NCBI GenBank assembly: GCA_963752475.1
Contig: CAVVYR010000006.1
Span: forward strand, 608,001 to 672,000
DNA: 64,000 bases
Direction of reading: 5' to 3'
Origin: an uncultured Chloroflexia bacterium
GTDB lineage: Bacteria; Chloroflexota; Limnocylindria; Limnocylindrales; CSP1-4
A model generated the notes under the pieces. That model did not search any database, was not told the origin of the DNA, and was given only the letters and a program-made list of their open reading frames with translations. Below are positions 1 through 64,000 of the stretch, piece after piece. Each line of letters begins with the position of its first letter. The first letter of the stretch is position 1. Position numbers and translations under genes: made by a program.

Positions 1-107
1 GCCAGCTTCCGCCCAGCACCTCGCCCACGGCCGACGACAGCGGGACCGACCCCATGGGCGCGAATACGCCGCCAGAGATCCCAGGCGACGACAAGCCGGG
101 CGGTTGA
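1..107 (+). CDS. Probable C-terminal end of an upstream gene (partial)
   Basis: Open frame from position 3 ([34 protein letters not shown]) with GC-rich third positions, ending TGA at 105-107. Confidence 0.4.
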
Positions 108-235
108 CCGCGCCGGCTCAGCCGGCACCATGGCTCACACCGGACGCGCGGCCTCACGCGAGGTCGCGCGTTCGCCTATCCTGCGGCCGTCGATGCCGCG
201 TCCCCCGTGAGCACGACGAGTGGAGGAGGAGCCAC

Positions 236-2215
<1,980 letters not shown>

Positions 2216-2266
2216 CCTCGGTCCCAGCCGAGACGTCGTCCGGCGTCGGCAGGGACAGGAGGCCTG

Positions 2267-2694
2267 ATGGGCTCGATGGGGCTGGAGCGTACGTTCGCGG
2301 TCATCACCGGCGCGGTGCTGGTGCTCCTCGGCGTGGCCGGCTCGCTGGGCAACCCCATCGTCGGTGGTCCCGAGGACACTGGTCTGATCGTCACCGGCTT
2401 CGGTCACGATCTGGTCCACCTCGTCAGCGGTGCGCTCTTCCTGCACGTCGGACTGGCGCTCAACGGGCGTAATCGGGCCTATGGCCTCGTTGGGCTGGGG
2501 CTCTTCTACCTCGCTACCGGCGTGCTCAGCTTCCTGAGCTCGGACCTGCTCGGGGTCTACGACGAACCTACCTCCGGTCTCGACCAGATCGGCCACGTGC
2601 TGTTGGGCCTGGCCGCCTTCGTCATCGGCTGGATGGGGCGCGGCGTCGAGCGACGCGTCTACGGCCGGGCCGTCTCGGGGCCTGCTCGCGAGCA

Positions 2695-2698
<4 letters not shown>
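2267..2698 (+). CDS. Small four-TM membrane protein (DUF4383-like)
   Basis: Four hydrophobic segments with HDLVHL and DQIGH motifs; AGGAGG RBS; overlaps the moaA start. Confidence 0.7.
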
Positions 2699-3714
<1,016 letters not shown>

Positions 3715-3807
3715 GGGCTCGCGGTGACGAAGTCGCCGGGTATCCTGAGTCACGCGTGTCGTGCCCCGCGGGAGTGCTGCCGGGCTGTGCGCCGCAGGAG
3801 GTCAGCG

Positions 3808-4506
3808 ATGACGATGTCCGGAGCGCCCAAGAGCGATGACCCCGGGCTGGAACAGGAGGGCATCTGGGAGGAGCCGCAGGACGCGCGCTCCGACGCATCG
3901 CGTGAACGCGACGCTGATGCGCCGGACACGAGGGCCGGCGGCCTCACCAGCCGGCTGACCTCGACCGCCCTCACACCCGGCCCCGACGGCCTCGTCTACG
4001 CCGACGTGCCCAACCGCATCATCGCGCTGATCATCGACATCATCGTGCTCGTGGTCATCGGCGTCGTCCTGGCCTGGCTCTTCGGTGGCCTCGTGACCGA
4101 GCCGGGAGCCATCGACTCGGCCGGCGGAGAGCTCGACATCGTGGCCTTCATCATCGTGCTCGTGCTGCAGCTGGGCGTGAGCTTTGCCTACTTCGCCGGT
4201 GCCTGGACCCTGCTCGGCACGACGGTCGGCATGCGCTTGCTGGGGATGCGCATCGGCGACGAGGACGACGGCAGTCGCATCAGCTGGCAGCGCTCACTGG
4301 TGCGCTGGCTCCTGCTTGGCATCCCGGCGCTGCTCTCATCGCTGGCGGTCTACGTGCCCAACTTCGTGGGTCTGATCCTGTGGGCGCTGGGTGTGGCCTG
4401 GCTCGTCTTGCTGCTCTACACCATGGCTCAGAGTCCGACCAAGCAAGGCCTGCACGACCGCTACGCCCACACGATCCTGATCAAGGCTCGGCGTCGCGCA
4501 CTCTAG
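3808..4506 (+). CDS. RDD family membrane protein
   Basis: RIIALIID, TVGMRLLGMRI and KQGLHDRYAHT motifs; AGGAGG RBS before ATG 3808. Confidence 0.85.
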   Translation: MTMSGAPKSDDPGLEQEGIWEEPQDARSDASRERDADAPDTRAGGLTSRLTSTALTPGPDGLVYADVPNRIIALIIDIIVLVVIGVVLAWLFGGLVTEPGAIDSAGGELDIVAFIIVLVLQLGVSFAYFAGAWTLLGTTVGMRLLGMRIGDEDDGSRISWQRSLVRWLLLGIPALLSSLAVYVPNFVGLILWALGVAWLVLLLYTMAQSPTKQGLHDRYAHTILIKARRRAL

Positions 4507-4602
4507 CTTCGCCCAAGGCTGGTTCTCCACGGTCTATCCACACTGAGCGCAGATCGGTGGATATCGCCGTTCGCGAAACCCGTGACTTCGTGGACAAGTC
4601 GA

Positions 4603-4632
4603 TTGACCTTGGTGGGGCCTGCTCGGCATAGT
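4603..4632 (+). promoter_or_regulatory. Putative sigma70 promoter
   Basis: TTGACC-N18-CATAGT; predicted start site near 4639-4640. Confidence 0.55.
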
Positions 4633-4639
4633 AGGTCTT

Positions 4640-4796
4640 GCCCGGAGGGGCCAGACACGGGGCCAGGGACGCGGCGATCACATCAACGCGAACCGGCCAG
4701 GTCAGGACAGCTGAGATCGCATCAAGGCCGTCCGGCATCCGAAGGTCGCTGCGATCACATCAAGGCGGCATGAGGAACGTGAAGGTCGCTCCGGGC
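4640..4796 (+). ncRNA. Candidate structured RNA or leader with three internal repeats
   Basis: Closing stem GCCCGGAG (4640-4647)/CTCCGGGC (4789-4796); GATCRCATCAA at 4676, 4715 and 4753; GAAGGTCGCT at 4741 and 4781. Confidence 0.5.
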
Positions 4797-4854
4797 GCTT
4801 CCATGTGTCCGACGCGGTCTACCCTTGTGCGACCAGCAGCAGGAGCCGACCGCG

Positions 4855-5700
4855 ATGCCCGACCAGATCGTCCCCTTCAGCCAGAGACTCGACGAGCTGG
4901 AGGCGCATGTCCGCCAAGCCTCACCGCTGGTCCCGTCGCTGGGCATGGTCCTCGGCTCGGGACTGGGCGGACTGGCCGATGAGATCATGGACGCGGTCGA
5001 GATCCCCTTCGAGGAGATGCCAGGGTGGCCGGCGCCGTCCGTCGCAGGCCATAGCGGTCGCCTCATCCTCGGCTCCCTTCGCGGCCTGCCCGTAGCCTGC
5101 CTGCGCGGGCGCCTGCATATGTATGAGGGCCTATCCGAGCGGCTGGTCGTGGAGCCGGCGCTGCTCATGGGCCGCCTGGGAGCGCCCATCCTGTTGCTGA
5201 CCAACGCCTCGGGTGGCGTGAACCCGGCCTTCGGTGCCGGCACACTCATGGTCATGCGCGACCACATCAACCTCACCGGTCGAAACCCGCTGATGGGGCC
5301 CAACGACGACGCACTCGGCCCGCGCTTCCCCGACATGTCCGCGGTATGGGATGCCGAGTTGCGCGATCGTCTCCACGCTGCCGGCAGGGCAACGGACGTG
5401 GCCCTGGCCGAAGGCGTCTACCTCGGGCTCACCGGCCCCACCTACGAAACGCCTTCCGAGGTCCGCATGGTCCGAGGTCTGGGAGCCGATGCTGTGGGCA
5501 TGTCGACGGTGATGGAGGCGATGGCCGCGAATTGGGCCGGGATCCGCGTATGCGGTGTCTCACTCGTGACCAACCCCGGCGCCGGCCTCTCACCTACGCC
5601 GCTCACGCATGCGGAGGTCGTGGAGGCAGCCGATGAGGCGGGGCCGCGTCTGGCGCGCGTCATCGGGCGCTTCGCGGAGGACCTGCGCGACGCCCGCTGA
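4855..5700 (+). CDS. punA: Purine-nucleoside phosphorylase
   Basis: VLGSGLG, GRLHMYEG, GPTYETPSE and GADAVGMST motifs; AGGAG RBS. Confidence 0.95.
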   Translation: MPDQIVPFSQRLDELEAHVRQASPLVPSLGMVLGSGLGGLADEIMDAVEIPFEEMPGWPAPSVAGHSGRLILGSLRGLPVACLRGRLHMYEGLSERLVVEPALLMGRLGAPILLLTNASGGVNPAFGAGTLMVMRDHINLTGRNPLMGPNDDALGPRFPDMSAVWDAELRDRLHAAGRATDVALAEGVYLGLTGPTYETPSEVRMVRGLGADAVGMSTVMEAMAANWAGIRVCGVSLVTNPGAGLSPTPLTHAEVVEAADEAGPRLARVIGRFAEDLRDAR

Positions 5701-5712
5701 GCCGACGAGCGA

Positions 5713-6582
5713 CTAGACCGTGGGGAGGTCTCGACCGGCCTTCTTGGCCGCGGCCTTCTTCTCTGCCCAGGCGCCGAGGACGTTGTCCTTGTGGGGACGG
5801 ATGGGACAGTGCTCGTCGCGGTTCCGGTCCTCATCGCAGTAGCCCATGGGCACGCATTTCGGTGCCAGGAACGAGCCCAGGAACGGGCTCACCCTGAAGA
5901 CCTCGTGGCGGATGAGCTGGAACAGCCGGCGGATCTCCCATTGGGCCATGACGCAAAGTCGCAGGCCGGACATGTGGATGAGCGCGCGCAGGTTCGTCGT
6001 CATGACCAGGTTCGTACGCGTGGCGTTGGGCATCACGAAGCGCGCGTCCTCGCCGGGGATGCCGGCGTCGAGCATGTCTTCGTAGAACCGCAGCGAGCCC
6101 GCCATCTGCTCCTCGAAGCGATCACGGACCTCCTCGTCGGCATCGGTGATGGAGCCCGGCACCATGTAGCTGGGCTCCTTGTACTTGACGTAGCGCTGCG
6201 ACTGCTGGTCGAAGGCCAGGCCGGCGCGATGGCGCACGAGCTGATGGCTGAGCGTTCTCGTCACGCCGCTGATGGCGAAGGTGAAGACGATGTGCTCGAT
6301 CGTGGAGCCGTGGCCGGAGTCGATGACACGACGCACGAGATCCTGCTGCTTCTCGGGTGCGATGCGGCCGTTGGTAGCGCGCTCGAAGATGTCCTGTGGT
6401 TCCAGCTCGCTGTAGCACGTGCGACAGGCGGTGTAGATCAGTGGGACGTAGTAGTCCTCCACGATCTCGCGCGTGGGAAAGATGAGCGAAGCGCGCATGC
6501 CCAGGTCGCGGTTGGCCGGGCTCGGCGGCGTGCGGCTGCGCGGAGCGATCGTGTCCTCGGGCGGCGTGGGGGAGTCAGTCAC
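5713..6582 (-). CDS. thyX: FAD-dependent thymidylate synthase (start either GTG 6582 or ATG 6498)
   Basis: GHGSTIEH, HQLVRHR..QQSQRY, EDARFVMPNA and LRLC..AQWEIR motifs. Confidence 0.95.
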   Translation of the reverse strand: MTDSPTPPEDTIAPRSRTPPSPANRDLGMRASLIFPTREIVEDYYVPLIYTACRTCYSELEPQDIFERATNGRIAPEKQQDLVRRVIDSGHGSTIEHIVFTFAISGVTRTLSHQLVRHRAGLAFDQQSQRYVKYKEPSYMVPGSITDADEEVRDRFEEQMAGSLRFYEDMLDAGIPGEDARFVMPNATRTNLVMTTNLRALIHMSGLRLCVMAQWEIRRLFQLIRHEVFRVSPFLGSFLAPKCVPMGYCDEDRNRDEHCPIRPHKDNVLGAWAEKKAAAKKAGRDLPTV

Positions 6583-6672
6583 CGCGCGAGTGTAGTCGGC
6601 TCCGGCGACCATCGCACGCGGTCCGTGCTAGCGTCGGTATCCACGACACGACATCGAACCCGAGGTAGTCCC

Positions 6673-7239
6673 ATGGTCCTGCGCAGCCTCTTCGGCGGCG
6701 GCAACAAGCAGTCACAGCAGCCCGAGGCGGTGCCGGCCGCCACGCCCAGCCAGTCCGACACCGAGTCGATCCGTCGGATCGCAGGCGAGCTCGATGCGCT
6801 GCCGCTCGACGAGCGTCGCTACATCGCTGCCTTCGCCTATGTGCTGGCGCGGGCAGCGCACGCTGACTTGGAGATCTCCCGCACGGAGCTCGACTACATG
6901 GAGAAGGCCGTCATCGATGTGGGCAAGATCCGCAGCGCCCAGGCCGTGCTGGTGGTCGAGATGGCCCGCAACATGGCCGAGCTCTATGGCGCTACCGACG
7001 ACTACGTGGTCACGCGTTCGTTCACCGAGAACTCCACGCGGGAGCAGCGCGAGACCCTGCTGCGCACCGCCTTCGCGGTCGGAGCCGCGGACGACACCAT
7101 CACCGCTGCCGAGAGCGCCGAGCTGAACCAGATCGGCAAGGAGCTGGGCTTCCGCTCAGACGAGATCGACTCTATCCGGAATGAGTTCCGCGACCAGCTC
7201 GCAGCCATCCAGGCGATGCGCCGCGCACGAGGCGTGTAG
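6673..7239 (+). CDS. TerB family (tellurite-resistance/DjlA N-terminal-like) protein
   Basis: Two repeats of the A.ADxxIxxxE motif (AHADLEISRTE, AADDTITAAE); GAGGT RBS. Confidence 0.85.
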   Translation: MVLRSLFGGGNKQSQQPEAVPAATPSQSDTESIRRIAGELDALPLDERRYIAAFAYVLARAAHADLEISRTELDYMEKAVIDVGKIRSAQAVLVVEMARNMAELYGATDDYVVTRSFTENSTREQRETLLRTAFAVGAADDTITAAESAELNQIGKELGFRSDEIDSIRNEFRDQLAAIQAMRRARGV

Positions 7240-7283
7240 GCGCCCCCGCGACCGCACTCGGCCGCCGAACCGCGGCGGCATAA

Positions 7284-9503
<2,220 letters not shown>

Positions 9504-9534
9504 GTTCGATCTCCCCCGGGCCGATGCGCGTGGC

Positions 9535-10632
9535 ATGATGGCCGAGATGGACGCTGAGCAGCCCAGACGTCGTCGAAGCGGTCGAGGCCCTCGGAGCGTG
9601 CGGGTGTATCGCCGTGCGCGACGATGGGCTCGCTTCCGCGAGTCGCTCGTCGAGCTTGGACCCAACTCACGCCAGGTCACGCTGTCGGACGGACGGCTGC
9701 TGGGCTTCGATGACTTCGGCGACCCGGATGGAGTGCCGGTGCTCTTCTTCCACGGGTTCGGCTCCTCGCGCGTCGTGCGCCATCCGGACGATGACATCGC
9801 GGCCGAGCTGGGCACGCGCGTCATCGCTGTCGACCGTCCTGGCATCGGCATCTCGACACGCCAGCCCGGGCGGCGCGTCACCGACTTCCCACGCGATATC
9901 GCCGAACTGCTGGATATCCTGCGCATCGAGCGCTGTGCGGTCGTGGCCTGGTCCGGCGGCGGCCCGTATGCGCTCGCCTGCGCCTGGCAGATGCCCGATC
10001 GCTTCGACGTCATCGGGCTCATCAGTGCACCCGCGCCACTCTCGGGCGTGCCCGGGTCCACGGGCTACACCTGGCCACGGCACCGGGCCATGTCACGCAC
10101 CGCCGACCATGCTCCCTGGGTCATCGCGTTGGCCATGTGGAACTGGTCCCGGCAGCAACGGTCGGATCCACACAAACAGCTCGATGAGGCCGTCAGCGGC
10201 ATGGTCGAAGCGGACCGCGAGATCCTCGGCGACCCGGCGCTCCGTGCGGTGATGATCGCCAACGCCACGGAGATGTACCGGCAGGGGACCGGTGGCATCT
10301 ACGACGAGGCGCTGTGCCTGGCGCGCCCCTTCGGCTTCCCCATCGGCGGCGTGACCGTACCGGTGCGTATCTGGCACGGATCGCTGGACAAGGTCGTGCC
10401 CGTGGGCATGGGCAAGTACCTCGAGCGCAACATCAGCGACGCCGTGGCCACGTTCTATCCCCACGAGGGGCATCACTTCGTCTACGAGCGATGGCGCGAG
10501 ATCCTCGGCGTCATCGTGGCCGAGACGCGAGGACGCTCCCGTGACGCACGGGAGCGTAAGGTCGAGGCGGCCCGGGCTCAGCTCCCGGCCGCGGAGCGAT
10601 ACCAGCCAGCCCCGGATCGCGTCCAGGGCTGA
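9535..10632 (+). CDS. Alpha/beta fold hydrolase
   Basis: FFHGFGSS, DRPGIG, nucleophile elbow AWSGGG, WHGSLD and EGHH; start uncertain. Confidence 0.9.
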   Translation: MMAEMDAEQPRRRRSGRGPRSVRVYRRARRWARFRESLVELGPNSRQVTLSDGRLLGFDDFGDPDGVPVLFFHGFGSSRVVRHPDDDIAAELGTRVIAVDRPGIGISTRQPGRRVTDFPRDIAELLDILRIERCAVVAWSGGGPYALACAWQMPDRFDVIGLISAPAPLSGVPGSTGYTWPRHRAMSRTADHAPWVIALAMWNWSRQQRSDPHKQLDEAVSGMVEADREILGDPALRAVMIANATEMYRQGTGGIYDEALCLARPFGFPIGGVTVPVRIWHGSLDKVVPVGMGKYLERNISDAVATFYPHEGHHFVYERWREILGVIVAETRGRSRDARERKVEAARAQLPAAERYQPAPDRVQG

Positions 10633-10641
10633 CCCGAAGCG

Positions 10642-11829
10642 CTAGAGGCGCTTCTCGATGCTGCCACCGCGACCCTTTGGCACGATGGTGTAGTAGGTCT
10701 TGTTGAAGAAGAGCTTGCCGATGTGCCAGAGCCGGCTGGGCTTGGGCGGCTTGGGTGGGTTGTCGTAGTCGAAGCGCAGGAGCGTGCCCTTGCCGTCGCC
10801 GACCTCGAAGAAGCACATGACCTTGCCGGTGTAGATGCTGTCCTTGGGATGGGGCGTGCGGTTCTGGATGCGGGCCGAGACGCGCTCGGCGATCACTGGT
10901 GCCTCGAAGTGGGCCGTCGAGCCGGCCTTCGATAGCGGCAGGTCGGTGGCGTCACCGAGTGCCCACATGTGCTCGCGCCCACCGACGTTGAGCGTCTTGT
11001 GGTCGGTCGGCAGCCAGCCGCCGGGCTCGGGTGCGATACCGCTATCCATCAGCACCTGGGCACCCTTGTGCGGTGGCACCAGCACGAGCAGGTCGTACTC
11101 GAGCTCCTCGCCCTCGAGGCTCAGGACCATCTTGCGCTCGCGATCGATGGCCTCGACGTTGAAGAACGTATGCAGCTCGATGCCCTTGCTCTCGAGCTCG
11201 GGCGTGGCCATCTCGCTCACGGACTCGATGGTGAAGGCACGGGCGATGGGGCTGCAGTAGTGCAGCTCGCTCTTCTCGCGTAGACCGCGGTCACGGAGCT
11301 CGGCCTCGATGAGGAAGGCCACCTCGAGTGGCGCCGGCGGGCACTTGTAGGGCATCGAGGCGATGCCCACCACGATCTTGCCGCCGGTGAAGCTGTCGAG
11401 CGCCTGACGCAGTCGCGCGGCGGCTTCCTCGCTGTAGAAGTGATGGGCCTCGTCCTCGAAGTGCTCGATGGCCTCGGGCAGGATGCGTGAGCCAGTGCTC
11501 AGGATGAGCTCGTCGTAGTCGAGCTTCGTTCCATCGGTCAGCTCGACCGTGCTCGCCTCCTCATCGATCCTGGTGACCTCGCCGATGACGAGGTCGACGC
11601 GCTTGTCCAGGAGCTGTCGCTCGGGCTTGCGCAAGGACTTGGGGTCCTCGTTGCCCATGGCGATGTACATGAAGCCGGGCTGGTAGACGTGCTCACCCTT
11701 CTCGTCGACGACCGTGACCTTGGCCTCGCCGGCGTCGATCTGCTTCTTGATCTTGCGGCTGATGAGGTTGGCGACGAGCGTGCCGCCGACGCCGCCGCCT
11801 AGGACGAGGACGTTCTGCATGTCAGTCAC
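10642..11829 (-). CDS. Sulfide:quinone oxidoreductase-like flavoprotein (SQR/FCSD family)
   Basis: GGGVGG, YQPG, YKCPPAPLE, PPHKG, GDAT, KAGSTA and YTGKVMCF motifs; two conserved redox Cys. Confidence 0.85.
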   Translation of the reverse strand: MTDMQNVLVLGGGVGGTLVANLISRKIKKQIDAGEAKVTVVDEKGEHVYQPGFMYIAMGNEDPKSLRKPERQLLDKRVDLVIGEVTRIDEEASTVELTDGTKLDYDELILSTGSRILPEAIEHFEDEAHHFYSEEAAARLRQALDSFTGGKIVVGIASMPYKCPPAPLEVAFLIEAELRDRGLREKSELHYCSPIARAFTIESVSEMATPELESKGIELHTFFNVEAIDRERKMVLSLEGEELEYDLLVLVPPHKGAQVLMDSGIAPEPGGWLPTDHKTLNVGGREHMWALGDATDLPLSKAGSTAHFEAPVIAERVSARIQNRTPHPKDSIYTGKVMCFFEVGDGKGTLLRFDYDNPPKPPKPSRLWHIGKLFFNKTYYTIVPKGRGGSIEKRL

Positions 11830-11844
11830 TCCTGGATATGGGGA

Positions 11845-12093
11845 CTACTTGAGCTTCTCGACGACGATCTCATCGTAGCCCTCGTGATCGAAGACTCCGA
11901 CGAGCCGGTGGCCGGCCTTGTCGACCCAGGCAGGGATGTCGGTCTTGGAGCCGTTGTCGGTCGAGATGACGGCAAGGACATCACCGACCTGGCCCTCACG
12001 GATGCCACGGATGAGCTCCATCAGGGGGCCGGGGCAGAAGCTGCCGCGAGCATCGATGGTCTTGGTCGGGTTGGTTTCGAGTTCGAGGGTCAT
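11845..12093 (-). CDS. TusA family sulfur carrier
   Basis: IDARGSFCPGP motif; GGAG RBS. Confidence 0.92.
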   Translation of the reverse strand: MTLELETNPTKTIDARGSFCPGPLMELIRGIREGQVGDVLAVISTDNGSKTDIPAWVDKAGHRLVGVFDHEGYDEIVVEKLK

Positions 12094-12154
12094 GGGTGCT
12101 TCTCCTGGAGGATTCGCACGGGACCGGGGGGAAGGCCCCGTGCGCGATCGGGGG

Positions 12155-12742
12155 CTAGATGAAAAGGGAGCCAGTATGGTCTTCGGTCATCATCTCGAGG
12201 ACGGTGGCGGCGCCCACGGGCTCGCCGAGGCCGTCGATCATGTCCTCGCGCTTGAGGCCGAACATGTCCATCGTCATCTGGCAGGGCAGGAACTCGACGC
12301 CCATCAGCTGACAGGCTTCCAGCAGCTCCTGCGGGGAGGCGACGTTGTACTGCTCGCTGAGCTTGCCGATCATCCACGGACCCATGCCCATGAAGTTCAT
12401 CTTCGACATCTTCATGTGGCTGATGCCCGGGCGCTGCATGAACGAGAGCATCTTCTGCATCGTGCCCTCACCGGTGATGCGCTTGGAGTCCTTGACGAAG
12501 GGGAGGAGGCCCCAGAAGGTCAGGAACACCTGCGCCTTGTAGCCACTGGCGGCCGCGACGCTACTCATGATGAGGGTCGGCAGGACCTTGTCGAACTCAC
12601 CGCTCCAGTTGATGATCACCAACTGACGCTGCGAGCCGGGTACGCTGCTCTCGGGCTGTGCGGCGACCGCGATGGCCTCGGTCAGCTGGGCTTCGGCGCC
12701 CTCATCGGTGGCGGCCTCCGGGGCCGCGGTCTCGGTAGTCAT
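12155..12742 (-). CDS. DsrE/DsrF/DrsH-like (DsrE2-type) protein
   Basis: FLTFWGL, SKMNFMGMG and CQMTMDMFG..GAAT motifs. Confidence 0.9.
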   Translation of the reverse strand: MTTETAAPEAATDEGAEAQLTEAIAVAAQPESSVPGSQRQLVIINWSGEFDKVLPTLIMSSVAAASGYKAQVFLTFWGLLPFVKDSKRITGEGTMQKMLSFMQRPGISHMKMSKMNFMGMGPWMIGKLSEQYNVASPQELLEACQLMGVEFLPCQMTMDMFGLKREDMIDGLGEPVGAATVLEMMTEDHTGSLFI

Positions 12743-12771
12743 GGGTGTCCCTTTCCCTGCGTGCTCGCCGC

Positions 12772-13002
12772 TTAGGCGCGCTTGATGACGAAGCGGTAGA
12801 CGCCGTCGGCCTCGGTCTGCTCGAGGATGGCGTTGCCGGTGGAGCGGGTCCATGCGGCGAAGTCCTTGACCGACCCGGGGTCGGTGGCGAGGACCTCGAT
12901 GAGCTCGCCGGCCGGGACCGTCTTCACCGCCTGCGCGGTCTTGACGATCGGCATCGGGCAGGACAGGCCTTTGGCATCGACGGTGGTATGGACGTCACTC
13001 AT
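12772..13002 (-). CDS. TusA family sulfur carrier
   Basis: VDAKGLSCPMP and ATDPGS motifs; AAGGAG RBS. Confidence 0.93.
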   Translation of the reverse strand: MSDVHTTVDAKGLSCPMPIVKTAQAVKTVPAGELIEVLATDPGSVKDFAAWTRSTGNAILEQTEADGVYRFVIKRA

Positions 13003-13052
13003 GACGGGCTCCTTGGTGTGTCGTGTCAGCGTTGTGTGAAGAGGATCGCGGG

Positions 13053-13469
13053 TTAGATGAAGAGGATCTGGCCGTCGCCCACGGCGATATAGAAGGCGGT
13101 CACGCCCTCGGTGCCATCGACCAGTTCGTCGAGGTCGTCCTCGGTGATCTTGAGCACGTCCATCGAGAGCGAGCAGGCCTGCACCTCGACGTTCCCGAGC
13201 TCCTTGGCCATGGCCAGGGTCTCGTACCAGGGGGCCTGGCCCTCCGCTTGGAGCGCATCGACCGCGGCCTTCCCCTCAACGCCGGCTTCGGCGGCGAGGC
13301 CATGGTCGTTCTTGATGCGGTCCGCGCGGAAGGCGTCCAGGCCCCAGTACTGGAGGAAGATATGGACGGGTCGACCGAGTGCCGCAGCGCCCGAGGCCAT
13401 CACGGCCGCGGCGTTGAGCTTGTCATCGGTGCCGCTGAAGAGCACGATCGCGAGGGGCTTGTCATCCAT
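13053..13469 (-). CDS. DsrE/DsrF/DrsH-like protein
   Basis: SGTDDK, FLQYWGL and ACSLSMD motifs; AAGGA RBS. Confidence 0.88.
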   Translation of the reverse strand: MDDKPLAIVLFSGTDDKLNAAAVMASGAAALGRPVHIFLQYWGLDAFRADRIKNDHGLAAEAGVEGKAAVDALQAEGQAPWYETLAMAKELGNVEVQACSLSMDVLKITEDDLDELVDGTEGVTAFYIAVGDGQILFI

Positions 13470-13483
13470 CGTTCGTCGGTTCC

Positions 13484-13822
13484 TTATGTGGTCGCTGGTT
13501 CGGGCTTCTCGATGGCCGCGGACAGCTGGGCCAGGCGGGCGAGGCGACGGCGCATGACGTCAGCCATCGTGTCGCAGGCTCCGATGACGCCTTCGTCGGT
13601 CAGGCGGTAGAGCGAGCCTCGGCCGTCGCGGACAGCCTCGACCAGGCCGGCCGAGCGCATGACCGCGAGGTGCTTCGAGGCGTTCGGCTGGCTGATGCCG
13701 ATAGCCTCGGCCAATCGGCCGACCTCGCGCGGCTCCTCGTCGAGGAGATGCAGGATCGCGATGCGTGCCGGGTGGCTCAGCGTGCGGCAGATCTCCGCCT
13801 GGAGCTCGTAGATCGGGTCCAT
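13484..13822 (-). CDS. ArsR/SmtB family transcriptional repressor
   Basis: TLSHPARIAIL and ISQPNASKHLAVMR..GLV..R.G winged helix. Confidence 0.92.
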   Translation of the reverse strand: MDPIYELQAEICRTLSHPARIAILHLLDEEPREVGRLAEAIGISQPNASKHLAVMRSAGLVEAVRDGRGSLYRLTDEGVIGACDTMADVMRRRLARLAQLSAAIEKPEPATT

Positions 13823-13839
13823 GTCCACATCATCCACAT

Positions 13840-13855
13840 ATGCCCACATGCGCAT
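13840..13855. promoter_or_regulatory. Putative ArsR-family operator
   Basis: ATGC-N8-GCAT palindrome 17 bp upstream of the ArsR start. Confidence 0.45.
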
Positions 13856-14006
13856 GAGTGCCGAAGGGCACGATGGCTTGGGCCGTTCTTCTACATGGTT
13901 GGAACAGGTACCGAGCGGAGGGCGGTATCCGGTTCGGGCGTCGCGCTCGGAGAACGGTATCGCGAAGGCGGTCCGGATCAACGAGGCCGCGACCGCGGCC
14001 CGAGTC

Positions 14007-14759
14007 TCAGGCGGAGGCGTCGGCCCCATCGACCGGCGCGGGGGTCGGGGCCCCGGGCCCGTCGCTCGCCTCGGGCGCGCGGGTCGGCTCAGGCGGGACG
14101 TACTCCCCAGGTGTGATGCGAATGGTCTCCACGAGCTCCGAGGCGGCGTCGAGGAAGCCACCGAACGGCACGCCAGGGAAGGCCTCGATGGCGATGACGA
14201 TGACGTCGCCGTCCACATCGAGGATGAGGAAGCGCGACTGCTGGTTGGCCATCTGGAGGAACTCGCCGCCGTCGGTCACGGGGATGGCCCAGATGAGCAC
14301 GTAGGGGAGGTTGCATTCGGCATACGTCGGAACGCCGATGTCGAGCGACAGGCCGCTGAAGCCATCGACATCGATGACGTCGGGCACGCCCGGGTTGAGG
14401 TACGGGTTGCCCGCGAGGATCTCAGCCAGACGGCTGACCGAGGGCTCGACGATGGTCATCGAACTGGGGTCGCACGAGTCAAGGAAGGCCTCGCCGTCGA
14501 AGCGGGTGAAGCTGAGCACGCTGCCCGGCGCACCGATGTACTCGAGTGTGAAGATGGGACCGTTACCCGAGGGCCCGACGATCCACATGTCGTCGGCTTC
14601 GAACTCGATGATGGGGCCCACGAAGTCGCTGCTGTAGCGTCCCGACTCGAGGATCGCGCCGGCCTCAGGCAGCTCGTCGGCGAGCGTGTCCTGGCCGAAG
14701 GTGGCCGCTGGCAGCATGAGAAGGCCGGCAGCGACAGCCAGGAGCGAGGTGCGTCGCAT
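14007..14759 (-). CDS. Secreted hypothetical protein
   Basis: Signal peptide MRRTSLLAVAAGLLMLPAATFG-Q; two Cys; Pro-rich tail. Confidence 0.75.
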   Translation of the reverse strand: MRRTSLLAVAAGLLMLPAATFGQDTLADELPEAGAILESGRYSSDFVGPIIEFEADDMWIVGPSGNGPIFTLEYIGAPGSVLSFTRFDGEAFLDSCDPSSMTIVEPSVSRLAEILAGNPYLNPGVPDVIDVDGFSGLSLDIGVPTYAECNLPYVLIWAIPVTDGGEFLQMANQQSRFLILDVDGDVIVIAIEAFPGVPFGGFLDAASELVETIRITPGEYVPPEPTRAPEASDGPGAPTPAPVDGADASA

Positions 14760-14769
14760 CGTCGATGCT

Positions 14770-15564
14770 CTAGCCGGCGCTCTCGGCGGCGGCCACGATG
14801 GCAGCGTTGAGGTCATCCCAGGTGGGTGCGACGAGGAGCTCGCCATTGACCACGACGCTGGGCGTGCTACTCACGCCGTAGCTGGTCCCCAGCTCTTGTG
14901 ACTCGGTCACGGCCTCGCGCAGGGACTCGTCGTCGAGTAGTTCACGGAAGGCCTCGCGGTCGAGGCCCACGGACTCGGCGATGTCCACGTACCAGTCCCG
15001 GGTGAAGAGCCCGTCTTCGGCGTTGTGGTAGAGCACGTGGTGGTAGTCCCAGAAGGCCTCGTCGAGCTCGTCAGCGGCACGCATGGCCACCGCGGCATCG
15101 AAGGAATCCTCGCCGAAGATGATGTAGTCGTGGTACCTCAGCGAGGCCGTGCCGTCGGTCACGTGCTCGGCGATGATGAGCGGCTCCACGCGCTCGGTGA
15201 ACGTCTGGCAGTGCGGGCACTGGACGTCCTCGAAGATCTCGACCGAGACGCTGGGCGTGGCGCCATCGGCCACGAGCGTCAGCCCATCCCGCAGCTCTTC
15301 GGCAGGCGCCGGCGTGTCGGGCTCTTCGATGGCCGCGGTCTCGCTGCCCCCGAGCGCTCCGCTCATGACCAGCAGGACGGCCACGAGCACGATACCGATG
15401 GAGATCGCAGCCACGCTCACGATCGCCATCGAGGGACCAGAGCTGCCGCTGGCGGTGGCGGTGGCAGCGCTGGTCTTGCCGCTCTTGCGGGCGGAACGCT
15501 CGGCGGCTCGACGCTGCTTGCGCGTCATGTTGCCGTCGGAGGACTGCTTGTCGTTCGAGCTCAT
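14770..15564 (-). CDS. DsbA family membrane-anchored thiol-disulfide oxidoreductase
   Basis: N-terminal TM; FEDVQCPHC; STPSVVVNG cis-Pro loop. Confidence 0.92.
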   Translation of the reverse strand: MSSNDKQSSDGNMTRKQRRAAERSARKSGKTSAATATASGSSGPSMAIVSVAAISIGIVLVAVLLVMSGALGGSETAAIEEPDTPAPAEELRDGLTLVADGATPSVSVEIFEDVQCPHCQTFTERVEPLIIAEHVTDGTASLRYHDYIIFGEDSFDAAVAMRAADELDEAFWDYHHVLYHNAEDGLFTRDWYVDIAESVGLDREAFRELLDDESLREAVTESQELGTSYGVSSTPSVVVNGELLVAPTWDDLNAAIVAAAESAG

Positions 15565-15682
15565 CGAGGGATCACCTTGCGGGGGTTCGGCCAGGAGGCC
15601 TCAGGATACGGCCGAGCGCAGGATGACGCAGAAGTGAGAGTGAAGCACTGTGTGATGGCACAGCCTGACGGCTGCGGGTCGG

Positions 15683-16117
15683 TCAGCCAGCCGCGTGTCG
15701 GTCAGGCGCTAGCACGCGTCTGGCCACGACCACGTCAGCGTGGGCGTTGGCCGCGACGTGAGCGGTCACGCTGTCCATCCAGGAGTGTCCATTACGTCCA
15801 GGGCGGTTGCCGCCGACGACGATGGTGTCGTAGCCGCGTTCGTCGGCCAGGCGCTCGATCGTCTGGGCCGGGTCTCCGGCGGGCTCGATGAGGCCGGCCT
15901 CGATGCCGAGGCGGCGCAGGACGGTCCGCGCCTCCACGAGCTCACGGGCATGCTCGACCGCCGGTTCCTTGACTCCAGCCTCGACGGCCCCGAATCCCTC
16001 GGGTACGACGCTCACGACGTCCACACGACCATCGAACGTGGTCGCCAGACGGGCGGCCATCTCGAGCGCGCGTTGCCCGGCCTCCTGTCCGTCATAGGCC
16101 ACCAGGATCTTCTTCAT
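15683..16117 (-). CDS. Universal stress protein
   Basis: KKILVAYDG, GDPA..I, DTIVVG and SVTAHV motifs; GGAGGG RBS. Confidence 0.9.
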   Translation of the reverse strand: MKKILVAYDGQEAGQRALEMAARLATTFDGRVDVVSVVPEGFGAVEAGVKEPAVEHARELVEARTVLRRLGIEAGLIEPAGDPAQTIERLADERGYDTIVVGGNRPGRNGHSWMDSVTAHVAANAHADVVVARRVLAPDRHAAG

Positions 16118-16232
16118 CCGGCCGTCCCTCCCAGGCGCTCGCGCGGTCATCGCGGATCGGTGTCCCGTCGATCTGCCCGCCATGGTCCTGCCGGGAGGTC
16201 ATGACGGACAGGTCCGATCCGTCACCAGCGTG

Positions 16233-16246
16233 GGGCCGAAGGTCCC
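16233..16246. promoter_or_regulatory. DosR/DevR-type box
   Basis: GGGAC-CTTC-GGCCC on the minus strand, upstream of the usp gene. Confidence 0.6.
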
Positions 16247-16474
16247 GTTCAGCGAAGAGCCCGGAGACGAGATCACGGCGTCCCGGTCGGACCGAGACGC
16301 CGCGTCGGGCAGCAAGAGGAGGTGGCACTCGCCCGCTCCCCCCGATGGGTTGCCCCATCGCGGGCGAGCACCTTCCGTAGGTGGACGACCGGTCAAGGAG
16401 TCATCCACGAACGAACGAGATGATCGTCTCGTTCGTGATCGGAGTTGGCGATGGCCGGATGGCACATGTCGCCC

Positions 16475-16488
16475 GGGCCGATCGGCCC
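16475..16488. promoter_or_regulatory. DosR/DevR-type box
   Basis: Perfect palindrome GGGCC-GATC-GGCCC upstream of rrf2. Confidence 0.5.
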
Positions 16489-16592
16489 ACGGCTTGTGCC
16501 AGCACATAGGTATGCGAATCGGTGCATGCGGCACCTCCGGGTATGACGTTCGGACTTCCGCAACAGGGCCTTGCCGTGCGAAACTACGAGCA

Positions 16593-17045
16593 ATGAGGTT
16601 GGAATTGACGCATCGCGGCTCCTACGCCATCCGGGCCGTGCTCACGCTGGCGCGTGCGGACAAGGGCGAAGTCGTCCCTGCTCGGCACATCGCCAAGGAG
16701 ATGGACATCCCCGTTCGGTTCCTGCCGCAGGTACTCGGGGATCTGAACCGTGCTGGCATCGTGGAGGCTCGCCTCGGTCGCGCCGGCGGCTACCGGCTGT
16801 CGAAGCCGGCTTCGGAGATCTCCCTGCTCGACATCATCCAGGCGGCTGAGGGTGACGCGCGCCGGCAGACGTGCGTCCTCTCGGGCAAGCCCTGCGACGG
16901 CAACGACCCGTGCGATGTCCACGACATGTTCTTCGAGGCCCAGGAGGCTATCCTCCAGCGGCTCGACGGCGTGTCCGTGGCAGACGTCGTGGCCGACAGC
17001 ACCAAGTCGCCTGTGCCCGTTCACGGAGCGGAAGCGAACGCCTGA
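16593..17045 (+). CDS. Rrf2 family regulator with probable Fe-S ligands
   Basis: YAIRA, GRAGGYRL..ISLLDII and C-x6-C-x5-C-x2-H motifs. Confidence 0.93.
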   Translation: MRLELTHRGSYAIRAVLTLARADKGEVVPARHIAKEMDIPVRFLPQVLGDLNRAGIVEARLGRAGGYRLSKPASEISLLDIIQAAEGDARRQTCVLSGKPCDGNDPCDVHDMFFEAQEAILQRLDGVSVADVVADSTKSPVPVHGAEANA

Positions 17046-17096
17046 GTCCCGGGAACCGGCCGGCGGGGAACCGGCCGGCGATGGGGGAGCGGAGTC

Positions 17097-17816
17097 CTAG
17101 AAGCTCGACCCCGGCTTGTGCTTGGCCACGTACGCGGCCGCCTGCGCACGCCGCTGGAGGTTCAGCTTGGAGAGGATCGACGAGACGTAGTTCTTGACCG
17201 TCTTGTCCGAGAGGTAGACCTCGGCCGCGATCTCCTTGTTCGTCTTGCCCTCCGCTACCAGCAGCAGGATCTTCTGCTCCTGGGCCGTCAGCTGCGCGAA
17301 CTCGTCGGTGTAGGCGCTGGTGGCGATGCGGCGCACGCGCTCCAGGACCTTCTCGGTCACTGCCGGATCGAGCAGTGACTCGCCTCGGCCCACGGCCTCG
17401 AGGGCGTTGACGAGATCGCGCGCACGCACCTGCTTGAGCAGATAGCCGCTGGCACCCGCGACGATGGCCGAGAGCACGGCTTCCTCGTCGGGGTAGCTGG
17501 TGAGCATGACCACGCGCACATCGGGGTACTCGGCGCGGATGTCGCGGCAGGCCTCGATGCCCGACCCGTCCGGCAGCCGCACGTCCATGATCACGAGGTC
17601 CGGCGCGAAGCGCTCGACGGCGCTGAGGGCTTCCTCGACCGTGCCTGCCTCAGCCACGACCTGGAAGGCATCGCGGCGGTTGAGCAACGCCGCCAGACCC
17701 TGCCGCACGACCTCGTGGTCGTCGACCACGAGCAGGCGCAGCTTCTTGGCCGGAGCGGCCTTGTCATCCGCGCCCGGGCTCTTGGGGATGCCCTGGGACT
17801 CGGTCGGGTCGGTCAT
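17097..17816 (-). CDS. NarL/LuxR family response regulator, DosR/DevR-like
   Basis: VDDHEVVRQGL, MDVRLPDGSG and TNKEIA..LSDKTVKNYVSSIL motifs. Confidence 0.93.
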   Translation of the reverse strand: MTDPTESQGIPKSPGADDKAAPAKKLRLLVVDDHEVVRQGLAALLNRRDAFQVVAEAGTVEEALSAVERFAPDLVIMDVRLPDGSGIEACRDIRAEYPDVRVVMLTSYPDEEAVLSAIVAGASGYLLKQVRARDLVNALEAVGRGESLLDPAVTEKVLERVRRIATSAYTDEFAQLTAQEQKILLLVAEGKTNKEIAAEVYLSDKTVKNYVSSILSKLNLQRRAQAAAYVAKHKPGSSF

Positions 17817-19063
17817 TGGCTGGACTCCTTGACTCGGCCGCGCTCTCCCCGCGGCATCTCGAAGACGACCCGGGTACCGTCGTCGTCGCTGTGGATCGTG
17901 AGCGAGCCGCCAAGTGAGTCGGCTCGGGCGTGCATGTTGGTGAGGCCGTGGTGGCCAGGACGCTGTCCTTCGCCGGTATCGAAGCCGCGACCGTCGTCGA
18001 TGATAGACAGCCGCAGCCATTCGCGACGGTCCTCGACATTGACCACCACCTTGGAAGCCTCCGCGTGGCGGGCCACGTTGCTCATCGCTTCACGCGTGAG
18101 CTGCACCAGCTGGAGGGTCTCGTCCGGATCGAGTGGCACGTCCGGATCGCTCGACAGCTCGACTTCGATGAGCGTGCTGCGCTCGAACTCGTCGGTCAGG
18201 GCAGCCAGGCCCGAGAGCAGGTCGACGGCCGTGCGGGCGTCAGGGTCAAGGCCCATGATGAAGTCGCGGATCTCCTGGATGGTGCCGTGGATCTGGTCGA
18301 TGGCATGGTCGATGCGCTCGGCCGCCTGGTCGCGATCGCTGGCCATCAGCTCTTCGGTGTCCTCGAGGGCGAGGCTGACCGCGTAGAGCGATTGGATGGA
18401 GCCGTCGTGCAGGTCCTGCGCGATCCGCTCGCGCTCCTGCAGCACCGCCAGCTGGCGCAGCTCCTCGTGCATGCGTGCGTTGTGGATGGCCAGGCCGGCG
18501 TGGCGGGCGAAGGACTCGACCAGGCGCTCGTCGTCCTCGCTGAAGGGCTGATCATCGAGGCGGTCGCTGAGATAGAGGTTGCCGATGGCCCGGCCCTCGA
18601 CCTTGACCGGCACGCTCAGGAGCGTCGTCATCGGTGGATGTTCGGCCGGGAAGCCGGCGCTGCGTGGATCGGCTGCGATGTCGTCACTGCGGACGGTGTC
18701 GTTGTCGCGAAGGCTGATACCCAGCAGCCCCTTGCCCCGAGGTGGATGAGCAACGGCTGCGCGGCGCTGCTCGCTCAGGCCGCTGGTGATGAATCGCTCC
18801 ATCGAGCCGTGGTCGTCGGGGATCCCCAGCGCCGCGTAGCGGGTGCCGACGAGCGGGCGCACGCTGTCGACGATGATCTGCAGCACGCGCTCGAGGCCCA
18901 GTTCCTGCGAGATGGCCACGGTGGCCGCGTCAAGCGCCTCGAGGCGGCGGCGGGCCTCGTTGGCCGCGGCGGCCCAGTCCTCGGCCTCTCGGATCGCTGC
19001 GGCAAACTGTTCTGTGGTCGGGGTGTCCCCGGCGCTGCTCGCGGTGGCAGTAGCTCGTTCCAT
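17813..19063 (-). CDS. GAF-domain HisKA_3 sensor kinase, DosS/DevS-like
   Basis: GFPAEHPPM, ERERIAQDLHD, EAMSNVARHA and DDGRGF motifs. Confidence 0.92.
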   Translation of the reverse strand: MERATATASSAGDTPTTEQFAAAIREAEDWAAAANEARRRLEALDAATVAISQELGLERVLQIIVDSVRPLVGTRYAALGIPDDHGSMERFITSGLSEQRRAAVAHPPRGKGLLGISLRDNDTVRSDDIAADPRSAGFPAEHPPMTTLLSVPVKVEGRAIGNLYLSDRLDDQPFSEDDERLVESFARHAGLAIHNARMHEELRQLAVLQERERIAQDLHDGSIQSLYAVSLALEDTEELMASDRDQAAERIDHAIDQIHGTIQEIRDFIMGLDPDARTAVDLLSGLAALTDEFERSTLIEVELSSDPDVPLDPDETLQLVQLTREAMSNVARHAEASKVVVNVEDRREWLRLSIIDDGRGFDTGEGQRPGHHGLTNMHARADSLGGSLTIHSDDDGTRVVFEMPRGERGRVKESSQ

Positions 19064-19086
19064 CAGGCCCAATCTACCAGTCTGAC

Positions 19087-19100
19087 GTGACCAATGGCCC
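19087..19100. promoter_or_regulatory. DosR/DevR-type box
   Basis: GTGAC-CAAT-GGCCC in the divergent gap between kinase and oxidase; weaker second site 22 bp downstream. Confidence 0.55.
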
Positions 19101-19157
19101 CCTCCGCGTGTCCTGACGGCCCTGAAATCGCTCAGCGACCCGGTTACTCTTTCCGCC

Positions 19158-20489
19158 ATGGACGCGAAGGCTCAATCCCCCCTGTCCGACGAAGTCAACC
19201 CCACCGAAGACGCGATCGATGGTGCCATCGCGTCAGTGGCCGCCGAGGAGGCGGCGGCCGACCCCGACCGGATGGTGCCGGTCTCGCTCGGTGTAACCAG
19301 CCGGCGCGGCTTCCTGCGCGGTGCGCTCGCCGTGGCCGGCGGTACCGCGGCAGCAGCGGCCCTCGCGGCCTGCGCGCCGGCCAGCGGTAGCGCCTGGTCC
19401 TATGCACCGCTACGCACCCTGACGGCCGCAGCCGAGGGCAGTGAGAGCGCTCCGGCGGAGGGCGAGGGCGAGGCCGCGACAGAGACGACCGAACCCATGA
19501 CCGAGGAGCAGGCAGGATCCAGCGAGCCGATGCCCGCGGGCTGGACGGAGCACGACATGGCCGCGCGCGAGAAGGTGCGCCGTTTCGTGGGCAACCTGTC
19601 CGCCACGTTGGGCATGGCCGAGATCATCGGCGAGCCGGAGTACGACCCGGAGTTCACGACCGTCGATCATGGCAACCAGCCGCTCGAGCCGACCATCGAT
19701 GGAGACTGGAAGCAGTTCGACCTGACGGTCGACCAGATGGACTGGCAGATCGACGCCATGAAGGAGCCGGTCAAGGCACTCGGCTACAACGCCATGTGGC
19801 CCGGTCCGGCGCTGCGCGTGACCGAGGGTGACAAGGTCCGTATCAACGTCACCAACAACCTCGACGAGACCACCGGCGTGCACATGCACGGCATCGAGTT
19901 CGACAACTGGTACATGGACGGCATCCCGTTCCTGACCCAGTCGCCGATCATCCCGGGTGACACGTTCAGCTACGAATTCGTGGCCACGCCACACGGCTCA
20001 CACATGTACCACTCCCACCACAACGCTACCGACCAAGTCGGTCGCGGCCTGCTGGGCGCGCTCATCGTCGACCCCAAGGACGCCGCCGAGCGGTACGACC
20101 AGAAGTACGGCGTGACGCAGGAGTACATCTTCATCCACAACGATTCGCTGGGTGGTTTCACCATCAATGGCAAGGGCTTCCCGGCCACCGTGCCGATCAT
20201 CGCCAAGAAGGGCGAGCGCGTGCTCATCCGCTACCAGAACGAGGGCGTGATGATGCACCCGTGGCATACGCATGGCTTCCGCCAGCATGTGGTCGCTCGC
20301 GACGGTGCCCAACTGGGCAGCGCCAGCTTCTATTGCGACACACTTGGCGTGAACCCGGGAGAGCGCTTCGACACCATCGTCGAGTGCGATCGCGTGGGTG
20401 TGTGGGCGCTCCACTGCCACATCCTTCCGCACGTCGAAGGCCTCGATGGAATGTTCGGCATGGTCACGGCGCTCGTCGTCACCGAATAG
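19158..20489 (+). CDS. Two-domain multicopper oxidase with Tat signal
   Basis: SRRGFL and LAAC; copper motifs HMHG, YHSH, HPWHTHG and HCHILPH..GM. Confidence 0.9.
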   Translation: MDAKAQSPLSDEVNPTEDAIDGAIASVAAEEAAADPDRMVPVSLGVTSRRGFLRGALAVAGGTAAAAALAACAPASGSAWSYAPLRTLTAAAEGSESAPAEGEGEAATETTEPMTEEQAGSSEPMPAGWTEHDMAAREKVRRFVGNLSATLGMAEIIGEPEYDPEFTTVDHGNQPLEPTIDGDWKQFDLTVDQMDWQIDAMKEPVKALGYNAMWPGPALRVTEGDKVRINVTNNLDETTGVHMHGIEFDNWYMDGIPFLTQSPIIPGDTFSYEFVATPHGSHMYHSHHNATDQVGRGLLGALIVDPKDAAERYDQKYGVTQEYIFIHNDSLGGFTINGKGFPATVPIIAKKGERVLIRYQNEGVMMHPWHTHGFRQHVVARDGAQLGSASFYCDTLGVNPGERFDTIVECDRVGVWALHCHILPHVEGLDGMFGMVTALVVTE

Positions 20490-20531
20490 GCAGGCGGCCC
20501 TCGCAGGGCAGGCCTGTGTGACCCCAGAAAG

Positions 20532-20545
20532 GGTCCATGCGTCCC
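20532..20545. promoter_or_regulatory. DosR/DevR-type box
   Basis: GGGAC-GCAT-GGACC on the minus strand, upstream of the second usp; weaker site 21 bp upstream. Confidence 0.45.
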
Positions 20546-20578
20546 TACGCGTAACCCTCGGTGGGGCCCGAGGCTCAT

Positions 20579-21031
20579 ATGACGATGCGTCCGATCCGTA
20601 CGATCCTGCTTGCCACCGACCTCACCGCGGCTTCGCGGGAGGCGACCGACCGTGCCATCGACTTGGCTGCCCGACTCGAGGCGCGTCTGCTGATCGTGAA
20701 CGTGCTCGAGAAGCGTCGTCTCTCTGGTGGCGGCTCGCATGAGCGTGTGGACCAGGCCCGAAGCGAGCGTGAGTCCCTGCTGGTCAAGGTCGTGCGCGGA
20801 GCGCGAGATGCCGGTGTCACCGCCGAGTTCCTGGTGTGGGATGGTGAACCTGGCGACTCCATCGCCGCCGCCGCGGAGGCCGAGCATGCCGATCTGGTGG
20901 TGGTCGGGACGCGTGGCCGCAGCGGTGCGGAGCGGATGTTCCTCGGCTCGGTCTCCGATCATGTGGTGCGGCATGCCGAGTGTCCGGTGCTCGTGGTGCG
21001 ACCGTCGAAGCGACCCGCCGAGGTCGCCTGA
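20579..21031 (+). CDS. Universal stress protein
   Basis: ILLATD and DLVVVGTRGRSG..LGSVSDHVVRHAECPVLVV motifs. Confidence 0.95.
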   Translation: MTMRPIRTILLATDLTAASREATDRAIDLAARLEARLLIVNVLEKRRLSGGGSHERVDQARSERESLLVKVVRGARDAGVTAEFLVWDGEPGDSIAAAAEAEHADLVVVGTRGRSGAERMFLGSVSDHVVRHAECPVLVVRPSKRPAEVA

Positions 21032-21094
21032 GGGTCCCTCGGAACGGGCCCTGGCTCACAGACGGATCCAGCTGAGGAGCGCTAGCGTGTGCCC

Positions 21095-22000
21095 ATGCGT
21101 GCGCTGACCGTGGCCCTGGCCCTGCTGCTCGCGACCGTGCCCGTGTCGGCCGCGGACGAGGCCGGGTCGACGGGCGAGCTCGATGTCGTCCTGGACTCGA
21201 CCCAGCACTGGGTCGGCACGAATGACGTCCTTCTGAGCGTCTACGACGCCACCACCGGGGAGTCGCTCGCCGATGCCGCCAGCCCGCTCCGGCTGCGGTT
21301 CACCGCACCGGGCGGCGGGGTCATCAACAGTCAGCCGGCGATCGAGAAGTACGCGACCTACGGGCGTCGCCTCTACCGGGCGCGTGTCACGTTCGAGGAG
21401 CTCGGTGACTGGTCGGTCGCGGTGGAAGCGACCATCGAAGGGGAGGAGTACCACGGTGATGGGCGTCTGGAGGTGTGGCCGGACATGGGCACGCCCGCCC
21501 TCGATGCGCTCGTGCCCGGTGGAGACACCCCGACGATGCGTGATGCCCATAGCCTCATGCACCACATCAGTTCCGACCCCGAGCCATTGACCGCGTTCTA
21601 CACCTGGACGCTCGACGACGCCCTCGCGCAGCATCAGCCGACGGTGTTCGTGCTTGATTCCTACGCCTTCCGCCCCAACGCTGCCTGCGGTGGTGCGCTG
21701 GGCATCCTTCACGAGGTCTTCATCGACTACCCCGGTCTGACCGTCATCCACGCCGAGCCATGGCATATGGCCATGGGACGCGACGGACACATGCTCGAGC
21801 TCGACCCGCCCGGGGGGCCGGCCGTGCTCACCGACTACGCCGAGGCCTGGGGTATCGAGGAGCCGCCGTGGGTCTTCGTCATCGACCGGGACGGGCGCCT
21901 GCAAGCGAAGTTCACCGGCATCATCGGTAGCGACGAATTGCGGGCGGCGATCACCTCGGTGACGCCCTGGCGCCCGGTGGGCGGTGGAGGCTCGACCTAG
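21095..22000 (+). CDS. Secreted protein with beta-rich N-domain and C-terminal thioredoxin-like domain
   Basis: Signal peptide; EPPWVFVIDRDG..KFTG thioredoxin-like tail; single Cys. Confidence 0.7.
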   Translation: MRALTVALALLLATVPVSAADEAGSTGELDVVLDSTQHWVGTNDVLLSVYDATTGESLADAASPLRLRFTAPGGGVINSQPAIEKYATYGRRLYRARVTFEELGDWSVAVEATIEGEEYHGDGRLEVWPDMGTPALDALVPGGDTPTMRDAHSLMHHISSDPEPLTAFYTWTLDDALAQHQPTVFVLDSYAFRPNAACGGALGILHEVFIDYPGLTVIHAEPWHMAMGRDGHMLELDPPGGPAVLTDYAEAWGIEEPPWVFVIDRDGRLQAKFTGIIGSDELRAAITSVTPWRPVGGGGST

Positions 22001-23277
22001 GGGCTCTCGCCCGGTTCCACCCGCAGCTCCGCCTCTGCTTCCGCGATGCGGACCACGATGCCGTCGCGCAACTGGTCCAATCCGGCGTTGACGGCCTTGG
22101 CCGCGGTGCCGATGGTGGTCAGCTTCATCTTGAGCCCGCGCACCGCGTCGAGCTCGGCCCGGACTCGCTCGAGGGCCTCGTGGACCGCGTCCGCATCGAC
22201 GTCACCCTCGGTGTCACGAGTAACGGCCATGGCCAGTAGGCGAGCCAGGCGCACGGCGGCATCGAGCGTCGCGGGCTCGGGGTCGTCAGGGTCGATGGCG
22301 CAGTAGACGTCACCCATGCGCACATCGAAGGGCGCGATCCCGGCGGGTGCGTGTGCGGTGCTGAAGACCACGAGCCCGACGGCGGCATCGCGGTTGCGCT
22401 TGGCCTCCGAGATCTCGTCGCGCATGGCGCGACCGCTGATGGCACGGTCCTTGGCCTCGACCACGATGCGCACCGCGGAGCCCCGCGTGGTGGCCGGATC
22501 GACCGTCAGGACGAAATCACCCTTCTTGGAGCGCAGGATGTTGCCAGCCTCGTCCGAGGTGCGCTCGACGAGGTGGTCCGTGCCACGGACCGTATCCGAG
22601 AGCATGCCCTCGAGCAGGTCCTCGAAGTCGGCACCCTTCGCGGCTGACCTGGAGCGCTCGTCGGCACGTGCCGTGGCCGCCGCCTCGATGGCCGCGAGGC
22701 GCTCGTTGAGGGCCTCGAAGCCCTTGCTTACCTCGCTGCGGAACTGGTGCAGCGGCGAGCCCATGCGCGTGGGGTCGAGCAACTGCGCCAGGCGCGAAGC
22801 GTCGCCGTCGAAGTAGTTGCCCAGTAGTACGCGCATACGGCCGATGGCCGAGTCGCGCCGCTCTTCATCGAAGAGCTCGCGGGTGAACGAGCGCAGCTGT
22901 CCACGGTCGCCTAGGAAGGTCTCCAGGGTGCGCGGCAGGCGTCCGTCGCCATCGGCGAAGTTCTGGCGCAGGACCTCGTCGACCTGGGCCGCGACGCGTT
23001 CGTTGAGCGTCGCCGTCTGGCGCACCATGGACTCGAACTCACGGCGCACGACATCGACGTCGAGCGAGGCGCCGGCGTCCTGCAGGGCCAGCAGCCCGAT
23101 GCGCAGCGCCCGCACGATGAGCTCCGGGCGGTCGTCGGCCGGACGGTCCGCCACGAACGTGGCCAGGCCCTGGTCGGCGAGGCTGAGCGACTCGATGGTG
23201 ATGTGCTCGCCACTGACCGAGACGTGGCTGCGGCTGACGGGAACGTCAGCGAGCGAGACGATGTTCGTGGCTTCCAT
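21997..23277 (-). CDS. Coiled-coil protein with C-terminal PD-(D/E)XK-like domain (RmuC/DUF2130-like)
   Basis: KGADFE..KKGDFVL..IVVEAKD motif following a long helical region. Confidence 0.65.
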   Translation of the reverse strand: MEATNIVSLADVPVSRSHVSVSGEHITIESLSLADQGLATFVADRPADDRPELIVRALRIGLLALQDAGASLDVDVVRREFESMVRQTATLNERVAAQVDEVLRQNFADGDGRLPRTLETFLGDRGQLRSFTRELFDEERRDSAIGRMRVLLGNYFDGDASRLAQLLDPTRMGSPLHQFRSEVSKGFEALNERLAAIEAAATARADERSRSAAKGADFEDLLEGMLSDTVRGTDHLVERTSDEAGNILRSKKGDFVLTVDPATTRGSAVRIVVEAKDRAISGRAMRDEISEAKRNRDAAVGLVVFSTAHAPAGIAPFDVRMGDVYCAIDPDDPEPATLDAAVRLARLLAMAVTRDTEGDVDADAVHEALERVRAELDAVRGLKMKLTTIGTAAKAVNAGLDQLRDGIVVRIAEAEAELRVEPGESP

Positions 23278-23339
23278 GCCCCCACCGTGTCGACCGTCTG
23301 TGCCAGCTTGCGTGTCACGCGCTCGACTACCCTGTTCCG

Positions 23340-23870
23340 ATGCGCATCCTCATCGCCCACGGCGCCTCCGGCGGGGCCGCCTCCATGCAGCGCCACGTCG
23401 ACGGACTCGAGCAGCGCGGTATCAGGGCCACCGCCATCGACCTGCCGCTGCGCAAGGCGGAGAAGGCCGTGCCGGTCTATCGGGAGCACGTCGATGCGGC
23501 CGCCGAGCCACCGGGCGGGCTGGTCATCAGCGGGCAGTCGTACGGCGGCCGAGTGGCCAGCCTGCTGGCGGCCGACTCGGAGCCCTCGTGTGCCGCGCTC
23601 GTCTGCTTCAGCTATCCGCTCCATCGGCCCGGCCATCCCGACTGGGACGTCCGCAGCAGCCACTGGCCTGACATCGACGTGCCGGTGCTTCTGCTCTCGG
23701 GTGAGTCGGATCCCTTCGCCAAGCTCGACCTGCTCCGGCGCGCGATCGGAGAGCGCCTGCCGACCGCGCGGCTCATCACGTACCCCAAGGTGGGTCACAG
23801 CCTCAAGCCGGTGCTCGATGACGTGCTGGACCAGGCCGCCGCCTTCGTCGGGGAGCTCGAGGCGGCCTAG
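23340..23870 (+). CDS. Small alpha/beta hydrolase
   Basis: AHGASG, GQSYGGR, SYPLH, GESDPF and GHS motifs. Confidence 0.88.
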   Translation: MRILIAHGASGGAASMQRHVDGLEQRGIRATAIDLPLRKAEKAVPVYREHVDAAAEPPGGLVISGQSYGGRVASLLAADSEPSCAALVCFSYPLHRPGHPDWDVRSSHWPDIDVPVLLLSGESDPFAKLDLLRRAIGERLPTARLITYPKVGHSLKPVLDDVLDQAAAFVGELEAA

Positions 23871-24670
23871 TTCGAACCTCGCGGGATCGATCGCTGCGAG
23901 CGTGACGGCACCGTCAGCGAGCCGCCGTTGGGCAGCACGCGTACGGTCGTGTCCGGTGCCATCCGTCGCACGAGCTGTGCGAACTGGTGGGGCGGGTCGA
24001 TCCGCGTCGACGGACGCATCCAGCTCAAGCCCACCGGATGGAGTGTGCCCCAGTGGATGGGCACGGCGATCCGTGGCTTGATGACCGCGGTGGCACGAGC
24101 CGCTCCCATGGGGTCGAGGTGTTCGTGCGGCTTGGCCGTCGGGCCCCAGCCCCATACCGGTAGCAGGGCCAGGTCAAGTCCGATGTCGAACTCGGCCATG
24201 GCGTCGAAGAAGGCGGTGTCACCGGCGAAGTAGACCGACTGTGAGCCGCGGATGATGAAGCCAAGGCAGAGGTCGGTGCCACCGACCGGCGGGCCGAAGC
24301 CCTTGTGCTCGGCATGGACGGCCTCGATGCGCACGCCGTCGATGGTCTTGGCATCGCCGGGCTCGAGTTCCGTGACGTCACGGAAGCCGTGCGACTCGAA
24401 CTCGGTGGCCATGCCGGTGCGGGCGATGAGCGGCACGTCGAAGCCCATCAGCTTGAGCGAGCCGTAGTCGAGATGATCCCAGTGTGAGTGCGAGATGAGT
24501 ACCGCATCGATGTCCGCATAGAGCTCGGGCGCCGGCGGGCCCGACGTGCGCGTGAGCGGGCCCACGCGCTCGCGCAAGATGGGGTCGGTGAGGACGCGCA
24601 CGCCGTCGATCTCGATGAGGATGGTGGCGTGGCCGAGGAAGGTCACGCGTGCGTTGCTCTTGTCGCTCAC
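23867..24670 (-). CDS. MBL-fold metallo-hydrolase
   Basis: [21 protein letters not shown] and PIHWGT motifs. Confidence 0.92.
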
Positions 24671-24721
24671 GGGCCAAGTATCACCGAACGGCCGCGGTGG
24701 CATGAGCGGTACCATCGCAAC

Positions 24722-25831
24722 ATGGTCACGACTGAGACGATTCGCAGCGCACCCAAGGTGCTGCTGCACGATCATCTCGACGGCGGGCTGCGTCCAGCGT
24801 CCGTCATCGAGCTGGCCCACGAGACCGGCTACACCGGTCTCCCCACCGAGGACCCTGAGGAGCTCAGGGTCTGGTTCCGCTCAGGCGCGGACCGTGGTTC
24901 GCTGGAGCTCTATCTGGAGGGTTTCACCCACACCGTGGGCGTGATGCAGACGCCCGACACGATCGCTCGTGTGGCGTCGGAGTGTGCCCAGGACCTGGCC
25001 GCGGACGGCATCGTCTATGCCGAGGTCCGCTACGCGCCCGAGCTCTCCACCCAGGGTGGCCTGACCCTCGACGAGGTCATGAAGGCCTGGCTATCCGGCT
25101 TCGAGGGCGGCATGCGAGAGGCCGAAGCCGCTGGCAACCCGATCGTCATCCGGGCCATCGTCACGGCCATGCGTCAGTTCGCGCGCTCGGTGGAGATCGC
25201 CGAGCTCTCGGTCCGCTTCCGCGATCAGGGCGTGGTCGGCTTCGACATCGCCGGGCCCGAGGATGGCTTCCCGCCCAGTCGACACCTGGATGCCTTCCAG
25301 CTCATCCACCGCGAGAACTTCCACATCACCATCCACGCCGGCGAGGCCTTCGGGCTGCCCTCGATCTGGGAGGCGCTGCAGTGGTGTGGCGCCGAGCGCC
25401 TGGGTCACGGGGTGCGCATCGTGGACGACATCACGGTCACGCCTGACGGCGATATCAGCATGGGCCGGCTCGCGCAGTTCGTGCGCGACAACCGCATCCC
25501 GCTCGAGCTGTGCCCGACGTCCAACGTGCACACGGGCGCCGTCGATTCGATCGCGGACCATCCGATCGACCTGCTGCGACGACTGCGCTATCGCGTCACC
25601 GTCAACACCGACAACCGACTCATGAGCGATGTCACGCTGAGCGATGAGTTCGCGGCGCTCAGTGAGGCCTTCGACATCGGTCTTGACGAGATCCAGTGGC
25701 TCTCGACGAACGCGATGAAGTCCTCCTTCCTGGCCTTCGACGAGCGCTTGCGTCTGATCAACGGCGTCATCAAGCCGGGGTACGAGCGATTGAAGGCGGA
25801 TCTGCAGGCTCGCTCACCGCGCCTGGTCTAG
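24722..25831 (+). CDS. add: Adenosine deaminase
   Basis: [27 protein letters not shown] and NTDN motifs. Confidence 0.95.
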
Positions 25832-25977
25832 GCCGCGAGGTCCAGTACGACGGGCTCGTCTGCCCAATCGATGCTGGTGCCGCAGACAGCACAGCTGAAC
25901 GAAGCTTCTGGCTCCTCCGGCAGCGGGAAGGGCAGGTGGGCCGTTTCCTCGCACCAGGGGCAATCGACGACGACCAT
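25828..25977 (-). CDS. 49-aa zinc-ribbon protein
   Basis: CPWC..CAVC; GGAGG RBS; ends VVLDLAA. Confidence 0.7.
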
Positions 25978-26226
25978 CCTCGTGTCCTCCGTGGTGGGTA
26001 GCTGCCGCCGACAGTGGAGGACCGCTGTGCCAACTAGCGTGGCACGATGTGCGCCCAGACACGAAGTAGCCCGGCGAGACCACCTCCGCGGCACCCAAGT
26101 GACTGGCGGACCAGCCTCTCCGGTTCCGTTTCGATGACCCCTCCGGGCTGCTATCTACGATAGGGACGCAGTCGGGGCACCACAAGCGGCTTGTCCACGA
26201 ACTCGGAAGATTCCCTCGCGGCTCTT

Positions 26227-26275
26227 CCACGATCGATCCACATCGTTCGTCCACGATCGATCGACATCAGTTCGT
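26227..26275. repeat. Imperfect tandem direct repeat (24 and 25 bp)
   Basis: ccacgatcgatccacatcgttcgt followed by ccacgatcgatcgacatcagttcgt. Confidence 0.75.
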
Positions 26276-26314
26276 GATGCACATCCGCGCCATCTGGTCG
26301 ATGATGCCTCGGAC

Positions 26315-27529
26315 ATGTTCCCGCGAAGCATCCCCCGCCTGTTCGCCACCACCGCCCTGGCCGTCGCGCTCGCCGTTCCGGCCATCGCGGCCGACGACAC
26401 CGACGCGCCGACCCTCGATGAGGACCTCATCGCCGAGGTCCTCGAGCTGCTCGAGGAGCGCTACGTCGACGATGACGCCCTGACCACCAAGAACCTCAGC
26501 GTCGGCGCCATCCGCGGCATCGTCGATGCCCTCGGCGACGACGGGCACACCCAGTACCTCACCGAGGAGGAGTACAAGGTCGAGCAGGAGATCCTCGATG
26601 GACGCGTCGCCGGCATCGGGGTGGTCCTCGATCAACGCTCCAGCGCCCCGCTCATCATCTCCGTCGTCGACGGCTCGCCAGCCGATAACGCCGGCGTCCA
26701 GGCCGGTGACATCATCGCCACCGTCGACGGCGTCGAGACGGCCCGGCTGCCGTTGGGAGAGCTCGGCGGCCTGGTGCGCGGAGAGCCCGGCACGCTCGTA
26801 CGCCTGGGCATCGAACGTCCTGGTGGCGCCGAGCTTCTGGACATCGGCATCCTGCGTGCCGACGTCGAGGTCGACCCGGTCGTCTGGGCCATGGCGCCTG
26901 GCTCGGATGTGGCAGTCATCCGCATCGTGCAGTTCTCCGTCGGCTCGGGCCACCAGGTGCGCGAGGCGGTCGAGCAGGCCATCGATGAGGGCACCACCGG
27001 CTTCGTGCTCGACCTGCGCGGCAACCCAGGCGGCCTCGTCAACGAGACGCTCAACGCCATGAGCGCATTCCTCGACGAGGGCGTGGCCTTCCTTGAGCGC
27101 GGACGCGATGAGGACGCCATCGAGGTCAGTGTGGATCCTGGGCGGGCGCTCGACACCGAACTCCCCATCGTCGCGCTCGTGGACTACGGCACCGCCAGCG
27201 CCGGCGAGATCCTGGCCGCGGGCTTGCGCGACAACGGCCGGGCCAGGATCGTGGGTGAGCAGACGTTCGGTACCGGCACCATCCTCAACACCATCCGCCT
27301 CAGCGACCAGTCGGCGCTGCGGCTCGGCGTTCGTGAGTGGCTGACACCGGCGGGGGAGGGCGTCTTCCGCCTCGGTGTGACACCCGACGAGCACGTCTCA
27401 TTGCCGCTGGGTAGCACACGGCTGAGCCCGCCCGACTTCCTGACCCTGACGCCGGTCGACTTCGAGACCAGCGAGGACGTGCCCCTGCGGCACGCCGTCC
27501 GCCTCGCCGAGGCCGGCGCTCGCTCCTAG
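26315..27529 (+). CDS. S41 family C-terminal processing peptidase with PDZ domain
   Basis: Signal peptide; GIGV..GSPA..GD PDZ; LDLRGNPGG, TASAGE and GEQTFG motifs. Confidence 0.93.
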   Translation: MFPRSIPRLFATTALAVALAVPAIAADDTDAPTLDEDLIAEVLELLEERYVDDDALTTKNLSVGAIRGIVDALGDDGHTQYLTEEEYKVEQEILDGRVAGIGVVLDQRSSAPLIISVVDGSPADNAGVQAGDIIATVDGVETARLPLGELGGLVRGEPGTLVRLGIERPGGAELLDIGILRADVEVDPVVWAMAPGSDVAVIRIVQFSVGSGHQVREAVEQAIDEGTTGFVLDLRGNPGGLVNETLNAMSAFLDEGVAFLERGRDEDAIEVSVDPGRALDTELPIVALVDYGTASAGEILAAGLRDNGRARIVGEQTFGTGTILNTIRLSDQSALRLGVREWLTPAGEGVFRLGVTPDEHVSLPLGSTRLSPPDFLTLTPVDFETSEDVPLRHAVRLAEAGARS

Positions 27530-27614
27530 AAGACCACAGCAGACCCAACCGTCCGCCACCGGACCGAACCATCGTCCCGTAGCCCGGCGGACGTCGAGGT
27601 CACAGTCTGGACGC

Positions 27615-28421
27615 GTGCTGTCCGAGTCCCTGCCTGCGCGTCGCCTGATCACGCTCGTGCTCGTCATCGCCTTCGTCGTCGGCGTCATCGGCCTCGCGCC
27701 ACGGCCGGGCGTCGCCGCATCGCCGCCGGGGCGTGACGACCAGCTCCGCTTCATGTGGGCCATGGCCGGCCAGGAGTCGGGCTGGAACTACCTCGCGCGC
27801 AACACCAGCTCAGGGGCGTTCGGCAAGTACCAGATCATGCCCTTCAACTGGCCGGCGTGGGCCGAGAAGTACCTCGGCGACGGCCATGCCGATCAGACGC
27901 CGTACAACCAGGAGAAGGTGGCCTACGGCAAGATCCGCGACCTCTACCTCTGGCTGGGCTCGTGGAAGCGCGTGGCCTACTGGTGGCTGACCGGTAGGAC
28001 CGAGAGGAACGAGAAGAAGTGGTCGAGCTACGCCACCGGCTACGTCAAGAACATCATGAGGCTGCGCAGGAAGGCGCCGCGGAAGGGCTCGGGCATGCCC
28101 CCGAAGACGAGCTCGACCCCCTCGAAGGGTGACTGGCGACGGTCGGCCGAGGCGCAGCCGCTTCGCGTCACGGTCGGCGGCAGGGCCTGGCCGAAGCGCG
28201 GAAAGTTGAAGGACGGCCAGGTGCTGAAGGTGCGCGCTTCCAGGCGCACAGCCGATGGAGTGCGCTGGGTCCGCGTCGTGACCGCCGACGGGCGCTTGGG
28301 TTGGCTCAGGCAGTCACGCACGGTGCCCGCCGCGAAGCCCTCGGCCGCCAGGCGCTGGAACGACGTCAGGGACGAAGGTGCGTCGGTCGGCCGCAAGCAG
28401 GTGCGGCCGAAGCCACGGTAG
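27615..28421 (+). CDS. Secreted lytic-transglycosylase-like protein with SH3-like C-terminus
   Basis: Signal/TM; QESGWNY..SGAFGKYQIMP; C-terminal WVRV..GRLGWL. Confidence 0.78.
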   Translation: MLSESLPARRLITLVLVIAFVVGVIGLAPRPGVAASPPGRDDQLRFMWAMAGQESGWNYLARNTSSGAFGKYQIMPFNWPAWAEKYLGDGHADQTPYNQEKVAYGKIRDLYLWLGSWKRVAYWWLTGRTERNEKKWSSYATGYVKNIMRLRRKAPRKGSGMPPKTSSTPSKGDWRRSAEAQPLRVTVGGRAWPKRGKLKDGQVLKVRASRRTADGVRWVRVVTADGRLGWLRQSRTVPAAKPSAARRWNDVRDEGASVGRKQVRPKPR

Positions 28422-28460
28422 AGGTGGTCGGTCGCCCAGTCGTTACGAAGGCCGGGCGGC

Positions 28461-29672
28461 CTACTTGACCTCGATGATCTTGTACATGAACTGCGCTGCC
28501 GGGGTCACCACCACCACCTCGTCCCCCTCGCGGTGGCCGAGCAGCGACTTGCCCACCGGTGAAGCCGAGCTGATCTTGCCAGCCATCGGATCCGACTCGG
28601 CGGAGCCCACGATCTTGAGCTCCTCGCGTTCTCCCTCGATCTCGTAGATGACGGTCGAGCCCATGCTGATCGAGCCGCCGACGGCGGTCTCGATGACCAC
28701 TGCGGTGCGGAGCTTCTGCTCCAGCTCGATGATGCGGCCCTCGAGGAATGACTGCTCGTTGCGCGCGGCCTCGTAGTCCGCGTTCTCACGGAGGTCGCCC
28801 AGCTCGCGGGCGGCCGCAACGCGTGCCACGACCTCTGGTCGTTCGACGGTGGTCAGTCGCACCATCTCTGCCTGCATGGAGGCGAGGCCCTCGGCCGTCA
28901 CCGGTGTCGGGGCATCCTTCCTGGACACCGCTGCGGCCTTGGCAGCAGCCTTGTTGCCGGCGGTCGCCTTGGTCGCCGTCTTGCGTGGACTGCGGGTCGA
29001 ACCCGTGGTCTTGGAGGCGGCCCGTCGCTTGCCCTTGGTGTCGGAGCGCTTGACGTTCGACTTCTTGGTCGGCGTCAGCTCGACCGCCAGCAAGGCATCG
29101 GTCAGGCCGGTGTCGCGCGGTGGGTTGGTGGGGGAGTCGAGGTTGGCCCAGGGCAGCACCGCTGCACCATCGGGCAGGTTCGCCTTGTCCTCGTCGGAGA
29201 CACTGTCGGCGAAGGCTTCGATGAGCACGTCCTCGTACTCCTCGGGTGCGTCGGTCTCTGCCCACCACAGTCGCAGGCTGTTGAGCTCGCGCAGCACCCT
29301 GAGCCAGTGGCCGCCGGGATGTGGTCGGGCGTGGCCGAGCTCGGTGGCATAGAGCGACGCCACGCGGGCACTGAGGCTCTTGGCCGTGCGGCCGACGTAG
29401 ACCAGCTGCTGGTTCGGGATCCAGAAGGTGCGCATCCGCTCGGCGAGGGTGGACTGGGTGGGCCGCTCGCCGTCCATCTTCAACTCGGGTACGCGCTCCA
29501 GCCAGTGGCGGACCTCGTCGATGTCGATGTTGCAGTGCTCGGAGGGCTCCGGCAGCTCGACGGCGAAGATGCCGGGCTTGCGGGAGGTGGGCTTCCCGCC
29601 CCAGCGGGCGGGGCCGTCGACATCGAGGCCGATGGAACGCAGCAGTTCGGCTGCGGAAGGTGCAGGGGACAT
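28461..29672 (-). CDS. greA: Transcription elongation factor GreA with ~250-aa N-terminal extension (GIY-YIG-like domain plus basic linker)
   Basis: GDLRENADYEAAR and ISSASPVGKSLLG; continuous ORF including PGIF..YVGRT..LSARV..E..LPWAN. Confidence 0.9.
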   Translation of the reverse strand: MSPAPSAAELLRSIGLDVDGPARWGGKPTSRKPGIFAVELPEPSEHCNIDIDEVRHWLERVPELKMDGERPTQSTLAERMRTFWIPNQQLVYVGRTAKSLSARVASLYATELGHARPHPGGHWLRVLRELNSLRLWWAETDAPEEYEDVLIEAFADSVSDEDKANLPDGAAVLPWANLDSPTNPPRDTGLTDALLAVELTPTKKSNVKRSDTKGKRRAASKTTGSTRSPRKTATKATAGNKAAAKAAAVSRKDAPTPVTAEGLASMQAEMVRLTTVERPEVVARVAAARELGDLRENADYEAARNEQSFLEGRIIELEQKLRTAVVIETAVGGSISMGSTVIYEIEGEREELKIVGSAESDPMAGKISSASPVGKSLLGHREGDEVVVVTPAAQFMYKIIEVK

Positions 29673-29881
29673 GCCCAAAGGGTGACACAAAGCGTGCGGT
29701 CACTCCCTGCGAGGCGGGGTGCCACCTGCCAGAGCGCCGCGACGTCGGAGGCGGTAGCGCGTTCCACCGATCGCCTTGAGCTGGAACGTCGGCCCGTCCA
29801 CCTGCAGGTAAGCCAGGGATAAGTGGTCGGACGCTAGACTGCGGTGCACTTGTCCGTCGCCAGCGAGGATCGTCACCAACG

Positions 29882-32452
29882 ATGAGTTCCCACGGCGGCC
29901 CGGGACGCGATGTGCTCTACCGCGCGGAAGCGGAAGCGCGTTCGGCACGTGTCCAGAAGGTCAACTACGAGCTGGAGCTCGAGTTGCTCGAGGGTCGCGA
30001 GATCTACACCGGCCGCGTCGTCATCACCTTCGCACTCCATCCCAACGATGGTCCGTTGTTCCTGGACTTCTCGGGCGGGGTCCGCTCGGTCCGCGCCAAC
30101 GGCGAGGACATCGAGCCCGATCATCGAGATCACCGGTTGTGGTTCACGCCGGAGCAGCTGCGCATGCACAACCGGTTGGTCATCGAGTACGAGAACGACT
30201 ACAACGCCACCGGCGACGGCGTTCACCATTTCGTCGATCCGGAGGACGGCGCGACCTACGTCTACAGCAACTTCGAGCCGTTCTCGGCGCACCGCCTGTT
30301 CCCGTGCTTCGACCAGCCGGACATCAAGGCCAGCTACAAGCTGACGGTGGCGGCACCGGAGAGCTGGAAGGTCGTGACCGCCGAGGCCGCTCTCGGCACC
30401 AGCCTCCTGCGTGGGGGCCGCCGGCTCCACGAGTTCGATGCAACCAGGCCGTTCTCGACGTACCTGTTCTCGCTCATCGCTGGTCCCTACGTGCAGGTCA
30501 AGGACAGCCACGGCGGCCTGGGGCTGGGCCTGTACGGTCGAACCTCGATGCGCGCCGAGCTCGAGCGCAGCGCGGACGAGATCTTCGAGCTCACCGCGCA
30601 GGGTATGGACTACTACGCGGACCTCTTCGGCAGGCCCTATCCGTTTCGCAAGTACGACCAGCTCTTCGTGCCCGAGTTCAACGCGGGCGCCATGGAGAAC
30701 GTCGGTGCCGTCACCTTCCATGACAGCTTCCTGTTCCGCGATCCACCCACGCATGGGCAGCGATTGACCCGCGGTGAGGTCGTGCTCCACGAGCTGGCGC
30801 ACATGTGGTTCGGGGACCTCGTGACGATGCGCTGGTGGGACGATCTCTGGCTCAACGAGACGTTCGCCACCTACCTGTCCTACCGCGCCTTGGCGGATGC
30901 CACTCGCTTCGATGATGCCTGGCTGGTGTTCAACGGCCAGATGCGTCCGGCGGCCTATCGGCAGGATCAGCTCGCGACCACCCATCCGGTGGCCACCAGC
31001 GTGGACCACACCGACCAGGCCGTGGGCAACTTCGATGCCATCACCTACGAGAAGGGCGCGGCCGTCATCAAGCAGCTCGTCGCGCGTATCGGTGAGGATG
31101 CGTTCCGCAACGGGCTGCACGCCTACATCGACCGCCACGCCTTCGGCAATGCCACCCTGGCTGACTTCCTCGGCGCCCTTGGCGATGCTGCGAGTGAGCC
31201 GCTCGAGGACTGGGCCGCGCTCTGGCTGCAGACGGCTTCGGTCAACGTGATCGGGGCTCACTGGACCGCCGTCGACGGCCGGATCAGCGGGATGTCCCTG
31301 CAGCAGCGAGCGCTCCCGGATCATGAGCTCCTGCGCCCGCACACGACCGAGATCGGCATCGTCAGCCCTGCGGCCGACGACTCGCTCCGGGTCGACAGCA
31401 TCCCCGCGACGATCGACGGGGCCACCGCGGACGTCAGCCAGGCCGTCGGGCGCGGGGAGCCGCTCTTCGTCTTCCCCAACCACCGCGACCACGATTACGC
31501 CCTGTCCGAGCTCGATCCTGTCTCGACCGTGTTCGCACTCGAACGACTACCGGAGCTGCCCGACGCGCTGCTGCGCCAGCAGACCTGGTCGACGCTGTGG
31601 GAGATGGTCCGAGCGACCAGCCTGCGCTCGACCGACTACCTCGAGGCTGTCCGCCGCTGGGCGCCCCGGGAGAGCGACCGCTCCATGGTCGACTCGGTCG
31701 TCAGCCGGGCGGGCGTGGCGCTCCGCCGCTACCTGCCCGCAGACGATCAGGTCGAGGTCGGACGTACTCTGACACGGGCCGCGATCGGGGCCATGCGTAC
31801 CGCCACCGACCCAGACCTGCGGCTGACGTGGGCTCGCACCGCCGCGACGTTCGCGAGCGACCCCGAAGACATCGCCGAGCTGCTCGGCCTGGTGGACGGC
31901 TCCTGGTCGGTCGCCGATGTGGAGGTCGACCAGCTGTTGCGCTGGAGCCTGGCCATCAAGGCCGCAGCCTTCGGCCTCGAAGGAGCGACCGAGCGGGTCC
32001 ACGAAGAGCAGGCTCGGGACCCCTCCGATCGCGGCCAACGTGCCGCCATCCGCGCCTCCGCTAGCCGACCGGACGCAGACGCCAAGCAGGAAGCCTGGGA
32101 GCGGATCAACGGTGAGGGCTACGGGTCGGACTACCTCACGCGTGCCGCCATCGCCGGCTTCCAATGGCCACATCAGCGCGAGCTGACGGCGGCTTTCCGG
32201 GATGACTTCTACGAGCGCGTGGCCCAGGTCTACGAGACCCGCGACCACGCCTACGCGGAGTCCTACCTCCGCTGGCTCGTGCCCGATCTGTGGGCTGAGT
32301 CGGACGAGGTCGAGCGCATCCGCGGTTTCGTGGACGGTCTCGCTGCCGAGCGGGAACTACTACGGCGGCACTTCATCGAGGTCGCCGACGACATCGAGCG
32401 CGATATCCGCGTGCGACGGTTCGCCGCCGCGGCATCGGTGCTGCCCGGCTAG
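29882..32452 (+). CDS. pepN: Aminopeptidase N (M1 family)
   Basis: GAMEN, HELAH..NETFA and ITYEKGA motifs. Confidence 0.96.
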   Translation: MSSHGGPGRDVLYRAEAEARSARVQKVNYELELELLEGREIYTGRVVITFALHPNDGPLFLDFSGGVRSVRANGEDIEPDHRDHRLWFTPEQLRMHNRLVIEYENDYNATGDGVHHFVDPEDGATYVYSNFEPFSAHRLFPCFDQPDIKASYKLTVAAPESWKVVTAEAALGTSLLRGGRRLHEFDATRPFSTYLFSLIAGPYVQVKDSHGGLGLGLYGRTSMRAELERSADEIFELTAQGMDYYADLFGRPYPFRKYDQLFVPEFNAGAMENVGAVTFHDSFLFRDPPTHGQRLTRGEVVLHELAHMWFGDLVTMRWWDDLWLNETFATYLSYRALADATRFDDAWLVFNGQMRPAAYRQDQLATTHPVATSVDHTDQAVGNFDAITYEKGAAVIKQLVARIGEDAFRNGLHAYIDRHAFGNATLADFLGALGDAASEPLEDWAALWLQTASVNVIGAHWTAVDGRISGMSLQQRALPDHELLRPHTTEIGIVSPAADDSLRVDSIPATIDGATADVSQAVGRGEPLFVFPNHRDHDYALSELDPVSTVFALERLPELPDALLRQQTWSTLWEMVRATSLRSTDYLEAVRRWAPRESDRSMVDSVVSRAGVALRRYLPADDQVEVGRTLTRAAIGAMRTATDPDLRLTWARTAATFASDPEDIAELLGLVDGSWSVADVEVDQLLRWSLAIKAAAFGLEGATERVHEEQARDPSDRGQRAAIRASASRPDADAKQEAWERINGEGYGSDYLTRAAIAGFQWPHQRELTAAFRDDFYERVAQVYETRDHAYAESYLRWLVPDLWAESDEVERIRGFVDGLAAERELLRRHFIEVADDIERDIRVRRFAAAASVLPG

Positions 32453-33720
32453 CGCGAGGCGCGTCGGCCGCTACCTCGTCGTGCCGGCTGCCGGCGCCGG
32501 CCTCCACTACCGCCGCGTGAGCTGCCGCGCACCGGCCGGCTGCTGGGGTCGACCTCGAAGCCACGGACCTGCTTCACCGGCAGGTCCTTCTTCAGGAGTC
32601 GGTTGATGCCCTTGAGCTGCTCCTCTTCGTCGAACGAGACAAGCGAGAGGGCGAGGCCCTCCTTACCCGCACGCCCGGTACGACCGATGCGGTGGACATA
32701 GTCCTCGGGGTCGTAGGGGATCTCGAAGTTGACGACCACGGGCAGGTCCTCGATGTCAAGCCCGCGGGCGGCCACGTCGGTGGCCACGAGCACGCGGACT
32801 TCGCCGCTCTTGAACATCTGCAGCGCGCGCTCACGCTCGGGCTGCGTGCGGTCGCCGTGGATGGCGGTCGCTTCCACGCCGCCGCGATCGAGCTGGGAGG
32901 CGAGGCGACGGGTCATCTGTTTGGTGCGCGTGAAGACCAGCACCTGGTGCAGGTCGCGGGTGCGGATCAGGTGGGACAGCAGCTCTCGCTTGCGGTCCGC
33001 GTCGACCAGGTACGCGATCTGCTCGACCGACTCGGCAGCCTTGATGGTCGGCTCGATGTCGACCATCTCGGGATCGTTGAGGAAGGTGCTCGCGAGCGAA
33101 CGGACCTCGCCATCGAGTGTGGCCGAGAAGAGCAGGTTCTGGCGCTTCGCCGGGAGCATGGCCACGATGCGTCGGATGTCGTCGATGAAGCCCATGTCGA
33201 GCATGCGGTCGGCCTCATCGAGCACCAGCACCTCCACCTGGCCCAGGTTGAGCGTGCGGCTGCCGGCGTGGTCGAGCAGGCGGCCGGGCGTGGCCACCAC
33301 GATCTCGACGCCAGCGAGGAGATCCTTCTCCTGGGGGCCCATGGGTACGCCGCCGTAGACGATGGTGGAGCGTAGACCGACGTGTTTGCCGTAGTCCCTG
33401 AAGCTGTTGTGGACCTGGATGGCCAGCTCGCGCGTGGGTGTGACCACGAGGACGCGGATGGGATGCCGCGCGGGCGAGAAGGACTTGTTGGCCTGGCCCT
33501 TGAGTCGCTCAAGGATGGGCAGGGCGAAGGCTGCGGTCTTGCCCGTGCCGGTCTGGGCTCGCGCCATCAGATCGACGCCCTTGAGCACGATGGGGATGGC
33601 CTGTTCCTGGATCGGGGTGGGGTCGGTGTACCCCTCTTCCGCGACAGCGCGGAGGGTCTCCGGGCCGAGGCCCAGATCGTCGAATGGCATGCGGGTCCTT
33701 TGGGTAGTCGTGTTGCCCAC
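32449..33720 (-). CDS. DEAD-box RNA helicase, RhlE-like (start may be ATG 33690)
   Basis: AQTGTGKT, PTRELA, DEAD, SAT and HRIGRTGR motifs. Confidence 0.96.
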   Translation of the reverse strand: MGNTTTQRTRMPFDDLGLGPETLRAVAEEGYTDPTPIQEQAIPIVLKGVDLMARAQTGTGKTAAFALPILERLKGQANKSFSPARHPIRVLVVTPTRELAIQVHNSFRDYGKHVGLRSTIVYGGVPMGPQEKDLLAGVEIVVATPGRLLDHAGSRTLNLGQVEVLVLDEADRMLDMGFIDDIRRIVAMLPAKRQNLLFSATLDGEVRSLASTFLNDPEMVDIEPTIKAAESVEQIAYLVDADRKRELLSHLIRTRDLHQVLVFTRTKQMTRRLASQLDRGGVEATAIHGDRTQPERERALQMFKSGEVRVLVATDVAARGLDIEDLPVVVNFEIPYDPEDYVHRIGRTGRAGKEGLALSLVSFDEEEQLKGINRLLKKDLPVKQVRGFEVDPSSRPVRGSSRGGSGGRRRQPARRGSGRRASR

Positions 33721-33866
33721 CTATCGGCCAGGTCCAGGGCTGTCACGTTCGTTTGTGCGCGTGTCGCGCGAGGCATCGACCCGGAGATGCCGCCACTTGG
33801 TTCAACGAGAGCGCGTAGTCGCGATCGGCCCAGTGTAGTCGCTGCTCAGCAGGCCGGCCTGTCGCG

Positions 33867-34217
33867 CTACGGTCTGGGATCGAGCCGGAAGGCCGGACCG
33901 GCACCAAGGCGCTCGGCCGGGGTGCCGTACTTGAGGATCAACTCACGGACGGTGGCAGCTCGTTGGGTGACATCGAGTTCACTCGCGGTGTAGCGCCTCC
34001 GCGTGCTTTCGAGCTCGACGATGCATGCCGGCTTCGCCCGCAGGTTCAGGGCCCATCCGGTCGTCGCGGATGACGCGGCCACGAGCAACGAGCCGGTGCC
34101 ATCGACCACGAAGCCGATGGTCACGACCCGCGGCAACCCGCTCCGACGCCCGGTCGTCTGGAGCCGGATGACCTTGTTCCACGCAATGAGGTCGGCCTCC
34201 ATCGAGCGCTGGTTCAC
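33867..34217 (-). CDS. Nitroreductase family deazaflavin (F420)-dependent oxidoreductase
   Basis: LQTTGRRSGLPR and WALNLRAKP motifs. Confidence 0.85.
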   Translation of the reverse strand: MNQRSMEADLIAWNKVIRLQTTGRRSGLPRVVTIGFVVDGTGSLLVAASSATTGWALNLRAKPACIVELESTRRRYTASELDVTQRAATVRELILKYGTPAERLGAGPAFRLDPRP

Positions 34218-34708
34218 GCCATATGGTCCGGGTCGAGTGCGCTCGTGAGGCGTTGGCGTAGCACGTCGCGGTCGAGCCGAGCCCGTTGCTGTCGCGCCGT
34301 GGGGGCGATGCCCTCGAGCCGGGTGACCGCATCGTCATGAGCGTCAGCGAGCGCGTCGAGCTCACGCTGCAGGCGCTGGCTGGCTGCGGCAGGGGAACGC
34401 GAGGCACGCACGAGCAAACCCTCGATGGCCTCGAGGCGCTGGCGGACCTCCTTGTCCGTCTCGACCCACGGTGGCGCCGCCCCGGCATTGCGCAGGACGC
34501 GGTTGGCTGCGGCCATGTCACCGGCGTAGGTCTCGTCGTCGGGTCGCAGTGGCCGCCCGTGGTCGGGCAGGTCGTCGAACGCGCCTTCCTCCTGGGCCTC
34601 GCGGATGAGCCGCTCGGTCAACGTCTCCCAGCGAGGAGCCGTGCGTTCCTTACCCGTGGCATCGCGTCGGATGAGCGGCCGATCGCCTGGTCGTTGCTGC
34701 TGGCTCAC
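34214..34708 (-). CDS. DUF1992 (DnaJC28 conserved domain) protein
   Basis: IREAQEEGAFDDLP..GRPL..RVLRNAG..PPWVE motif. Confidence 0.88.
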   Translation of the reverse strand: MSQQQRPGDRPLIRRDATGKERTAPRWETLTERLIREAQEEGAFDDLPDHGRPLRPDDETYAGDMAAANRVLRNAGAAPPWVETDKEVRQRLEAIEGLLVRASRSPAAASQRLQRELDALADAHDDAVTRLEGIAPTARQQRARLDRDVLRQRLTSALDPDHMA

Positions 34709-34737
34709 GTGCTCATGCTCGCACGGAGCCGCGAGGG

Positions 34738-34971
34738 CTAGTGCGGGCGGGGGGCCGGCTGCGCTTCGCGCGTGAGGCGCAGCTTGCGATGCAGCCCGCA
34801 GACCGGGCAGGTCGCGTTCCTGCCGTCGTCATCAGGGACGAGGAAGGTGGTGCAGCCGTTGGTGCTGCAGAACAGCCGATGGCTGGCCGCTCGGCGAAGC
34901 CGGCGCTGAGCGTGGCTCCGCCGGCTGATGGCAGCGTTGGTGGGTGGGCTTCGGTGAAGCATCAGGTTCAT
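34738..34971 (-). CDS. Small basic zinc-finger protein
   Basis: CSTNGC..CPVCG; Arg-rich; start uncertain (34971 or 35010). Confidence 0.6.
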   Translation of the reverse strand: MNLMLHRSPPTNAAISRRSHAQRRLRRAASHRLFCSTNGCTTFLVPDDDGRNATCPVCGLHRKLRLTREAQPAPRPH

Positions 34972-35200
34972 CCTTTCGCCGGCGGCGCGACCATCGAAGG
35001 GTGCGCTCAAGCCGACCGTGGTGTCGGTGTACCGCTCGACGCATCCCGTTCGGGGAGCGGTGGTTCATCAGAGGCTCGCGTCTCGCGGGAGCACACCGGA
35101 GGTTCCGGTGCTCGACCGCGCGCGGGTCGGGGATGCCCATGCATTGTAGCGCATCCGTTCGAATAGCCTCTCCGCCGATGGTAGGGGGTACCCTGCAGCC

Positions 35201-35785
35201 ATGACAGCCACGCCCCCCGACGCGCTTCCCTACACCGGCGACCCCGAGGCCGACGCCCTGCTTGCCGTCGATCCCATGGCCCTGCTCATCGGCTTCGTGC
35301 TCGACCAACAGGTCACCGTGCAGAAGGCCTTCAGCGGCCCACTCGAACTGCGCCGCCGGGTGGGCACGCTCGACGCGGCCGAACTCGCGGCCATGGACCC
35401 CGGTGACTTCGAGGCCGCCTTCCGCGAGCGCCCCGCGCTCCATCGCTTCCCCGGCAACATGGCCAAGCGAACGCAAGCCTTGTGCACCGCGGTGGCCGAA
35501 CGCTATGGCGATGATCCTGCCGCGCTCTGGCACGACGCGGCCGACGGCCCCGACCTCGAGCAGCGGCTGCTGGCGCTTCCGGGCATCGGCGAGATGAAGG
35601 CCAAGGCCATGCTGGCGATCCTGCACAAGCGTTTCGGACTGGAGCTCGACGGGCTCGAGTCGGTCCTGCCGACGTACCCGACGTTGGGCGACGTGGACTC
35701 GGCCGAAGCGCTCGCCGAGTACCAGGAGAAGAAGCGCGCCTACAAGGCCAAGCTCAAGGCCGAGGGCGGCAGCTTCCAGCCGTAG
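35201..35785 (+). CDS. HhH-GPD-type base excision repair protein
   Basis: LLIGFVLDQQ, PALHRFPGNMA and LPGIGEMKA helix-hairpin-helix. Confidence 0.9.
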   Translation: MTATPPDALPYTGDPEADALLAVDPMALLIGFVLDQQVTVQKAFSGPLELRRRVGTLDAAELAAMDPGDFEAAFRERPALHRFPGNMAKRTQALCTAVAERYGDDPAALWHDAADGPDLEQRLLALPGIGEMKAKAMLAILHKRFGLELDGLESVLPTYPTLGDVDSAEALAEYQEKKRAYKAKLKAEGGSFQP

Positions 35786-35884
35786 CGCTCCGGCTGGCAA
35801 CCCCTAGCCTCACGCTGCATCTTTCTTCGAACGGTCACGCCCCTGGAGATCAGCGCGCGTGAGACCAAGTCTCACGAATCGGGC

Positions 35885-35913
35885 TTCACATCTGACCGCC
35901 ACAGGCGTAGATT
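35885..35913 (+). promoter_or_regulatory. Putative sigma70 promoter
   Basis: TTCACA-N17-TAGATT. Confidence 0.65.
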
Positions 35914-35919
35914 CGTACC

Positions 35920-36099
35920 AGGAGGTACTCGGTTCGAATGGTCGATCTCCGCAACCGGCAGGTCCGGAAGACTCGGAGCCCCAGGGCCACTGAGTGGTCG
36001 TGGGCGCTGCTGCAGACCGCGGATGGATCGCACGGCATGAGCAACCTCGTCACCCAGCCCCGAGCGGGCAACATCTCATCTGACACCCGAGCCGGCTGA
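35920..36099 (+). ncRNA. Orphan transcript: 6S-like RNA candidate or 53-aa small ORF (35938-36099)
   Basis: Downstream of the promoter; 5'/3' complementarity CTCGG..GAATG with CATCTGA..CCGAG; internal hairpin; open 53-codon frame. Confidence 0.4.
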
Positions 36100-36201
36100 T
36101 TCGCGCGGTCGGGGTCGTGAGCGCATGCGCGCCGGCCGCCGAACGCGTGCACCCAGACCGCGTCGGACCCGCGCCCAGTGCGTGGGTCTCGTGATTCGCG
36201 A

Positions 36202-37065
36202 TCAGGCTCCGGCAGCCTTCCGCAGCCCGTCCTGCAACGCCCGGGCGACCTCTCCTGGGCGGCCCGTCCCCACGGCCACATCGTCGAGCCGGACGATCGG
36301 CATCAGCTCACGCACGGAGGACGAGCTGAAGACCTCCTCGGCCGCGGCCAAGTCGCCAAGTGGGTACCAGCCCTCCAGGACCTCGTAGCCCTGCTCCCGC
36401 GCGATGTCGATGAGGTAGGCGCGCGTGACGCCGGCAAGGATGCCCAGGTCGAGCGCGGGAGTGTAGAGGCTTCGGTCGGTGCGCCACCAGACGTTGGTCA
36501 CCGGGCCTTCGAGCACGGAGCCGTCAGCGGCGATGAAGACGGCATCTTCGGCCCCGCGTCTCCGTGCCTCGTCGAAGGCGGCCATGTTCACCGCATAGGA
36601 GGTCGACTTCACGCCGTCGAGCAGCCATGGCGCATCCTTGCGCAGGCGCGGGTCGGTGCCCAACTGGAGCGAGACGGCGGCGATGCCTCTCGCGCGCTTG
36701 TCTTCAAGATCGCCGGGGATGGGCAGGACCACCGCCATCGACACGGGCTCGCCGCCCGCTCGACCGCCGGTCATGGTGAGGCGCAACGAGCAATCGGGCG
36801 CAGCGGCGGCCTCGAGCACCGTCCGGGCCAGGTCGGCCAACCCGTCGGCATCGGGCGCGGGTAGCTGCATCCGCGCAGCGGACGCGCGCAGCCGCTCGAG
36901 ATGCTCCTCCATGGCGAATGGGCGACCGCCGTAGACGCGCAGTGTCTCGAATGCCGCCAAACCTCGGAGCAGTCCGGCATCATCAGCGTGGATGACGGGG
37001 ACGTCGGGGTCGACGACACCACGTCCCAGGACGCCGACCGCGAGCGGGTGAGCGTCGGGTTTCAC
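36202..37065 (-). CDS. Class IV aminotransferase (PabC/IlvE-like)
   Basis: FETLR, HLERL, VKSTSYA, EGPVTN and ILAGVTR motifs; next to a pabB-like gene. Confidence 0.9.
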   Translation of the reverse strand: MKPDAHPLAVGVLGRGVVDPDVPVIHADDAGLLRGLAAFETLRVYGGRPFAMEEHLERLRASAARMQLPAPDADGLADLARTVLEAAAAPDCSLRLTMTGGRAGGEPVSMAVVLPIPGDLEDKRARGIAAVSLQLGTDPRLRKDAPWLLDGVKSTSYAVNMAAFDEARRRGAEDAVFIAADGSVLEGPVTNVWWRTDRSLYTPALDLGILAGVTRAYLIDIAREQGYEVLEGWYPLGDLAAAEEVFSSSSVRELMPIVRLDDVAVGTGRPGEVARALQDGLRKAAGA

Positions 37066-38141
37066 GCCGCCACCTTCGGATGCGAGGCCGCACCGATGGC
37101 GTCGAGCAGCGGACGCGCCTTGACCCACGATTCCTCGACCTCGGCCTCGGGCTCCGAGTCCCATACGACGCCGCCACCGACCCACAGGTGGATGCGGTCG
37201 CCGACGATCGCGAAGGTGCGGATGGTCAGCGCCAGCTCGAAGTCGCCGTTGGGCCAGACGGTCCCGAGGGCGCCCATCGAGGCTCCGCGGCCGACCGGCT
37301 CGAGGGCGTTGATGTGATCGAGCGCAGCGATCTTGGGTGCGCCGGTGACCGAGCCGCCCGGGAACATCGCGCGCATGGCCTCGGCGAACCCGATGCCGTC
37401 TCGAGCGGTGCCCTCGACGAGCGAGACGAGGTGTTCCACACCAGCCATCGGTCGCGCGCGCATGAGCTCCGGCCAGACCACGCTGCCAGGTTCGCAGATG
37501 CGTCCCAGGTCGTTGCGTTCGAGGTCTACGATCATCACGTGCTCGGCTGCGTCCTTGGCCGAGTCCTGCAGCGCTGCCGCGCCACCGGCCGGCCTCGTGC
37601 CCTTGATGGGCATCGTCCAGAGCCGACGTCCGTGGCGCGCGAGGAAGAGCTCGGGTGTGGCCGACACGATGCTCCAGCCGTCACCACTCAGCGGCTGCGG
37701 ATGAAGAGGAGCGAAGGGACCGAGTGCCGCGGCCAGGCCAGCGGGATCGCCGTCGAAGGCCGCCGAGAGATGCTGGACCAGGTTGACCTGGTAGACCTCA
37801 CCTTGGGCGATGGCCTCGCGTGCGAACCCCACGGCGTGCGCGTAATCGGCGGTCGTCCAGGTCGAGTCCCAGGCGCCGATGCTGAAGGCACCTACAGCCG
37901 CCGCTCGCTCAGCGACCCGGCGCAGGCGACAGGCCGCCAGGGGCAGATCGGCCGGCTCGGGGCGTGCCGCCCGCTCGCTCCGGCGCAGGGGTTCGGACAG
38001 GCCGTAGCCGAGGTAGACATCGGCGCACACGTCCTGCGGCGGCCGGTCAGCGAAGAAGCCGGCTCCTCGCAGATGCTCCTCGATGGCCTCGAACGCACCC
38101 GTGGTCGCTCGGACCTCGAAGGTCGGCTGGTCGGCTACCAC
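37062..38141 (-). CDS. Chorismate-binding enzyme (PabB/anthranilate synthase component I family)
   Basis: YQVNL, PIKGT, EHVMIVDLERNDLG and FPGGSVTGAPK motifs. Confidence 0.92.
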   Translation of the reverse strand: MVADQPTFEVRATTGAFEAIEEHLRGAGFFADRPPQDVCADVYLGYGLSEPLRRSERAARPEPADLPLAACRLRRVAERAAAVGAFSIGAWDSTWTTADYAHAVGFAREAIAQGEVYQVNLVQHLSAAFDGDPAGLAAALGPFAPLHPQPLSGDGWSIVSATPELFLARHGRRLWTMPIKGTRPAGGAAALQDSAKDAAEHVMIVDLERNDLGRICEPGSVVWPELMRARPMAGVEHLVSLVEGTARDGIGFAEAMRAMFPGGSVTGAPKIAALDHINALEPVGRGASMGALGTVWPNGDFELALTIRTFAIVGDRIHLWVGGGVVWDSEPEAEVEESWVKARPLLDAIGAASHPKVAA

Positions 38142-38419
38142 GGATCGGGGTTGGGCTCGCCGCGCGGCGGATGGAAGCTGATGATGACGCGGCCGGGCTT
38201 CAAGAACGGTTCATCGGTGACGAGGTCGAACTGACCCGGGTACTCCTTGCGCAGCGCGTTGCGCAGGTCGGGCAACGTCCGTTCCAGCAGCGCCACGTCA
38301 GCCACGGTCCTGGCGAAGCCATCGAGGTCCGGTGCGGGGCGGAAGCGCGCACGCACGAAGATGGCCTCGAAGCCGTCAGCCTGCCAGGCGATGCGGATGG
38401 AGCCGTCCTGCTGGAGCAT
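38135..38419 (-). CDS. Hypothetical protein
   Basis: 94-aa ORF with typical codon bias, overlapping the pabB-like start. Confidence 0.6.
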   Translation of the reverse strand: MLQQDGSIRIAWQADGFEAIFVRARFRPAPDLDGFARTVADVALLERTLPDLRNALRKEYPGQFDLVTDEPFLKPGRVIISFHPPRGEPNPDPW

Positions 38420-38498
38420 CGGCTCATGGTAGGGGCAACGCCGTCTCTCCACCGGCACGGAGCCGGTGCCGGTTCCGGGTGCCGACTATGCTGGGGCC

Positions 38499-38903
38499 AT
38501 GTTCGATGAACGCCCTGACATCCAGGAACGACTGGAAGGCGAGCTCGTCGCCTGGATGACGACGGTCGATACGGCCGGCCAACCCCAGACCTCGCCGGTG
38601 TGGTTCCTCATCGAGGACGAGGACATCGTCATCTACTCGCTCGATGGCACGCCGCGCACGCGCAACATCCGCGCCAACCCCAAGGTCTGCCTCAACCTCA
38701 ACAGCACGCCCGCGGGCGGCGAGGTCGTGATCATCGAGGGCACGGCCCTGATCGTGAGCGACGGACCGCCGGCGAACGAGGACGAGCGCTACGTGAGCAA
38801 GTACGAGGGTCCCATGGAGGACCTGGGAATGACGCCCGAGTCATTCGCCGCCGACTACCCCGTGCGCATCCACGTGCAGCCGACGCGCCTGCGAGCGTCA
38901 TGA
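38499..38903 (+). CDS. PPOX-class probable F420-dependent oxidoreductase
   Basis: AWMTTV..GQPQTSPVWF..RNIRANPKV motif. Confidence 0.88.
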   Translation: MFDERPDIQERLEGELVAWMTTVDTAGQPQTSPVWFLIEDEDIVIYSLDGTPRTRNIRANPKVCLNLNSTPAGGEVVIIEGTALIVSDGPPANEDERYVSKYEGPMEDLGMTPESFAADYPVRIHVQPTRLRAS

Positions 38904-39316
38904 CCGAGCGGCCGCCCAGCGGTGGCCGACTGACGGTCCTCTACGACGCGCGGTGCCGGGTGTGCACGCGCATCGCCGGCCGCTTCGCCGGCCTCGATGG
39001 GGACGCACGGCTCAGGATCCGGCCGCTGCAGTGGGCAGACCGCGACGAATGGGAGAGCGTGCGCCGCCTGCGCGCGGACCGCGACCTGCGCCTGGAGCTC
39101 CATGTCATCGACGAGGACGGCGAGTGGGCCGCGGGAGGGGAGGCCATGGTGCGCGTGCTCGAGCGCCTGCCGGCATTCGGGCCCGTCGCCGTCGTGCTCC
39201 GTCTGCCGCTGGTGCGGGAAGCGATCGAGCCCGGCTACCGCTGGTTCGCGGGCAACCGGGCTCGGTTCGCATTCATGGCGGGTTCGTTCAGGAACCGCTC
39301 ATTCGGCTCCTCGTAG
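38900..39316 (+). CDS. DUF393/DCC family thiol-disulfide oxidoreductase
   Basis: VLYDARCRVC and YRWFAGNR motifs; ATGA overlap with upstream gene. Confidence 0.88.
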   Translation: MTERPPSGGRLTVLYDARCRVCTRIAGRFAGLDGDARLRIRPLQWADRDEWESVRRLRADRDLRLELHVIDEDGEWAAGGEAMVRVLERLPAFGPVAVVLRLPLVREAIEPGYRWFAGNRARFAFMAGSFRNRSFGSS

Positions 39317-40552
39317 CGCATCGGTCGGGCTGAGCCGGGCCGCGCGCATGGCCGGGTAGAAGCCGGCGAGCGCGCCGATGGCCACCGCGGCGCAGATGCC
39401 ACCGACCACGGCCACGGCCGGGATGATGGGCATCCACTCCTGCGAGAGCGCGTAGGCCACGGCCAACCCGGCACCGAGCAGCACGCCCAGCACTCCACCG
39501 ACGAGGGCGAGTGCCAGCGCCTCGCTGACGAACTGGAGGGCGATGTGGCGTCGGGTCGCGCCGAGGGCACGGCGCAGGCCGATCTCACCGCGTCGCTCCA
39601 TGACCGACATCAGCATCACGTTGGCGATACCGAAGCCACCGACGATGAGGGCCACGGCCCCGAGGCCGAGGAAGAGGTCGGTGAAGGCCACGGCTGCGGC
39701 GGCCTTGGCCTCGAGCACGTCGGAGGGTCGGGTGACCTCGACCTCGCTGGCGTCCTCGGGGTTGGCCGTCCGGCCGAGCACGGCCCGCACGTCCTCGATG
39801 TACTCGACATCGCTGCGCACGTAGATCGTCGAAGGGCTGCCGTCGAATTCGTATCGCTGTTCCGCGAGCGGGATGCCCACGAAGGCCGACGAATCGAGCT
39901 CGCTGGCCAGCTCCACGGGCTCGAGGATGCCGATGACCGTGAACCACTGGTCGTCCATCCACACGCGCACGCCGGGCTCGGTGATGCCGAGCCGCCGGGC
40001 GGCGGTGGTGCCAAGGACGGTCGTGGGCAGGGTCGAGGAGGCTTCATCGAGCCATCTGCCGACGGCGACATCAGCGCGCAGGGTCTCGAGCAGGTCGAGG
40101 TCAGAGGCCGTCACGGCGATGCCGCCGGTGCGGCCCTCGTCGATGTAGTCGGTCCGACGCACGGTGGCGTCGACGGTGGCCACGCTCGAGGCGGACTCGA
40201 CCGGACCGACGCGCTCGATCATCGAACGCGCCTCCGAGGTCAGCTCGGCGTCACCACCGAAGAGCGTCTGGCCGGCGGTGACACGGAGCATGTTCGTGCC
40301 CAGGCGGTCGAGCTGGCTGAGCAGATCGGAGCGGCTGGACTCGGAGATGACGAGCACGCCCACCATGGCTGCGATGCCGATAGCGATGCCGATCATGGTC
40401 AGCGCCGAGCGGACCCGGCTGGCCTTCAGGCCGATGGCACCGAGACTGACGAGATCCGACGGGTGAAGTCTGCTGTTCCTGGGCTTCCGAGGCTTGACCT
40501 CGGCCTGGGGCGGCTTGGCCTGGCCCTGCATGGGCTTGGCGACTGCGCTCAT
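39299..40552 (-). CDS. ABC transporter permease, MacB/FtsX type
   Basis: [29 protein letters not shown] and [10 protein letters not shown] motifs. Confidence 0.93.
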
Positions 40553-41775
40553 GCCGCGGCAACCGTGGCGCTGTCGCGGACCATGCGGCCGTCGAGGATC
40601 TCGAGCCGGCGAGGCATGCGTGCCGCGACCGAGTGGTCATGGGTGATGACCACGATGGTCGTACCGTCCTGGCGGTTGAGCTCATCGAGCAGATCGAGGA
40701 TGACCGCCCCGGTCTTGCTGTCGAGGTTGCCCGTGGGCTCGTCCGCCAGCACCACGCTGGGCCGACCAACGATGGCGCGGGCGATAGCCACGCGCTGACG
40801 CTCGCCGCCAGAGAGCTTGCCGGGCCTGTGGTCGGCACGATGCGAGAGGTTCACCCGCTCCAGGGCCTCGGCTGCCAGCCTGCGTCGCTCCGCCGGGCCG
40901 ACGCCACGGTAGAGCAACCCGTTAGCCACGTTGTCCTGGGCGGTCATGCCTGCGAGCAGGAAGAACTGCTGGAAGATGAAACCGACGTGCTGACTGCGCA
41001 GGCCGGAGAGATCCTTGTCGCTGAGCTCGTTGATGTCGAAGCCGGCGACCTTGACGATACCGCTGGTGGGCTTGTCGAGCGTGCCCAGCACGTGGAGCAG
41101 GGTGGACTTGCCGGAGCCCGAGGGGCCGACGATGGCTACGAGTTCACCCTGGCGCACGCGCAGGTTCACGCCCCGTAGCGCCTCCACGGGCGGATCGCCG
41201 GGATACGTGCGCGCTGCCTCCTGGAGGTCGAGTACGACCGGACCGAGGGGCGGCCGCGCAAGCGGTGGGCGCATACTCGGCAACGTTGGCTGTGGACCGC
41301 TCGCACCGGGCCGCATCGACGACGGGCGCGGCGCCAGGCGGGGCCTCTGCGAGTTCGACGAAGTGCTGGGTGGAGATGCGCTCGGACTCGGCGCGCTCCG
41401 TGCCCGAGCCGGTGGCTTCGGTGCGCCGGGCGCACGCCGTGTCGGCGTCTGGCGGGGAGCGGCGGCACCCGGAGGTGGCGTCATCGCCGCTGGCCTGATC
41501 TCCGGCACGATCGGCGTCGGGTTCGGACGCTGGGGGGACGAAGCCCCGGACGGACCGAATGCTCGAGCGGTCGGCGGTCGCCCGGATCCTCGCGCCATCG
41601 GTGGCTGTGGCGCGACCACCGTCGGATCAGGGTCGGCGGACTCGCCGACGTTGTCGGTGAGCCACTCCTCGATCTCAGCGTCGAGCGGCGTCTCCACGGG
41701 GCCCATCGACGCGGCTGGGGGCGGCGCCCATGGGCGTGCGGGCTGCGCCGGCGGCGGGTCCTGCCTAGACGTCAT
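40549..41775 (-). CDS. ABC transporter ATP-binding protein with Pro-rich N-terminal extension
   Basis: [17 protein letters not shown] and ADEPTGNLD motifs; ATGA overlaps on both sides. Confidence 0.92.
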
Positions 41776-42845
41776 GCGGGTACCACGATGGTGTCGCCGG
41801 CGTCGAAGCTGCCGCTGACCTCCACGCCGGCGTCGTCGAAGAGGCCGACTTCGGCTGCGACCAGATAGGTGCTGCCGTCGTCGGCCACCATCTCGAGCGC
41901 GTAGCCTCCCTCGCGCAAGGCGAGGAGAGCGTCCACCGGAACGGTCAGTACGTCTGGGCGTGACTCGCGCACGACGCTGACGGAGACCTCGGCGCCGTCG
42001 AGATCACCCACGGCAGCGATGTCCTCGAGCTCGATGGTCACTTCCACCGTGGGCTCCGAGGCACCCGAGACCGTTTGGGCAACGCTGGAGATCTCGGTGA
42101 TCGTGCCGGCGGCATCGCTGCCGTCAGGTAGCTCGACGGTGACGGTGTCTCCCTCCCGCAGGATGTCGCGGCGGTCGGCCTCGAGGTCGAGCATGACCAC
42201 CAGGTCGGTGCCGCTGGTATAGGCCAGCACCTGTCCGGCCTGCGAGCGTGAGCCGAGCTCCGGAAGGACCTCCGTGATGCGCACGTCCCCGGGCAGGAAG
42301 GTGACCTCGCCCATCTCGATGCGGCCGTCCTGTTCCTGGTTGGTTCGCTTCTGCCACTGGGTGACGGCGTCCTCGGTCTTGACGCGGAAGTTCCAGTCGG
42401 GCTTGAAGTTCTGGCCCAGGATCTTGGGGAACCCGATCTGCTTGAGGCTGGTCTCGAGCTGCTTGATGTCCGGGCCGTTGTCGCTGTCGATACTCAGCGG
42501 TCGGTAGGCCGGCCGCTTGCCGTACATGAGGTAGCTGGTGTTGGTGCCGTCGACCTCGTAGATCTCGTCGCCCAGCGAGACGATCTCGCCGGCTTCCGGC
42601 AGGTCGGTGTAGGTGCCGTTCATGCCCGAGATGATCACGCCTTCTCCTGCGTAGCCGAGCGTGCCGTCGAACTCCTCGGTGGACTCGATGGTGCGCCGCT
42701 GCACGGTGGCGGTGGAGACCGGCACGATCGGTGTGGCGGCAGCGTTGGCAGCGTCATCCTCGGTGGCGAGGGGCAAGTCGGCGCTGACGAACACAGCGCC
42801 GACCACCAGCACGACGGTGATGGCGAGGACGAGGAGTCGCTGCAT
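41772..42845 (-). CDS. Membrane-fusion/adaptor protein with peptidoglycan-binding-like insert
   Basis: N-terminal TM; [19 protein letters not shown] and VPVDAL motifs. Confidence 0.82.
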
Positions 42846-42848
42846 GTC

Positions 42849-43487
42849 CTAGTTCCCTCCGTTCACACCGCCGGGGCCGTCGCCGCCACCGAAGCCCGGG
42901 CCATCCTCGAGGCCCATCTCGTCGCGGCACGCGCTGATGGCCTCCTGGAACTCGGGCGATCGACGATCGATGGCCATCTCAGCCATCTCCTGGCCCCGGA
43001 CACGCTCCAGTCGCCCGTCAGAGCCGATGGCAGGGTCAGGGTACTCCTCGAATCCCTGATCCCGGATGCATTGCGCCAGCGCCAACTGTTCCTCCAGACG
43101 CTCCTGTTCCTCCTCGGGGTCGATCTCCGGCCGCGCGGCCTCGAGGATGTGGACGCAGGACTCGTTGGCCGCGATGAACTCCTCCGAGCGTCGGTCGATA
43201 CCGGTGTCGCCGCCGCGGGGTCCGCCGCCGAGGACAGCGCGAGCGCCGCCCACTCCGGCTTGGGGATCGTCGACGTCGATGCCGTTGTCGCGAAGGCACT
43301 GAGCGTAGGCCAGCAGGGCCTCGTCCTGGTCCTCGAACTCGATGACCTCAGCGGCCGCGTCGGGCTCGGGTGTCTCATCGGGGCTCACCAGCGTGGCCAC
43401 CTGCGCCGATGCGCCGACCGTCAGCACCAACGTCAGACCGAAGGCGATGGATGTCGCGCCGAGAGTGCTTCTGGGGAAGAGGTTCAT
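42849..43487 (-). CDS. Secreted protein with two C-x-R-x-x-G-x(3,4)-DP repeats
   Basis: Signal peptide; AQCLRDNGIDVDDP and AQCIRDQGFEEYPDP. Confidence 0.8.
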   Translation of the reverse strand: MNLFPRSTLGATSIAFGLTLVLTVGASAQVATLVSPDETPEPDAAAEVIEFEDQDEALLAYAQCLRDNGIDVDDPQAGVGGARAVLGGGPRGGDTGIDRRSEEFIAANESCVHILEAARPEIDPEEEQERLEEQLALAQCIRDQGFEEYPDPAIGSDGRLERVRGQEMAEMAIDRRSPEFQEAISACRDEMGLEDGPGFGGGDGPGGVNGGN

Positions 43488-43588
43488 GGTTCGATCGCTC
43501 CGTGGACGGCGGTCTGGTCGTGGATGACGAACATGCTCCCGACCGCTAGTCAGGCTCTGATGGCCACGTGTAAGGCCGGTGTAACGGC

Positions 43589-44164
43589 CTAAGGTGCACC
43601 AGGAGCCGAGGGCGCACCATCGGCAGGATCGAAGCCGATGTCGGCGGCACAGGTCACGAAGGCCTGCTGGAAGTCGGGGTCGAAGGGGTCGAACGAGCCC
43701 ATGTCGCGGAAGGTGAAGCCCTGGACCGGATCGGGATCGGGGAAGTCCTCGATGCCCTCGCGACGCATGCACTCGGCCAGCACCAGCTGCTGCTCGACCT
43801 GCTCGGCCTGTTGCTCGGGATCGACCTCCGGCATCACGGCCTCCAGGAACTCCTCGCAGGCGTCCATGGCGTCGATGAACGTGTCGCCCGTGAGGTCGAT
43901 GCCCAAGATCACGCTGGGGTCGGCGAAGGTGGGGCCCTCCGGTCCGAACTGCGGATCGGGGATGTCCAGCCCGTTGTCGCGCAGACAGGCGACGAGGTCG
44001 AGGATGGCCTGCTCGTCGTCGAGCTCCTCGGAGGGCGCCTGGGATGCCTCCGCGTCGGGGTCGGGCGTGGCCAGCGTAGCCACCTGAGCCACCGCCGTCG
44101 AGCCGAGCAGCAGCATCAGAAGGATGGTCAGGAGCGGCAGAGCCGCAGCACGATATCGCTTCAT
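43589..44164 (-). CDS. Secreted protein, paralog of the adjacent gene
   Basis: Signal peptide; shared AQVATL mature N-terminus; ACLRDNGLDIPDP and ECMRREGIEDFPDP. Confidence 0.8.
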   Translation of the reverse strand: MKRYRAAALPLLTILLMLLLGSTAVAQVATLATPDPDAEASQAPSEELDDEQAILDLVACLRDNGLDIPDPQFGPEGPTFADPSVILGIDLTGDTFIDAMDACEEFLEAVMPEVDPEQQAEQVEQQLVLAECMRREGIEDFPDPDPVQGFTFRDMGSFDPFDPDFQQAFVTCAADIGFDPADGAPSAPGAP

Positions 44165-44195
44165 GACTGCAGCATAGATCGGGTCCGCACTGTCG

Positions 44196-45497
44196 TCACG
44201 CGTCGGTCCTGGGGTGGTGGTGCATGTGCATCTGCCAGGCCGATCTGCGCGGTTCCTGTTCGCCCAGTCGTTCGGCGGCGCCGTCAGGCAGCCCATCGGC
44301 GTAGCGTCCGTACCACCTGGCCAACGGCGTCGCGCTGAAGCCGTGGAGGATCACCGACAGCACGACCGTCCAGGCCACCACCGGCCCGAGCGGATCGGAG
44401 GGCACCCCGGCATGCTCGAGCGCCTCGATTCCGAGGAGGACGAACACGATGCTCGCGAGACCGCGTGGCCCGAACCAGCCCACGAACAGGATGCTCACGC
44501 GGTCGAACCCGGAGCCGACCAGCGCCAGCGCGACCGGCACCATGCGCACGACCGTGAGCGAGAGCAGGGCGTAGACGACGACCATGGGGTCGCTGAGCTC
44601 GACGATGTGTTCGTGGACCACGATGAGGCCGAAGATGAGCCAGACCACGATGGAGAGCAACGCGCCCTGGGCCTCGGTGAAGCTGACGGCGGACTCGACG
44701 CGCTCCTTGTGGCCCATGCCGAAGGCGAGGCCCGCGGCGAAGGCGGCGATGAAGCCGCTGGCGTCGAGCCCGGCGGCGATGAAGAACGCGCCCAGGGCCA
44801 GCGCCAGCGTGGCCAGCTGGCGTGAGCTCGGCGAAGCGGTCTTGCGGAGGTCGGCGCGGATCAGCAGCCAGCGACCCACGCCGCCGATGAGGATGCCCGT
44901 GAGCGCGGCGACCGCCACTTCGCGGACCGCCTCCCAGATCGGCTGTACGCCACCGACATCGCCGTAGACCGCGAGTGCGATGGCGACGGTGATGAGCGGC
45001 GCCACGATGCCGTCGTTGAGCCCGCTCTCGACGTTGAGGATGCGGCGCACCCGCGCCGGGACCGAGGTGTCGGTGATGACCTGATGGCCCAGGTCGGCAT
45101 CGGTGGGCGCGAGGGTCGCGCCGATCAGCAGCGCCAGGCCGAACGTGATGCCCGGGAAGAGACCCAGGGCGAGGGCGGTGCCGATGGCGACGGTGAGCGG
45201 CAGCCCGATCGCGAGCATGCGCCCGACGACGCTGGAGTCGAGCTCGAGCCGCTTGAGCCGGATGGTAGAGGCGGCAGCGAAGAGCACGAGCGCCAGGGTG
45301 ATCTCCGCGAGCACGCCCAGCACATCTGTCGCTGGCAGCTCCTCCGCGAACCCGCCCAGCCCGGCGCCGGCGATGACGGCACCGATGACAAGGAACGCGA
45401 AGGCCGCCGAGATCGACCAGCGGGCCAACCGGACCGCGACCATGCTGTAGGCCGCCACGAGCAGCGCGAGCAGGCCGAAGCCGAGATGGAGGTCCAC
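44196..45497 (-). CDS. Cation:proton antiporter (CPA1/NhaP-like)
   Basis: LAPTD, NVESGLNDG and GWFGPRGLAS motifs; many TM segments. Confidence 0.93.
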   Translation of the reverse strand: MDLHLGFGLLALLVAAYSMVAVRLARWSISAAFAFLVIGAVIAGAGLGGFAEELPATDVLGVLAEITLALVLFAAASTIRLKRLELDSSVVGRMLAIGLPLTVAIGTALALGLFPGITFGLALLIGATLAPTDADLGHQVITDTSVPARVRRILNVESGLNDGIVAPLITVAIALAVYGDVGGVQPIWEAVREVAVAALTGILIGGVGRWLLIRADLRKTASPSSRQLATLALALGAFFIAAGLDASGFIAAFAAGLAFGMGHKERVESAVSFTEAQGALLSIVVWLIFGLIVVHEHIVELSDPMVVVYALLSLTVVRMVPVALALVGSGFDRVSILFVGWFGPRGLASIVFVLLGIEALEHAGVPSDPLGPVVAWTVVLSVILHGFSATPLARWYGRYADGLPDGAAERLGEQEPRRSAWQMHMHHHPRTDA

Positions 45498-45533
45498 GCG
45501 ACGAGTCTAGTCAGCGGGGCCGAGGCCGGAGGC

Positions 45534-46646
45534 CTAGTCGCGGCGCTTCGTGTACCGGTATCGACGGTAGACGTCCGGCTCACGCCGGGCGACAAGCTCC
45601 GCCAGCGACGCACCTTCGGCCTCGAGCGCCTCGCGGTCCGCAGGCGTCAACGGCTCGAACGGTTCGAGCACGATCCTCGGCCGGTCCTCCCGGTCGGATT
45701 CCGCCCACCACAGGCCGGCCACGTAGCCGTCGACCGTGAACGTCGGCAACACGTCGCCGGCCTTGACGATGACGCGCTTGCGGTAGGGCTCAGGCAGCAC
45801 CCGGTCTCGTTCGGCGTAGGCCAGCAACGTCTCGTCCCACATGGGCAGCAGACGTGGCGGCGCGGGCGTCGCCGCATCGGGGAGGGGAGCATCGGGCAGG
45901 TCGAAGAGGACTCGACCGCGCGAGTCCTCGTAGGTGACGACCTCTGAGATCCGCTCGATGCCGCGCCGAAGGCTTCGGACGGCGAGGCCCGACCACTGTG
46001 CGATGTCGGCCGGGCGCGAGGGGCCGAAGGCGCGCAGGTGGCTGCGTACGACGTGCTCGAGTGCGGCCTCCTCGTCCGGCTCCGGGTCGGGCAGCCAGCT
46101 CCGGGCGGCGATCTGGACCGGGCGGCGCCCGAAGGTCCAGGGCTCCGTGCCGGGGACGTGGACGAAGGCGCCGTGGCGACGGATGCGTCGCCACAGCTCA
46201 TCGGCGGGGACCGACTCGCCGAGGGTCCCGGCATGGTCACGCAGCTCCACGTTGGTCCGTGGCTCGGAGGCAAAGGCCAGCGACTCCTCGGTCAGGTCCG
46301 GCAGCGTCCGTTCGACCGGTCGGCCGCGCGCCTCCTGCATCCACTTGCTCCGCGTGACCGCCAGGAGCGCGGTCACCGAAGCGCGGTAGTCGGCCGTGCT
46401 GACGACATGGAGCGTGCTGCGCCCGAGGGTGGCCTTGACCAGGTCGCGCCGGTGGAGGGCGAGGTTCAGGGCATCGGGCTCGAAGCCGTCACTGCGGGTC
46501 CAGAGGGCGATGTAGGGCGAGGCCGGCTCCTGGGCCTGGAGTCCGCCGACGGCCTCGGTGAGGGCCACGGGGTCGAGGTCACTGCGTCGGAGCAGTGCCT
46601 GGCGTGCGAGCGTGGCCCGGTTGAGTCGTCGATCGGTCAGGCGCAT
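45534..46646 (-). CDS. AlkZ-like (HTH_42) winged-helix DNA glycosylase
   Basis: RATLARQ, GLQAQ, R.TLH and FGP..DIAQWSG motifs. Confidence 0.88.
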   Translation of the reverse strand: MRLTDRRLNRATLARQALLRRSDLDPVALTEAVGGLQAQEPASPYIALWTRSDGFEPDALNLALHRRDLVKATLGRSTLHVVSTADYRASVTALLAVTRSKWMQEARGRPVERTLPDLTEESLAFASEPRTNVELRDHAGTLGESVPADELWRRIRRHGAFVHVPGTEPWTFGRRPVQIAARSWLPDPEPDEEAALEHVVRSHLRAFGPSRPADIAQWSGLAVRSLRRGIERISEVVTYEDSRGRVLFDLPDAPLPDAATPAPPRLLPMWDETLLAYAERDRVLPEPYRKRVIVKAGDVLPTFTVDGYVAGLWWAESDREDRPRIVLEPFEPLTPADREALEAEGASLAELVARREPDVYRRYRYTKRRD

Positions 46647-46656
46647 GGCCCGGCCG

Positions 46657-47511
46657 TCAGCGAGGGAGGTCGCCGTCTCCGGCGTCCTGATCACGCAGGA
46701 AGCGCTCGATCTCGCCGATGAGTTCCTCACCCGACGGCAGACGCGTCTCGTCGGTCATCTCCTCGAGCCGCTCGACGTACGAGGTGGTGGAGTCGTCCGA
46801 CGCCGCAGCCGCGTCCAGCTTGGTGCTGATGCTATGGGCCTCCAGCTCCAGCGCCGAGGTGGAGATGGCCTCGCCGACGTGGTACTCGAGCGCCCGCACG
46901 AGTGCTACGGCCGCGGCAGGGTACTCGCCGTTGACGTAGTGGGGGACCTGGGCGAAGTATCCGAGCGTGGGGATGCCGGCCTCGGCGATGGTGATGTCGA
47001 TGACCGAGACGGCGGCGGCCGGTACCTGCATGGAACCGGTGGGGCCGGCTTCGACGCCGCCCTTGAGCAGACCCTCCGCTGAGGCGATGCCCAGGATGTT
47101 CACCGAGCGCGTGTGCGGCACCGCCGCCGGGATGGCCCCCAGCGTCATCCATTCCTTCACGCCCAGGTCGGCGGCGAGCATGACCAGCTCGCGCGAGAGC
47201 TCGCGCCAGCGATAGTCGGGCTCGGGGCCCATGAGGATCAGTACGTCGCGCTGCTCGAAACGCCGATGCAGCACCCTGAGCTGCGGCCAGTCGGCTGAGA
47301 TGAGGCGTCCGTCGTCGATATGCAGCGCGGGTCGGCGAGCGCGGTAGTCATAGAGCCCGTCGGCCTCGATACCGGCGATGGGCTGGGCATCCTCGGCCAC
47401 GAGCCGGGCGGCCATGGTGGCGGCGGTGCCAGCGTCGACCCAGGCGTCGAAGGCCACGATCATCAACGGGTCGGTGAGTGGCGGGTGGTCGTGCAGGTGG
47501 TACAGGGTCAC
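46657..47511 (-). CDS. PAC2 family protein
   Basis: WVDAG.AA, DYRARRP, GPEPDYRW, VPHTR and QVPHY motifs. Confidence 0.9.
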   Translation of the reverse strand: MTLYHLHDHPPLTDPLMIVAFDAWVDAGTAATMAARLVAEDAQPIAGIEADGLYDYRARRPALHIDDGRLISADWPQLRVLHRRFEQRDVLILMGPEPDYRWRELSRELVMLAADLGVKEWMTLGAIPAAVPHTRSVNILGIASAEGLLKGGVEAGPTGSMQVPAAAVSVIDITIAEAGIPTLGYFAQVPHYVNGEYPAAAVALVRALEYHVGEAISTSALELEAHSISTKLDAAAASDDSTTSYVERLEEMTDETRLPSGEELIGEIERFLRDQDAGDGDLPR

Positions 47512-47563
47512 GTGGCACAGGATAGGTGTGGGGTCCACTTGTCGCAGGCGTAGACTCCGGCCG

Positions 47564-48343
47564 ATGCGACTTGACCGCGCACTCGCCCATGACCTCGCCC
47601 GGGCCTCGCGTTCACGCCCGATCCAGCTGTACCTGGCCATGCAGCTCGCGGCCGCCGCGGTGTTCGTCGTTCGTCGAGACGAGATCACCGTCACGATGGT
47701 GCTGCTCATCTGGCTGGGCCTGGCCGCGGTGGCCTTCACTGCCTGGTGGGCTGGCCGGCACCGACGGGCACATCCGGATCCCGACCCGATGCCGGCAGCC
47801 GGTCCCCGCAGCGCCTTTGCGCTGATCGTGGCTCTTGGGTGGGTCGTTTGGAGCTTCGGCCTCGGTGCACAGCTCGGCTTCCTGCTCACGCTCGTCGGTG
47901 GCGGTGGCTGGGTCTGGTCGTACGTGCGGGCGGGAGGTCACCACGGGCTGCGCGAGCGCTGCCTGCGAGACCCGCGTCCCTTCCTGGGTCTGTACATCCT
48001 CATCGCCCTGCCACGGCTGCTGGTGGTGGGGCCGTTCTACGTGGTCGACGTGGTCTTCGCACTGCCCAGCGGGATCGGCCAGCAGTTGCTCCTGCTGGTG
48101 GCCCTGTTCGCGCCGCTGGAGGCCTGGAGCCGACGACCCGGGTGGGCGGCACTGGCGTCCGCTACGGTCTTTGCCATCCTGCACGTGCCCCTCGTGATGG
48201 AGCCCAACGGCGACGATGTCCCGAGCGCCGTGGCCAATGCGGTCATCTTCCAGCTGAGCGTGGGCTTCATCGCGGTCCTGGCCTATCGACGTCATCGCTC
48301 GGCCGCGGCCGTGGGTGTGGCGCACGCGATGACCATCGCCTGA
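47564..48343 (+). CDS. Membrane protein, CPBP/Abi-like (degenerate)
   Basis: Multiple TM segments; FAILH and AH motifs; the usual EE motif reads QQ. Confidence 0.65.
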   Translation: MRLDRALAHDLARASRSRPIQLYLAMQLAAAAVFVVRRDEITVTMVLLIWLGLAAVAFTAWWAGRHRRAHPDPDPMPAAGPRSAFALIVALGWVVWSFGLGAQLGFLLTLVGGGGWVWSYVRAGGHHGLRERCLRDPRPFLGLYILIALPRLLVVGPFYVVDVVFALPSGIGQQLLLLVALFAPLEAWSRRPGWAALASATVFAILHVPLVMEPNGDDVPSAVANAVIFQLSVGFIAVLAYRRHRSAAAVGVAHAMTIA

Positions 48344-48397
48344 GGCTCATACTCGACCCGTGGGTCGACGTTCGCGATCCATGGACCGATGACCTGA

Positions 48398-48997
48398 TCA
48401 GGAGGACAGGAGGGCGTCGACCCCGAGCGCGTCGGCGTGCTCGGCTTCAGCAATGGCTCGATGATCGGTTCCTACCTCGTCGGCACCGACGCGCGCCCGG
48501 CGGCCTTCGCTTCATGGTCGGGCGCCATCTACGACGGTGAGGTGCAGGCGCCGTTCCTGGCGCCGAGCCTGGAGTCCTGCGAGGCCACTGGGGAAGGCCA
48601 GATCGAGCTCGACCTCGGTTGGCGCACGATCGTCCATAGCTGCGACTACTTCAGCTCGCAGATGGCCGGCACCGCCCTGACCGAGTTAGCGGACTTCGCG
48701 GGCCCGCTCCTGCTCATGGCCGCCTCGGCCGACGCTGCGGTCGACCCCCAAGTGTCCGTGAACGCGTCGACCGCCAGTCAGAGCGAGGACGTCACCCTCG
48801 ACGTCATCGAGGGCGGTGACCACACCTTCCTGGTCCCTACCGAGGATCAGACCATGGCCGACTACGTGATCGACACGACCGCTGATCGGTTCGCCGCGAA
48901 GTTCTTGTCCCGGTCGCTGACGGTACGAAGAGGGCGGGGCGCCTGCATGGCGCCCCGCCCTCTTCGTATGTCTGACGTGATGGCCACGACAGCGTGA
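48398..48997 (+). pseudogene. N-terminally truncated alpha/beta hydrolase remnant
   Basis: VDPERVGVLGFSNG and GGDHTF; in-frame TGA at 48395 just upstream of the nucleophile elbow, with no start or N-terminal half. Confidence 0.6.
48924..48968. terminator. 20-bp perfect hairpin between convergent genes
   Basis: tacgaagagggcggggcgcc-tgcat-ggcgccccgccctcttcgta. Confidence 0.75.
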
Positions 48998-50228
48998 CTA
49001 GCGCGAGGGATCCATCGACAGCGGTACGACCAGCTCGGTCCAGAACTTCTCCTCATCGATGAAGTTCTGGATGGCGGCCTTCTGCGTACCGACTGGGCCG
49101 ATGTCCTCCCGGAACGCCAGACTCCGGCCATAGTCGAGCCCGTCGTTGGTGTCGACATCGACGTAGACGCCATAGATCGGCTGGGGCACGCCGTCCTCGG
49201 GGCGTGGGTCATCGTTCCACGAGAGCACGATCGAGGGATCGATGACATAGCCGGCAGCGAACAGGTCCCAGATGTTGCCGATGGTGATCGGACGATCCTG
49301 TGCGATGCGTGATTCCTCACGCGCCAGGAAGAGCTCCTGCATCCCCGGGAAGGTGCCGTCGACCATCTCCCTGTACTGGTCTTCGGGCATGGCGCCGGTA
49401 TTGGCGTTGGCCTCCAGGCCGGCGATCATCTGGTTGCCGTAGCTCGCGTAGGACTCTGAATCGGGGTCACCCCACTGCTGGCGGACGGCGATCTTGGCGG
49501 CCTCTGGATCGGCCCACCAGTTGAACTCCGCGGATGCCGAGGAGTTGCCTGGCAGGTAGAACGACCCGCCCATGTAGACCATCTCCTTGACGTTCCCCGC
49601 GAACGCAGGGTCCTTCATGATGGCTCGGGCGATGTTGGTGAGGGGGCCGATGGCCACGACCGTGACCTCGCCCGGGTACTTGGCGACCTGATCCACCAGG
49701 AAGCCGATGGCCTCGTCGTTGCCGTCGGCGTCGGGTACGCCCTCTTCGTAGACGTGCTCGTATGTCGGTGCTTCGCCGTACTTGGACTCGTAGACCTCGA
49801 CCCAGTCGGCCATGGGGTCGCCGCCGATGGTCTCGTCGTAGTGGCCCAGGTAGCCAGGCCAGGAAACGACCGGGCTCAAGCCCTGTTCGGCGGCGAGGAT
49901 CTCGGGGTCGAAGCGCCAGTTGCGGAAGCCGAAGCGGCTGCCCGCGTAGATGGGCGTGTCGAGATCCGAGCGCCTCGAGCTGACGGACGCCCGTGGCGAT
50001 GCCGGCCGGCATGGGCGTGTTGCCCGACACGATGGTGACGCCGAGCAGATCGATGTTTTCGGCCCGGTCGAGCATGAGCATGGCCATGCCGTCATCGAAC
50101 AACTCGACCATGTCGGTGTCGAGGATGACCTTCTGGGCCCCCTCGTCCTGGGCAGCGACGGCGCTGCCCGCTACGGATGTCATGAGTGCGCCGGAGATGG
50201 CCAGCGCCAATAGTCTCTTGTGGTGCAA
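48998..50228 (-). pseudogene. Secreted nucleoside hydrolase (IUNH family), frameshifted near 49964
   Basis: Signal peptide and KVILDTD..DD..VSGN in one frame; PIYAG, IGPLTNIA, MGG, AEFNWWADPEAA and WD in another frame. Confidence 0.8.
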
Positions 50229-50373
50229 TTCTTCTCCCCGTTGGAGAGCCCCGTGGTCGTCCGCTCGGGGCGATCGCGACGCTCGAAGCTGTGAGTCTCG
50301 TCAGGGTGAGATGTCGGCTCGCGTGCCTCCTTCCTGTCGACTTGACACCGTGCCGCACCACGCTATCACGCGC

Positions 50374-50397
50374 GCAAACGCTCGCGCAATCGTTTAC
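50374..50397. promoter_or_regulatory. Tandem LacI-family operators
   Basis: Minus strand GTAAACGATTGC-GCGAGCGTTTGC, matching the sites at 58771 and 60124. Confidence 0.7.
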
Positions 50398-50444
50398 ATG
50401 TCGGTCAGCGCAGGACGATCGCGAGCCGCGGTGCTCGCGGCCGG

Positions 50445-53256
50445 TCAGCGGAGGACGGGCGCGGGGTGCGGTCGCTCGAGGAGCCGCTCCATCTCCGCGT
50501 CGAGGTCGATCGCGTCCATCTGCTCGGGCTCGCCGAACCGACGTTCGGCCTCCGTGAGCTCGCGACGGACCTGCGTGGCCAGGAACGGCGGCAACTCCTC
50601 GTCGGCGACGATCGCACGGAGCATGCGCAGGCCGTCGAGATCCCCGCGTCGGGCCATGGCGCCAGCGACCGGGCCGAGGGAGTGGAGCTTGCCTGCTCGG
50701 TCGTCGGCATGGACCAGCTCCAGGCTGTGCAAGCCCCAGCGCTCGGCCTCGTCCGGGCGTTGCGATCCGAGGTAGGCGAAACCAAGTCGAGCGGTGACGA
50801 GGATGAGTCCCCAATGGTGGTTGATCTCGAGGAAGCCCTCGTACGACGCATGGGCGAAGTCGAGTGCCGCCTGGTATCGGCCGAGGCAGTAGGACGTGAA
50901 GCTGGCACGCGAGAGGGCATAGCCGACCCCACCGGCGTTGCCTGCGGCATCGAACTGGGCGAAGGCATCGAGGTGCAGGTCGAGCGCGGCTTCGTAGTGC
51001 TCCGCGAAGTCCTCCAGCAGGGCCAGCTTGGAGACGGCGAAGGCCGTCGCCAGCGGCTCGCCCAGCCCATGGCACAGTGCGTACGAGAGTTCGAACGCCT
51101 CGCGTGCTCCGGCTGCGTCGTCTGTCATCAGGCGAGCCCAGCCGAGCCAGGTCTGGAGTTCACCCCGCACCAGCCGATGCTCGGGAGCACGGAGCGCGGC
51201 ATCCGCCGACTCGAGGGGCTCGAGCGCGGCCCCGTTCTCGTTGCGATTGCAGTGGTCGATGCCAAGGACCATGCGACACAGGGCCACCTCCGTCGTACGA
51301 CCGGTGGCCTCAAGGAGCGGCAGGCTCGCCTTGACCGTGGCATCAGCCGCCTCGTTGTCATCGACGACGGCGTAGGCGAACGCGAGATGTGGTGCCACGA
51401 GGTGCTCGATTGGCGGTGCGGCTTCGTCGCTTGACGGCGTGGCTTCGCGCGCCGCCCCGGCGATCGCCGTCCACATCTCGACGGCGACCGGATCGACGCT
51501 CATGGTCCACAAGGTCGAAGCCGGCAAGAGCAGCGGCTCGACCTCGTCGTTCGGCCAGCGGCTGACGGCCCACTCCATCGCCGTCCGCAGGTTGCCGTAG
51601 TCCGGCGCCAGACGCGCTCGCGTCCTGAGCGAGGCGGACGATTCGAGCGCAGGGAGGTCAGAACGCAAGCGCTCGGTGAGCGCACGCGCGTGCCTGTCGC
51701 GAGCAGCGGCCTCACGGCCCGAGGCGCGGAGCTCGGCCTCAGCGTACTGTCGTAGCAGCTCATGGATCTCGTAGCGGCCGTCGGCGCGGCGCCGGACCAG
51801 CGAGCGGGCGACGAGGTCCGCCATGACGGCGGCGTCGGCGTCCGTGGTGGCCTGCGCCATCTCACGGTCGAAGTTGCCGACGAAGATGCTGAGCCTTGTG
51901 AACACGTCACGCTGACGCTCGTCAAGGAGACGCCAGGAGCCCTCGAAGGCAGCGCGAAGGCTGCGGTGTCGCGGGGGCAGATCGGCCGCTGACGTCTCGA
52001 GCAGATCGAAGCTGGTGGCGATCTCTTCGGCCAGCTCGGCCGCACCGAGGGTGCCCATCCAGGCGGCGGCCAGCTCGATCCCGAGGGGCATGTCGTCGAG
52101 CAGGTCGCAGATGCGCCGGATGTGCGGCCACTCTTCGTCCGTGATGGTCAGGTTGGCGGTCGCTCGACGAGCGGACTCCAGGAAGAGGCGGATGGGCGGG
52201 TCGGTGGGATCCGCTCCGCCCATCTCGGCGTCAGCTCGTCGGAGCCCGCCGATCTCGATGACCCACTCGCCGGAGAGCCCCAGGCGGCGGCGCGAGGTCA
52301 CGAGCAATCGCGTCGACGGTGCCCGCTGGGCGATCTCGGCGAGGACGGCTCCCGCGTCGTCGACATGCTCGACGTTGTCGACGACGAGCAGGCGCGGTTG
52401 GGATGCGAGGTAGTCGGCGACCTGCTGGTGGAGCGTGCGTCCGAAGCCGTGAGCCGCGTCGACGGCGAAACCGATCCCGTCGCAGATGGCATGGACCAGG
52501 CCATCTGCGTCATCGGCACCGAGGGCTGAGGCGAAGGATGTGCTCGTGCCCTGCGTATTCCAGCGCCGGCGGGCGACCTCAGCGGCCAGGCGTGTCTTGC
52601 CGGCGCCGCCAGGGCCGACGAGCGAGACGATGTGGGTCTCGCTGTCGGAGAGCCGCTCGATCGAGCTGCGCGAGCTCCATCTCGCGACCCACGAACGGCG
52701 TCAGCCACGTGGGCAAGTCAGGCTCTGATGCGTCGATCGCGCGCAGCGGCGGGAACTCGGCATCCAGGCCGTCCGCGAGGACGCCGAACAGGTGCTCCGG
52801 CCGCTCGATGCCTTGGAGGCGATGCTCGCCGAGGTCGACCGTGTCGACGTCCACGAGCGGCTGGGTCGTGGCCGAGAGCAGGATCTGACCGCCATGTCCG
52901 GCATCGCCGATGCGGGCACCACGATGGACGTCGAGACCGACGTAGCCTTCGTCGGTCAGCTCGGGCTCGCCGGTGTGGATCCCCATGCGCACCTTGATCG
53001 GCCCACCCGCCAGCCCTTGCTGCGCAACCACGGCCGAGGCCACCGCGCCCGACGCGCGTGGAAAGGCCAGCAGGAACGAATTGCCCTGTGTGTCGACCTC
53101 GCTGCCACCGTGCGCTGCGGCCGCCTCGCGGATGATCCGGCGGTGCTCGGCGAGGGCCTCGATGTAGGCGCCACGGAGCTCTGACAGCAGGCGCGTCGAA
53201 CCCTCGATGTCGGTGAAGAGCAGGGTGACCACGCCGGTGGGGAGATCCGAGCGCAT
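50445..53256 (-). pseudogene. Class III cyclase-STAND ATPase-TPR protein, frameshifted near 52659
   Basis: LLFTDIEGST, RMGIHTG and FVGRE, then after one extra base GPGGAGKTRLA, LVVDNVEH, LVTSR, PLGIELAAA and TPR-like helices. Confidence 0.82.
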
Positions 53257-53273
53257 GAGTGGGGAGCCTCGTG

Positions 53274-54164
53274 CTACGTCCTGGTTCGTTTCCTCACGCG
53301 TGCCAGCGCCCCCTCCCAGCCGGCCTCGATGGGAGCGCCCGTTTCGTCGAGGTCGATGACGACCGGTGCGTGGTCCGATGGCGTGGGTGGACCCTTGCGG
53401 GCGTGTCGGTCGATCTCCGCCCAGACCACTCGGTCGGCCACGGGCTGCGTGCCGTAGAGCAGGTCGATGCGCATGCCCATGTTCTTGTGGAAGGCGCCGG
53501 CGCGATAGTCGTACCAGCTGAAGCGATCGGTCGCGGGCTGGACCGCGCGATAGGTGTCGACGAGGCCCCAGTCGAGCAGGGCCTCGAGCTTGGCCCGCTC
53601 TGGTGCGGAGACGTGCGTGGCGCCATGGGCAGCGCTGGCATCCCAGACGTCGTCGTCGGTGGGGGTGACGTTGTAGTCACCACCGAGCAGCAGGGCATCG
53701 GACGGCCTCGCGACCTCGTCGACCCATGCCGCGAGCCGGTCGAACCAACGCAGCTTGCCCTGGTACCAGGGCGAGTCGAGCTCACGGCCGTTGGGCGCGT
53801 ACAGGCTCGCGACGCGGATACCACCGCAAACGGCGCTGACCATGCGCGCCTCGGTCTGAGGGTCGAAGTCGTCGGCCGTGGGCGCGTCCTTGGTGCTGCG
53901 GCTGGCGCGCACGGGGCCGTCGCCGAAGTTCGTGATGGGCGACTCGATACCGACCTTGCTCGCGATGGCCACGCCGTTCCAGCGGCCCTCGCCGTGGTGC
54001 AGCAGTTCGTAGCCGGCCATGCGGAAGGGCATCTCCGGCGCGTCGTCATCGGAGAGCTTGGTCTCCTGCATCAGGAGCACGTCCGGCTGGGCGCGCTGCA
54101 GCCATAGCTCCACGGCTTCCATGCGGGCCTTGAGTGAGTTGACGTTCCAGGTGGCGATGCGCAT
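53274..54164 (-). CDS. xth: Exodeoxyribonuclease III
   Basis: ATWNVNS, QETK, YAPNG, GDYN, RID and SDHAP motifs. Confidence 0.95.
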   Translation of the reverse strand: MRIATWNVNSLKARMEAVELWLQRAQPDVLLMQETKLSDDDAPEMPFRMAGYELLHHGEGRWNGVAIASKVGIESPITNFGDGPVRASRSTKDAPTADDFDPQTEARMVSAVCGGIRVASLYAPNGRELDSPWYQGKLRWFDRLAAWVDEVARPSDALLLGGDYNVTPTDDDVWDASAAHGATHVSAPERAKLEALLDWGLVDTYRAVQPATDRFSWYDYRAGAFHKNMGMRIDLLYGTQPVADRVVWAEIDRHARKGPPTPSDHAPVVIDLDETGAPIEAGWEGALARVRKRTRT

Positions 54165-54280
54165 CGAAGGGCAGGGTAGCCGCTCGCAGGTGCCTCCGGG
54201 TGTCGCCTATGCGACCCGTACGACGAAGGCCCGGCAGGTGTTGCCGGGCCGCGAGCGTCGTGTAGAGGGTGCGTCGTCCG

Positions 54281-57298
<3,018 letters not shown>

Positions 57299-57484
57299 GA
57301 CCTCTCCTCTCGAACGTGACGCGCCGACGACGACATCGGCGCATTCGGATGCTTCCTCTTGCGCCGCTCAGGCGACGCTTCCACCGACGCTGGGCAGTCG
57401 GATCACGACGTGGGCACCGACTCTTCCTCCCTGCACTGGGTTCGCTCCGGGAGGACGCTCCCTGGACCCAGCGGCGGTCGGCAG

Positions 57485-57514
57485 ATTGTGGACCGAGGGG
57501 CTGGTGCCTGTCAA
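57485..57514 (-). promoter_or_regulatory. Putative nrdJ sigma70 promoter
   Basis: TTGACA-N18-CACAAT on the minus strand. Confidence 0.6.
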
Positions 57515-57522
57515 GCCCAAAA

Positions 57523-57571
57523 CCACTACATATTGGGGTCCGGCCCGCGAGGAGTACACAACATGTAGCGG
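57523..57571. promoter_or_regulatory. Two NrdR boxes
   Basis: ccaCTACATATTGggg (57523-57538) and acaCAACATGTAGcgg (57556-57571), 33 bp apart. Confidence 0.85.
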
Positions 57572-57652
57572 TTGGGCCCGATCTGAGGCCGACGCTGGGG
57601 ATGGACTGTGCATGGCGCCTGTGGACAGCGTGAGGACGAGCGCAACATGATA

Positions 57653-57664
57653 GAACAGGCGTTC
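57653..57664. promoter_or_regulatory. LexA (SOS) box, Gram-positive type
   Basis: GAAC-AGGC-GTTC within AGAACAGGCGTTCG. Confidence 0.5.
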
Positions 57665-57695
57665 GCTTCCGTCTACCTCCACGGAGCCGGGAGGC

Positions 57696-58703
57696 TCAGC
57701 GCGCGGGCGGAGGACCCGTTGTGCCGCGCACGTGGAGCCTCACGTCGAGCTCCACCAGACGGGGTGCGGCCGTCTCGTCACGCAAGCGCTCGAAGAGCAA
57801 CTCGATGGCTGCCGACGCCAGATCCTCGATGGACTGCGTGACCGTCGTCAGAGGTGGCGTGACATCGGCCCCGAACGAGATGCCGTCGAAGCCGACGACC
57901 GACACGTCCTCGGGCACGTCGAGATCGGCGATGTGGGCGGCGCTCAGGGCGCCGATGGCCATGAGGTCGTTCTCGGCGAAGACGGCCGTGGGGAGTGTGT
58001 CCTCCGTCAGCCACCGCTCCATGGCCGCTCGGCCACTCGCGGCCCGGAAGTCGCCACGCACGATGCGCTCGTCCGGCAGCTCGACCCCTGCATCCGTGAG
58101 GGCCGAGGCGAAGCCCTCGAGTCGCTGGGCGCTCGTGCCCAGGCCGCCCGGGCCGGCGATGACGCCGATGTCGCGATGGCCCAGATCGAGCAGGTGTCGG
58201 CCGGCCAGCCGACCACCCTCGTGGTTGGCTACCAGCACCTGCGAGACCGCTAGCTCATCGACCTCGCGGTCGACGACGATGGCTGGCGTCCCGCGCTCGA
58301 CCAGGTGGAGCAACCCTTCGGATGGCTGACTGGCCGCGACGAGGAGCAGGCCATCGACCTGCTTGGAGAGCAAGACCTCGAGGTAGCGCGACTCCTTGGC
58401 CCGGTCGCCATCGGAGTTGCAGATGATGGCGCTGTAGCCGGCCTCGAACATGTGGTCCTCGAGGCTGCGGGCGAGGTCGCCGAAGAAGGGGTTGGCGATG
58501 TCCGGGATGATCACACCCACGGTGTGCGTGGTGCCACGGCGCATCGAACGGGCCAGGGCGTTGGGGCGGTAGCCCAGCTCGTCGACGGCTGCCTCGACCC
58601 TCGCGGCGGTCGCGGGCTCGACCTTGCGCGTGCCGTTGATGACGTGGGAGACGGTGGTGATGGAAACGCCGGCCCGCTCGGCGACGTCGCGGATGGTGGT
58701 CAT
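57696..58703 (-). CDS. LacI family repressor (RbsR/PurR-like)
   Basis: TIRDVAERAGVSITTVSHVIN, YRPNALARS and VPEDVSVVGFD motifs. Confidence 0.95.
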   Translation of the reverse strand: MTTIRDVAERAGVSITTVSHVINGTRKVEPATAARVEAAVDELGYRPNALARSMRRGTTHTVGVIIPDIANPFFGDLARSLEDHMFEAGYSAIICNSDGDRAKESRYLEVLLSKQVDGLLLVAASQPSEGLLHLVERGTPAIVVDREVDELAVSQVLVANHEGGRLAGRHLLDLGHRDIGVIAGPGGLGTSAQRLEGFASALTDAGVELPDERIVRGDFRAASGRAAMERWLTEDTLPTAVFAENDLMAIGALSAAHIADLDVPEDVSVVGFDGISFGADVTPPLTTVTQSIEDLASAAIELLFERLRDETAAPRLVELDVRLHVRGTTGPPPAR

Positions 58704-58737
58704 GCGCGGGCACGGATGGTAGGCGACGCGACGAGCG

Positions 58738-58794
58738 TTGACACGGCCATCCACCAAGGATACGCTTTCCGCAATCGGTTGCGCAAACGGTTGC
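58738..58794 (+). promoter_or_regulatory. rbsK promoter with tandem LacI operators
   Basis: TTGACA-N17-TACGCT (58738-58766), then GCAATCGGTTGC-GCAAACGGTTGC (58771-58794). Confidence 0.8.
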
Positions 58795-58824
58795 GCATCC
58801 CGGGTCGGGGCCAGGTAGGGGTAT

Positions 58825-59751
58825 GTGATGCTGATGGACATGGGCGATCGCCACGCCGTCGTCGTCGCTGGTTCCATCAACGTCGACCTCATCGTGGGCG
58901 TGCCGGCGCTGCCCGGTCCGGGTGAGACCGTGCTCGGGGACAGCTTCATCCAGCAGAACGGCGGCAAGAGCGCGAACCAGGCCGTAGCGGCTGCCCGCGT
59001 CGGCGCGGCGGTCACCATGCTCGGCGCCGTGGGGGCTGACGATCTCGGCCGGAGCGCCCTGGCGGGCCTGGCCGCGGCTGGTGTCGATGTCTCACGTTGT
59101 CGCGTCATCGATGACACGCACAGCGGACTCGCGCTCATCGTCGTCGACGAAGCTGGCGAGAACCAGATCGCTGTGGCTTCCGGCGCCAACGCCCGCCTTG
59201 ACGCAGCCATGATCGAGGATGAGGCGGCCGGCCTCGTTCCAGGGACCGGCAGCGTCTGCCTGCTCGGCTTCGAGGTCTCCGACGAAGCGGTCCTGAGTGC
59301 CGCACGCTGGGCCGCTGGGCACGGACTGCCCACGATCGTGAACCCGGCACCCGCACGGCCGCTCTCCGACGAGCTGCTGGCCCTCGGGCCGATCCTGACC
59401 CCCAACGAGACAGAGGCCGCCATGCTCTCTGGTTCGGGGAGCCCTGAGGCCGCCGCGGCCATGCTCTCCGAACGTAGTGGGGCTCCGGTGATCGTCACGC
59501 TGGGAGGGGACGGAGCCCTGCTCTACGAGTCGGGCCGCTCCGAGCGACTGCCGGTGCTGAAGGTCGAGCCGGTCGACACCACCGGGGCAGGTGATGCTCT
59601 CAACGGCATCCTCGCGGCCGAGCTGGCCCGAGGTGCGGAGCTGCGCGAAGCCCTGCGCTGGGCCATGGCCGGCGCGTCCATCAAGACCACCATCTCGGGT
59701 GCCCAGGCCGGGCTGCCCTCCCGCGAGGCCATCGCCCGGCAGCTCGCTTAG
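58825..59751 (+). CDS. rbsK: Ribokinase (start uncertain, 58825-58840)
   Basis: GSINVD, GGKSANQAVAAAR, NPAP, PNETE and DTTGAGD motifs. Confidence 0.93.
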   Translation: MMLMDMGDRHAVVVAGSINVDLIVGVPALPGPGETVLGDSFIQQNGGKSANQAVAAARVGAAVTMLGAVGADDLGRSALAGLAAAGVDVSRCRVIDDTHSGLALIVVDEAGENQIAVASGANARLDAAMIEDEAAGLVPGTGSVCLLGFEVSDEAVLSAARWAAGHGLPTIVNPAPARPLSDELLALGPILTPNETEAAMLSGSGSPEAAAAMLSERSGAPVIVTLGGDGALLYESGRSERLPVLKVEPVDTTGAGDALNGILAAELARGAELREALRWAMAGASIKTTISGAQAGLPSREAIARQLA

Positions 59752-59818
59752 GCTCGATCCCGGCGAGTGGCCTGACCGTTCACCGATGACGAGCCCTCGC
59801 CGCAGCCCTCCCCGCAGC

Positions 59819-59875
59819 TCAAGCGGCTATCCCAAGGTGGCTGAACTCGACGTCATCGACAAGGAAGTGCTGCAT
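59819..59875 (-). CDS. Possible 18-aa peptide MQHFLVDDVEFSHLGIAA
   Basis: GGAGG RBS 5 nt before ATG; otherwise unexplained intergenic region. Confidence 0.3.
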   Translation of the reverse strand: MQHFLVDDVEFSHLGIAA

Positions 59876-59980
59876 CTCAGCCTCCAGCAGGCTCGGATCG
59901 TCAGTCCCAGTCTCCAACGGGCTGAGACTGAACACTCACAGCCGCCGATCGGTTGTGTTCAGCCGGCAGGGGATAGCGAA

Positions 59981-60046
59981 GCACCGAGCAGCCGATGCCG
60001 CCGACGGCACTGAGCAGCCGATGCCGCCGACGGCACTGAGCAGCCG
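59981..60046. repeat. 26-bp tandem repeat, about 2.5 copies
   Basis: Unit gcac(t/c)gagcagccgatgccgccgacg. Confidence 0.9.
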
Positions 60047-60087
60047 CGGCGACCGGCTGGGCCTCCGGCCCGATCCGCGATTCGGCG

Positions 60088-60147
60088 TTGACTTGCTTTC
60101 ACTGCAGGCGTAGACTTCGGCGCGTAAACGGTTGCGCAAACGGTTGC
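60088..60147 (+). promoter_or_regulatory. ABC operon promoter with tandem LacI operators
   Basis: TTGACT-N17-TAGACT (60088-60116), then GTAAACGGTTGC-GCAAACGGTTGC (60124-60147). Confidence 0.82.
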
Positions 60148-60231
60148 GCGCCTGTCTCGGTGGTTCGCTGTGTCGACACATCATCGAGAGCCGCAGGGCC
60201 CTGGAGGGGGCCGAAAGGGAGGATTCACCAA

Positions 60232-61260
60232 ATGGTTGGAATCACCAACAACCGCTGGCTGGCAACGGGCCTGAGCACCTTGATGGCTGCTGGTCTGGCC
60301 GTCGGTGCGAGCACCGTGGCCGTGGCCCAGGACGAGGAGTGCCCGGCGGCCGAAGTCACCGGTGTGCTGCCTGACCTGACCGATGAGCTGGGCTACACGC
60401 CCAAGGTCGGCCTGGTCATGAAGTCGCTGGCGAACCAGTTCTTCCAGCAGATGGACGACGGCGCCAAGGCCTTCGCCGCCGAGAACACCGATCTCTTCGA
60501 GTTCCAGACCGTGGGCATGCAGGACGAGCGTGATTTCGCCGCCCAGGTCGCGGCCGTCGAGAACTACATCACCCAGCAGTTCGACGTCATCGTCATCGCC
60601 CCGGCCGACTCCAAGGCCATGGTCGAGCCCATCAAGGAGGCGCTCGACGCCGGCATCAAGGTCGTGAACATCGACGTCGCACTCGACCAGGACGCCATGG
60701 CCGATGCGGGTATCGACCTCGCATTCTTCGGCCCGGACAACCGCCTCGGCGCCAAGATGGCCGGCGACGCGCTGGCCGCATCCCTGGGCGAGGGCGCCAA
60801 CGTGGTCATCCTCGAGGGCAACCCCGAGGCCGACAACGGCAACCAGCGCCGCATGGGCTTCGAGGACGCGGTCGCAGAGGGCGGCCTCAACCTGCTGGAC
60901 TCCCGCACCGCCAACTGGGAGACCGAGCAAGCCAACCAGCTGATGACCACCTTCCTGACCCAGTACCCCGACATCCAGGGGGTCATGGCTGCCAACGACA
61001 GCATGGCTCTCGGTGTGGCCGCAGCCCTCGACGCCGAGGGCAAGACCGGTGAGATCGAGGTCGTCGGCTTCGACAACATCCCGGCCGTACGCCCGCTCAT
61101 CGCTGATGGAACCATGCTGGCCACCATCGAGCAGTACGGTTCGGATATGGCAGTCTTCGGTATCGAGATGGGCCTGCGCGAGCTGGCCGGAGAGGAGTTC
61201 TGCGGCTGGCAGTTGACCCCCATCGACCTGATCACCGCTGAGAACGTCGTCGTCGAATAA
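60232..61260 (+). CDS. Sugar (ribose-type) ABC substrate-binding protein
   Basis: Signal peptide; LVMKSLANQFF, GPDN, AANDSMA and VGFD motifs; GGAGG RBS. Confidence 0.92.
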   Translation: MVGITNNRWLATGLSTLMAAGLAVGASTVAVAQDEECPAAEVTGVLPDLTDELGYTPKVGLVMKSLANQFFQQMDDGAKAFAAENTDLFEFQTVGMQDERDFAAQVAAVENYITQQFDVIVIAPADSKAMVEPIKEALDAGIKVVNIDVALDQDAMADAGIDLAFFGPDNRLGAKMAGDALAASLGEGANVVILEGNPEADNGNQRRMGFEDAVAEGGLNLLDSRTANWETEQANQLMTTFLTQYPDIQGVMAANDSMALGVAAALDAEGKTGEIEVVGFDNIPAVRPLIADGTMLATIEQYGSDMAVFGIEMGLRELAGEEFCGWQLTPIDLITAENVVVE

Positions 61261-61281
61261 GGCGCTGACGTAGAAGTCCAG

Positions 61282-61315
61282 GGGTCAGCCGTTGGCCTCC
61301 TCCGACGGCTGACCC
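61282..61315 (+). terminator. Intercistronic stem-loop after the binding-protein gene
   Basis: gggtcagccgttgg-cctcct-ccgacggctgaccc followed by ttctctt. Confidence 0.6.
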
Positions 61316-61353
61316 TTCTCTTGCACTCGCGACCAAGACTTGCGGAGCTGGCC

Positions 61354-62967
61354 ATGAGCGGACCCACGAGCGACGCCACGATCACGGCCGAGACCATGGC
61401 CGCGCCCGTCGCGTCTCCCGCGGACGCACCCATCATCGAGGTACGCGAGGTCTCCAAGGAGTTCCCGGGCGTCCTCGCGCTCGACAGGGTCAGCCTGACC
61501 GTCTTCTCGGGTGAGGTCCACGCCCTGGTCGGCGAGAACGGTGCCGGCAAGTCGACGCTGGTCAAGGTGCTCTCCGGCGTCCAGAAGCCCGATGGCGGTG
61601 AGATGCTGCTCAACGGCCAGCGCTACCTCGCGCACGATCCGAAGGAGGCCATCGACGCCGGTATCCGGGTCGTGTACCAGGAGCTCAATCTCCTGACCTA
61701 CCTGACCGTCGAGGAGAACCTGTCGTTCGAGTCGTTGCCCAGCAATCACGGCCTCGTCGACAGGCGGGTGATGCGCGAGCGAGCCGAGCGCTTGATGGCC
61801 GACGTCGGATTGGACGTCCCGCCCAACGCCACGGTCGAGGACCTCGGCATCGCACAGATGCAGATGGTCGAGATCGCCCGCGCGCTCCTGACCGAGGCCA
61901 AGCTGCTCATCCTCGACGAACCCACGGCCACACTGACGCCGCGCGAGACAGACCAGCTCTTCAGCATCATCCGCAAGCTGGCTGGACAAGGCATCGGCAT
62001 CCTCTTCATCAGCCACCATCTCGACGAGGTGAAGGAGATCGGTGACCGCGTCACCGTCCTCCGCAACGGTCAGTGGGTCGCGACGGAGGACGTCGCCGAT
62101 GTGTCCGTGCCCCAGATCATCGAGCTGATGGTGGGGCGGGCCATGACCGAGGCTTACCCCTTCCGGCCGTCGGTCGAGCTGGGTAGCGAACTGCTCACCG
62201 TCGAGGACTTGAGCTACCGCGGCAATCTCGAGCCGGTCTCGCTGCAGCTGCATGAAGGCGAGATCCTGGGCGTGGCCGGCCTCGTGGGCTCTGGGCGGAC
62301 TGAGGCCATGCGTGCCATCTTCGGCGCTGACAAGGCCGCCACAGGCGTCATCAAGGTCGAGGGCGAGGTGGTCCGCATCACCGAGCCCAGCGATGCGGTT
62401 GCGGCCGGCATCTGCCTGCTCACCGAGGACCGCAAGACACAAGGCCTGATGCTGGACATGGGCGTGGCCCAGAATACGACCATCACCAAGCTTGAAGCTG
62501 TCACCAAGCGCGGCCTGCTCCAAACCCGTGACGAAGCCGCGGCTTCTCAAGCGCTGATCGACGCGCTCAGCATCAAGGCGCAATCCCCGGCCCAGCTGGC
62601 GCGGTACCTCTCGGGCGGCAACCAGCAGAAGGTCGTGGTGGCCAAGTGGCTCTTCGCAGAGTCACGCATCCTCATCTTCGATGAGCCCACGCGCGGCATC
62701 GATGTCGGCGCCAAGTTCGAGATCCACAACCTCATCTGGGACCTCGTCGAGGCCGGCAAAGGCGCCATCGTGGTCTCATCGGACCTGCCGGAACTGCTGG
62801 GCATCTGCCACCGCATCATCGTCTTCAGCAAGGGCGCCATCGTCGGTGAAGTGCTGCGTGAGCAGTTCAGCGAGAAGGCCGTGCTCGAGTTGGCCTACAA
62901 GAACTACCTTGACCCGGCGACCGCCGCCGCCCGAGCCAGCCAAGCCACGACAGGAGAGACGGCATGA
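61354..62967 (+). CDS. Sugar ABC ATP-binding protein (RbsA-like, two ATPase domains)
   Basis: GENGAGKST, LDEPT, EDRK, LSGGNQQK and DEPTRGIDVGAK motifs. Confidence 0.95.
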   Translation: MSGPTSDATITAETMAAPVASPADAPIIEVREVSKEFPGVLALDRVSLTVFSGEVHALVGENGAGKSTLVKVLSGVQKPDGGEMLLNGQRYLAHDPKEAIDAGIRVVYQELNLLTYLTVEENLSFESLPSNHGLVDRRVMRERAERLMADVGLDVPPNATVEDLGIAQMQMVEIARALLTEAKLLILDEPTATLTPRETDQLFSIIRKLAGQGIGILFISHHLDEVKEIGDRVTVLRNGQWVATEDVADVSVPQIIELMVGRAMTEAYPFRPSVELGSELLTVEDLSYRGNLEPVSLQLHEGEILGVAGLVGSGRTEAMRAIFGADKAATGVIKVEGEVVRITEPSDAVAAGICLLTEDRKTQGLMLDMGVAQNTTITKLEAVTKRGLLQTRDEAAASQALIDALSIKAQSPAQLARYLSGGNQQKVVVAKWLFAESRILIFDEPTRGIDVGAKFEIHNLIWDLVEAGKGAIVVSSDLPELLGICHRIIVFSKGAIVGEVLREQFSEKAVLELAYKNYLDPATAAARASQATTGETA

Positions 62968-64000
62968 GCGCAGCATCGACACCGTCCACGCCCCGGGGCG
63001 AGGGTCAGATGTCCTTGGCCAACCGTGCCGTCGCCTTCTCGCTGCGAGAGGCCGGCGTCGGTCTCGCCCTCGTCGTCCTGGTCATCCTGTTCATGATCTT
63101 CGCACCCTACTTCGCGACCAGCGACAACTTCACGCGCATGTTCGGCCAGGTGGCCATCAACACGGTGCTCGCGGTGGGTATGACCTTCGTCATCCTCATC
63201 GGCGGCATCGACCTCTCTGTCGGTTCGGTGCTGGCCCTGGCCACGGTCGTGGGCGCGACCATCATGGTCCCCGACTTCCTCGCCCTCTGGGTGCCGTTCG
63301 AGCTCGATCCGCTGGTCTCGATCCCGCTCGCGATCGTGGTCATGCTGCTCGTCGGTGCGCTCTGTGGCTTCATCAACGGCTTCGTCAGCGAGCGCTGGAA
63401 GGTGCCCTCGTTCATCGTCACCCTGGGCATGATGTCGATCGCCCGCGGTGCCTCGCAGGTGGTCAGCGACAACGCCACGATCAACGGCCTGCCGCGCCCC
63501 TTCATCGACTTCGGCAACATCCTCATCGACCTCGGGATCGTGCGCATCCCGGTCTATTTCCTCATCGCCATCGCCGTCGTGGCCGTGGCCTGGTTCGTGC
63601 TCCGCTTCACGATCTTCGGGCGCTTCATCTACGCCATCGGCAACAACGAGGAAGCGGTGCGGCTGTCGGGCCACAATCCCATGCCCTTCAAGGTCTCGGC
63701 CTTCGTCATCTGCGGCCTGCTCGCAGGCCTGGCTGGCCTGGTGTGGCTGCTGCGCCTGAATGTGGGCAGCCCCATCGCCGCGGTCGGCTACGAGCTCACG
63801 GCCATCGCCGCGGTCATCATCGGCGGCACCAGCTTCACCGGTGGCAAGGGTTCGGTCATCGGCACGTTCTTCGGGGTGTGCCTGCTGCAGGTGCTGAGCA
63901 CGGGTCTGATCCTGCTCGGCGTGACTGACAACTGGCGTGTCATCGTGACCGGCCTCGTGGTCATCCTGGCGGTCATCTTCGACACCTACCGCTCGCGCAT
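62964..64000 (+). CDS. Sugar ABC permease (RbsC-like), runs off the window end
   Basis: ATGA overlap with the ATPase; GMTFVILIGGIDLSVGS, AIGNNEEAVRLSG and YELTAIAAVIIGGTSFTGG; absent from the ORF track because no stop is in the window. Confidence 0.93.
   Translation, partial: MSAASTPSTPRGEGQMSLANRAVAFSLREAGVGLALVVLVILFMIFAPYFATSDNFTRMFGQVAINTVLAVGMTFVILIGGIDLSVGSVLALATVVGATIMVPDFLALWVPFELDPLVSIPLAIVVMLLVGALCGFINGFVSERWKVPSFIVTLGMMSIARGASQVVSDNATINGLPRPFIDFGNILIDLGIVRIPVYFLIAIAVVAVAWFVLRFTIFGRFIYAIGNNEEAVRLSGHNPMPFKVSAFVICGLLAGLAGLVWLLRLNVGSPIAAVGYELTAIAAVIIGGTSFTGGKGSVIGTFFGVCLLQVLSTGLILLGVTDNWRVIVTGLVVILAVIFDTYRSR

Follow-up and report, generated by a model that had tools for sequence, protein, structure and literature searches.

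A multi-copy family of clamp-ended small RNAs in the class Limnocylindria, with a member upstream of punA

Upstream of the gene punA in an uncultured bacterium of the class Limnocylindria (phylum Chloroflexota) lies a structured small RNA that is real, expressed in the field and previously uncatalogued, and that belongs to a multi-copy RNA family found only in this class and so far uncatalogued as well. The Limnocylindria are abundant uncultured bacteria of soil, sediment and freshwater for which, to our knowledge, no regulatory RNA has been described so far, and a literature search for riboswitches in Limnocylindria found none. Within the window, i.e., the whole stretch of 64,000 nucleotides analysed, fold and RNA contigs place the RNA gene (~157 nt) at positions 4640-4796 of the + strand, where a clamp helix encloses three hairpin modules. 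Our tentative reading, to which we grant somewhat less than an even chance, is that of a trans-acting RNA which presents a structured hairpin motif to a protein partner and whose read-through into punA would be incidental.

A sequence-only reading of the window had proposed that the RNA is transcribed from a promoter TTGACC-N18-CATAGT (4603-4632, + strand), with TTGACC at 4603-4608 and CATAGT at 4627-4632. This promoter is indeed the sole sigma-70-like site in 4400-4950, i.e., one site against 0.1 expected from shuffles, and is kept at the same-genus loci; transcription would start ~7 nt after CATAGT. As for the transcript, metatranscriptome contigs from three runs belonging to three studies cover the element at a word depth of 42-389 and are confined to 4647-4795, those of one run ending at 4795 with adapter letters directly after. 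The letters bounding the RNA contigs are presumably Illumina adapter, oriented as a dUTP library of a + strand RNA would have them. In the same data, no RNA contig covers 4300-4632, where absence of cover proves nothing, and punA itself is covered at a depth of 2-9 only; in library X2, cover is limited to 4801-4977 and 5245-5279 (depth 2-5) and no contig bridges 4795 to 4801, the uncovered parts again proving nothing. Contigs are no proof of where an RNA ends, of its strand or of its abundance; their confinement to 4647-4795 in all three studies fits a discrete species of ~150-157 nt, as had been anticipated from the letters.

The closing 8-bp stem noticed in the sequence, where GCCCGGAG (4640-4647) pairs with CTCCGGGC (4789-4796), is present and extends to a clamp helix P1 of 13 positions with one G-G mismatch, the 5' strand GCCCGGAGGGGCC (4640-4652) pairing with the 3' strand GGUCGCUCCGGGC (4784-4796), for which family covariation and the contig ends at 4795 both speak. 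Inside the clamp, a helix P2 formed by CACG (4656-4659) and CGTG (4777-4780) closes a multi-branch junction in the MFE as well as the centroid fold; P2 is invariant across the genus, so that covariation is uninformative for it. The junction bears three modules, based on the fold and on covariation counts, namely (i) module 1 (4661-4698), with the stem CGCG/CGCG (4670-4673 with 4687-4690) and the loop GCGAUCACAUCAA (4674-4686), (ii) module 2 (4701-4736), with the stem GCU/GGC and the loop GAGAUCGCAUCAA (4713-4725), and (iii) module 3 (4738-4776), with the stem GUCGCU/GGCGGC (4745-4750 with 4764-4769) and again the loop GCGAUCACAUCAA (4751-4763). The three copies of GATCRCATCAA, each with AGGTC on its 3' side, lie where they had been reported, at 4676, 4715 and 4753. 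The pairing suggested for them, i.e., GCGAUC with GGUCGC so as to display ACAUCAA, has to be revised, since MFE fold and covariation put the stems outside a 13-nt motif and leave GAUC in the loop. GAAGGTCGCT is present twice (4741-4750 and 4781-4790), and the 5' stem of module 3 repeats GAAGGUCGCU of the 3' scaffold, which is apparently a trace of internal duplication.

Comparison with relatives shows covariation of both the hairpin stems and the clamp. Over 103 modules, the loop motif reads GMGAUYRCAUCAA, with 9 of 13 positions at least 90% conserved and the other four taking two to three letters. In 98 distinct modules, 72.6% of the stem cells are paired against 54.8% after shuffling, a value that none of 500 shuffles reaches, with a covariation score of 0.45 versus 0.18 and slid controls at 27-42% paired. 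Across 83 family members, pairing holds in 98.7% of the clamp cells, with changes on both sides at 8 of the 12 pairs; at one pair, GC occurs in 37 members, AU in 30 and GU in 16. As such, fold and module covariation uphold the proposal of repeated hairpin modules displaying a conserved motif.

The sequence-only reading had kept phased DNA-binding sites as an alternative. In a DNA-level reading of this kind, the GATCRCATCAA copies would be transcription-factor or methylation sites acting on punA, with no functional RNA. The 38-39-bp spacing and the GATC cores would suit such sites, as would the cluster of boxes for a DNA-binding protein just upstream. Against them, however, the stem changes are compensatory or preserve pairing as G-U, which makes sense in the + strand RNA only because a G-U change would be A-C on the other strand. 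Fold stability is likewise asymmetric, the + strand folding at -78.7 kcal/mol (z = -4.84; 0/200 shuffles as good) and the - strand with z = -1.11 (30/200 shuffles as good). Furthermore, transcription starts upstream of the copies, which are present in RNA libraries, and their spacing is not kept in relatives with one or two copies. A DNA-level feature is thus extremely unlikely.

No known RNA family had been recognised at the locus, and a check against Rfam 15 (4300-5100, E up to 10) agrees, its sole match being a chance miRNA at 4828-4883 on the - strand; eight paralogue loci (E up to 0.1) matched nothing but a tRNA and an unrelated TPP riboswitch. An SRP RNA in disguise can be dismissed as the genome has an SRP RNA of its own (C7:116515-116614, 70.2 bits), while the 6S RNA model has no match in the genome, a negative of little weight since this model responds in just 5 of 14 control genomes.

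Beyond this locus, the element is present in 21 of the 24 same-genus genomes searched. A family model (R1) matches 100 of 151 genomes of the class Limnocylindria, with 1-5 matches per genome, and none of the 136 genomes taken from the phylum's other families. The family terminal helix pairs GCCCGRAGGGGC with GGUYSCUYCGGGC, which the punA-side RNA does as well, and the traits in common are this clamp, a U-rich tail and a DnaA-box-like site by the -35. A paralogue with the same clamp and box-bearing promoter around a different interior was read from the sequence at 26041-26150 on the - strand (R1 match, E 0.04). The leader of rsmG/gidB, which encodes a 16S methyltransferase, likewise includes a paralogue; BLAST for further copies returned the locus itself only, whereas the covariance model did find paralogues. 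In one family copy, a tRNA gene lies 19 nt downstream. Neither the membership of this large family nor the DnaA-box-like sites upstream had been part of the sequence-only reading.

The downstream gene punA occupies 4841-5700 on the + strand, with the Shine-Dalgarno AGGAG at 4841-4845, ATG at 4855 and the stop at 5700, and its product is a purine-nucleoside phosphorylase (NF006054, equivalog-level, 325.7 bits vs a cut-off of 218; PF01048). A type III antitoxin RNA (ToxI-like, with ~36-nt repeats and an endoribonuclease toxin) was rejected given this downstream gene and the single module of most relatives. The element lies directly upstream of punA in the 21 of 24 same-genus genomes, and among 88 parsed elements there are 62 for which the longest of the ORFs that start no more than 350 nt away is punA-like. 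This linkage is kept in sister genera, where a punA-like reading frame stands 170-200 nt downstream in 19 of 19 element-bearing loci (21 loci viewed), and punA lies ~170-200 nt downstream in L173, L174, L176 and L191. So close a linkage speaks for co-transcription at the least, if not for a role in cis.

A cis-acting punA leader or attenuator is on the whole unlikely. Under it, termination at the clamp and U-rich tail would depend on a factor, or the clamp would cover the ribosome-binding site of punA with its 3' strand; whether clamp or alternative pairing forms would be decided by a ligand or protein at the tips, the abundant short RNA being a terminated by-product. The low RNA cover of punA against the high cover of the element would also fit attenuation. 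By eye, a pairing that competes with the clamp can be seen within the genus: in several short-spacer species, the clamp 3' strand can pair with the punA Shine-Dalgarno, and in G016-G020 this strand, CUCCGGGC, complements a downstream GYCCGGAG(G) that includes it. Other family members are found 26-70 nt upstream of co-directional genes, namely for an F420H2-dependent quinone reductase, a luciferase-like oxidoreductase and, in six loci, a 299-aa membrane protein.

The 3' end of the RNA bears on the same question. The U-rich tail GCUUCCAUGUGUCCG (4797-4811, + strand) contains GUGUCCG, which can pair with CGGGCGC of the clamp 3' strand, and its part 4797-4806 (GCUUCCAUGU) holds 4 U within the 10 nt after the clamp in a genome of 68% G+C; family-wide, these 10 nt contain on average 4.7 T, with at least 4 T in 122 of 137 members. 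A simple scan of 4400-4950 for a canonical intrinsic terminator, i.e., a short G+C-rich hairpin with a 3-8-nt loop and a T-run, found none; compared with a terminator, the clamp encloses the entire RNA and the tail is no more than U-rich. As a family-wide expression platform, the alternative 3' hairpin was discarded, since its length does not rise above that of shuffled controls (5.74 vs 5.43 bp; at least 6 bp in 51% vs 42%), which speaks against the cis reading too.

Several further observations weigh against a cis leader. In another lineage, what follows the same RNA type is a cupin gene in convergent orientation, confirmed by Pfam in L052 and L100 (two of a cluster of 17), the 17 "other" downstream ORFs having been discarded as antisense frames of this gene. 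In family f4 (10 copies checked in 7 genomes), five copies face convergent Pfam-verified genes, i.e., UPRTase twice, MsrA, AAA_33 and Lhr, and in L206 and L211 the convergent ORFs have no Pfam hit; many family members lack a co-directional gene. Module number varies from one to three within one genus while the downstream gene is unchanged, and the conserved letters lie in the hairpin tips and the clamp, not in a junction pocket. Moreover, in sister genera a second, pseudoknotted element separates the RNA from punA and sequesters the SD in a hairpin of its own; this element is a better riboswitch candidate than the punA-side RNA.

The same evidence speaks against the tandem-aptamer riboswitch for purine salvage that had been put forward from the sequence, given one to three modules, the convergent cupin gene, stand-alone members and the separate pseudoknotted element of the sister genera; a position always before a co-directional gene, as a riboswitch would have, is broken at L052, L100 and 5 of 10 f4 copies. 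This makes a purine riboswitch, the obvious guess for an RNA next to punA, unlikely. Tandem small-hairpin riboswitches, e.g., guanidine-II (mini-ykkC), likewise have small hairpins with conserved loops lined up before a gene, but here there is no Rfam hit, the one to three hairpins sit within one clamp and copies stand alone.

Action in trans is favoured by the convergent genes, since the same RNA type faces the convergent cupin gene and f4 copies face convergent genes. In the tip, G-M faces A-A in a 2x2 internal loop, above which a GAU/AUC mini-helix of 3 bp carries a Y-R-C triloop; in other family classes, tips read GGUG/CAUC, GGUA/UAUU, GUUG/CAGU or GAUG/CAUC with a tetraloop, and 19 of 20 sequences form rods whose apical helix measures 3-5 bp (3 bp in two, L233 and L238). 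Because the mini-helix covaries between family classes, a structured recognition site would be a better fit than a linear seed.

This bears on whether the RNA could be a base-pairing sibling sRNA, its 13-nt loops serving as redundant seeds for UUGAUGYRAUC-like mRNA sites, e.g., around AUG start codons, which we consider unlikely. The loop is highly conserved and partly single-stranded, its most constant part CAUCAA complements UUGAUG, and the family is multi-copy and includes stand-alone genes. Like LhrC, a sibling sRNA of Listeria, the family is multi-copy with one motif in one to three loops per RNA. Alpha-proteobacterial sRNAs, like LhrC, repeat one seed in several loops. Here, however, the motif is not a C/U-rich anti-Shine-Dalgarno, the tip is internally paired, with a covarying mini-helix that fits a structured site better than a seed, and the element's own genome yielded no complementary start regions. 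This genome has 44 TYGATGYRATY sites, including the 3 that the element contributes on its antisense strand; on inspection by eye, the others are within reading frames, lack a Shine-Dalgarno before the ATG and in about half meet a stop within 50 codons. The exact 11-mer GATCRCATCAA is not enriched either, with 8 copies on both strands of the whole 4.25-Mb genome, 3 of them in the element, against ~4 expected by a rough estimate.

Returning to the trans-acting, protein-binding reading that we prefer, the clamp and the U-rich tail most likely end most transcripts and protect the RNA, while some polymerases may continue into punA. Each of the three hairpins on the clamp presents one and the same structured tip, which a factor acting in trans, most likely an RNA-binding protein, would recognise. 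This factor would be bound or titrated by the RNA with a valency given by the number of modules, i.e., one, two or three according to species. Within the genus, three modules occur in G000, G013 and G005, two in 7 genomes and one in 12 genomes. Most family members having one module, multivalent titration cannot be the general mode. Of the CsrB-like sponge suggested by the sequence-only reading, the CsrB-like logic with a different motif would still be the best fit, but "sponge" is too strong a word for the family as a whole when only 3 of 22 same-genus elements carry three modules.

CsrB/CsrC and RsmX/Y/Z are protein-titrating sRNAs with the motif A(N)GGA and an upstream GacA/UvrY box. The resemblance lies in stand-alone abundant genes, several per genome, with a transcription-factor site fixed upstream of the promoter, and in a variable number of hairpins displaying one short motif. 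In contrast to these RNAs, the motif is here a 13-nt structured tip, GMGAUYRCAUCAA, mostly as a single site and with at most three seen, the upstream site is DnaA-box-like and both RNA ends are clamped; GGA motifs as in Csr/Rsm RNAs are absent from the loops of the 103 modules. Y RNAs, including the bacterial YrlA/YrlB, have a long conserved end helix and variable modules, their defining partner being Ro60/Rsr with its TROVE domain. Here too the 5' and 3' ends join in a long conserved helix that bears variable modules, but there is no tRNA-like module and Ro60/TROVE (PF05731) was detected in 0 of 151 class genomes, with Deinococcus and Bacteroides positive as controls; a Y RNA was rejected on this ground. 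Another candidate partner, an NYN nuclease, was rejected since it occurs in 143 of 151 genomes and thus gives no co-occurrence signal, including 6 of 6 f2 and 45 of 49 f3 genomes, f2 and f3 being mostly without the RNA (this tally takes in the unpublished genomes G103, G127, G141, G147 and G158).

As a special case of protein binding, the module may imitate the 3' end of 16S rRNA, its helix followed by GAUCAC standing for helix 45 (h45) and the GAUCACCUCC tail, and so bind Era or another 30S maturation factor. The 16S rRNA of the genome ends in ...GCGGCUGGAUCACCUCCUUUCU and the commonest module reads ...CGCUGAGAUCACAUCAA, with CUG-GAUCAC-UC in common, and two modules (L011, L018) read GAUCACCUC. 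According to PMC10582724, Era recognises GAUCA right after h45, chiefly through its two adenines and the guanine. The paralogue in the leader of the 16S methyltransferase gene would also suit such a role. The second adenine of GAUCA, however, is G in 39 of 103 modules, and 14 modules have U in place of its C; in other family classes GAUGAC or GGUGCUUG stands instead, and GAU is predicted to be paired, while Era reads single-stranded RNA. The resemblance was moreover found by looking for one, and Era is universal, which makes phylogenetic profiles uninformative. Altogether, mimicry of the 16S 3' end appears very unlikely.

As to the control of the RNA, the promoter-proximal DnaA-box-like site CGTGGACAAG (4589-4598, + strand) lies 4 nt before the -35 (TTGACC), and three further DnaA-box-like sites were read upstream, namely a distal one, GGTGGATAT (4556-4564, + strand), and two reverse-oriented ones, TTCTCCAC (4523-4530) and CTATCCACA (4534-4542), on the - strand. 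Throughout the family, an sGTGGAYAAs box occupies the promoter-proximal place in 127 of 135 distinct members, at 4 nt (n=89), 5 nt (n=32) or 6 nt (n=6) from the -35, and the same box occurs in the downstream control region in 1 of 117 members. A second DnaA-box-like site near -85 from the RNA start is present in 38 of 117 members and an upstream reverse-oriented one in 51 of 117. In 29 of the 127 box-bearing members, the -35 matches TTGACA at no more than 3 of 6 positions; poor -35 matches are expected of activator-dependent promoters. On its other strand, the family box consensus matches the DnaA-box 9-mer TTATCCACA at 8 of 9 positions, a string that occurs together with the term "DnaA box" in PMC2533591 and PMC11317965. 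With the -35 preceded at a fixed 4-6 nt by such a site, the promoter is probably controlled by DnaA or by a protein with the same site.

According to PMC2533591 and PMC8203912, DnaA-box clusters outside oriC make DnaA a transcription factor. The punA-side locus resembles such clusters in having several 9-mers at 8/9 match to the canonical box, intergenic, away from dnaA and beside a promoter, and differs in that the box stands in a fixed -35 register across a whole small-RNA gene family, an arrangement for which no describing paper was found in the literature searched; a search on DnaA boxes and sRNA likewise found nothing relevant. Four places in the genome have at least three DnaA-box-like sites within 250 nt, the punA-side locus among them; of three box clusters examined, that at C7:180869 lies inside a gene and was set down to chance. 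The locus was rejected as oriC, since it does not adjoin dnaA (C8:423286). Around dnaA itself (contig C8, 420-427 kb), no DnaA-box-like sites were found, a point against binding by DnaA.

At its widest, the proposal is a DnaA-switched regulon of clamp-ended RNAs, whose punA-side member captures a putative RNA-binding protein on its one to three identical tips, possibly a 30S-maturation factor reading the 16S GAUCA tail, a picture we hold to be speculative and rather improbable. Whichever protein it may be, the invariant hairpin tip offers a ready-made bait for the partner. If the proposal were true, replication status would be tied to nucleotide salvage and ribosome supply, and the family would be the first case of a DnaA-controlled riboregulator family. 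Should DnaA drive these genes, the replication cycle of the Limnocylindria would be linked to post-transcriptional control, a link not described for model bacteria.

The element (4640-4796) is an expressed RNA of the + strand and lies between an RDD-family membrane protein gene (3724-4506) and punA (4855-5700; NCBIfam NF006054, 325.7 bits against a cut-off of 218). The promoter which the sequence-only reading had placed before it, i.e., TTGACC (4603-4608) and CATAGT (4627-4632) on the + strand with an 18-nt spacer, stands where it was claimed and, in a consensus scan, is the sole sigma-70-like match in 4400-4950, versus 0.1 in the shuffled region. The three GATCRCATCAA copies are likewise at 4676, 4715 and 4753, and make up 3 of the 8 copies present on both strands of the whole 4.25-Mb assembly. 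As for the 8-bp stem proposed to close the element, GCCCGGAG (4640-4647) with CTCCGGGC (4789-4796), it proves to be part of a longer helix, 4640-4652 with 4784-4796, hereafter the clamp. For 4638-4800, the + strand fold reaches -78.7 kcal/mol (z = -4.84), none of 200 dinucleotide shuffles being equally stable, versus z = -1.11 and 30/200 shuffles for the - strand. Minimum-energy and centroid structures concur for the + strand, where the predicted parts are the clamp helix, two segments of 4 bp each (a GGCC/GGUC step and a CACG/CGUG helix) and a junction with three hairpins, i.e., the modules, each stem of which would close a 13-nt loop holding the repeated motif.

A BLAST search of 40 relatives recovered the element from 21 of the 24 genomes that belong to the same genus and from none of the other 16, which represent a sister family whose genomes measure 1 Mb. 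Within the genus, the number of modules varies (three in 3 genomes, two in 7, one in 12), while the same clamp surrounds them in every element. A pattern scan with one genome per species gave at least 119 stretches, 80 of which were listed; among these listed matches, the full element occurs in about 66 of 80 loci, under the titles Chloroflexota, Candidatus Limnocylindria or Limnocylindrales. The remaining listed loci, where the 3' clamp strand is absent, were rejected as chance matches in other phyla. In an ungapped alignment of 98 distinct 31-nt modules (A2), the seven positions on each side of the 13-nt loop are paired in 72.6% of cells versus 54.8% after shuffling (reached in 0 of 500), the covariation score is 0.45 versus 0.18 in shuffles, and sliding the partner by 1-3 columns leaves only 27-42% pairing. 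In the clamp, 98.7% of cells are paired across 83 family members and 8 of 12 pairs show changes on both sides (for one pair, GC 37, AU 30, GU 16), in an alignment fitted to the covariance model and almost gap-free in the clamp columns. Module stems and clamp thus both covary across relatives. U-G pairs are frequent in module stems (e.g., 19 at the closing pair) and become A-C on the opposite strand; together with the good fold of the + strand only and with contigs from RNA libraries, they effectively exclude that the repeats are phased DNA-binding sites.

These Logan contigs, from three salt-marsh metatranscriptome runs of three studies, are confined to 4647-4795 with a word depth of 42-389 and have the orientation expected for a + strand RNA in a dUTP library. 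Loose contig ends fall at 4647, 4648 and 4650 on one side and at 4795, 4770 and 4728 on the other, where the letters are presumably Illumina adapter. Zero Logan contigs cover 4300-4632, none bridges the gap from 4795 to 4801, and punA is covered by separate contigs only (depth 2-9). Contigs of this kind are no proof of RNA ends, strand or level; the signal, weak but consistent, hints at a discrete RNA species of about 150-157 nt. In run X4, contigs within 4698-4768 link 4698 to 4747 via other letters, and their loose ends resemble a related module; the joined contigs are probably expressed variants with a different module number from co-occurring strains.

A covariance model built on 40 one-module relatives, R1, matches 100 of 151 genomes of the class, with 1-5 matches per genome (96 of 147 without the unpublished genomes G123, G132, G147 and G158), namely 42/44, 50/50, 7/49, 0/6 and 0/1 genomes of the families f1, f4, f3, f2 and f5, respectively. 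Across the phylum, matches were in f1 and f4 only, with 0 of 136 genomes of other Chloroflexota families matched. Members have in common the clamp, GCCCGRAGGGGC with GGUYSCUYCGGGC, and a U-rich tail, with a mean of 4.7 T in the 10 nt past the clamp (at least 4 T in 122 of 137 members) in genomes whose G+C content is near 68%. Within the window's genome itself, R1 recognises (i) a one-module paralogue with loop AAGAUGACAUCAC (contig C4, 34948-35053, +; L163 1501-1606; 54.8 bits), (ii) a second copy within the window (26041-26150, -), and (iii) the 3' domain of an approximately 260-nt leader before rsmG/gidB (contig C8, about 487020-487320, -; L158 1420-1820). Directly downstream of the first is a membrane-protein ORF; its N-terminus looks similar, on inspection, to that of a 299-aa protein without Pfam family found downstream of this RNA class in six genomes (L044, L055, L061, L081, L101, L103). 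The second has the same clamped ends and box-bearing promoter (boxes at about 26190-26262) around a different interior, followed by a small ORF (25827-25976, -; 49 aa) with a CxxC...CxxC zinc-ribbon, convergent with a 447-aa ORF. The third has the four-box promoter layout of the element and a 3' domain homologous to the module RNA (CGCGAACCGGCC, AUGAGGA, clamp and tail in common), with a plain ACGACGAC loop in place of the motif.

Over 103 modules, the loop consensus is G-M-G-A-U-Y-R-C-A-U-C-A-A, with 9 of 13 positions at least 90% conserved, and in most family classes the tip is G-M-GAU-NRC-AUC-A-A. Other classes present GGUG-CUUG-CAUC, GGUG-UUUA-CAUC, GGUA-CUUG-UAUU, GUUG-UUUA-CAGU or GAUG-GCGA-CAUC, and 19 of 20 of their sequences fold into rods capped by an apical helix of 3-5 bp (L233 and L238 have 3 bp). 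These helices are covarying counterparts of the GAU/AUC mini-helix predicted in the 13-nt loop, and the motif is more readily understood as a compact structured tip than as a linear seed. A base-pairing sRNA is accordingly improbable, since the tip would be paired and start-site-like complementary sites were not found in the own genome. A further class (L226, L227, L229, L242, L207, L209), not found in the window's genome, bears CAUCUAGUGAUC on both rod strands; GUGAUC being the exact complement of the module-loop GAUCAC, RNAs of both classes could pair. It would be very improbable that the tip mimics the 16S rRNA 3' end for an Era-type reader: a helix plus GAUCAC.UC does resemble the genome's own 16S end, GCGGCUGGAUCACCUCCUUUCU, and Era reads this 16S sequence (PMC10582724), but 39 of 103 modules carry G in place of the second adenine, and the remaining family classes diverge.

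The genomic position raises the question of a cis attenuator of punA. In its favour, punA is downstream of the element across the genus, 62 of 88 parsed elements have a punA-like next ORF, all 19 element-bearing loci (of 21 sister-genus loci inspected) lead into a punA-like frame and, by eye, the punA Shine-Dalgarno (SD) sequence and the 3' strand of the clamp are complementary in several short-spacer species. However, a two-module variant (146-148 nt) lies after moaA and faces a convergent cupin gene (17 loci with a shared antisense frame, Pfam-verified in L052 and L100), 5 of 10 checked copies from seven f4 genomes face convergent Pfam-matched genes (UPRTase twice, MsrA, AAA_33 kinase, Lhr), one copy has a tRNA gene 19 nt downstream, the alternative 3' hairpin is family-wide no better than composition-matched shuffles, and a separate second element stands between RNA and punA in sister genera; cis attenuation is thus considered unlikely. 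Two more of the 10 checked copies, L206 and L211, have convergent ORFs without Pfam match opposite. The copy with the tRNA gene is that of genome G049 (L201), where the family member at 1501-1591 (+) precedes a tRNA gene at 1610-1683 (+; Rfam tRNA, 62.4 bits), which suggests co-transcription with a stable RNA.

The conserved second element, 40-110 nt downstream of the module RNA, is found at L176:1420-1488 (-), L183:1623-1691 (+), L052:6648-6716 (+) and in 31 further distinct sequences. Its outer helix is GCCCGRCGG/CCGUCGGGC; in its inner hairpin, the loop (AYCGG) pairs and covaries with UCGRU further downstream (C/G 21, U/A 10, U/G 3 and C/A 0 in 34 distinct sequences). Next, before punA, comes a hairpin that sequesters the SD. 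Also present after the RNA in cupin-convergent loci, absent from the window's genome and without Rfam match, it is a candidate for a new riboswitch or for a second domain of the RNA. Known riboswitches were recognised on contigs C31 (c-di-GMP-II-GAG, L160 851-935, -; 42.4 bits, cut-off 40) and C4 (TPP, L163 142-247, -; 69.1 bits).

Of 135 members, 127 have the box sGTGGAYAAs before the -35 (at 4 nt in 89, 5 nt in 32, 6 nt in 6); among 117 members chosen by RNA motifs alone, a same-strand box occurs upstream in 108 versus 1 of 117 in an equal downstream stretch. On the opposite strand, it equals at 8 of 9 positions the DnaA-box 9-mer, a string co-occurring with "DnaA box" in PMC2533591 and PMC11317965. 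At the element, such DnaA-box-like sites are at 4589-4598 and 4556-4564 (+) and, reversed, at 4534-4542 and 4523-4530 (-). The -35 is poor, with at most 3 of 6 positions matched, for 29 members out of 127, which fits an activator-dependent promoter. Such boxes were not found around the genome's own dnaA gene. An intergenic stretch of contig C8 (17150-17560; L159), among the three densest DnaA-box clusters of the assembly, has a 40-nt unit twice, with TTGTGGACAC in each, plus two reversed ATGTCCAC boxes, and is a possible origin region.

The module RNA matches no Rfam 15 family, and no description of it was found in the literature searched; it is rated as one of the structured regulatory sRNAs in which a hairpin motif recurs. 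Closest in logic are the Csr/Rsm titrating RNAs, with which it shares the presence of more than one gene, a factor site at a fixed upstream position and motif hairpins that vary in number. GGA loops define those RNAs and are absent here. Like Y RNAs, its ends are clamped, but the class is without Ro60 (0/151 genomes). A trans-acting protein as the reader of the tips is the best fit, if still a tentative one, given an apparently abundant, clamped and stable RNA, an activator-dependent-looking promoter, a variable tip number and stand-alone copies. The module RNA would thereby offer its identical structured tips to that protein, read-through into punA in this genus being a side consequence of gene position, and the family-wide promoter box, DnaA-type as judged from its sequence, would add an unusual and testable twist.
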